Positions 1-64,000 of a stretch of 64,000 bases of DNA are shown piece by piece. The stretch is from NCBI GenBank assembly GCA_965112735.1, contig OZ218950.1, forward strand, positions 2,108,001-2,172,000. The letters run 5' to 3'. The notes beneath the pieces are model-generated. The model saw only the letters and a program-made list of their open reading frames with translations, did no database searches and had not been told where the DNA came from. Position numbers and translations under genes: made by a program. The DNA comes from Phaeosaccion multiseriatum. Its lineage: Eukaryota > Protista > Ochrophyta, other classes. The stretch's first letter is position 1. The number at the start of each line of letters is the position of its first letter.

Positions 1-192
1 ACTGCTGCGCGGCCTGCTGCACAGGCTCAGAGAGGACTACAGACTCAGCGGGCACTTCGAAATGCTCATGTGGTACAAAAGGTACGAGGTGCACGGCTGT
101 CCGCGGTCTTCTTCTCTTCACTCGCTCGCATCACTCCTGTTTGTGTGTGTGTGTGCATGTGTGTGTGTGCATGTGCGTGTGCGTGTGTGTGC

Positions 193-223
<31 letters not shown>

Positions 224-350
224 TGATCGGCAGCAGCGGCAGCAGTGGTGATACAGCAGCGCCGCCTCCGGACTAGAAGGTCGCGTGATCGCGTAACGTG
301 TGGACTTCCTTGCTGCTTGCTCGCTCGCTTCGCTCACACAACACACCTCT

Positions 351-400
<50 letters not shown>

Positions 401-1167
401 CGCCAGAGAACCCACCGGCAAAGAGGGCAGCGGGGGAGGGGCTCACGGGGGCGAGGGACGAGGAGGAGGAGGAGGAGGAGGAGGAGGAGGAGGAGGAGGA
501 GGAGGAGGAGGAGGAGGAGGAGGAGGAGGAGGAGGAGGAGGAGGGGGGGGGGGGGGGAGGGGGAGGAGGAGGAGGAGGAGGAGGAGGAGGAGGAGGAGGA
601 GGAGGAGGAGGAGGAGGAGGAGAAGGAGGAGGAGGAGGAGGAGGAGGAGGAGGAGGAGGAGGAGGAGAAGGAGAAGGAGGCGTAGGCATCAAACGCGCCG
701 GGCGGCGGAGTTTCGAGGCGTCCAAGTTGGCTGTGGCGGTGCAGTACTCACACATGGATGCGGTCAAGTTCCTGCAGGAGGGGGCGAGCGTTATGGAGCA
801 CGTGCGGCGGGGAAACGAGGAGAACCGCCTGGAGGAGGAGCAGCTGGCGTTACAGAAGAAGGAGGAGGGCGGTCGGGATGACGACAAAGGAGGAGGAGGA
901 GGAGGAGGAGGAGGAGGAGGAGGAGGAGGAGACGATAGAGGGAAGCAGCAGAAGCAGCGGCAAAGCCAGAGATGTAACAAGCACAACCGAATGACGGCGT
1001 TCCTCATGCTACAGCAGCTCAAGACGGAGCCTGGTCGGATGGAAGCCCTGATTCGCAAGGGTTGGGCGCTAACGGAGAGGACCAAGGCGGCGGCTGAAGC
1101 GGCGGCGGCGGCGGTTTTGGCACCCGTGCCTCTCATGGATGCAACCGGGCCGCCGGGGGAGGGATAG
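1..1167 (+). CDS. 3' part of an unknown protein with a Gly/Glu-rich low-complexity tract (gene starts upstream of the window)
   Basis: Open frame LLRGLLHRLREDYRLSGHFEMLMWYK ends at a GTACG donor (82). Acceptor cgccag is at 406. The terminal coding segment (SFEASKLAVAVQYSHMDAVKFLQEG...PPGEG*) ends at 1167. The frame across the G homopolymer near 542-557 is uncertain. Confidence 0.5.
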
Positions 1168-1368
1168 TGTGTGCAGTGTGAGCGGCGCAGGAAGGAGAAG
1201 ATAGGAATTTGTAGTTGAAGTTGAAAGTCGATAGGGTCGATACACGATTTCGATGTTCGACGTTTCACTTGCCTTCAACTTGACTTGCCGACCGTTGCCG
1301 TCCTAGTGTCCCACACAACCCGAACACAAAAACTCTTCCACCATATAAAAGGCGATTAAGACAAAGAC

Positions 1369-3680
<2,312 letters not shown>

Positions 3681-3864
3681 GTACGTGCGTGCGTGCGTGC
3701 GTGCGTGCGTGAGTGTGTGAGTGAGTGAGTGAGTGAGTGAGTGAGTGAGTGAGTGAGTGCGTGAATGCGTGTATGCTGCTGCTGAGGCCGGTTGGTTTGG
3801 CTCTTTAGCTGGGGCGGGGGCTGGGTTGGCTGGCTGGCGGCTGGTGGCAAAAGCAAAGAAAAAC

Positions 3865-3993
3865 AAATCGGGGAAATGTTGATTTGTGTTGGGGATATAT
3901 ATGTGCAAATCGGGGAAATGTTGATTTGTGTTGGGGATATATATGTGCAAATCGGGGAAATGTTGATATGTTTTGGGGACATATATATGTGCA
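3865..3993. repeat. 42-bp tandem repeat, 3 copies
   Basis: Unit aaatcggggaaatgttgatttgtgttggggatatatatgtgc; the third copy is diverged. Confidence 0.9.
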
Positions 3994-5367
3994 TGTCGCA
4001 GTGGGGACTGTCGACGCCTTGCAGCGTGTTTGAATACACGGCGAGAGGATTGGCCCCTCGTTACAAGCATTCTGCATGTACACATCTGTGTTCGTAAAGA
4101 AAGGGAAGGTGTATATATTTGGGGATGGGTGTGTTAAAAAAAGACCCGGGACAGGGTGCAAACAGGGAATTGATTGAAAATATTTGTGGGAAGGGTTATT
4201 CATATAAATATGATGGTGATTCGGGTGTTTTTGCAATTCGGGACAGGGTGCAACAGCAGGGGATCGATTGAACATACGTGTGGGGAGGGAGTACGCAATT
4301 GAATTATTGGGGTGTTGTAATTGAAATTGGGATGGGGAGGGGGGGTGTATGTATGCAGTGTACATAAAAAATACATACACATTTGTACATAAATCCCTCT
4401 GTCTTGCGCTTGTTAAATCTTGGACCATAGCAATAGCCGTATCAAGAGCCGTAGCAATAGCCATAGCAATAGCCGTAGCCTGGTAGAGCCACAGACAAGG
4501 TTTCGAAAAAGACAGCTGTCTATCTCTCTCTCTATCCCTCATCTCTTCTCCTCGCCTCTCCTCTCCTGCGCCCCTCTCTAAGGGAGAGATCAAAAGGAGT
4601 GAATGACTAGCTCCGTCGGTCGCTGTGCCCCACCCCCCACACAAGCAGCAGTACCATAGCAGGACCTGCACCCATGAGAGCATGTGTTGCCCTCCCCACC
4701 TCCCATGCACCACATCCCACATCGCACTGTCCCGTGTCCAGGCCTCGCCAGGATACCATCATGGATGACATAAGTCGCCTCGCCCCTCCCTTCCTCTCTC
4801 CCAAGAAGGTAAACATGCACACACCCCTCCCTCCCCCATAGGGTATGGCTGGGGCTGCTGAGGAACGCTCTTCTTCCCTCTCATGCACTTACACACATAC
4901 GACGTACGTAAACATACGTACGGGAGGGAGCCGGCCGACTCGCTCGCTGTATCGCCAAACCAACTCCATCCACACACGTGAGTGAGTGAGTGAGTGGATC
5001 GGCCATTCAGTCGTCCTCAATTCCTACCCTGACCGTGCTCCCATAACTCTTGACGATCGGTCCTGCCCCCCCACCGACGGTAGGGGAGTGAGTGAGGGAG
5101 GGAAGGCTTTCTTAAGAGCTCCATAGGAGTCAGGAGCTGAAGGACCCGACTGCCGCCTGCTTCGACAACACAAGCCCTACACTTACGTCATACGTACACA
5201 CACATCATACATGTAGTGTCACGGGTTTCGCATTGTCGACAGAGGGCCGCAGTCATTCATATCGGCCTGGTCCTGACTCCTGCAGAACTAGTATGTTAGC
5301 CTTTGCCCTGCTCTCCCCCCCGTCGTGGTCTCACCACCATGTCCACTTACTACATGTACGTACACAG

Positions 5368-7876
5368 CTAGGGGTCTGGGTACCGACAGGAGTAGCGTAC
5401 CCCCCGAAAGCTCTTGGGCAGCACGGGCAGCGTCTGATAGTAGTTCTTGCGCACCGTGAGGTGTTGGATGCCTGCGTGTGTGCGTGCGTGCGTGCGTGCG
5501 GGGGGGAGGGAGTGAGCGGGAGGGCAAGAGAGGGAGAGAGCGAGCGAGTGGGAGGGCGAGAGGGCTAGAGAGCAAGAGAGCGAGAGAGCAAGAGAGCGAG
5601 AAAGCTGGAGGGCGAGAGACCAAGAGAGCGAGAGAGCAAGAGAGCGAGAGAGCAAGAGAGCGAGAAGAGGGCAAAAGGCGCATCACAACCATGCAGAAAG
5701 AGGCTGCCTGTAAGAGGGTTTCTAGTGCGGGGTGGGAGGGTATGGGGGTGTCTACTTCGAGTGCAAGTGGGAAAATGACTGCTGAATGCCATGAGGAGAG
5801 AGAGACACACACCAGATACTCCAAGAAACTAGGGGATTCCCCCCTTCTCCCCTCTCCCTTCTCCCCTCTCCTATCCTATACCCTATCGTACCCAACCCAC
5901 CTTCGGGCAGGCGATCAATGGGCGTGTTGAAGTGCCAGCACCTCTCAAACGACACCACTTGGGGTCCTGACTCCCCTACGAACGTTGGCTTTGACGTAAA
6001 GTCCTGCCCAAACGACACCTCCTTGAGCCCCCCGGGGACCTCCGTGTTCTGATTATAGGCACTGCCGAAGCGCACCGCCTCCAAACCCCGGGGAAGCTCC
6101 ACACGCCGATTAAAGGTTCGACCGAAGCGAAGGCGCTTGAGCTTGCCCCCCTGGGGGAGCTGCACCGGGCGGTTGAAAGCGTCGTTAAAAGTCACCTCCT
6201 CCAACCCCTCGGGGACAATGTGCAGCGCTGCCTGGCCTTCACCGCCGCCCCCCGGGGCTTCGGAGTCAATCAAGTGGAGCACTCGGAGACTCGTTGCCTC
6301 GCCGACGCCCCCCCATCGAGCAGCAGCCGCCGCAGCAGCAGCAGTTGGTGCTTCAGCACCACTCACACCTGGCGCCCCCCCCCCCCCTCCTCCTCCTCCT
6401 CCTCCTCCTCCCCCTCCTCCTTTTCGCCTAGGAAGGACGATGCCAGCGTAGGCAGCCTCAGGGACGGTGAGCACAAGCATGTGGGAGTGCGCAGACAGAT
6501 CCAGAGGCTGCCGGAAGGAGCGTCCAAAGTGCACCTCCACGAGAGAGAGAGGCAGGACGCACTCTTGGTTGAAGGAGGGGCCGAAGCGCAGCACTTGGAT
6601 GCCCGGCGGAAGGTCGACTCCTTTGATGAGGTGCGGTGGCAGGGTCAGGCGTTTGAGGCCGGGGGGGAGGTGTCCCTTCAGTAGGCGTCGGTTGAAGGGT
6701 GACTGTATTTGATTGGGGGACACGCCCACACACAGCGAACAGTGATGGGAGAGAGAGGGTGGAGAGAGATGGAGGGGAGGGGAGGGGAGGGGAGGTTCAA
6801 GTGAGGAAGCGCGCGAGCAAACCAAAAAGGTGGGGGGGGTGCTGCTTTCGGATGGAGGGAGGGTGTGAGGTAGAGATGAAGGAGGAGGCAAAGAGCAAGA
6901 TTAAGGGGAGGAGTGGGCGACCCCCAAGAGGAGACTGAAAGGAATAAGTGTAAGAGTAGCCCTTGGGCGATTCAAGATGGGGAGGCGGGGGGTATATACA
7001 CCACATCATCTACTTGCCCTTACAATGCAGTCGGGGCGATGGCAGTCAATGAGGGGGCAACCTTTGCTCTCTTACCGAGGCACTGAAGACCACGGACTCC
7101 AATCGAGAGGGCTCCTGAGGCAGAGCGAGAGGCTGCGTAAACGTCTCCTCCAGTACCACCTCCTTAACACGAGACGCCAGCACCTCCAAGCCCTTGTTTA
7201 CTGCCATGGTGTTCAAGATGTCCTGCTGCTCCCCTTCGTCCTTTTGCTCCTCTTCTCGGCTACTACTGCCACTGCTGCCACTACTGCCACTCCTCACACC
7301 CCAACCACCACCACCACTCCTGCGCTTGCTGCTCCTACTCCTAAAGACGCTAGCGCCACCCTCAAAGTAACCACCGTCACCCTCGCTCTCCTCCTCATCC
7401 TCGCTACTACCTTCCACTTCGACAATGTGCTTTCTGCCCAGTATAGCTCTCTCGGCCTTGAACCTGTTGTTCAGCACCGACTCCAACAGGTAGCCGACAA
7501 CGCGCTCGGGAATACGATCATGCAGCCGGACCGTCCGAGGAGCAATGGACTCCAACCCTCGGCACACACCCCACAGCATGCGAGCGTCCACCTCCCACTC
7601 TCGGAGCACGACGACCAAGAAGCCCTGGCCGAGCAGCTCCGTGTCCATAGGGGTGATTGAGTGTTTCCTTCGGCGCTTGCACCTGGACCTCTCCTGCTCC
7701 TCCTCCCTCTCCTCGTTCTCCTCCTCCTGCTCCTCCTGCTCCTCCTGCTCCTCCTCCTCCTCCTCCTCCACCTCAGTGTTGGCGACTGTTGGCCCCTTCG
7801 CTGTCGGTCCTTTTGCTGCTTCCGCTGCTGCTCTTGCCGCGTTTATCAGACCCGAGCTAGCCATGAGGAAGCTCAT
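5368..7876 (-). CDS. FNIP-repeat (LRR-like) protein; 3' end uncertain
   Basis: Exons 7876-7076, 6702-5901 and 5471-(5401 or 5368) join in frame. Repeats FGPSFNQECVLPLSL, FNDAFNRPVQLPQG, FGRTFNRRVELPRGLEAVRFGSAYNQ and WHFNTPIDRLPEG fit the FNIP consensus (FG..FNQPI...LP.SL..L.). Confidence 0.8.
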
Positions 7877-8147
7877 CTCTCTATTGATATCTGTGTGTTG
7901 TTGGCTTGGTGTGGTGTGTGGGACGGAAGAAAAGAGGGGGTAATAAACTGAAATTTAAACTGACGGCCGATCTCTTCGACCCCTGACACGCCTTCCTGGG
8001 CCGGCTCAACCGCGGAGCAGGTCCTGCCCTCCCTCTCCTCCCAGAGGGAGAGTAAACGCCCCCCCCCCGCTGGCCCCAGGCACACACACACACACACACA
8101 CACACCCACACACACACTTGCAGACACTCCCAGTTTCAGTTTGATTT

Positions 8148-8240
8148 CGGCGCCAGCCAGCGCGCTATCCGTTATCGCCGGCGCCAGCCGGCGCGCTATC
8201 CGCTGTCGGCCATAGCGCGCTATCGGGCCCCCCGGGGACC
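8148..8240. repeat. GC-rich palindromic element, copy A
   Basis: Two ~31-bp direct units (cggcgccagccRgcgcgctatccg...) and the palindrome ATAGCGCGCTAT. Shares sequence with 48896-48994. Confidence 0.75.
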
Positions 8241-8793
8241 AATACCCTCTCTCTCTTCTCTCTCTTTTCCCTCTCCTCTCCTCTTGTACTTACTACCTTC
8301 ACTGACCGCTCACCATGTCTGATACAGCACTACTTACTACCTTCCCAACCCCCTGCCCCCCTTCCATAGTACTACTTACTGACATTGCCCATACGGCGGC
8401 GACTCAAGAGACGAGGGTAGGAAAGGAGAGTCCCAGCGCTGCCCACACAGCCAATCCTTCAAAATTGCCATGCGGAAAGCGCTCAGATACATACAGGCAA
8501 TAGGCCTCCCTGTCCAACCTTGGCGGCCCGAACCATCCCCACCGCTGGCGCTGGTACTGGCACTGTCGCAGTGCCCCCCCCCTCCCTTCCCTTCCCACGC
8601 TACGCCGGCCTTTTCCCCCAGCAGTCGCCTCCTTCTCAACTACTCCGTCCGTCTCTGCCATGCGCTGCCCCTCTCTCTCTCACATACACATATTCTCTCC
8701 CTCTCTCCCATCCCCGCTCCAATCAGGGTGGCATTCCTTACTTGCCCCCCTTTTTTCTCCCTTCTCTCTCGCCAATGCGTTGCTGCTGGCTGC

Positions 8794-9475
8794 CTACGCC
8801 GCCTTGTCCTTCTCTGTGCCTATCCCCGCCTCCTCGACAAGATGGTGCTGGTAGCAAATGTTCTTGAACAGGGGAAGGTCCATAAGGTATTTGACCTTCA
8901 TGTCGAGAGGGTCACAGGCGTCGAGGCGGTAGCGGGGAAGACCCACGGACTCAAAGTACCTGGTGTCAGACATAGGCAGCGACAACACGAGGAGGGGAGA
9001 GGGGAGAGGAGAGGGGACGGGGGAGAGAGAGAGGGAGGGAGTGAGATGCAGGTGGGGAGAAACAGGAAAATAGGGAGAGAGCGCGTGTTGGCAACGTGCA
9101 ACGTCTTCGTAGCGCCTTTGTGGCTCGAGAAGAAGGAAGCTAAACCAAGTATGAAAAGTCATATTCGCTTACGGACCGCTCGAGTGTGAGGTCTTATGCG
9201 GTGAGGGTGAAGGACGGTGATTCACTACGTGTGGTTTGGGAGGGTTGCACCCCAATAACGCTTACGTACCTCATAGGGCCTGCGCTCTGCGTGTGGAAGG
9301 TGGCGATGCGAGCCCTTGCGGTCTCCACGTCAAGATCGTCAGCCCTGAGTGCCGCCATAGCATGGGACAGGGGCGAAGGAGGAAGGGGTGGGTTGGTGCT
9401 TTGATTGGTTGGCGATGATTGAAACGCCACCCACATGTTCCGTCACAATGAGCAGAGCAACAAACACACTGCACT

Positions 9476-9510
<35 letters not shown>

Positions 9511-10790
9511 AGAGGAAGGAAAGACACGTCTGCCTCTCCTTCGGTGGCCTCTGTACCTCGCCTCACGCCCACCCACTTCGCCCCCCCTCCTCACTCCTCC
9601 CACTGTAATGCAAAGAACCAACTAACGTCAACCTGCACCCACCTCCCGCTGGTCTTGCCCCTCTCGAGTATCCTGCTGAGCATCTCCTGATCCGGGCAGT
9701 CAAAGTGAATCAACCCATCTGCGTGCCCAAAGAGGTTGGTAAAGTCTCTGGCGTTGTGTAGGCTGCGAGGGAAGCCGTCCAGCATGACCACTTTGCCCGG
9801 ATTCTGCCCCAGGAACTTGTCCATCAGAGCGAGGACGGTGGAGGCCTCGGCCAGACGGCCTTGCTTCATATCCTCTTCGACCTGGATACCCAGCGGCGTC
9901 TGCTCCCTCACTTCCTTCCGGAGAAGGTCACCCGAAGACACGTGCAGGAGAGACCCCCCTGATGCCTTGACCATCTCTGCACACACAGTCCCCTTGCCGG
10001 AGGCAGGCCCCCCTACCACAAACACCACTCGGAAGGTGGTGAGCAGTCGCCAGCCCAGGACGCTGTTGTTGGTCATGAGGTCCAGGAACTCGGGGAAACT
10101 CAGGCGACCGTCTCCGTCCCTATCCGCCACTGTGATAATGTCGCGCGCCTCTTCCACCGAGATGCGTTGTTTGTTGGTGGTGAACTGCCTGGTCAGCTCT
10201 TCCACTTCTATAAAGCCATTCTTGTCCATGTCGAGACAGTTGAACATGGCCACATAGTCTCGGTTGGTCTGCCCCTCCTCCAGCAGCCAGTTGAAGGCGA
10301 GCCAGAAGTCGTCTTCGCAAATGACGCCATCCTTGTTGGTGTCCGCCATGGTTGTCATCTCCTGGAGCCGTTGGTCGCTCATCACCATTCCCATGCACTT
10401 CATCAACTGACCCAAGCTCTTCTTGTCGAGAGTCACCTGGCCGTTATCCGCCACTTCACCATAACTCAGGAAGAGATTGGCCGCGAGAGCCCGGGGTGTG
10501 CGACAACTCTCGCTGCTTTCGCCCAACCCGCCCATGTGTGGGGAAGAGGGGCTCAGGGTAGAGTGGGGTCGGGCGGGCGGGGCGGGGGGGCTTGTCAGAT
10601 GCCGCCGAGAGACGTGGGGATACGGAGGAGCTCCATTTGTCAGCACGTTGGTACATAGGGACTCCTCGCCATTGCCAGAGGGAGTCCTCCTCCGTCTCTT
10701 ATGACTCTGAGTCGGTCCAGGGGTAGACATTCCCAGGAACGCCGGCGTCCGGCCCACAGCAGCCGCCCTTCGCAAGATTGTCGTCGCCAT
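8794..10790 (-). CDS. EF-hand (calmodulin-like) / adenylate (UMP-CMP-type) kinase fusion
   Basis: Exons 10790-9643, 9344-9270 and 8959-8794 join in frame (SGR|ADD..., GPMR|YFES). EF loops DTNKDGVICEDDF, DMDKNGFIEVEEL and DRDGDGRLSFPEF. Kinase motifs GGPASGKGT, SSGDLLR, LDGFPR and RGKTSGRADD (short LID). Confidence 0.9.
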
Positions 10791-11822
10791 TCTCGGCCCT
10801 CAGGACACAACTGAGGGGCACAGTAACCGGAAGGGGAAGAAGAAGAGGAGGTCAGAGGGGTAAGGGGTGACGGCCAAGCCCTGAAGTGGTGACCGTACGA
10901 GGACAAGACCTTAGCGGTACTCGACTTTGAGATGGGGGAGTGTGTCGGAGAAGTGGCTGGAGAGAAGGGGGACGGAGTGGTCGTGGAAACCAGTAAGCAG
11001 TGGATCCGCATACAGTATCAGGGGAGGTAGGTGGTGAAGTCGTTCTTAAGAAGCAAGCTGAAGGCACCCAGCAAAGAGGGACACACTCACTGCACTGGGT
11101 TAATGACATTGCTTTCTTCGCCCTCGTTCTCTCACTAACCCTTGCTCTGATCGCCGGTGGATCGACGTCAGCGCCTGATATACTGATTGCAAAGATAGCT
11201 GATACTGATGCGTAAATCACAATTTACAACTTTCTTTTTGGGGCCGCTTTTCTTTCGTAAGGACAAGACAAAAACAGTTGATATTGGAACTGAAACTCAC
11301 GTACCCGAGGGGGTGTTTTTTGGACGATGTGGGGCAAGCAAGCCAAGCAAGCAAGTAAAAGCAAAAGAGAGAAAGAGAAGGTACGGGAGCAGACACAGCA
11401 GCGAGAGAGAGGAAGATAGGAGGGACGAGGAGGAGGAAGTGTGTGGCGGGGATGGTGGAAGAGACACAGGAGATCAAATCGTGTGGGCCCGGCTTGGAGA
11501 GCACATGTTGATCGAGGGCACAGATTGTCGGCAGGGGGGGTGGGGAGGACAGCCAAGAGCCTGAATCAGGAGGAAGGTGCCAGCATACTACTGAAACTCT
11601 TTCCTTGTGTATCTCCTGTGCACGCCAAGCCCGATTATCACTCCCTGTGGCCTTCTCTCTGACCCAAATCTTCGCCCCCCTCCCACTGCATATCTCTCTC
11701 TCTCCTCTCCGCCTCCTTGCTTTCGCTATTGCTGCTTCTCAGGCTCTTGGGTAGTATACACTCATCGGTGTTTCCCTGACCGGGAGGAGCCTGAGTGCGG
11801 GCCCTCAGATAAGACAGACGAG

Positions 11823-14800
11823 ATGGTACGTAACTCTCCGGTGATTGCGCAGGGGCAGAGGCAATTTGCTAGTGAATGTGCACAGTGATTCCATTCTTGA
11901 ACAACAGTAGAGACTGCGGCGTGAAAGGCGCGTCTGCGTTGAATGCATCGCTAGTGTTGTATCAGTGGCCTCTTCCTGTCTCCGTTGCTCACCCTCCCCT
12001 CTCCCCCGACCTCCAACTGGGAACCCCAACCCACCCACCACTCACAGGCGCTCTTTGTCCTCTACGAAGCTGCCTCGGGTTACGCTCTCTTCGAGGTGGT
12101 GGAGGTGGAGGAGATTGCGAACCTGTTGGAGCAGGTGCAGAACAACCAAAATGACTTGCAAAAGTTTGGACGCACGGTGAAAATGAAGGCCTTCCAGCCC
12201 TTTACGACAGCAGAGAACGCCTTGGAGAATATCAATGCCGTTTCTGAGCAGATGATGACCGACGACCTCAAGGTTGGTTGTTGTTGTGGTGACTCCCGCC
12301 CTCTGTTCCTTCCCTCCTGGCCCTGACCCCAACCCAAGGCCCATGTTGATGTATGCACTGGTTGTTCAGGGGGTTGTCTGTCTCTCTCTTCCTGTGGGTT
12401 GGCTGTGTGGAGCTGTCTTCCATGGGTTGGTCGTCGTCGTGAGCTGCCTGCCTACCTTACGGTACCCACCTACCCTCTCTTTACCTTGTCTCTCACCCCT
12501 CCCCTCCTCTGCAGAACTTTCTTGAGATGAACATGCCCAAGGTCAAGACGCTGAAGAAGGCAAAATTCACCCTCGGCGTCATCGAACCCGCGCTGGGCAG
12601 TGCCATTCAGGATGCTCTGGAGATCCCGTGCAGATCAGACGACACCATCAGGGAGGTGGTCAGGGGCATCCGCACCTGGTTCACCAAGTGAGTGTGTGAG
12701 TGCGTGCGTGCGTGAGTGCGTGCGTGAGTTCGTGTGTTGCTTCCCCCTTTTTCCATGTGGGTCAATTTCCCCCTCCCATCAAGCTCAATGGGGGCTGCTC
12801 TCCAGGCAGTCCAATCACCTCCCACCCTGGCCTGTCCTCACCTCTACCCCGCTCCTCCCCTCCCCTCCCCTCCCCTCTCTACTCGTGACATTTGCTTCGC
12901 CGTAGGTTTGTGAAGGAGCTGGACAATGGCATGGCTGAGAAGGCTCAGCTTGGTCTGGGGCACTCCTTCTCACGAGCGAAGGTACGTTACTTATACAGTT
13001 ACACCCTCGGGCCCTTTCCTTTGCCTGTTGGATTCATTCCCCTTTGGAGGGTGACGTGTGTGTGTGCGTGTGTGTTGGCTTCTACGACTGGGTGGTCGAA
13101 GAAAGAGCCGTAAGCGTTGAAGCGTGTGCCGCCTCCGATGATGACATATAATTCTGCAATGCCTAGGGCGGAGGGGTGATACCTTCCTACCTCATGCTGA
13201 AACACAATATTCACATTTGACTTAGGAGTGACTGTACACGCGGTACCACTGCTACCGCTCCCGCTGCCCATGCATCCGCCCTTGTGCGCCCTGTGCTGCT
13301 GTGCCTGGTTTGGGAGGAAGATGGCTGGTTGTGAGCGAGGCATTGCTTGCTTGCTTCCGCCCGTCGGAGACGTAGACCTTTAACACACACGCTCCCTTTA
13401 TTTTTCTTTGTGTATTCCCTTTCGCTCTCTCTTCCCTTCTTGCTCCACCTCCCGCACTCTCCCTCTGTCTCTCTCTCTCTCTCACACACACATCCCTAAC
13501 AGGTAAAGATGAACCCCGCCCGTAACGACAACATGATCATCCAAAGCATCTGCCTGCTGGACCAGCTTGACAAGGACCTAAACACCTTCGCCATGCGGGT
13601 CAGAGAGTGGTACTGCTGGCATTTCCCCGAGTTGAGGGAGTTGGTCAAGGATAACTACATGTTTGCAAGGTGCGCCTCGCACATTGGCGACCGGACGACG
13701 CTGACCAGCGGGGAGACACAGGAGGAGAAGCTGGAGGGACTGAAGGTGGGTGTGTGTGTGTGGATGTGTGTGTGTGTGTGTTAGTGTGGGTGTGTGTGTG
13801 CGTGGGTGTGTGTGTGGGAGGGTGGGTGCGGCGCGGTGTGGGCACGAGGAAGGGAGGGGATGGGATGGAGGACAGGAACGAGGTGTGGGAGGGGGGGGGG
13901 GGGGGGTGGGGGTGGAGGAAGCGGAAGGGGAGAAGAAGCAACGCAAGCGAGAGGATAGAGCCTGCCCTACCCTTACCACGTGCTGCCCAACCTCACCTCA
14001 CCCTACCCTACCCCCTTCCCCCTCCTCCCTCTCTTACCCCAACACAGACCATCTGCATGGACGATGACCTTGCCTTGGCCATTGTGGCGGCCGCTAAGCG
14101 CAGCATGGGTATGGACTCTTCCCCTCTCGACATGATCAACGTCGTCAACTTCACGGAGAGAATGGTTAAGCTCGCAGAGTACAGAAAGGTGGGTGTAGAT
14201 GTGTGGGTTTGTTTGTTTGTTTGTTTGTTTGTGTGTGTATGTGAGAGAGACTACGTCCACCCTCGGGCTTGCCTGTCTATGTGCCTTGCTCTTATCTCTT
14301 TCTTTCTGCCCCCCTCTCTCTGTCTCTCTTTCTCTACCATTATGCTCTCTAGAACCTGTACGCGTACCTGGAGGACAAGATGAGGGTGGTGGCCCCTAAC
14401 TTGGCGACGCTTATTGGAGACACAGTCGCTGCACGTCTCATCAGTAAGGCAGGCAGCCTCACCAGCCTCGCCAAGTGCCCTGCGTCCACTGTGCAGGTAA
14501 GCAGTAACGTTCCGGTAACCTTCTTGACACGCACACACACATGTGGGAATCTCCTTACACATTTGGAAGGGGGGCCTCTTGATACACCCTTCCCTCCTAC
14601 ACACTTCCAAGAAAGCAAGCAAACTTTGGGAAACCCCGCGTACAGAGGAAGCAAGCAAACTTGACGCCCCTCTTCCCTTCCTCCCACCCACCTCTCACCA
14701 CCCCCGCATGATCCCTTGCGACGGTCAAACTAACGACAGATTCTGGGCGCCGAGAAGGCTCTGTTCCGAGCCCTCAAGACCAAGGGCAACACACCCAAGT

Positions 14801-16370
14801 ACGGCATCATCTACCACAGCACCTTTATCGGGCGGGCCTCGGCCAAGAACAAGGGACGGATTTCGAGGGTACTCGCTAACAAGTGCTCGATTGCGAGCCG
14901 GATAGACAGGTGGGTGGGAGAGGGAGAGAGGGATGGAGAGAGTTGGGTGGGTGAGGGTGGTGGCAAGGCAAGGTAGCCAACGAAGGAGAGGAAGAAGAAG
15001 CAACGCAGCACCCAAGGCAAAGATATGTATCTGGACATACTCCACCCCCCATTTCTCTCTCCTCCCCCTACCTTCCCCCACTCTCCACCTATCAAGCCCC
15101 CTCCCCGCCTCCCTGCCCCTTCAACTTCAACTTCAACCTTGAACCTTTCATCCTCGCACCCTGGCGAAACTAGGGGGTTCTATGCGTACGTCGCTATAAA
15201 GTGTCCCCCTTTGGCCCAGGCAGATAGACCCGTTCAAATATTTTGGACAGGGGCGAAGCATTTTCCTCGTGCAGTCGTTACGGCCCATCCGCGCCATGAT
15301 TGCCTCGTCGCTTCGGCAAATTCCCTCCCCTCCTCTCCTCTCTCTCGTCCTCTCTGCCCCTTCTCTCTTTCTCCCTCTCTCTCTCTCGTCGCCTTGATGT
15401 GTGCTAGCTAGCTGTGTCGCGTTTTTTGCCTCTCTTCCCTCTTCCTCTCCTTGCATCTTTTTCTTCACTCATCTCTTGTCCTGCCGTTTCATCCTCTCTA
15501 TCTCCTGTATGTGTGTGTGTTGCGAAAACAGCTTCATCGACGACCCCACAACGAAGTACGGCGACGAGCTCCGAGCCCAAGTCGAGGAGAGGCTCAACTT
15601 CTATGACACGGGAGAGGCACCTCGAAAGAATGTCGACGTGATGAAGGGAGTGAGCGACGCCTTGGCGCTGGACAGGGACGAGGATGAGGATAGTGACGCA
15701 GAGATGGGGGATGCGGAGGAGGTGGTGGTGAGCAAATCGGGCAAGAAGAAGAAGAAGGACAAGAAGGACAAGGGAGGAGCAGGTGGCCAGGAGGCTGAGG
15801 CTGGGGCGGACAAGAGCGCGAAGAAGAAGAAGAAGAAGCGAGCGAGGGAGGAGGGGACGGAGGAGGGGGGGTCGACGGAGGCGACGGTGAGTGGAAGGAG
15901 AGGAGGCAGGGGGGGTTGGGGGGCGGGAGGAGGGTGGAGAGAGGGAGAGAGAGAGAGAGAGAGAAAGAGGGAGGGAGGGAGAGGGTGGGCAGAGAGGGGG
16001 TTATGTTGCATCTTGTTCTTTCCGTTTTCCAATATCTGTTTCCTAAGCAGGAAGTCTCCTTCTCACCTGCCCCCTCAACGTGTGAAAATGTGCCTTAAAA
16101 ACGTGTCTTTCAAAACAGCCCGGCAAGACACCCAAGAAGAGCAAGAAAGACAAGACGCCAACAGCAGCACCACCAGCAGCAGCAGCATCAGCAGAGACGC
16201 CCGGGACCTCAAAGAAGGATAAGAGTGCCAAAAAGAGTGCCAAGAAAAGTGCCAAGAAAGATGCGGTAGCGGAGGAGCCGGTGGCAGCAGAAAAGAGTGT
16301 CAAGAAGGATAAGAGCGCAAAGAAGAAGGACAAGAGCGCGAAGAAGAAGGCCAAGGAAGGCACAGAGTAG
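11823..16370 (+). CDS. NOP56: Nucleolar protein 56 (box C/D snoRNP core protein)
   Basis: Exons 11823-11825 (ATG only), 12048-12272, 12515-12687, 12906-12981, 13503-13745, 14048-14188, 14353-14496, 14740-14908, 15532-15886 and 16119-16370. Motifs [82 protein letters not shown], and a Lys-rich tail. Confidence 0.96.
11840..11993 (+). ncRNA. Candidate structured RNA (long irregular hairpin) filling NOP56 intron 1
   Basis: Nested stems ggtga/tcacc, cagg..agaggc/gcctct..cctg, gctagtga/tcgctagt, tgca/tgca, caac/gttg and gtaga/tctgc. This intron lacks the usual microsatellites. Confidence 0.4.
13133..13203 (+). ncRNA. Intronic box C/D snoRNA, predicted guide for 5.8S rRNA Gm75 (SNORD96-like function)
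   Basis: Box C ATGATGA 13138-13144; guide AATTCTGCAAT 13150-13160, antisense to the conserved 5.8S ATTGCAGAATT; D' CCTA 13162-13165; C' GTGATA 13176-13181; D CTGA 13197-13200. Flanking stem gcgtgtgc/gtacacgc. Confidence 0.75.
15158..15323 (+). ncRNA. Candidate H/ACA-like snoRNA in NOP56 intron 8
   Basis: Hairpin cctgg..aggggg/ccccct..ccagg, then a hinge, then hairpin cgaagc..gcagtcgt/atgattgc..gcttcg with an internal pocket. An AAA triplet sits 14 nt below the upper stem. The boxes are non-canonical. Confidence 0.45.
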
Positions 16371-16979
16371 AGTCAGCACAAGCAAGGCCATGGAAGGCAC
16401 AGAGTAGCGCCAGCAGCGTACCACGGAGGGTTGCCCAACAGTATAGTATAGCGCAAATAGCACATAGTAGCGCAGGGCACTTCTAAAGGGCATGATGGAT
16501 GGAAGGAAAGGTGATAGAGCCGGGGCGGGGTAAGCGTGTGTATATTGTTTGCGTGAGGGCAACGGGCCGACGGAAGGGTGGGGAGGGCGAGGGGAGTCAA
16601 TAGTAGACGTCCCACCCACCCACCCACCCACCCACCCACCCGCCGCGTCCGCTTACTCTCCTCCTCGTTAAGAGTAACCACGGACCGAACAGACACCAGA
16701 AGCGCGATCGATTGGCGTAGTTCAGTGCGAGACTAACGTGAAAAAAGGAAGAGGAGTTTACTCATTTTGTTAAGCTTCCAAACTGAACTTGATGCCAACG
16801 AGGCCGGCGTTCCACGCGTCGTAGCGAGGACAACACGATGCGCACATTCAAACTCGCCAAGACTGTTGTTTGGGGTGGAGGGGGGGGGGGAGGTGTCTCT
16901 TACATATTATTTTCTTCACTGTTAGTAATATACTCAAACAAAATATAAGGAAGAGCTTCGGTTAGATGACAGGAGCAGC

Positions 16980-19040
16980 TCATGCGTCCGTCCTTGCTCT
17001 CTTTCGCGAGGGCAGTCCTTCGCGATTAGCCCCTTCTCCTCCTTCTCCCCCTCCATCCTTCTCCTGCAGCTCAAAGCCGTACTCGCTCATCAGAGCCTTC
17101 ACCTCCCTCGACATGCTCTCCAGACAGAAGAAGTCCGCTGCCTGCAGGGCCTGCTTCGCTCTGACCTCGTCAAACAGCTTCGTGCGCTCCTTCCTCTTCC
17201 CACCACTGCTACTGCTACTGCTGCTGCTGCCGCCATCGCCACCAATCTCCTGCCTTTCTTTGCCTCTCCTCCTCTTCCCTGCTGACCCTGGCCTTGTCGT
17301 CAGCAGCTCCTCCACGCTGCCCGTGGTGACGAACTTGACCACAGCTTCAAAGCCCTCCTCGGTAAAGCCCACCCCATCATACTCCAGCTCCACCTCCTTC
17401 CTCTTGCCCTTACTTTTGCCCTTTCCCTTCCCGCTGCCCATGAAGCCGCGCTTGGCGGGGTCCAGTATCGTGGAGAGAATGCCCGCTGGCGAGGAGCGGT
17501 CGCTGGTGCTCGGAGAACGTTCTCCTCCTCCTTCCTTGACCTTCTCCATGAGCTGCTCCACCAGCGGGATGCTCAAAGCGTACAGCTTCTCTCCCTTCGC
17601 ACCGCTCACTTTGTCTACCAGTCGTACATCAACTTCCTCACCGCTGCCGCCCAGCATGGAGTAATGTTCTGCTACGGTGTCGAACCTGTCCGCGACAGCA
17701 TCTCGCTCCCCTCTGGCCTTGTTGAGAAACGAGGCAATGACCCCACTGAAGCCGCTCTGTGCAGCCAAATCCAAGACCTTCGCGTCCACAGCAGCCCCCA
17801 TCTTGAGGAGAAACGTGGCCACCTTCTCGCGGTCCTCCTTGCTTCCTGCTTCAGTTTCGAAACTCTCCAGCGTCTCTGACATGTCTTCTTCATCAGGATG
17901 CACGCACGCCATCAACGGGCTTTGCTCGGTGTCCGTGAGAGCATCGATCTCAGCCCGTGCCTCCACCAGCAGATAGACATCCTCGATGCTGCCCAAAGCG
18001 GCGGCCATATGCAGGGGTGTCACTGCAGTTATGTCCTTCACCTTGACAGACGCACCAGCCCGTATGAGCTCGGCAACGACCTTCGCGTGACCCTTGGATA
18101 CCGCCCCGAAGAGGGGTGTGCTACCATTATCATCAGCCAAGTCCAGGGACGCGCCACGGTGAATGAGATCCTTCGCACACGACAAATGTCCAAAGCAGCA
18201 AGCAGTATAAAGCGGCGTCTTCATATGATTGTCTCTGGAATCAAGCTGCAAACCTTCCTCTAGCAACAAGGGGATGCACTGCTCGTTGCCACTCTGCGCG
18301 ATGAGGTGCAGGAGGCTACTGCCAATGTCCGTCTTGACGTTCACATCGGCGCCGCTCTTGAGCAGCAAAGGCAGGCTGTCCCTCCTCCCTCTCGCATCCC
18401 CATTCTCCCCCATGCATAAGACCTGGGCTGCCGTGCGATCTTCGCTGTTCTTCTCATTTGGGTCGGCCCTCGCCTTGAGCAGCAGCTTCACACACTCAGA
18501 GCTCCCTTTGGCGGCTGCCTGATGCAGAGCCTCGCTGCCCGCCGCTACTGCTCCATGCCGTAGCAAGTACCACACGATGAGGGTGTGACCTCTAGCAGCA
18601 GCACGGGAGAGAGGAGACCATCCATCTTTGCATTTCCCGTTGACATCTACACCCGCCTCCACCAGCCCCTTGACCAGGCCAAAGTTCCCCTCCAAAGCAG
18701 CATAGTACAGGGGCGTTCGACCACTGCGAACACCAGCATGACGACGTTTAGTAGAGATGTCCAAGCCGCACTTCTGCATCAACCTCACGCTATCCAGCAT
18801 GTCCATGCCCCTCTCTTCGGAGCAGTGCGCTTTCTCACCCTTCGTGTACATTCTGGGCAGGGCATGGAGGGGGGTGTAGCCCTTATTCTTTGAGGCGTTG
18901 AGATCAACTGCAAACAAGACGGCCTTGAGCAGGAGAAGGAGATGCTTTGTGCTGCTGCCCCAGCCCGCCGCCTCCCTCTCCTTGGCGCGCTCATACCACT
19001 CGTCTACATGAGCCGCAGTCTCTTCCCAACGTTCAGGCAT
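16980..19040 (-). CDS. Ankyrin-repeat protein with a C-terminal BTB/POZ-like domain, intronless (686 aa)
   Basis: Multiple ankyrin motifs (GRTPLYYAA, GWSPLSRAA, KTPLYTAC, GSTPLFGAV, TPLHMAA). C-terminal FEAVVKFVTTG...ALQAADFFCLESM resembles the end of a BTB domain. Confidence 0.9.
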   Translation of the reverse strand: MPERWEETAAHVDEWYERAKEREAAGWGSSTKHLLLLLKAVLFAVDLNASKNKGYTPLHALPRMYTKGEKAHCSEERGMDMLDSVRLMQKCGLDISTKRRHAGVRSGRTPLYYAALEGNFGLVKGLVEAGVDVNGKCKDGWSPLSRAAARGHTLIVWYLLRHGAVAAGSEALHQAAAKGSSECVKLLLKARADPNEKNSEDRTAAQVLCMGENGDARGRRDSLPLLLKSGADVNVKTDIGSSLLHLIAQSGNEQCIPLLLEEGLQLDSRDNHMKTPLYTACCFGHLSCAKDLIHRGASLDLADDNGSTPLFGAVSKGHAKVVAELIRAGASVKVKDITAVTPLHMAAALGSIEDVYLLVEARAEIDALTDTEQSPLMACVHPDEEDMSETLESFETEAGSKEDREKVATFLLKMGAAVDAKVLDLAAQSGFSGVIASFLNKARGERDAVADRFDTVAEHYSMLGGSGEEVDVRLVDKVSGAKGEKLYALSIPLVEQLMEKVKEGGGERSPSTSDRSSPAGILSTILDPAKRGFMGSGKGKGKSKGKRKEVELEYDGVGFTEEGFEAVVKFVTTGSVEELLTTRPGSAGKRRRGKERQEIGGDGGSSSSSSSSGGKRKERTKLFDEVRAKQALQAADFFCLESMSREVKALMSEYGFELQEKDGGGEGGEGANREGLPSRKRARTDA

Positions 19041-19180
19041 TTTGTGTTTTGTTGTGTTCGGCTATGAGGAGCCGGGATGAGATTTGAAATCCGATGGGAT
19101 GGTAGCGGATGGCACCCATGCTCCTTTCTGATGCCGCCTTCCCCTCTTTTGTGCGTTGTGTTTGCGCTTGCGCCCCCTAG

Positions 19181-21963
19181 ATGTTCCCAATGCATCTGAT
19201 GATGCTTTTGAGTTCTTGGCTCGCGTCCCTCACGGTGAGTGTGGCCTTCTGCCCAAGCACCGTGCTCACACATGTTGCAGCAACGCGAGGAGGAGGGGCG
19301 TCTCTCTCGTCAACAACAACCGATGCTCGCCATCCAGCAGCAGCAGGTTCTGCCAACGGACTAATCGCGGCTCACCGAGAAGATCTCGAAGCCAGGATTG
19401 CAGAGGCCATTGCGGACAAGCGAGGTCTGGAGGGCGACGTCGCAACAGACGGTACGACACCTCATGTCTCCCCACTTCATAATAGCTCGTACTAATGCTT
19501 TGCCTACTGGCCTGTTCCTGCTGTTGATGAAGCGCAGGCGTGTACATTTCCCTGGACGATCTAGAGTCCGAGCTGGACTTCCACCAGCAGCAGCAGCTGG
19601 AGGAGGATGGGGGGGAGGGCCGTAGAAGTGGTGGCGGCGGTGGCGGCGGCATTGGCGGCCCCTTCAGCGAGCTTCTCTGCTCCGCCCTCGAGCAACAGCA
19701 TATGGTCACTATCACCCTCGGGCGTGACTCGCCGCTGCCCCGACTGTGGAGCGCGCTGCAGCACTTCTTCGCCCTGGCCTCTTCCGCCGACAAAATGTGT
19801 GTTTTAGTAGAGAGCAGGCTTCGTTTAGGCGATGTTGTGATTAGAAGCACTCGATGTTCGTCTTCGGACCCATATTGGTTAAGGTCTTGCTGCTGCTATG
19901 CCTTAGGGGGGGGGGTTGGCGGGGGTTGTCTCTCTTTCCACTGCTTGCTGATTTCTGCGTGCGCAGCGGTTGCCAGAGGCACGTTGCGAGAAAGGGAAGG
20001 GCCATGTATGGAATGAGTTGAAATGAATGGATCTGAAGTGGGGGCGCTACTGACGGCTCGAGCTCTTCGCACTTATCTGGGTGTCGTCTCTCTGACCCTC
20101 TCTTCCCTCTCCTCCTCCTCCTCCTACTACTACTACTACTTCTGCTACTACTAACACTCTACTACTACTACTACCACTACTACTTGTGCTGCTCCCGAAA
20201 CAACATACAGGGCGGCAATGGGGAGCCTCCAAGAGGGGCACGGCTTCGGCTACGTCAACCTTGAAGGAAATGAGTTCGTGGAAACCATGATGATGTACCC
20301 GCAGAGGTGAGCAAGGAGAAGGTTCAATTATGTATGACACTAGAGAGACAAAAGGGGGCGAGGTTGGGAGGGCGAGGACCGACCCCCAACCGCACGAGGG
20401 AGCTGAGGATAGAACAAAGCGCTGCTTTTGCTTCCCTTCTAGAGCGGGATCTCCACTGCTGAGCAGCATCCCACCCCTCCTCCTCCCCATCTCCCTCCCT
20501 TCCCTTCCCCTCCCTTCCACCCACCCACCCACCCATCCATCCACCCAGGTTGTTGCCCCTTGCCGCCCGCATGAGTGAGCTTGTGCCAGAGCTGCCCCAG
20601 GCAGTTACAGAAGCGCGTCTCGAGATGGCCCGAGTGGCCAAGTGTGTGGTCAGTATCGCAGCCCTGCAGGCAGGTTTAGAACCCGCGACGCTGCTCCGGC
20701 TCATGGACCCCGCAGATGGTTCGCTGGACGAGAACGCGGAGAGTGTGCTGCGTCTCTGCTGCTACCGCTCCAATTCCTCCAGTTCAGGCACCGAAGGGTC
20801 TGCTGCTGCCGCTACATCTCCTGCTGGAAATGGTGGTGGTGGTGCTGCTGCTGCTGATGGTCGCGACGAGGGGGAGGAAGAAGGGAAGCGGAACAGGAAG
20901 GTGACTTCTGTGGCCTTCGGGGCGCATACAGAGTGAGTCGAAGAAGAGAGAGAGAGGGGGGGGGGGGGGAGTTGAAGGAGAGAGCGCGCGCGAGAGAGAG
21001 AGACAGAGAGAAAGAGAGAATTGTGGTATGCCATTGCGTTCATGCCCCACTGCCTGATGTCTGTGAATCCCTCTTGTCCTCCTCATTCGTGTGAGCTCAG
21101 AGCCTCTTGTCACTGATTTGAATCCATCGATTTTGATCAAATCGAGGTATCTAATCAACTCAAACTGAACCTGAACCACCCCACCACACACGTCCTCCAC
21201 GCACCCGTCTGTCGGTACCCCCCTCCTCCCCTTGTCCCTCTCCCTTCCTCCCTCCTCCCCTCCCCCGGCCCCGCCCCTCGGCCCTTCCATCTCCATCTAT
21301 CGCCATCTGTGAATGTGAAGCACCACCTTTGTCACCATGGTGCCGTGCTCAAGCGTGGCGGGACTGGAGATCCACGGCGCGTCTCTGACTGCGGGCTCTG
21401 CAGAGAGCTCCGAGAAGGGCTCGTCTACCTCCAATACGAAGGAGAGCAGCGGCAGTCATATGGGCAGCAGCAGCAGTGGTAGCGGCGGCGGCGAGAAGCA
21501 TTGGATCAGACCCGAAGCCGCGGCCGCCGCCCAACGAGGCCCGTCCGTGGTGGTGATGAGCGGGGAGCTGCTGCAAGTCTTCACGGCAGGCCGAATGAGG
21601 GCGGCGGTACACAGGCACGTAACCGGACCTTGTAGACGGTACACTGCACACTGTACTGGACCTTACATACACCCGTATATGTATTTATACCCCTCCCTTT
21701 CCTCTCTGTTCTCTCCTTTCTTCCTCTCCTTCAGGGTCGTACACACGTCGTCCGTGCAGTCGCGCATGAGTGCCCCTCTGCTTGTGCGGGGGAGGATGGA
21801 TACCCTACTGCGCTCCTCCTCCTCCTCCTCCTCCTCCCCGGAGCCCCTCTCTGCATCGTCAAACAACACTGCCGCAGCGGTGGATCTCTCCGCGATGGCA
21901 GTGGAAGGCTGGACTGTGAAGGCTGTGCATGAATCACTCAACGCTTCTCTGAAGAAGGGCTGA
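19181..21963 (+). CDS. 2-oxoglutarate/Fe(II)-dependent oxygenase (IPNS/DIOX-like), probably plastid-targeted
   Basis: Exons of about 19181-19451, 19538-19796, 20211-20306, 20549-20931, 21321-21614 and 21735-21963. Motifs SVLRLCCY, GAHTDTTFVT (HxD), GLEI, SGELLQVFTAGRMRAAVHRVV and RMS (RxS). Signal peptide followed by VAF-CP. Confidence 0.85.
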
Positions 21964-22083
21964 TCCGGCTCCATGCTGGCGGGGTGTGGTGTGATGAGTC
22001 AACTCAAGACTCGGGCCTGTGTAGGACGAAGGAACGAGGGAACGAAGGCGGAGCATAGCAAGTGGGTCACCAGCACCACCACC

Positions 22084-22121
<38 letters not shown>

Positions 22122-24013
22122 GCAACAGCAGTTGGTGGTACAACCAGCAGCAGCAGCAGCGGCCCCCAGATGGCAGTGTATGGCAGAGAGGGAATTCGAA
22201 TTCGTTTGTTTTTCGAGAGTTTGTGCTTGCAGAGCCCTCGTGGTTAGGGAAAATGGCGGAGGCTGCCCACCCCAGCACACTGGGCTGGGCACATGGGCAT
22301 ACATGGGTACCGACCGACCTACCCGGCTGGACAAGTTGGAGCTTCGGAAGGGCGTACGTCGTCGCCAACCATGATGATCCCATGGCGGAAACCCTCGTCG
22401 ACAAGGGTACCTGCTGTGGACGGTTGGGGCTTGGGAGGGAGAGGGGGTGCTTTGCTTTGGGAGGGCTCTGAAACGTCTCTGAAACGTCTAATCACTCGAG
22501 GACTCGAGGAGGTGTCATGAGCATGGCGTCCCTAGTGGCAGTCCCTAGTGTCAGGCTACATCCCCATGTGACCTAGTTTGGGTCTGTGGTTGGGCCCCTT
22601 TGGCCAAGTGCAGCGGCGAGAAGCGAGGCGACTGACGGACGGACTGACTGACTGGACTGAGTGACTGACTGGACTGACTGACTGACAGACGGCCGCCTTT
22701 CTCTCTCTTGGGAGGGAGGATGTGGGCCCCACTCGCGGTCGCTGCGCCATCTCACTACCGATACATGGTAACCACTCACTGGGCCACTCACTGGGTTTCG
22801 GCCTACGGCCGGCCGGAGGGGCGAGCATCATCATCATATTTATAATATATTATAATTATATATATATATATATTGTATTATATATATAATATAATATATA
22901 TCATCATCACCATCATCAGTTGGGAGTGGGGCACATCCGACGCAAGGAGGGTCCACACAGACTTTACCTTACTTTGGCCACCTTGCGAAACTACCTTTCT
23001 CTTCTCTTTTCATGTGTCGAGGGGGTGTCCGCACACATACCTTGCGACAAAACCTTACTATTGTACTTTCTTGTTGGTAACTGTCGAGGGGGGGTGTTCC
23101 CCACCCAACACTCATTGAACAGCTTGGGGGGGGGGGGATCAGAGGTGCTGAAATCAAAACAAAAAATCAAAATATTGGATACATTTTTTTTTTTTAATTG
23201 GAGGAACTGGCACTGCTATATTAAAAAGCAAAAAAGAAAAAGAAAAGCATGTGTACATGAGAGGCCAAGGTGGCTTTGTCTGTCCGCAGACCCCACCGTC
23301 TGCCCGCCCCCCCACCCCTCCCCATACAAAAAAAAAAGTTAATAAAAAGGATCCCCCCCGCATAAAAGACTCGCACCAAACAACAATACAAGTACCCTCT
23401 CTGGACTCTCTGGAAACGTCGACTTTGCCCTGCGGACACATTGAAACGTCGAGTTTTCCCTGCCGACGCACTGCATCGTGGATATGGACGTCAGACGTCA
23501 CACACATCAACAGATGTGTCACCTCCCCCCTCCGTACTCACACCAACCGAACCTATCGATACCCCTTCTCCCGTCTCGCATGGACGAGATGGGAGGGAAG
23601 GATACAGATACAGACATTCGACTCCCCTCCGCTGTCCAACTCTACCGCCTCACCACCCCTCCCCTTTGCTGTGGGCACTATACACAAATGCCACTCAACA
23701 CGGGCATAGATTACAAAGCCCTCCCCCCCTCCCCCCCCACTCCCTCCCCCCTACCCCCGTTCTCCACCCCCTTCCCAAGATGACCATCCACATCCATCAT
23801 CCACCCCAGAAGGCCCATGTATCTTCTCTGAAAGAACCTTCTGGTGTGAACAATGTGTGGACGCCGACCTTCTCGGATGTGTGGACGCCGAGAGGGGGTG
23901 GCGAGGGGCGGCGGCTGTGGCGCATCCACCCAACTCTGTCGCCCAAGATGTCACTCCCCAACGATCCACACCCCCTGTATCCGCCCCAGAAGCTCACACT
24001 CACAATCTATCGG

Positions 24014-27000
24014 CTATCGGCCCCCAGGCAGGCTCCCTGCACCCTCTGCACCCACTGCACCCTCGCTTCCCTTCAAGCCGTGATACCGCAGATGAATGGT
24101 GGGGAAGGGCGTCATGCGGAAGGAGGAGGAAGCGGCGGAGCTCTTGTCCTCAGGAGGCCCTGCAAGGCCCAGGGGGTGGAAGACTTCGATGCTCACGTCG
24201 TCGGACATGGGGAGTTGTTGCAGCGTTCTGGGGGAGGGAAGGAGGGGAGGGGAGGGAGGGGAGGGGAGGGAAGGAGGGGAGGGGAGGGAGGGAGGGGAGA
24301 GAGAGAGGGAGGGAGGGAGGGAGGGAGGGAGGGAGGGAGAGAGAGAGGGAGACTGTGAGGAGGGGAGCTGGCTTCGCTTCGCAACGCATAAAATAAGGGC
24401 GCTGCTTTTATCAACATTACTGGTACCTACAAACACACACACACATATATATACACATACACATACACACACAAACAAATACACCCGCCAACCACACACA
24501 CACACAAACCAACCACACACACACGCACACACCTGCGCAGAGTGTCTCCGAAGCGCTGAAACGCCTTGGCATCAGTCATACAGAAGTCCGGCGTAACGAG
24601 AAGGGTGCTGTGGCAAGGCAAGTGGTCCGTCATGCTGCTGTCGCTCTCGTCAAAGGGCACGGCACAGCCCTGCTCAACGGCCCGATTGACGAGGTCGGCC
24701 GTGGCCTCCCACACGTCTGCATACACCTTCTCTGCCTCGGCGGCGCGTACGATGGAGAACTCTCCCACCATGCCCATCATTCGCACCATGGCACCTGTTT
24801 CGGGGGGGTGTAGCAGTATGTCAATGGATGGGTGTAGTATGTCAATGGATGGGTGGGGGGCGAGAAGAGAAGAATGCACGTGGAAGAATGAGTAGCGAGA
24901 GAAAGCGAGACAAAGAGAAGAAGAGTTAGAACGACAAGAGAGAAGGACAGATTAAAAAAAAGCAGAGACAAGAGACAAGAGGCAAGCGCCGCACACACGC
25001 ACCTGCAGCGGTGGGATTGCGCTTCTCCTCCGCCTCCTGCTGCGCCTCCTCCAGAGTCTGCTTGAGCCATTTCTGAGTCATGGCCAAGATCTCGTACGAG
25101 CTGTCGGGCACTGCTTGAGTCAGGGCCCTCGCTGCTTGGCTCTGGGCCTTCGCACTCTTCCGAGAGGAAGGCTTGTTGGAGCCAGCTCCGGCTCTCGTTC
25201 CAGCAGTTGGTGATACCGCAGCGCCAGGAGCGATCCCCTCCGGGCCGCTGCGGAGTGTGGCTTTGTTCATTGTCGGCGTCGGGTCAAGGTAGACGGGCTG
25301 TTGCGTTCATTCACACACACACATGCCCGCATATATATACGTATGTACATACAAGGGGGGGGGTGAGTTAAAAGAAATCAAAAGCGCAGCAGCACAGCAG
25401 TTCCTTCCACATCAAAATGACACAATCGAATCGGAATTGCCGGTCATGAGTCAGGGTTCTGTCTCCCCGAAGAAGTGACGCCTCACTCACTCCTTCCTCC
25501 TTCCGTCCGTCCGTCTCTCACCTGTTTCAAGCTCAAGCTCGCCTCGAGTATGCTCCGTGCGGCCACCATCCACGCCTCGTCCTCGGCTGCCTCCTGTGTA
25601 TTAGGGGGGGGAGGACGGGTTTCCGAGAGGAGGGGTTTAGCAATGTGCAGGCCATTAGAAGGGGAGAGAGAGGGGCGAGAGAGAGAGAGAGAGAGAGAGA
25701 ACAAAGTAGGACTCTCCGAAATCTTGTCCACTCGCTGCCCCTTCCCCTTGTGGGTGTTCTCCCTTCCTTCGATCCATCCCTCCCTCCATCCCTTCTTCCC
25801 TCCCTCCCGCTCCTCCCTCGTCACCTCACCTCTACTGTCGGCTCATACTTGCCGCTGACCTGACTCCTCCCCTCTCGAAACATCGGCGGCGTCGGAAGGA
25901 GAGGCGCTCGTAGCCTCTGCTCCTCCCTCCTCTCACGCCTCCTCTCCTCCTTCCTACGCCGCCTCGCCACTACCCCTTCCCTCCGTGGCTGGGAAGACGC
26001 CTTGGTCCCACCCTCCTCCTTCCTCCCTCGCCGCCGGTTCACCCTCTCCTCCCTCCCTCCTCCTCCTCCTCCTCCTCCCCCTGATCCTCCTACTCCTCCT
26101 TCCCGATGGCCCCTCACGCGCTGCCCCGGCCCCCCACCCCCGCCGCCAGCCCGCTGCCCGCCCACTCGGCCTCGCCATTGTTGCTCCTCTGCCTCTGTGC
26201 ATGTGTCTGTGTCCTGGTAGAGGCAGCTGAGGCTGAAGGACGGATACGGAGAGTTCCTCTGTCTTGTCATTTCACTCGCAAGCATAATGTCTTCCATAGG
26301 CGGCAGGGTGAAGGCCTTTTTTTTTTTTTTTTAGCAATGATGCAGCGCGTGGGTGAACATTCGTTCATTCGTTCGTTCCGTTTTGTTGGTTTGTGTATGG
26401 GGGGGAAGAGGCAGGCAAGGGAGGGAAGGAGGGAGGAAGGGAGACGGAGGGTGCCCAATCCGCCGAAGAGCAAAACAAAACACGAAGAGGGTATACATAG
26501 GACGGTGTGAGGGAGGGTGTGAGGGAGGGTGTGAGCTACAAGAACAAACAGAGAAGCGATGCTCACTTGCTTAGCTCAAAAGCCCCCCCCCCCCCCCCTT
26601 GTCCCGCTCTGTCTCTCGGCTGGTCGGTAGATCGGTCGCTCCATTCCTCCTCCTCCTCCTCCTCCTCCTCCTCCTCCTCATCCTCCTCCTCCTCATCCTC
26701 CTCCTTTCTCCTTCCCCCCTCCACCCCCCTTGTCTTCCCTCCCCCCGCCGCCGCCGTCCCTCTTGCCCTCTCTCCCTCTCCTTCTCTCTCTCTCTCTCTC
26801 CCTCCCTCTTACCGGATGAAAGTGTCTCATTGTGATGGCCCTGTCTCCCGCCCCCCCCAGGTGGGAGCATCCCCCGTCCCTGGCGCACTGCAGGAGAATG
26901 TCGTTCAAAGCATTGAACACATCGAACTTCTCCAATGCCTAAGGAAGGGTTTACAAATGGCATACACACGTTTGGACGTACACACAGGTGGTTCACAGGC

Positions 27001-27668
27001 GAGGGCAGGGGGTAGTGCGGCGAGACGGGGGACACGCAGACGCATCGAAAAAGAGAGATGGAGCAAGGAAGGAAGGAAGGAAGGAAGGGACGGAAGGAGG
27101 GAGGGAATCTCTGAGTACTTGTAGAAACATGCGTGCGTGTGTGTGAGTGTGTACGATATGTGCTCCTGCATACCGCAGCCCCTCCCCCCCTTCCAAGAAA
27201 AGCCCAACCCAAGGGGCGCTTACTGCTTTACTTACGGAGCAGTAGGGGGCGACGAACAGGGACAGGGCTCGGAACGGACCGTTGCTCTGGCCTGAGTGAG
27301 CGTCGAGGGGGGGCGGGGGGGGGTGGCGAAAGTGAGATTGAGGGGATGAGTCTCGCCTAAGAGACAGCAGAGAGTGAGGGTGAGGAGACACATTCAAGCG
27401 CCTACATACTCATGTCGCCTCAGGGGCCTTTAGAACGAAGTCCTTCCTGTTTTTCTTTTCCTTTTTCTTTTCTCTATTCTTTCATCACAGCAACCAAGGG
27501 AAGGGAAGGTCGAAGGATTTACATCACTTTTTTCTTACCTTCTCGTGCTCTCCTCTCCGGCAGCTCCATACACCTGCTGACCTCCCTCCAAAAATCCTCC
27601 ATAACCTCTGGGATGGTTGTGCCCCAGGACAGGGTGTACTGTGGCGACTTCGTACAGAGACACACAGC

Positions 27669-27700
<32 letters not shown>

Positions 27701-28250
27701 CGACGAGTGGGGAGAGAGAGTATGAGATCCATAGGCCGAGGAGGAGGGTGAAAAAGGAGGGGGGAGGAGCGGGAAATTGAAGAGGTTGATTTACAACACT
27801 CGAAACAAGGAAGAGTCATTTTCAATTCCCTTTAAAACATGATACGCACCTGGGCACTCTTGCTCGAGTAATCATGAGACACCTCGTACATCCATTGGTC
27901 CATCTGTCAAGAGAGGGAATGCGATTTGATGAAGAGGGGGAGGAAGGACGGGAGTTAGTTGACGAGGGGTCGATTCCTTCAAAGTGCTTCTCCCGTTCAC
28001 TCACCTCACTAATGATGACAGCAGAGTCGGACGATGAGCCCGGAAGAGACTGGGCCATCAAGCTGCTGTCTGGTCGCGGGCGCGGCCTCTTGTGGAGTGA
28101 GGAAGAAAAGGAGGTTGAAGGTGGCGCCAGGAACGAAGAGCACCGTTTAAATTGAGGGAAGCACAGCATCGCAAGCAAGACAGCCCCTTGGTGTCCAGCC
28201 ATACGAAGACGAGTCCTAACCCGTTTCCGTCGGTGTTGATGATGCGCCAT
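24014..28250 (-). CDS. Plastid-targeted protein with two DUF1415-like domains
   Basis: About nine in-frame GT-AG exons. Presequence ...CSS-FLAPP. Domain 1: EDFWREV, LSLFVAPYC, FDVFNALND, MRHFHP, RNSPYPSFSL. Domain 2: ADVWEAT, STLLVTPDF, FQRFGDTL, IEVFHP, RMTPFPTIHLR. Confidence 0.65.
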
Positions 28251-28411
28251 TTTCGTAAAACGATCTCTGCCTCTCCTTTTCAAAGAAAAGCAGCCGCTGG
28301 GAATATATTTAGTAAGTCATCAATCGCCATATGTACATTTGGCTGAATCACCAACACGGGAAGTGTATTCGATTTGGATTTCGGATTTCAGATTTCAGCC
28401 CTCCACAGAGA

Positions 28412-29786
28412 ATGGCGTGGTGGTGGAGAAAGTCAGGGTCCGGTAAGCGCGGAGGAGGCGCAGGAGTTCTCTCTCCTTCGAGCGGCAGCGGAGGGGGGGG
28501 AGGAGGAGTGAGCGAAAAGTTTGTGAGCTTTTACAGGGGATTGCCTCAGAGCAAGGACAGTGCGGTGCGCTTCTTCAAGAGAGGTCAGTCAACCCTTGTC
28601 CTTTTTAACGAGAAGTGTTACCCTCCCCGTCTTCAATTGTCTCAATATAATTCACTCTTACTTTCGCTCCTCCAACCCCCCCCCCCCACCAAAATTTTAG
28701 CGAGGGACTACACGTACTACACAGTCCATGGACAGGTGGGAACTGGGACCCTGCCAACTCGCCTGAAGTACACCTCCCTGCTCTTGTTTAGTTGGGTGCA
28801 TCACTGCATCCGCCCCCCTCGTCCTCCGCTTCAAACCCCAGCTTGCTGTTCCCCCCTTTCCTCCCATTGCTTTGTCTCCATCTCTCCCCTCTGGCCCCTG
28901 CTGCATCCCATCTCTCTCGACCCTCTCTCTGTGTCCATCTCTCGCCCCACCATCTCTCTCTTTCTCTCACCTCTGTCTCTCTCTCCACACCTCCCTGCTC
29001 TCTCTCTCTCGTCCCTCTCTTCTCCCTCTCTCTCCTCTCTCTCCTGGTGGAGCAGGATGCCCTCCAAATAGCCAAAGACGCGTACAAGAGCACCAGTGTG
29101 GTGCAGACCACGGTCAGTATATGGATAAGGCAATGAATGCAATCCCGCATGGAATGAAATGGAGTAGCCCTGAACCTCGCGCTCACTGACGAACCGAACC
29201 ACCCCTAGCTGACGTCCTTCCTTGCCTCCTCGCTGACTCTGCCCGTCGCTGTGGCTGTGGCTGTGGCTGTGCCCCCCCCGCCTGCCCTGCCGTGCTCTGT
29301 TATTCTCTGCACGGTGCTGCTTTGCTCTGTACTTCGCCTTTCCCGTCGTACCCGCCTTGCCCACAGGCTGGGCTGGCCACACTCAACGTCTCCGTGAAGC
29401 TCTTCTCCAGCCTCGTGGTGTCCCTCTTGGGACAGAACAGACGCATAGAAATCTGGTAAGTGAAAGCGGAAAGGGGCACACTTTGTTCCATAAGACGATA
29501 GAACCACGACAAGACTTGCGACAAGAACAACCAATCATGAGCAGCGGCAACAGTAGCAGCGACAGCAGCAGCGACGGCAGCCGCAAGGGTCCGGAAAAGG
29601 AAGGACTATCGGCTTTATGAGGCCATGTACTGCCATCTACTGCCCTCTCTCCCTACTCACTCCCGCCCTCCCTCCCGTGACCCACTCCCTCCACCCCTCC
29701 ACCCCTGCCCTTCTTTCTTCTTCCCCCCATCCCTTCCTCTTCCCTGCCTCCTTTCCGTGAACATACGCACACACACGCACACACTT

Positions 29787-29821
<35 letters not shown>

Positions 29822-30323
29822 GAGCAGCAGAACAACACGTGGAGCATTCACAAGGAGGCATCTCCCGGCAACGTGGACGCTCTCCTCGGTAGCGATGTGC
29901 CCACAGACAGGCAGTCAGCAGAGATTCTGGAGGAGCTCAGCGCAGGGGCAATCATCATGGCGGTGCATCGCACAGCCAGGTGGGTACTTGGGTGGGTGGG
30001 TAGTAAGTCAATGGGTCAGTGGATGCAGTATGTCAATGGGTGGGGGGCTGGGTGGGGTAGGTGTGGTGGGTGGGAGGTACGAGGGTTTCTGCTGCTCTTG
30101 TCCTACGGCGGGTGGTCGCTGCTCGGCGCAGCAAGGCAAGGGAAGGGGAAGTTGATTGGCAAGTCATGGAGACAAAGGGAAGGGGAAGTTGATTGGCAAG
30201 TCATGGAGACAAAGGATGGGGCGGGGGTTGGTGCATCAAAAATACACACAGAGGGGGCAAGAGCGAGAGAGAGGGAGAGAGGGAGAGAGAGAGAGAGACA
30301 AAGAGAGAGGGGGAGAGAGAGAC

Positions 30324-30369
<46 letters not shown>

Positions 30370-32786
30370 AGCGAGAGAGAGACAGGCGGAGCGAAATGTG
30401 TGGGAGGTGAGAGGCAAGGTACGCGAAGGTCCCTCTTCTCTCTCTCGACCCTGTTCTCTCCCCTCATGCCGTGTATGGTTGGGTTTCTTTCTGTGTGTCC
30501 TCTTGTTCCTCCTCCTCCTCCTCCTCTTCCTCCTCCTCCTCCTCCTCCTCCTCCTCCTCCTCCTCCTCCTCCTCCTCCTCCTCCTCCTCCTCCTCCTCCT
30601 CCTCCTCCTCCTCCTCCTCCTCCTTCTCCTCCTCCTCTTCCTCCTCCTCCTCCTCCTCCTCCTCCTCCCTCCCTCCCACTCCTTCCTCCTTTTCCTCCTC
30701 CTCCTCCTCCTCCTCCTCCTCCTCCTCCTCCTCCTCCTCCTCCTCCTCCTTCTCCTTTTCCTCCTCCTCCTCCTCCTCCTCCTCCTCCTCCTCCTCCCAC
30801 TCATTCCTCCTCCTACTCATTCCTCCTCCTCTTCTTCTTCCTCCTCCTCCTCCTCCTCCTCTTCCTCCTCCTCCTCCTCCTCCTCCTCCTCCCTCCCACT
30901 CCTTCCTCCTCCTCTTCCTCCTTTAACCCCCACCCCCTCCCACCCGTCCTCCTCCCTCTCCCTCCCCCTCCCCACCAGGGGAGCTGTGGGAGTCGCCTTC
31001 CTGAACCTCACCTTCAAATCCATTGGGGTCCTCGAGTGGGGCAACGATGACACTAGCGCCGGTGGAGGCGGTGGCAGTAGTGGTGGTGGTGGTGGCTACA
31101 GCAAGGGGGGAGCCGGAGCCGGACTCGGCGGCGGTGGTGCGGGTTTGGGGATGGGCAAGCAGCAGCTGGCGGCGGTGGCGGTGCAGGCTGGTGCAAGGGA
31201 AGCCCTGGTGGAGGAGAGCGAACAAGAGGCCGTGGCCACACTGGAGGACGGGTGTGGATTACTCGTGCATCGCAAGAAGAAGGCGGATTTCCGCGTTACC
31301 AACAGAGACGAAGCTGTCGCGGAGGTGGCACGCTTACTTGCTTTGGAGGAGGAGGTCGGGGGGGGCACAGGCGAAGAGGAAGGAGGAGGGGGAGAGGGAG
31401 GAGGAGGAGGAGGAGGAGGAGGAGGAGGAGGAGGAGGCGTGGGGGTGTCGGCGGATGTGCTGTACGACATGCCTGTGGCGCTGAGTGCTCTGATGAGCAT
31501 TGTTAGGCACTTGGGCCTCTCGCACGACGCTGACAAGAAAGAGACCTTCCACTTGCGTGTCGAGGTGTGCTCGGAGCTCATGGTAAGAAGGGGGGAGGGA
31601 GGGAGGGAGGGAGGGAGGGAGGATGAGAGAGGGAGGGAGGGAGGGAGGGAGGGAGGGAGGGAGGGAGGGAGGGAGGGAGGGAGGGAAGGAGGGAGGGAGG
31701 AAGAGAGAGGGAGGGAGGGAGAGAGGGAGGGAGGGAGGGAGGAAGGAAGAGAGGGAGGGAGGGAGGGAGGGAGGGACGGAGGGAGGGAGGGACGGACGGA
31801 GGGAGGGACGGATGAACGGACGGACGGACGCAGAGAGGTTTTGATGTCGTCAGTGTCAGTGGGCGATTTCTCGCGTGTCACTCGCTGTGCACTTGACGTA
31901 CGATGATGTCTTGAATTTCACCCCCCCCCCCCCCCCCGAGATCCGACCTTCTTGTTTAGTTGCACCCCAATCCCTGGCCGTCTTCTATGCTGGTCTAGTG
32001 TCTAGCATCTCCTTCTATGGGGAACGTTCTGGTGGAGCACCTCCTTCTATACGGAACACTCATGTGTGTTTGTGCTTGTGCTTCTCGTTCGTGACGTCTC
32101 TTCCTTCCCTGTTCCTATCATCTCCCTGCATCCTCCCTCCCTCCCTCCCTCTCTTCCGCCTGCCCAAACCACAGTCTTACGATGCGACAGTTTCATCCGC
32201 TCTCACCGTCTTCCCTGATCGCCGGCGCCTCCACATGATGATGGCACCAGATGGAGGAGGGGGAGGAGGAGGTCACGGCGGATTGGCACTGAGCTCTGAG
32301 GCAGACGTAGCCGCGAGTGGGGGAAGGGGGAGAGTAGCAGCAGGAGGAGGAGGAGGAGGAGAAGGAGCAGGGGTGGATCTGAGTCTGTTTGGGCTCCTCA
32401 ACAGAACGCGGACCCTCATGGGCGCACGCCTGCTCAAGGATTGGCTGCAGCACCCCCTCTTGAGCGTTGACGCAATTGAGGGTCGTTTGGATATGGTCGA
32501 GTGTCTGTCCAGCGGAGGAGGAGGGGGAGGAGGGGGCGCGGCGTTGGTGGACACGCTTAGGCAGAGTACGAGTGCATTGAAGGGTATGCCCGATTTGGGC
32601 AGGGCGCTACAAAAGTTTACAGCCAAGCCGTTACGGCCCTCGCTGGAGGTGATGCTGACGGTGTACAAGAGTTTGGTACGTATGACCGGGATTGAAGCCG
32701 CGCTCACGGCCGAGTTTGGCGATGGAGAGGATGATGAAGATGGAGAAGACGAAGGAGAAGGAGGAGGAGCAGGGGGGACAGCAGGG

Positions 32787-32823
<37 letters not shown>

Positions 32824-33743
32824 GAGGAGGAGGAGGAGCAGTGGGGACGGAGTCGGAGCGAGAAAAGGAACGAGGGGCGGAGGCCGGGGCGTTGGCAATA
32901 ATGAAGAACATCGCCAAGCCCTTGCGACAAGTAGTGCGCTCTCTGGACAAGTTCGGGGCCTTGGTGGAGAAGTTGGTGGACCAGGAAATGCTCACAAATA
33001 GCAAAGGCAAGACGGTGAGGGTCAAGGCCTCTTTCCACAGGGAGCTTCAGACTTTGCTGGATGAACTTGAGGAGGTCAATGAGAGCATGAAGCAGCTCAG
33101 GCAGCAGGTGGCCAAGACGTGTGGTGAGTCGGGAAGAGAGGGAGAGAGGGGGAGCGGGAGTGGCGGGGGCGGGCGGGAAGGAGAGGGGTGGAGAGGGAGA
33201 GGGAGAGGGAGAGGGAGAGGGAGAAGGAGGGGAAGAGGGCGAGGGAGAGGGAGGGAAGAGAGAGAGGGAGAGAAGAGGGAGAGGGAGGGCGAAAGATACA
33301 CAGAGAGAGTGAGAGGGAGCGGAGTGGAATGGAGTGGAGTGCCGATTGAGTGGTTGGAGCGAGGCGGTGAGGTTGTATGGAACGAACCCACCCCTGCATC
33401 TCATCTTCTCATCTCTCGTCTCCTTTGCTATCCATCTGTCTGTCTCTCTGTCTGTCTCTCTGTCTGTCTGTCTATCTGTCTGTCTGTCTGTCTATCTGTC
33501 TGTCTATCTGCCTCTCTCTCTGTCTGTCTGTGGTGCGCCAGGACTGGAGAGCGCTCAAGTGAAGCTAGAGCAGAACGCTGTTCATGGAATTCATCTTCGG
33601 GTACGTAATAGTTGGGCTAGGGGTACGTAAGACTTGGGCTAAGGGTAGTAGGAAGTGTAGGGCTGAAGGGCATCTAAAGAAGGGGGGGGCTTTGAATCGG
33701 TACGTATCATTATGTATTCATTCACTGTGTGTGAAGAATGATA

Positions 33744-33778
<35 letters not shown>

Positions 33779-36700
33779 TTGGAGATCAGTATTGGTTGTG
33801 GAAATGATGTCACACCGCGTGTCTGTCCTTGCTCTCTGCCGCGGTGTTTCAAGGCGTCTCTCCCGTCTTGCATCTCATTCTCTTTCCGTTGATCTCTCGC
33901 TCTGACTCTCTCTCCCCCTCACTCACTCTCTCTGTCCCTCTCTCTCCCTCCACCCTCTTCATGAACACGTTCCCCACTCCTCCTTCAACCCCCCTCCACC
34001 CCCTACCCTGGCCTCTCAGGTTACGAAGAAGGACCAGAAGTGTTTGTCCAAGCTCTCGTCGTCGACAAATCTATCTGTGCAGAAAGCAGGCGTGCTCTTC
34101 ACTACGGACGAGCTTAGGACTCTCGCCCACAGGTTGGAGGGGGGGGGGAGAGAAAGGAACAAACACACACACATACACATACGCACGCACGCATACACAC
34201 AGAGAGAGAGGAGAGGGAGGGAAAGCCGCGTGGAAATGAAGGCGAGTGATGAATGACTCAGACCGCCCATATGCCTCCACTCTCTCTCCCTCTCTCTCTG
34301 CTCTCTCTCTCTGCTCTCTCTCTGCTCTCTATACTCTCTCCGTCTCTCTGCTCTCTCTCTACTCCCTCTCTCTCTCTTCTCATGCTGCAGAAAGGAGCGG
34401 ATCACATCAGCATACCAAAAGGCGCAGGCAACAGTCGTGGCTCAGGCCTTTGAAGTGGCAGCCACTTACGCCCCTGTCATGCGGCAGGGAGTAGACCTCC
34501 TCGCTCTGTTGGATGTGCTACTCAGTCTAGCAGTGGTGGCGGGAGAGGAGGAGTGGTGCAGACCATCCATCCTACCCCTGGGCTCCCAGCGGATGGAGGT
34601 GAAGGGTCTGAGGCACCCTTGTGTTGAAGCCGCTGTCGGTGAGGGGGAGAGAAGGAGGGAGGGAGAGACATGCAGAGACAGATGAAGAGAGGGAGAGAAA
34701 GACGGAGAGAGCGAGAGAGAGATGGAGACTCCCCCTTGGCCTCTCACCCCCCCTCCCCTCACCCTCATTCTCACCCTCACCACCTCACCCTCACCCTCGC
34801 CCTCACCCTCGCCCTCACCCTCCCCCTCACCCTCACCGTCACCCTCACCGTCACCCTCACCCTTCCTCTGACGACCGATCCTGACAACTGGCGACCACTG
34901 GATGTCCAACAGGGAGGTCAAACTTCATCCCCAACGACGTCACTATGGAGAAGGACAGCAGACTCATAATCTGGTAAGGAGGCTTGTGTCTTCCTCTTCC
35001 TTCCTCCCTTCCTTCCTCCCTCCCTTCCCTCCTCACTCCTGTCCTTTCTTTTTCTCTCTCCTCGGCCATCCACTGCCATCCTCCCTCCCTTTCCCTTTCC
35101 CTCTCACTCCTTCTGCCTGCCTCTTCCTTCACCTTCCCCTTTTATCTCTCTCACTCCTCTTCCCTCCTCCTCTCTCTCACACACTCACTCTCTACTCCTC
35201 CCTCCACCCCTTCCATCCCTCGCTCCTCTGCTCTCTCTCACACACACTCCCACTCCTCTTGCCCCTTCTCCCCCCCTTTCATCTCTCTACTTCTCTATCT
35301 GTCCATCTCAGCACCGGGCCCAATTGCGGTGGCAAGGTAAGAGAGAGAGAGGGGCAAAAGTTGAGAGCAAAGCAGGGAGGGCAAGCCATGCAAAGGCAAA
35401 GCCTTTGACGGATTTAGATAAAAAGAAAAAAGAGTCTTCCTTCTATTCCAAGCCTTTGACGGATTTAGAAAGAAGAGGCTTCCTTCTATTCAAAGCCTTT
35501 GACGGATTTAGAAAGAAGAGTCTTCCTTCTATTCAAAGCCTTTGACGGATTGAGAAAGAAGAGGCTTCCTTCCTTCTATTCAAAGGAAAATCCTCTAAGC
35601 CCGTTATTTCTCAGTCCCCTACCCTCTCTCCCCACCCCTCCCCTTCACCTTTTCTCTCTCCCGCCTCTCGCCCCACCCCATGCTGCTGGCATTGACTGCC
35701 ATCCCCTCCCCTCTCCTCTGTATGGGCATACATATTGGTCTCAACACTTCAAACTACAGAGGTAAAGACAAAAAGTGTCGCCACAGACATACGCTATGAT
35801 ATATATATATGGATGGTTTTGGGGGAGCAAAAGGGCAATGGAGGGAGGCCGGAAGTCCTTCATTCCTTTGTTCGATGCCCATCTCTCACGCTCATTCGAT
35901 GCATCTTCACTCCCTATCGACTCGCCTCGGCTTGTGCGTTGCGCTTGACTTTTATTGGTCCAAGACTCTTCCCCTTGCTCTACCCTTTCACTTTCCTCCT
36001 CTCACTTCCTTGACCCCGTCCTCCCTCCCTCCCTCCCTCCCTCCCTCCCTCCCTCCCTCCCTCCCTCCCATCCACTGCCATCCCCCAGTACCTTCTGCCG
36101 CAGCCTCGCCCTTGCTTCTCTGTGCATGCAGATTGGAAGCTTTGTACCCGCAGAGCGCGCCACCATGACTGTGGTGGATAAGATTTTGGCCAGGGTGGGC
36201 GCCTCTGACAACCAGGTGGGTGTAGAGTCAATGGGTGGGTGTAGTATATCTATGGGTGCGTACGTGGGTGCGTGGGTGCGTGGGTGCGTGGGAGGATGGG
36301 TCGTGCTGGCATAGAGGCATACTTACAGCCATACTTACAGGCATGCTTGCAGGCATACGGTATGAGGGGATGAGGTGATGTCCTACTCTCAAGTTTCGCG
36401 GTTGTCGCCAATTCCATCCTCTGCCATTCACTGCCATCCGTCCATCCATCTACTGCTCCTCCATCCAATGGCCTCATACTTTGCTGTTTCCTATACCTGG
36501 CCTGGCCTGCGCCCACTTCCTCCCCCTCTCTCCTCTCTCTCAGCTGCGAGGCATCTCCACCTTCATGTCCGAGATGCTTGACACGAAGGAGATCCTCACG
36601 GGTGAGCGACGCTGTATCACCAACTGCTGCTGCCGTATCACCAGCTGCGACTGGTGTTATGTTGTTGCTGTTGTTTTGTTGCCTTTTGTCGTGTGTCCGA

Positions 36701-37998
36701 CTCCCTGACTCTCCTCATCGCTCTGCTGTTCTTAGCTCGTCCCTCCTCCCACCCTCCACCTGCTCACTTGCAACCCAAACCCCAACCCACCCCACCCCAT
36801 CTACTGCCATCCACTGATGCCGCCCACTGCATTCCACTGCCATCCCCCCCACAGCCGCCACCAATTCCTCCCTCGTGTTGATTGACGAGCTTGGCAGAGG
36901 CACGTCATCCGAAGACGGATTCGGCATCGCGTGGAGCGTCGCCAACCGTCTGGTGCCCATCGGATGCATGGTGCTCTTCGCCACCCACTTTCACGAGCTT
37001 ATTAAGCTGGAGGACCAACCAGGTGGGTTTGGGTCTTTAGCAGGAGGAAGAGGAGGGGGAGGAGGATAAGCCTCTCTCCCGGCGCCTCACTAGACTCTCT
37101 TCTCTCTTCTCTCTTCTCTCTTCTCTCTCTCCCTCTCTTTCTCTCTCTCTTTTCTCCATCTCTATCTCCCTCTCTTCCTCTCCCTCCCCCTCTTCCTCCC
37201 TCCCTCCTTCTCGTTGTCTCTCTCTCTGTCGACTTCTCCTTCCTCCTCTCTCTCTCTCCTGACACCAGGCATCCCTGCCCAGAACCTGCACGTCAGCGCA
37301 GCGGAGAGCGACGACAAGAAGCTCACCATGACGTACCAGGTATGCATCCAAGCCATTTGTGTATCTAAGCCAATGGTGACTAAGCCATTTGTAAAGTTGT
37401 GTCAGCCCGCCCGGCCCTTGGGCCATCATTCCCTCGCTTCGTTCTCCCTCCCCCGTCCCTTGTCTCGTCCACTCAACTCGTTCTGTCCTATACTGTACGT
37501 CCTTCCTTCGTCCGGTCTGCCGGGTCTCGCTGGGTGGGTCGGTGGGTCGGTGGATCGGTGACGCTCTTCCTGACGGCGCCTTCCCTTGTTTGCCTGCCTC
37601 TCGCTCTCTTTTTATGTCAATGAAAGGTGTTGCCTGGAGGCTGCGGTAAGAGCTTTGGCATTCACGTTGCTCGCATTGCGGGTTTCCCTCCCTGCGTGGT
37701 GCAGGACGCCGAGCGCATCGCAAAGGAGCTCGACAATCACGGACACGGCACCGTTGTTGTTGATAGCAGCACCAGCACCAGCACCAGCACCAGCACCAGC
37801 ACCACCAACGGCAAGAGCAGAGGCAGTCGCAGCGGCAGTGGAAGGAGAGGGAAGAAGCGGAAAGACAACAAGGACAGGCTTGACCCTGACCAAGCAGCGG
37901 TGCTTCAGGGCTTCCTCGACCTGCCTCTGGGAGAGGAGGGGGAGGAGGGGGAAGGGAGCGTAGGGCCACTAAGAAAACTGTGTAGGCTAGTGCGGTGA
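28412..37998 (+). CDS. MSH2: DNA mismatch repair protein MSH2 (divergent, with Gly-rich insertions)
   Basis: The N-terminal [31 protein letters not shown] is an MSH2 signature. Further motifs [93 protein letters not shown] and SFGIHVA. About 17 exons. Confidence 0.93.
35398..35585. repeat. About 43-bp minisatellite, 4 copies, in an MSH2 intron
   Basis: Unit aaagcctttgacggatttagaaagaagagKcttccttctattc. Confidence 0.9.
35760..35761 (+). other. Predicted 2-nt microexon (AG) of MSH2
   Basis: Context ctacag|AG|gtaaag. It is needed to join ...GGC AAG (phase 0, 35336) to T ACC TTC (phase 2, 36089), giving K-S-T. Confidence 0.65.
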
Positions 37999-38925
37999 GG
38001 GTGGGCGCACTGGGAGAACGACTGCTTCTAAAGCTCATTAACAACAAGACAAGACTTCTTACTTCTGCTTTTTTCTCCCACCAAGGCATCAAGGTCGAGA
38101 GTTGTGCATGTATAGGGTCAAAAGGCAAGCAAAAGAGGGGGGAAGAGAAACGCGAGGGGACGAGAGGCGAAAGAAGGGGAGAGTGGAGAGCACAGGAGAG
38201 ACAGCAGGAGAGGAGAGCGGGGAGGAGGAGACGAGAGGAGAGGAGAGGAGAGGAGAGGAGAGGAGAGGAGAGGAGAGGAGAGGAGAGGAGAGGAGAGGAG
38301 AGGAGAGGAGAGGAGAGGAGAGGAGAGGAGAGGAGAGGAGAGGAGAGGAGAGGAGAGGAGAGGAGAGGAGAGGGGAGGGGAGGAGAGGAGAGGAGAGGAG
38401 AATGGAGATACGAGGAGAGGAGAGAGAGGAGCGTATCGGGCTGCATGGGTTATGTGCCAAGGTGTCAAGTGTGGAGCAGAGAGGAAGGACGGTGGGTCAG
38501 AGTCAGGGTCACGGTCCAAGTCACGGTCAGGGTCAGGGTCAGGGCCTGGGTGAATGTCCAGGCCAGACTCCGGGACAAGACGGAGGGGAGGGTAAGGAAG
38601 GAGGAAGCAGCAATCAAGAGCACAAGGAAAACAATTCAATTAACAAACAATTATAATCTCCGTGTAAGTACTCAATATTCATACGAGGCGCTCATCGAAG
38701 ACAAATCCTTCACCCTCCTACTTTACTTAATCCTCCATCTCTCGATGTTACTCCTTCGGTCCGTTCTCCCTATACCCTATACTCACCCTTCTCTCCAGTC
38801 CCTCCTCCTCTTCCCTCCATCCCTTTCCCAGAAAGTTATCACAACAGCAACAGCACCGCTGTGCTCGCTCGCTCACTCAACTCACTCACTCAACTCGCAC
38901 ACTCCAGGCTCTCGCTCAGGAGCGG

Positions 38926-39433
38926 CTAGAAGTGACTCCACCCCTCCTGTGCCCCGCTATACTCGTCCCTCCCATCCCGTCCGCTCCCCTCCCCACCCCC
39001 CCTACTCGGATCCAGCATCTCCTCCTTCTTGCTCGCGTTTTGAATCCTTGCATACGCCACGCTCCTAAGCTCCTGATTAAATGTATCTCCCTTCGCCACA
39101 CCCGCCCAATCGAAGCCTGCAAACCACTGATGCGTCTTAATTGCAACAATGTCCACCGCACCCCTCGCCCCAAGCCGCTGCGCAGCCACCGGGTGCAACA
39201 AACGATCCAAAAAGTCCTGCAGCGCCGGCGCAAAGGTGGTGGGATAGGTGAGTTGTTTGTGTGCGCTAATCTTGTTGAAAATCTCCAGCTCCGACCCCGC
39301 GTGGAAGGGAGAACTGCCCTCGATAAGCTCGTAGAGGAGAATGCCTAGAGCCCAAAAGTCCACAGCCTTGCCATGCCCCTGATGGCGGACTTGCTCGGGT
39401 GCGAGGTACTGTGTGTTTGTGTGTGTGAGGGTG

Positions 39434-39504
<71 letters not shown>

Positions 39505-42381
39505 GTGTGTGTGTGTCCGTGTGTGTGGGTGCGTGTATTTGTGTGTGCGTGTGTGTGGGTGTTTGTATGTGTGTGTGCGTGTGTTTGTGTGTGTATGTGT
39601 GTGTGCGTGTTGTGCGTGAGAGGGAGAAGAGAGCGAGGCAAGAAAGCAGAGGGGGGGAGAGAGAGAGAAAGGGAGGATGCAAGAGGCCATGAGAAAGAGG
39701 AGCAGCACAGGTTCAAAGAGGATACGGCGGGTGCGGGCGCGCGAGAGAGAGAGAGAGGTGCGTAATGGGAACGGGATGTCGATGGGATGTAGCGGTTCAT
39801 CCCGAGGAGTGCATCATTGCCTTTCAGCAGTCAACAGCCCTTGAAACGGAAACGCCTCTTAACTAAAAAGGTCTCTCTCGGCCCCCGTGACTGACGCCCC
39901 ACCATGATGTGAAGCCAAGCTCCCCAAAGGCAAAAGAGGCACAGAAAAGAATAGGGGCCGCTGCGATGCTTGTCGCTCTGACTGACTCACTGACTGACTG
40001 ACTGACTGACTGACTCACTGACTGACTCACAGACTGACTGACTCACTCACTGACTCACTCACTGACTCACTGACTGACTCATGACTGACTCACTGACAGA
40101 CTGACCGACTCACTGACTGACTGACTCACTGACTGACTCAATGACTGACTCACTGACTGAAGACAACAACACACACACACAAAACCCACAATGAAGTACC
40201 CAATCCCCCCACCACCCATCCCCACTCACTCCCTGCCCCACACTGACCGACACCCCCACTCACTCCATCCACTTCCACAGACCCCCACTACCCATCTCCA
40301 TAGACCAACTGATTCCCACTGACTCCCACTGACTCCCACAGACCCACTGGCTCCAACAGACCCACTGATTCCCACTGATTCCCACTGACTCCCACAGACC
40401 CACTGACTCCAACAGACCCACTGATTCCCACTGACTCCCACAGACCCAGTGACTCCAACAGACCCACTGATTCCCACTGACTCCCACAGACCCACTGACT
40501 CCAACAGACCCACTGATTCCCACTGACTCCCACTGACCCACTGACTCCCACTGACTCCCACAGACCCACTGATTCCCACTGACTCTCACTGACCCACTGA
40601 CTCCAACTGACCCAACCCCCCAAGCACACAAGACGCACCTCAGGAGTCCCGCACAGCGTGAAGGAGCTCTCATTGTCGGCACTGAGCTTGGAGAGGCGGA
40701 AGTCCATAAGCACCGCATTACCCTTGCTGTCCAGGTACACAAGCTCCGGTGACAGCGCTCGGTACAAGACGTTCGCCTTGTGAATCGTCTCCAACCCCAG
40801 CACGATACAAGCGGCCAAGTAGCGCACGCACTCACTCGGCAGAGGGCCATTTTCAAGCACAATCTGCTGTAGACTGCACGCCACTGCTGACTGCTCAAGG
40901 ATGTGCACGGCGTGTTCGCTATTGTAGGTACGGAGCATGAAGGGAACGGCAACGCACCCCATTCGCACCACCGGGTGCTCGGTGACGTGGTTGAGCACGT
41001 CCACCGACTTGTCGATGACGTCGCGCTGTTTTGTGTGTTGTTTGTTGTATTTTGTTTGTGTGTGTGTGTGTTGTGTTGTACGATTGCACGATAGATTGGG
41101 AGGAAGAGGAGGAGGAGGATGGGAGGAGGAGGAGGAGGAGGAGGAGGAGCAGCAGCCAGCAGGAGGAGGGCGGGGCTATTCAAATTAGGCAGCTGCGTTT
41201 CCGTGGCTCTTCCCCCCTCTCCCTCCCTCCATCCCTCCCCTCCCATACACCTCCACCCAGCCACATGCCTCCACCCACCTGCTTGGTGGAGACGATCCTG
41301 CTCTTCCACATGGTACGAAGAGTGCACTTGGCCTGATTGTTGGGCATCTTAACAAGGTTCCACTGGCCCAAGTCATCCGTTAGGACAGTGCCCAGCACGC
41401 GAAGCTCCTCCATGCTCGGCATGATGGGTCGCATCTCCCGCTGAGAGGGGAGGGGAGGGGGGAGGAGAGGGCAGAGGGGGTTCAGAGGGTGGGGGAAGAG
41501 AGGAAGAGTAGAGGGTTCGAACGGAGCGGGGGGGTCCACGAGCGTCCACCACACACAGACAACCACACACACAACATACAAACACAAAGCATGCCAGTGT
41601 CCTATTCACTCACTCACTCACTCACTCACTCACTCACTCACTTACTGCCTAACTCTCTATCTCTCACATCAACTCTCTCCCTCCCTTCCTTCCTTCCTTC
41701 CTTCCTCCGTCATCCGTACCTTTCTGCGATCCTCGTCAATGATGTACTGCAGCGATCCCAGCCGCTCCTCAAAGGCCTTCTGAGTGAGCTCCAAACACAC
41801 AACCTTGTGCTCTGCCGTCACCGTCGCGCTCCGAGGCTCCTGCGTCAAGAGCGCCCTCTCGCCGAAGTACTCGTACTGCCTCATCTTGCGAATCACTCGC
41901 CCACCACCGCCACTAGAGGGGCTACCAATACCACTACTACCACTGTCACCACCCTTGCTACCGTCGTCCTTGATGGACACCACTGCCGTCCCTTCCTCGA
42001 GGATGTAAAACTTGTCCCCCACCTGCCCCTGTGAGATGATCACCTCTCCTGGGGCGTACTCCTTCTCAGTGAGCACGTCGCAGAGTTGGTGCAGCTGCGG
42101 CAGGGTGAGGGACCGAAGCACCTCCACTCTCCTCAGCACCCTCGCAAGCTCTCTGCGGGACTGTTTCGTTGTTTAGTTTTTTTGTTTCGTTTCGTTTCGT
42201 TTTGTTTGCATGATAGAATGCAATTGTTGTTTTGAATGAGGGATGGGGAGCAAGAGGCGTCGGACGTTGCGTCAGACAGATAAGGATACGTATACGTGGG
42301 AGGGACAGGAGACAGACAGAGGCATACGGGTAGATACATAGCGACAGACGTACAGAGGTAGACAGGCAGACATACAGACAC

Positions 42382-42413
<32 letters not shown>

Positions 42414-44260
42414 GAAGGGAGACAGGGAGACACACAAGCAGAACAGACAGACCGACCGACAGACAGACAGACGGGACAGACAGACAGACAGGCAGAACAG
42501 ACAGGCAGACATACCAGAGGCATACTTACATAGACAAACCCCCCCCACCTCTTTTATCGTACCTTTTTCATGATAATATTGCGAAACACAGGCCGATCTA
42601 ACGCCCACAGCTCCCCGTCGGTCGTGGCAAAAACACTTGCCGTCCTCGGCTTGGAGTAGAGGAGGGCGAGGTGCCCGAAGCACGGCTTGAGCGAGTCAGT
42701 GGGTTGATAGGTGTGTATAGTCATGCCTGCATCCTCTCTGTCGTCGACCGACACCTTCTCTTCGTTGACTCTGACCTCGAACTGCCCACTCTCAATGATG
42801 TAAAACTTATCTCCGAGCCCGCCTTGTCTAATTACCCAGTCACCCTTCTTGACCTGCACTTTCTTGATGACCTGTGGGTGTGGGTGTTGGTAATACAGTG
42901 GTGGGGTGGGAGTTAATTGGAAACGTAAAAGGCAATGGACAAGGAGAAGCAGAGAGAAGATGTGAAAATCAGTCGGCAGCGACGCCAGCCGTGAGTGAGG
43001 AGAGCAAAAGAGCAAAGGCGGAAGAGTGGATAGGAAAGAAGGTAGGCATCCGCCCAGACTCTAAAAGCATTCACTCCTTCACTCACTCATGCAAGCACTC
43101 CTTCACGCACTCACTGACCCACCCACCTGTAGCAGCACCTCCCTCTGCTGTTCGCTAATGTGTTCAAACAGAAAGTTGCTCTTGAGCGCATTGAGAATGC
43201 TCTCCCTCTCCGCCTGCGTCTTGGGCGTAATGTTATCCTCAATACTGTAGGGCTCCGCGTGGATACCACCCACACCACCACCACCTCCTTGGTCCCCTCC
43301 TCCATCCCCTCCCCACCGTCCACTAGGCCCCCCCCTCCCCGTGCCGCCCTCGCGGCTCAACTGCTTCGAGGTCGGACTAAGATGAGGGCTCCCCGTGCCC
43401 ATCGCAAAGCTCTCATGCCCCAAAATCAGCTCCCTCCTCCGTTCTCGAGTCATCTCCCTCCGTACTGGTCTGACTCCCTCCAGCGCTATCTGGCCTAACC
43501 CAACATCGGTGTTTGGCTCCAGTCCTTCGTCGTCGTCCACTCGAATGTCGCTTATGTGCATGACTATGATGGTGATGTCGTCGGTTCGCACCTAACAAGG
43601 TTACAACATACATATATACATTTTATACACATACATATACGCGTGATGTACATAATATAAATACGTATAATATGCGAGGGGATGGGGTTGGGTTGGGAGG
43701 AGGAGGGGGGAGGGGGGCAGTATTATAGCAGAGCAGCAGAACAAGAGGGAAGGAGGTGAGAAACTTGCTGGTGGATGAGGGTGGGAAAGGGGGAAAGGGG
43801 GAGAATTACATGCACACACACGCACATATATATACACATCTCCTGTCAAAAGCAACACACAGACTCGCATCACCCCTAGTGTACAGACACAACAATCCTT
43901 CCTAGACGCACACACGCACGCTTTGCCTTACCTCGTACTGCAGCCACAGGTCATACGCCTCCTGCACTATCTTCTTGCAGGCAACGAGCGGGTCGTCATA
44001 AAGAGCCACCATGTCCACCACCATCTGTGAGTGAGTGAGTGAGTGAAAGAGATAAGATGGGGGAGGAGGAGGAGGAGGAGGAGGAGGAGGAAAGGGCAGT
44101 AGTAGGAGGATATGAATTGGAGGAGTAGTAGGTAGAAGCAGAAGTAGTAGGGTAGTAGTAGTAGTAGTAGTAGTAGTAGAAGAAGTAATAGTAGTAGTAG
44201 TAGTAGTAGTAGTAGCAGTAGTAGTAGTAGCAGTAGTAATATAGCAGTAGTAGTAGTCGC

Positions 44261-44303
<43 letters not shown>

Positions 44304-45588
44304 TTAAGAGAATGGAGGAAAGGACAGGGTAGAGCGAGAAGGTGTGAGATGAGAAGCAGGCAGACAAGAGATATCCCACTCCCACCCTATTAATACGCAT
44401 CTATTGATGAGGCGTAACACATGCCTGATTGGTGAGGAACTCAAAGACCCCGTCGCTTGCAACGACAACGAAGCGGTCCTGAGGATGCACTCTGCGGTGG
44501 ATGATTTCCGGGTCGGCAGATACCCCAAGCTCCTCGGCGATTTGATCCCCCATACTGCGCGTGAATGCCGTGCCTGTGTGTGTGTGCGTGAGACAGAGAC
44601 AGAGAGAGAGAGAGACAGATGAAAGGGAGAGAGACAGCGAGAGAGTCACTAGCTGTGGTTCTCAGGCGGGGAAGGGAAGGAAGTGGAAGATAAAGCTCTG
44701 ACAAAAGCGACTGAGGCGCCGGTGCTACCCCCCCTCCCCCCCTCCCCTCCCCCCTTCAGTGCCATCTTCTCTAAACCCCTCCCTCCATTGCCATTTCATC
44801 TTTTACCCACCTGGGTACTCTCCAAAAGGGCTCCAGATTCTCGGTGGGTCACCTCCCTCATCCAACTCCTCCCCTAGATTAACATCACCCCAGTTCTCGT
44901 GCATTGGCTCTAAACCCTCTATCTGATCCATGGACATCACACGCGCACCGCACAGCTTCACTCGTTCTCGCTCGTCCTGGGGGCATGGGAGGGGGGGAGG
45001 AGGAGGGAGGGAAGGAGGGAGGGAGGGTGGGAGGGAGGTGAGCCATGCGGGTCCGGGGGCGGGCGGTGAATAGAGCAGCAGCAGCAGTAGCGGCAACATC
45101 AACACCACCACCACCACCACCAGCAACAGCAACACGCACACCCTCCAACCCACCCACACACACGCACACGCACACGCACACGCACACACACACACACATA
45201 CATACCTTCCTGTACGGCGTCTGATCGCTGGACAGAGGCTTGGCCACAAGCTTGCCCCCCTGGTCCTGACAGATGATGGCCCTTGAATCACCAACATTGG
45301 CAACAAACATGTCTGGTCCATTAATGTACATGCCCACTGCGGTGGAGCCGCTGAGTGAGTCATCAACACCGTCGGACATGTGCAGCTGCACATTCGTCTC
45401 CAGGAAGGCCTGGTTGGAGGAGGAAGAGGAGGAGGAGGAGGCGGGAGGGGGGGAGGAGGAGGAGGAGGAGGAGGAGGGTAGAAGGAGGAGGAGGTGGTGG
45501 CGGTGGTGGTGGTGCAGGAGGAGAAGGAGGAGAAGGAGGAGGAGGGTTAGTCTAGTGGACATTACGCGCCCATCCGTCCGTCTGATAC

Positions 45589-45619
<31 letters not shown>

Positions 45620-46185
45620 GTGTCCGCGCGTCCGGCCCGCCCACTTCACTCCGTCATACCCCACTTTGCCCCATGTTACCCCCCCTTTGCCCCATCTTAC
45701 CTTCGTTAAGCTGTCCTCAACGGAATTGTCTGTCCTGAGCTCTTTTCTAACGTTTGCGGGTAGCTGATCTCTGCAGAAGTTGGCACACTTATCTCCTTCC
45801 TTACCGTGACCATCGAAGACCTGAGAGAGAGAGGGAGGGGGGGGGGGGGGGGGGAGACGTGAGCCATTCACTCACAGTAACTCACTCACTCCCTCACTCA
45901 CTCACTCACCATAAACAGGGCCTTTTCCGGGTTGTCGTCAAAGTTCGTACTGATACTATAGCTGTCCTGATTGGCCTTTTCCCTGCGTGACAAGGAGCAT
46001 GTGTGTGTGTGTGTGTGTGTGTGTGTGGGGTAAGCTTATGGTTGGCCAAGGCAATGCGCATACCCATCAATCAGCCCCCATCCACCACCATCTCAGGCGC
46101 AGGGTGGGGGGGCTGAGCTTCCAACCCAACAGACAAAACGCCTCCTGGAAGGGGAGGGGAGGCGGAGCACAGCACACCCCCCCCC

Positions 46186-46222
<37 letters not shown>

Positions 46223-46265
46223 CCTCTCTCTCTCTCTCTCTCTCCCTCTCTCTCTCTCCCTCCCT

Positions 46266-46298
<33 letters not shown>

Positions 46299-48305
46299 CC
46301 CTCTCATTCTCCCCCGAGTCCGAGTAGAGCAGAGCAGAGCAGAGCCCGTACAGTACAGTGGCTCCGGCTGCCCTTCTCCATCAGGCTCCACGGGGCGAGA
46401 GTGGTAGGCGACGCAACAGCCGCCAATGCGATGCGAGAAGCGATTGCTGTTACAGCAGCCAAAGCAGCTCGCCTCCCTCACCAACCTCCCCCCCCCAACA
46501 AGGGCCTCTGACATCACCAAAACAAGCCACCCCTCCCTGCCCAAGCGGGCAGAGCCCAGGTCGCGCTGATGCCAAGGAAGAGTGAGTCGGTGACCCTCCC
46601 TCCTCCTTACACAGCCCCCTTCCAACAGCCCCCTTCCCTCCTCCTTCCTTCCCTCGTAAGCCCATATACCTCTGCTCCTCTCCCCAAATGGCAGCCAGCG
46701 GATAGCCTACAACCCCCAAAGAACGAAAGAGACCGAAGAGACACCCCATGCCCATACCCGGCTCCCTCTCCTCTCTCTCGTCTTATGTCAAGCTCTGTCA
46801 AGTACACCTTGCTGGCCCCTCACCCCTCACTCGTCCACAGAGCCTCACTCGAAGCCTAAGCCCCCCCGCAGCCGAGCTTCGAAGAAGCTTATTTGTGCAT
46901 TGTCGGGTGGGTCCTCCCTCTCCTCCCCTCTGCAGTCTGCTGTTCCCTACACTCTCTCTCTCTTCTCCTCTCTCTCTCTGTCTTTCTCTCTTTCTTATCT
47001 CTCCGAGACACGTCCTGCTGCTGCTGCTGCTGCTGATGCCTGCAACCCTGCCGACGCCCCGTCTGCAAGCTGCCGAGGGTACGACAACGGACCTACATGG
47101 CTACGTCCATGCTTCCTCCTTCCTCATTCTCAAGTCTCCGCATGCGGGACAAGCACGCACGCATACACACCACATCCACACACACACAAAGAGAGAAGCC
47201 GTCCTTCACTTCTGTGAGCTCTCCCCCTCCTCCTCCTCCTCCTCCTCCTCCTCCTCCTCCGCCTCCTCCTCCTCCTCCTCCTCCTCCTCCTCCTCCTCCT
47301 CCTCCTCCTCCCCTTTCCTCTGCTTTCTCCCTCTCCTTCCTCTGCTTACCTGTCGTCAGGGTAGAAACCCCTCTGGGACATGTACGCGTACTTGATACGA
47401 AACGCACCCACATCCACCACCCTGCTCTTCTCCGGCGCCTCCGTGCGCTCAACAATTTCCCCCGTCGTGAGCGGCGTCCCCCCTGCCCCCCCTCCATCCC
47501 CCCCGTTATGGTTGTAGCCACCGCCACCTCCTCCAAGCCCGTGGTGTCCTGCAGAGCCCCCTGAGTGACCATCATGGGCGTTTTTGGAGCCCTTGCAGCC
47601 CACTATTTTTTGTGTTGGTACGGACGGGGCGCGAAGGGAAGAGGCAGGGAGAATAAGAGAAGAGTTGCAAGAGGGCGCGGACAGAGAGACAGGGAGAAAA
47701 GAGCGAGCAATAGGGAGGGAGGGGGGTGATAGAGAAGCAGTGGGTGGAAGGGGGGGGGGGTGAGAGGACACAGTCAGTGAAGCCGAGAAGGGAGAGAGTT
47801 GATGGAGATGTTGAGGGCAGCAGCAATAGTGGTAGCAGTAGCAGTAGCAAGAAGCAAAATCAGCAGCATTTATATTCACACGGCATGGGCGCGGGAAGGG
47901 GGGAAGGGGGGAAGGCTCGGGGCAAAGGGCGAAGGAAGGCGGGAATTGGAAGCACTGTTCTAAAGAAGGGAGGAGGGGTGGGCAAGATGCAAGCACGGGA
48001 TAACACCGGCTGTGATCTGATCAGAAGAAACGGGGGTGGTAGGGCAGCGGTAGCGGTAGCAAGACAGGAGCTCTCTTATCCTTCCCATTACCCTCGCCTC
48101 CTCTCCCCTGATGCCAACAATGCTTCTATTTTCACCTTCCCATCGAGCACACACACGACATAGCCCTGCCACAGCCCTCGCTCAGCGTGAGCAGCTAGGA
48201 CGTGGACACAATCGGACTATAGGCAGCCTGCACGCTCCACTGATGGGCAAGTCCTTGCTCCCAGCTCCTTCGCATCCTCCCCTCCCCCTTTCAGGTTCAC
48301 TTACT
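38926..48305 (-). CDS. Protein phosphatase 2C + two cyclic-nucleotide-binding domains + PKG-like pseudokinase
   Basis: PP2C motifs [45 protein letters not shown] and RTDDIT. cNMP motifs [22 protein letters not shown] and [14 protein letters not shown]. Kinase-like YRALSPE, MDFRLSK, TLCGTPEYLAPE and DFWALG. About 13 exons. The start is modelled as A(48305)|TG(47602). Confidence 0.92.
40295..40612. repeat. Intronic minisatellite built from cccactga subunits (about 46-bp higher-order unit)
   Basis: cccactgattcccactgactcccacagacccactgactccaacaga is repeated. Confidence 0.85.
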
Positions 48306-48895
48306 TGGAGAACTTGCTCCTCTTCGCCCCAAGAAGACCTTCGCCTTCTCCACGTTCCTGTCGCTGAGGCTCCCACTGCAGCAGACGCGTTGGCGCTCCC
48401 CCCCCCCCCTACACGCCTCCTTGCTTCAGCACTATCATTTGGAACATCTCAGGGAAAGAGGCAGTTAACGACGAGAAGGGCAACTACCTACGGTTGCTAT
48501 CGTCTGACACTGCTCTTGCAAGAAGCCTCTAAAGGTTGCCACGCTCTCTTCCTTTCTTCCTTTTCACCCTTGGCGTCCTTTCACTCTCTCTGTTCTGCTT
48601 TTGCCTTGTTCAAGCGAACTTCTATTTGCCAAACTGTAATTGGGGCGAGTTCGATTCCGTCCTTTTCGTATTTTTTTCCTTCCCCCCTTCATATCTTTTT
48701 CTTTCATTGTCCCTCCCCCGCGCCCCGTTGCCCTTGTTGACGGACCCTCCCCTCCTGACGAGCCATCGAAGGGCTTACGACAACAAGGAGGAGGATAAAG
48801 GCCTGAGTTTCCTCTCCGACCACTAAGAAAGTCTCCTCCCTCCCCCCTCCTATCGCCCTTGTTGAGCCACCATGTCACCATTCGACCCACATTCT

Positions 48896-48994
48896 CGATA
48901 GCGCGCTATCGGGCCCCGCCGGGGGGCCGGATACCGGATAGCGGATCGGCTGGCACCGGCGATAGCGGATAGCGGATAGTGCGTCAGGGGTCGA
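48896..48994. repeat. GC-rich palindromic element, copy B
   Basis: 16-bp palindrome CGATAGCGCGCTATCG. It has a 20-nt identity and a 27-nt inverted near-identity with copy A at 8148-8240. Confidence 0.75.
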
Positions 48995-49472
48995 CACCAT
49001 CGAACTGTCCACCCTTTGTCCACGCTCTCTGCCCTCTCCCCAACTAAGGGGCAATGGGCAAGCTCGCCTCTCTCTTTCTGTCTGTCTGTCTTTCTCTCTC
49101 TCTCTCTCTTCCGCCTCTTGTCGTATTTGGTCTGCCCCCCCACGGTTGGCGCAGTGGTCTTCTTTTTGCCCTCATTCACACTGGCAATGCTCCACCGCAT
49201 CACACACCAACTCCTCAAATCACAAAATCCACCCCCGTCCGTCTCGATAGAGCCGTCAGTTGGACAGCAGCAAGCTGTACGCATGAACTCGCTCCATCAC
49301 TCAGACAGGAGAAGGCTGTACGTATGCGCTCGCTCAAAATCACTCGCTCGCTCACTTCGCTACTGGCGACGGTCGGGCGAAAAGCTTCCGCCGGTGAGGC
49401 TTCCGTGGGGGGGGATGGATCAGGGCGGCGGAGTAGGAGAGTCGCCCACCGCCGTGGGGAGAAGCGACCCAA

Positions 49473-49860
49473 CAGCTGGTGTAGCAGCTGGTGGTGTAGC
49501 AGCTGGTGGTGTAGCAGCTGGTGGTGTAGCAGCTGGTGGTGTAGCAGCTGGTGGTGTGGTGTGGCAGCTGGTGGTGTGGCAGCTGGTGGTGTAGCAGCTG
49601 GTGGTGTGGCAGCTGGTGGTGTAGCAGCTGGTGGTGTGGTGTAGCAGCTGGTGGTGTGGTGTAGCAGCTGGTGGTGTGGTGTAGCAGCTGGTGGTGTAGC
49701 AGCTGGTGGTGTAGCAGCTTGGTGGTGTAGCAGCTGGTGGTGTAGCAGCTGGTGGTGTAGCAGCTGGTGGTGTGGTGTAGCAGCTGGTGGTGTGGTGTAG
49801 CAGCTGGTGGTGTAGCAGCTGGTGGTGTAGCAGCTGGTGGTGTAGCAGCTGGTGGTGTGG
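49473..49860. repeat. 15-bp minisatellite (CAGCTGGTGGTGTAG)n with 20-bp variants
   Basis: More than 20 units read directly; intergenic. Confidence 0.95.
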
Positions 49861-50079
49861 CCTTGTGTGGGGTCCCTCCGATCATTCGTCGACACATGCA
49901 TACCGTCGGTCCAACTTGGTCCAACCACCCGTCCCTTGTTGACTTATTGGCAGGCTCCAACACGGGAGGGCAGCAGCAGAGGCGTATGGTAGGCTCACTC
50001 GCTGGTTTTCTCACTCATCCAGTCACTCACTCACTCACGCAGTGGCTGAACCCCCTTTTCTTTCTTCTTTCTCACTCGC

Positions 50080-60852
<10,773 letters not shown>

Positions 60853-61357
60853 TCGAAGCTCGTAAGAGGGGAGGATAAAAGAGAGAGGGGATTTTCGCTG
60901 GATATCATCGCCGTGTCCAAGCGGCCGTGCGTGCCCAACATGGAATCCAACGATGTCACAGTTGGCGATTTTGCATATCGGGAAGTCAATTCTCAATTCT
61001 CAATTCACACACCACCCACGCACGGAGTCAAGGGGCGAGGTGGAAGAAAAAAGGGGGTTAGGGGGAAAGCAGCAAGTCTTCGGGGGAGCAGCAGGAGCTG
61101 CCAGGGGCGTAGAAGCGAACAACGTTGAAGGAAGGGCATTCTCCCGATTTAGTCTTTTTCGTCATCTTCATCGGTGGAACGCGGTGTGTGGACAAGAGAT
61201 CAAGAGCGGGCCTCGGAACAAAGGAGGCCGAAGTAGGTGGAGCAGGGAGACGCCAGTCCTCGAAGGAGGCGCAGGAGCTGTGGGGTGTGGAGGCAAGAAA
61301 ACTTGAAGGAAGGAAGGAAGGAAGGAAGAAAGCATTGACCCCCCCCCCTCCGTCACC

Positions 61358-63708
61358 ATGTCGGGATTCAATTTGGCAAAGGAAGATAAGGGGATTACGG
61401 GTTTGGGGCGAGAAGACCCCGTCATGGCCCTGAACTTGATTCAGAGCAGTGAGATTGGCCGGCTGTACAATAGGACCAATGTTGAAGACCCCTTGGTGCT
61501 CCGATCCAAGGCTGCAGACTTTCGAAAAGGGTACGTACGCACAGGGGCTTTAACACGTTAGCACCTCGGAAGGAGCTGGGGAATGGGCGTATGTATGAGT
61601 GAAGGTGGTCTTTCGAAGGCGGGGGGGGGGGGGGGCGCTTGCATCTTCGCTTTCGGGCAAGCACCTTTTCCGCCAACACACGGGATTACCCCCCCCTCCC
61701 CACCCCATCCCCCTCCTCATCCTCCTCCTCCTCCTCCTCCTCCTCCTCCCCCTCCTCCTCCGCCTCCTCCCCCTCCTCCTCCTCCTCCTCCTCCACCTCC
61801 TCCTCCTCCTCCTCCCCCGCCTCCTCCTCCTCCTCCTCCTCCCTCCCCACTCCCCACCCCCCACCCCCGTCTCCCTCATTAAAGGTACAAGAACTGGCGT
61901 CAGAAGAAGTCCAAGGGAGCCAAGGGAGAGTCCACCTACCTCCTCGACAACACCAAGGTCCATGCCGGTGACCAAGAAAAGGCCGAGCAGTACCATCTCC
62001 TCGACACCAAGAAGAGACTCCTGGAGGACGCTGAAAGGATCCAACTAGCCATGGATCAGGAAGAGCCACCCTCCGTCCAAGGCATCAGCAAGGCACAGAC
62101 CATGCCGCTGGTGGTGGTGGAGGACGACGACCTGGATCTGGAGTTGTCGGGCTTGACGGGCGAGAAACCCGGCGAGAGACCGCGCTTAGCTTCGAGCATG
62201 AGCAGGCGTGATAGCTTCGCCGAGACCACACGCAGAGACAGTTTCAAGAGGTCCGCCTCCATTGGAGCCTTCGAGGACGTGGTTGAGGTAGGTGTATTGT
62301 GTGTGTATATATATATATATGTGTGTGTGTGAGAGAGAGAGAGTGTGTGTGTGCCTTTCCTACCTCCGCTCGTAACAGCCGCACGACCCGTTCTGTCCGC
62401 CTGCATGTAGTTTGTAGTGCGTGTGTTGGTGCATCTCTTTCTCTCCTCCCTCCATGCACCCAACCCAGTCCCCTCCACCTGTCCGTATCCAGCAACTCAT
62501 CTCCCGCTTCCTTCTTCTTCTTCTTGTTCTTCTTCTTCTGCCTCCTCCTCCTCCTCCTCCTCCTCCTCCTCCTCCTCCTCGTCGTCGTCGTCGTCGTCGT
62601 CCTCTGCTTCCCTCTCCCACCTTACCCACAACCCCCCACCCACAGCACGTTGAGGGTGAAGACTGGCTGAAGTTCTACCTGAACCCCTTCTCCGGTATGG
62701 GTGAACTCGAACAACCCGTCACACTCAACCAGGAGAGCCTCAAGGAGCTTCGCCGCCAGCGGCAAGTCAAGGTACCGCATTACGACCGCCCCTCCGATCG
62801 GGAGTATGTCGATAACTACATTTGCCACATGGGTGTGGGCGGGTTCCATCGTTCTCATGAGGCGTTTTACACAGACGATGTGCTCAACTCGGGTTCGAGT
62901 CCTTCCTGGGGCATTTGCGGCATTGGCCTCATGCCTTGGTGAGTGAGTGAGAGGGGGAGGTAGGAGGGGATGGCAGTAGACGGTTGTAGGGAAGGGCCTC
63001 GCCTCGAGGGAGGAGGAGGAAGAGGAGTTGTTATTATTGTTTTTGTTGTTGTTGCGTTCCACCGTGCCGGGCTTTTGTCCTGCCCCACTTCTACCACTGC
63101 TGCTGCCACTAATACTACTATTACCACCACCACCGCACTATTTATCCATACTGCTGCTGCTGCTGTATCACCAACTACTGCACTGGCACTGCATTGGCAG
63201 GGACTCGAAGATGTACAACATTCTCAAGAAGCAAGACTACCTCTACACCCTCCTCACTCGCTCCCCCAACCTCCATGAGGCGAGGGTGATTGGAAGTATT
63301 GTTGACTTCATTCACGCACCGGAGGATCACTCCAAGGCCATTGCGAAGCTGGCCAACCCCTCCACTCGGATCGTGTCTTTGACGGTTACGGAAAAGGGGT
63401 ACTGTACGGACAACGAGGGCAAGTTGGACAAGAAGAACAAGCTCGTGCAGCACGACTTGGAAACCGATTTGGCGACGCCACAGAGTGCCATCGGCATGAT
63501 CATCGCGGGTCTCCGACGCCGGAAGGAGGAGGGGACTCCGAGTTTCACCGTCATGTCCTGCGACAACTTGCCGGAGAATGGAGATAAGATCAAGAGCGTG
63601 GTGCTGGAGATGGCGGGGGAGGTGGACCCAGTGCTGCGTGAGTGGGTGGCGGAGAACACCACCTTCCCCAACACCATGGTCGATCGTATCACCCCCGCCA
63701 CCGAGCAG
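61358..63708 (+). CDS. Long-chain mannitol dehydrogenase family (M2DH/M1PDH type) with N-terminal extension; continues beyond the window
   Basis: Exons 61358-61530, 61885-62287, 62646-62938 and 63201-63708. Motifs HMGVGGFHRSHEA, WGICGIGL, QDYLYTL, RIVSLTVTEKGY, VMSCDNL and FPNTMVDRITP. Confidence 0.92.
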
Positions 63709-64000
63709 GTATGGCACCCGTGTGTGCGTGTGGGTGGGTGGGTGGGTGGGTGGGTGGGTGTGGGTGTGTGCGTGTGTGTGTGTGTGCGTGTGTGTGTGAC
63801 AGGGGGGGCGGGGGGTGAGAGTGTGAGAGAGGGTGGGTGTGTGGGGTGTGGGGGTATGGGGGGGGCAGTGCAAGGTGTGGGGGGGGTGTGTTTGGGCGTG
63901 GGTGGATGTGTGGGTGCGCACGTGCGCGCGTGTGTGTACAGTGTAGCGTGTCAGGTCCTTTTGTTTCGGAGGGGAGGGAGGGAAGGGGGAGGAAGGCATG

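Follow-up and report, generated by a model that had tools for sequence, protein, structure and literature searches.

The window analysed here, a 64,000-nucleotide (nt) stretch of the Phaeosaccion multiseriatum genome (contig OZ218950.1, positions 2,108,001 to 2,172,000), carries on its plus strand a gene with many short GT-AG introns that is predicted to encode an orthologue of the mismatch repair protein MSH2 (Table 1). Its closest full-length relative is the MSH2 protein of the brown alga Scytosiphon promiscuus (P0004), residues 3-876 of which are colinear with the window in a tblastn comparison; the individual matches are 27-70% identical over the gene as a whole and 47-70% identical in the longer C-terminal exons, and, for comparison, P0004 shares 48% identity with a Nannochloropsis protein. 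The gene thus belongs to a stramenopile that lies outside the brown algae sampled. In a protein search the relatives of P0004 all carry the name Msh2. Pfam assigns MutS_III to one exon translation (E=1.1e-22) and MutS_V to three separate ones (E=3.6e-19, 8.6e-12 and 1.3e-06), the last of these, at 29 bits, lying slightly below the Pfam cut-off of 30.2 bits. The 42-residue exon that follows the Walker A lysine cannot by itself tell MSH2 from MSH3 or MutS, and the presence of both MutS domains III and V, together with relatives that are MSH2 and not other MutS paralogues, places the predicted protein in the MSH2 family. All MSH2 motifs outside the region discussed below are intact. The other modelled donor and acceptor pairs of the gene are GT-AG without exception (11/11), and its other introns are 117-419 nt long, with one of ~1000 nt.

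Searches for a closer relative, or for the organism's own MSH2 protein, returned more distant sequences. A phmmer search with the 42-residue exon gave a best identity of at most 71%, a protein search with P0004 recovered only brown-algal and distant MSH2 proteins, and a metagenome scan with the 55-residue Walker B exon found only distant MutS/MSH2 sequences of at most 64% identity. The large domain III exon, used as query in two protein searches, gave no match, the first search being swamped by low-complexity words. The gene for a 2OG-Fe(II) oxygenase, which is the downstream neighbour of MSH2 in brown algae, had no tblastx match in the window.

Table 1. Features of the MSH2 locus around the Walker A motif (positions within the window)
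Feature	Position	Strand	Basis
MSH2 orthologue (predicted), many short GT-AG introns	28547..37995 (approximate span)	+	tblastn with P0004; Pfam on exon translations
Exon, ends with TG of Cys codon	34913..34973	+	X5 piece 34912-34972; junction model
Intron GTAAGG...CTCAG, 338 nt, phase 2	34974..35311	+	absent from X5 record 25
25-nt exon, C + TGPNCGGK (Walker A to Lys)	35312..35336	+	sequence; X5 depth
Putative intron A, GTAAGA...CTACAG, 423 nt	35337..35759	+	sequence, composition, acceptor score, zero X5 depth at 35368-35672
43-nt tandem repeat, 3.5 copies, within intron A	35424..35572	+	Tandem Repeats Finder, 94% matches
Putative 2-nt microexon AG, bases 1-2 of Ser codon AGT	35760..35761	+	sole AGAGGT in 35337-36088
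Putative intron B, GTAAAG...CCCCAG, 327 nt	35762..36088	+	donor score, composition, X5 contig
(CCTC)12.5 microsatellite, pyrimidine tract of intron B	36020..36069	+	Tandem Repeats Finder
Exon, T of Ser codon + 42 codons	36089..36215	+	MutS_V E=8.6e-12; human MSH2; X5 36087-36212
TAA met when AG is left out (frameshifted form)	36179..36181	+	translation
Intron GTGGGT...CTCAG, 328 nt	36216..36543	+	absent from X5 record 25
Exon	36544..36601	+	X5 piece 36541-36601

The Walker A motif, or P-loop, of the predicted protein is assembled from several pieces. The upstream exon ends AGA CTC ATA ATC TG and is followed by GTAAGG. The next exon (C ACC GGG CCC AAT TGC GGT GGC AAG) has ctcAG before it and GTAAGA behind it, and its joining to the upstream TG gives C-T-G-P-N-C-G-G-K, ending in phase 0. 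The coding block after it begins T ACC TTC TGC behind atcccccAG, and its 42 full codons (36090-36215) align with residues 677-718 of human MSH2. This block is two bases short, and the missing residue is the Walker A serine (S676 in human MSH2 numbering). When the dinucleotide AG is included, the frame is open, reads GPNCGGKS-T, continues through FATHFHEL and encodes an intact MutS domain V; when it is omitted, translation runs into the TAA listed in Table 1. An intact Walker A consensus, GxxxxGK[ST], is obtained only with AG included, and an enumeration of GT and GC donors against AG acceptors yielded no canonical pair that preserves both the frame and Walker A. The 752-nt gap between the two exons (35337-36088) contains the string ctacAG/AG/GTaaag (35754-35767; slashes mark potential splice boundaries), the middle AG of which lies between flanks with the lengths and termini of introns A and B. 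The initial annotation had described the 25-nt exon as encoding TGPNCGGK with a phase 0 end at GTAAGA, had noted the two-base shortfall in the serine codon, and had pointed to this AG between flanks of 423 and 327 nt; all three descriptions are borne out by the sequence, the last with exact coordinates. Other candidates over the gap were rejected. Alternative canonical splices lose the P-loop or gain junk (as with a donor at 35360), and they contradict the transcript letter count given below. Two AG/AG/GC strings, at 35474 and 35560, lie in the 43-nt repeat and combine an AAG acceptor in a purine-rich context with a GCTTCC donor. An AG/TC/GT arrangement does not occur in the gap.

A two-nucleotide collapse of the assembly at the acceptor, which the initial annotation had named among the findings that would overturn its reading, is excluded, because DNA contigs from three sequencing runs match the window without indels. 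These contigs, from DNA runs X1, X3 and X4 of one sample (depths 390-495, 99-111 and 35-49, respectively), cover 35040-36011 and 36080-36289 with 0 differing letters and 0 gaps, and list no indel at the acceptor. The three runs may be the window's own source reads; the contigs are still an independent de Bruijn assembly.

Transcript evidence comes from a further public run, X5, which derives from another sample and another study than the DNA runs and is labelled "DNA?". Of the words that make up the gene region, a fraction of just 0.32 is present in X5, and the X5 contigs skip introns; the run therefore behaves as a transcriptome. None of the runs recorded as RNA contains the locus. One X5 contig (record 25) is 1410 nt long, spliced, and has a depth of 43.5. 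Three of its pieces match the region with 0 other letters each, namely 34912-34972 (record letters 620-680), 36087-36212 (468-593) and 36541-36601 (407-467). The 26 record letters in between (594-619), which are not listed as a piece, are placed at 35311-35336 by the depth table. Indeed, the X5 depth in the bin 35307-35367 is 18.5, equal to 26 x 43.5/61, and that in the bin 36039-36099 is 9.27, equal to 13 x 43.5/61. The aligner shifts ambiguous letters rightward, and does the same at 36212/36541, where CAG is held in common. A direct splice from 35336 to 36089 would put 24 letters between the pieces, and 26 were counted, where the identity of the contig letters follows from their positions, from the depth calculation and from the absence of mismatches and was not read directly. 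Because there are 26 and not 24 letters, and because the next piece starts from 36087, the mRNA carries AG before TACC. The transcript thus runs from the exon ending at 34973 to 35312-35336, then AG, then 36089-36215 and on to 36544, with GKST in frame.

Only this in-frame form was seen in X5, which is a single transcript data set whose contigs drop rare forms. In genomic context, neither of the two joints expected of a microexon (35336 with 35760, 35761 with 36089) is seen in any contig; the X5 depth is 0 in the bin 35734-35794, and X5 has no contig that bridges 35760 and none that covers the acceptor with its genomic surroundings. A low-depth contig (depth 3.5) lies within intron B at 35847-36007, and there is none in intron A. 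The presence of a contig in intron B and not in intron A, though it concerns a single contig, fits two introns that are removed at different times.

The initial annotation had assigned the first two bases of the serine codon to the AG at 35760-35761. Two bases are needed and are present in the mRNA, and to that extent the assignment stands, but their source at this position is reached indirectly. The acceptor is itself AG, and therefore a microexon and a single intron with GT..CC ends (35337-36086) yield the identical mRNA, GGCAAG-AG-TACC. The mRNA cannot tell where its AG originates, and the cDNA comparison suggested with the initial annotation cannot resolve this either. The features of the gap itself point to the AG at 35760-35761 as the most plausible source of the two bases, and we give the microexon a probability of roughly 0.72. 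The matrices for scoring splice sites were derived from the 11 other sites of the gene. AGAGGT occurs exactly once in the gap, the acceptor ahead of its AG is the best of the 48 internal AGs, and the donor behind it is the best of the 17 internal GTs. The hexamer has 35 copies in 128 kb (both strands), so that ~0.21 would be expected per 752 nt, and among these 35 the copy in the gap scores highest as an acceptor and comes third by combined splice-site score, the two higher-ranked copies being the ends of ordinary exons. A site of equal quality is expected by chance ~0.01-0.02 times per gap.

Composition and length lead to the same partition of the gap. A course from purine-rich to pyrimidine-rich sequence is found in 8 of the 10 other modelled introns (the exceptions being those that begin at 34974 and 36602), and the gap goes through this course twice, its successive quarters having purine fractions of 0.63, 0.30, 0.52 and 0.19; the two flanks accordingly look like normal introns of this genome, purine-rich at the 5′ end and pyrimidine-rich at the 3′ end, as had first been noted. 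Lengths of 423 and 327 nt match the gene's introns better than 752 nt does. In addition, the 10-mer ACTGCCATCC has six plus-strand copies within 1.8 kb, compared with 0.18 expected in the whole window, and is present in five consecutive introns only when A and B are counted as separate.

The foremost alternative is the single non-canonical GT..CC intron, from which the AG at 36087-36088 would stay exonic and the AGAGGT in the middle of the gap would be coincidental. The aligner did place the transcript contig in this way, with a piece starting at 36087. In addition, the internal splice sites of the gap are weak, scoring 3.6-3.7 bits compared with 7-17 bits for the gene's other sites, although the latter are training sites that were self-scored and hence inflated. 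The donor GTAAAG lacks the G at +5 that is present in 11/11 other donors, and the final 20 nt ahead of the microexon acceptor are only moderately pyrimidine-rich. However, the same gene uses GT-AG in 11/11 other modelled introns, and the GT..CC reading requires a coincidence of 0.01-0.02 for the internal site and implies a 752-nt intron with two composition cycles. It would also require that a CC end beside a perfect CAG be chosen over it. In the second step of splicing the spliceosome takes the first AG that follows the branch point and would skip the CC for that AG; to our knowledge a CC 3′ intron end adjoining a perfect CAG is essentially without precedent. We regard this alternative as unlikely.

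Somewhat less probable still is a difference between strains or alleles, in which the organism of X5 has ccccAGAGTACC and one ordinary intron, and the sequenced strain lost 2 bases by slippage. On this reading the MSH2 of the sequenced strain would be frameshifted and the strain hence a mutator. X5 does come from a different sample and study than the DNA runs and has no contig over the acceptor in genomic context, and slippage from AGAG to AG is plausible, the genome being microsatellite-rich. Against this, the X5 pieces (248 exonic nt plus 161 nt from intron B) show 0 other letters, and the strains are thus near-identical; a second allele is absent from the DNA contigs at depths of 49-390, and every other MSH2 motif is intact. 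Moreover, chance would again have to account for the internal AGAGGT and for its flanking sites being the best ones.

We therefore return to the microexon as the preferred reading. In this model, the gap would consist of two ordinary GT-AG introns, A and B, around a constitutive exon of two nucleotides. Exon definition is not open to a 2-nt exon, and removal of the introns would therefore proceed stepwise, by intron definition. As to the splicing order of introns A and B, we infer that either removal could prepare the other: splicing of intron A first would regenerate a usable site, AAG.AG/GTAAAG, and splicing of intron B first would regenerate a usable site, CTACAG/AG.TACC. The product is GGC AAG AGT ACC, or G-K-S-T, which restores both the Walker A serine and the frame of the ATPase domain.

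It had further been proposed that the microexon could serve as a splicing switch that tunes mismatch repair. Its inclusion would vary either through skipping or through a zero-length recursive splice at the second AG, so that MSH2 would be lowered in a regulated manner. Any mis-splicing would indeed lead to a frameshift and to the stop at 36179-36181, and weak splice sites could render inclusion condition-sensitive. However, the in-frame form is the only one in the one transcript data set (with the caveat on rare forms given above), and the second AG would be a GAG acceptor, the least favoured acceptor type. Skipping would do no more than yield a null transcript, which ends at the same stop. 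The proposal is thus unsupported, and we consider regulated inclusion highly improbable. It would be just as surprising if the locus acted as a conditional gate, in which order-dependent weak sites let the cell lower MSH2 and raise mutation and microsatellite slippage; no link between the structure of the MSH2 gene and the microsatellite load was found. A regulatory element was not recognised either: no Rfam family was found in 28000-38500, and the local fold around the microexon is unremarkable, with a z of -1.8. The minus strand of 35300-36100 contains only low-complexity open reading frames.

The introns between the lysine and serine codons appear to be young. Two brown-algal assemblies, L001 (Scytosiphon) and L002, encode GPNMAGKSTFIRS in one exon, so that their GPNMAGKST is uninterrupted and no intron separates K from S; the comparison of intron positions called for by the initial annotation was thus carried out, with these two brown algae as the relatives covered. 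The nearest brown-algal intron interrupts the TGPN Gly codon after its first base (ACA G/GG CCC, phase 1), a position that we take to be the human exon 12/13 boundary (c.2005/2006). The corresponding intron of the window lies in the Cys codon, 5 nt upstream of the brown-algal position. Over a coding span of 32 nt the lineage of the window would thus have three introns, two of them new, and the introns at K/S may be lineage-specific gains. The arrangement AAG[GT...CTAC-AG]AG[GT...CCCC-AG]T would be consistent with two insertions in succession, each of which duplicated an AG.

Introner-driven intron gain produces lineage-specific bursts of new introns (PMC9860276, PMC12130899). The locus resembles such cases in that its new introns would be lineage-specific and in that the 11-mer GTATCACCAAC occurs in a neighbouring intron, at its start (36614), where the DNA depth is >100 times baseline. 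In contrast to introners, which are multi-copy elements with terminal repeats and target-site duplications, A and B do not contain GTATCACCAAC, lie at the single-copy baseline depth (495 in X1) apart from short words, and are mutually dissimilar, sharing nothing beyond one 10-mer.

Recursive splicing at zero-length AG/GT sites is known from long introns of Drosophila and vertebrates. The MSH2 gap is similar in that an acceptor is followed at once by a donor inside a long gap, whose halves would be removed stepwise. However, here two coding bases are left behind, as two letters remain in the transcript contig, and the two parts of the gap are short, at 423 and 327 nt. If the second AG served as a true zero-length site, the frame would be lost, and such a form is not seen in the X5 contigs. 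Stwintrons, the nested spliceosomal twin introns of fungi, likewise bring introns so close together that removing one sets the context for the other and the order matters (PMC12403724). Unlike stwintrons, which are nested and leave nothing in between, the MSH2 introns would lie side by side and leave AG (PMC12403724).

The closest parallel is the single-nucleotide exon of Arabidopsis APC11, for which mutagenesis of that one base provided the proof (Guo and Liu 2015, PMC4674806). As in APC11, a constitutive exon of fewer than 3 nt would lie between two GT-AG introns, preserve the reading frame of a conserved protein and escape annotation (PMC4674806). The putative MSH2 exon differs in being 2 nt long, in occurring in a stramenopile alga and within a catalytic P-loop, and in resting on a transcript contig and an analysis of splice sites. 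A one-nucleotide exon has also been reported in Fusarium CYP621A (PMC12940212), and MEPDB catalogues plant microexons of 1-15 nt (PMC12409088). Like the MSH2 exon, these ultra-short internal exons were recognised since homologous proteins need them; they belong to other lineages, and they are conserved among related species (PMC12940212, PMC12409088). The putative two-nucleotide exon of MSH2 would thus be a rare but known kind of exon, in another lineage and in a catalytic motif.

An exon of 2 nt cannot be placed by gene finders, and the MSH2 gene of this alga will therefore appear in annotations with a frameshift, in pieces or with its P-loop missing. Such misannotation could lead to the wrong conclusion that mismatch repair has been lost from a genome rich in microsatellites. 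The MSH2 case adds a probable example from outside plants and fungi in which the two letters have transcript support and in which their reading, within a catalytic motif, is unambiguous.

The MSH2 gene is represented in X5, a sequencing run from a separate sample and study whose type had been guessed as "DNA?", by spliced contigs at a depth of 43.5 with almost no intron sequence, so that this run amounts in effect to the organism's transcriptome. Within the gene, long low-complexity insertions of Gly/Ala/Glu are present in the large exon for domain III; brown-algal MSH2 lacks these insertions, and they swamp word-based protein searches.

The introns of MSH2 contain a 10-mer, ACTGCCATCC, with six copies inside 1.8 kb compared with 0.18 expected for the whole window. 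Every copy is intronic, and together they occupy five successive introns of the gene, with putative introns A and B counted separately. CCATyC usually stands on the 5′ side of the 10-mer, and in two cases the 10-mer adjoins the acceptor, which reads CCACTGCCATCCCCCAG or CCACTGCCATCCCCCCCACAG up to the splice junction. The 10-mer may be an intron word that was copied locally or, alternatively, a splicing signal specific to this gene.

A second word, GTATCACCAAC, lies 12 nt inside one of the introns, with a near copy after it. In run X1 the DNA depth at this site is 58,096, compared with about 495 for single-copy sequence, an excess of more than 100-fold, and the window holds 12 matches at one mismatch or fewer, against 0.8 expected.

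Simple and tandem repeats also occur in introns of MSH2. Putative intron A harbors 3.5 copies of a 43-nt unit (94% matches), and in an intron of ~1 kb a near-pure simple repeat of CT/CCT type extends over several hundred bases, and its three frames read as poly-Pro, poly-Leu, or poly-Ser. One contig from DNA run X3 has an extra GT at the GT-rich start of another intron, which is either a length variant or a repeat from elsewhere.

Features of MSH2 and its introns (window positions)
Feature	Position	Host intron
Domain III exon	32160-33116	
ACTGCCATCC, + strand	35072, 35695, 36074, 36430, 36803, 36836	
GTATCACCAAC	36614-36645 region	36602-36854
43-nt tandem repeat	35424-35572	intron A
CT/CCT-type repeat	30400-31000	29980-30978
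Extra GT (X3)	after 36226	36216-36543
P-loop-adjacent intron	34973/35312	

In the brown-algal assemblies L001 (Scytosiphon; about 7933) and L002 (1987/2193), the intron beside the P-loop interrupts the Gly codon of TGPN in phase 1, as it also does in human MSH2. The corresponding Phaeosaccion intron lies 5 nt upstream of the brown-algal position, in phase 2, in the Cys codon. The offset reflects either intron sliding or a loss combined with a gain.
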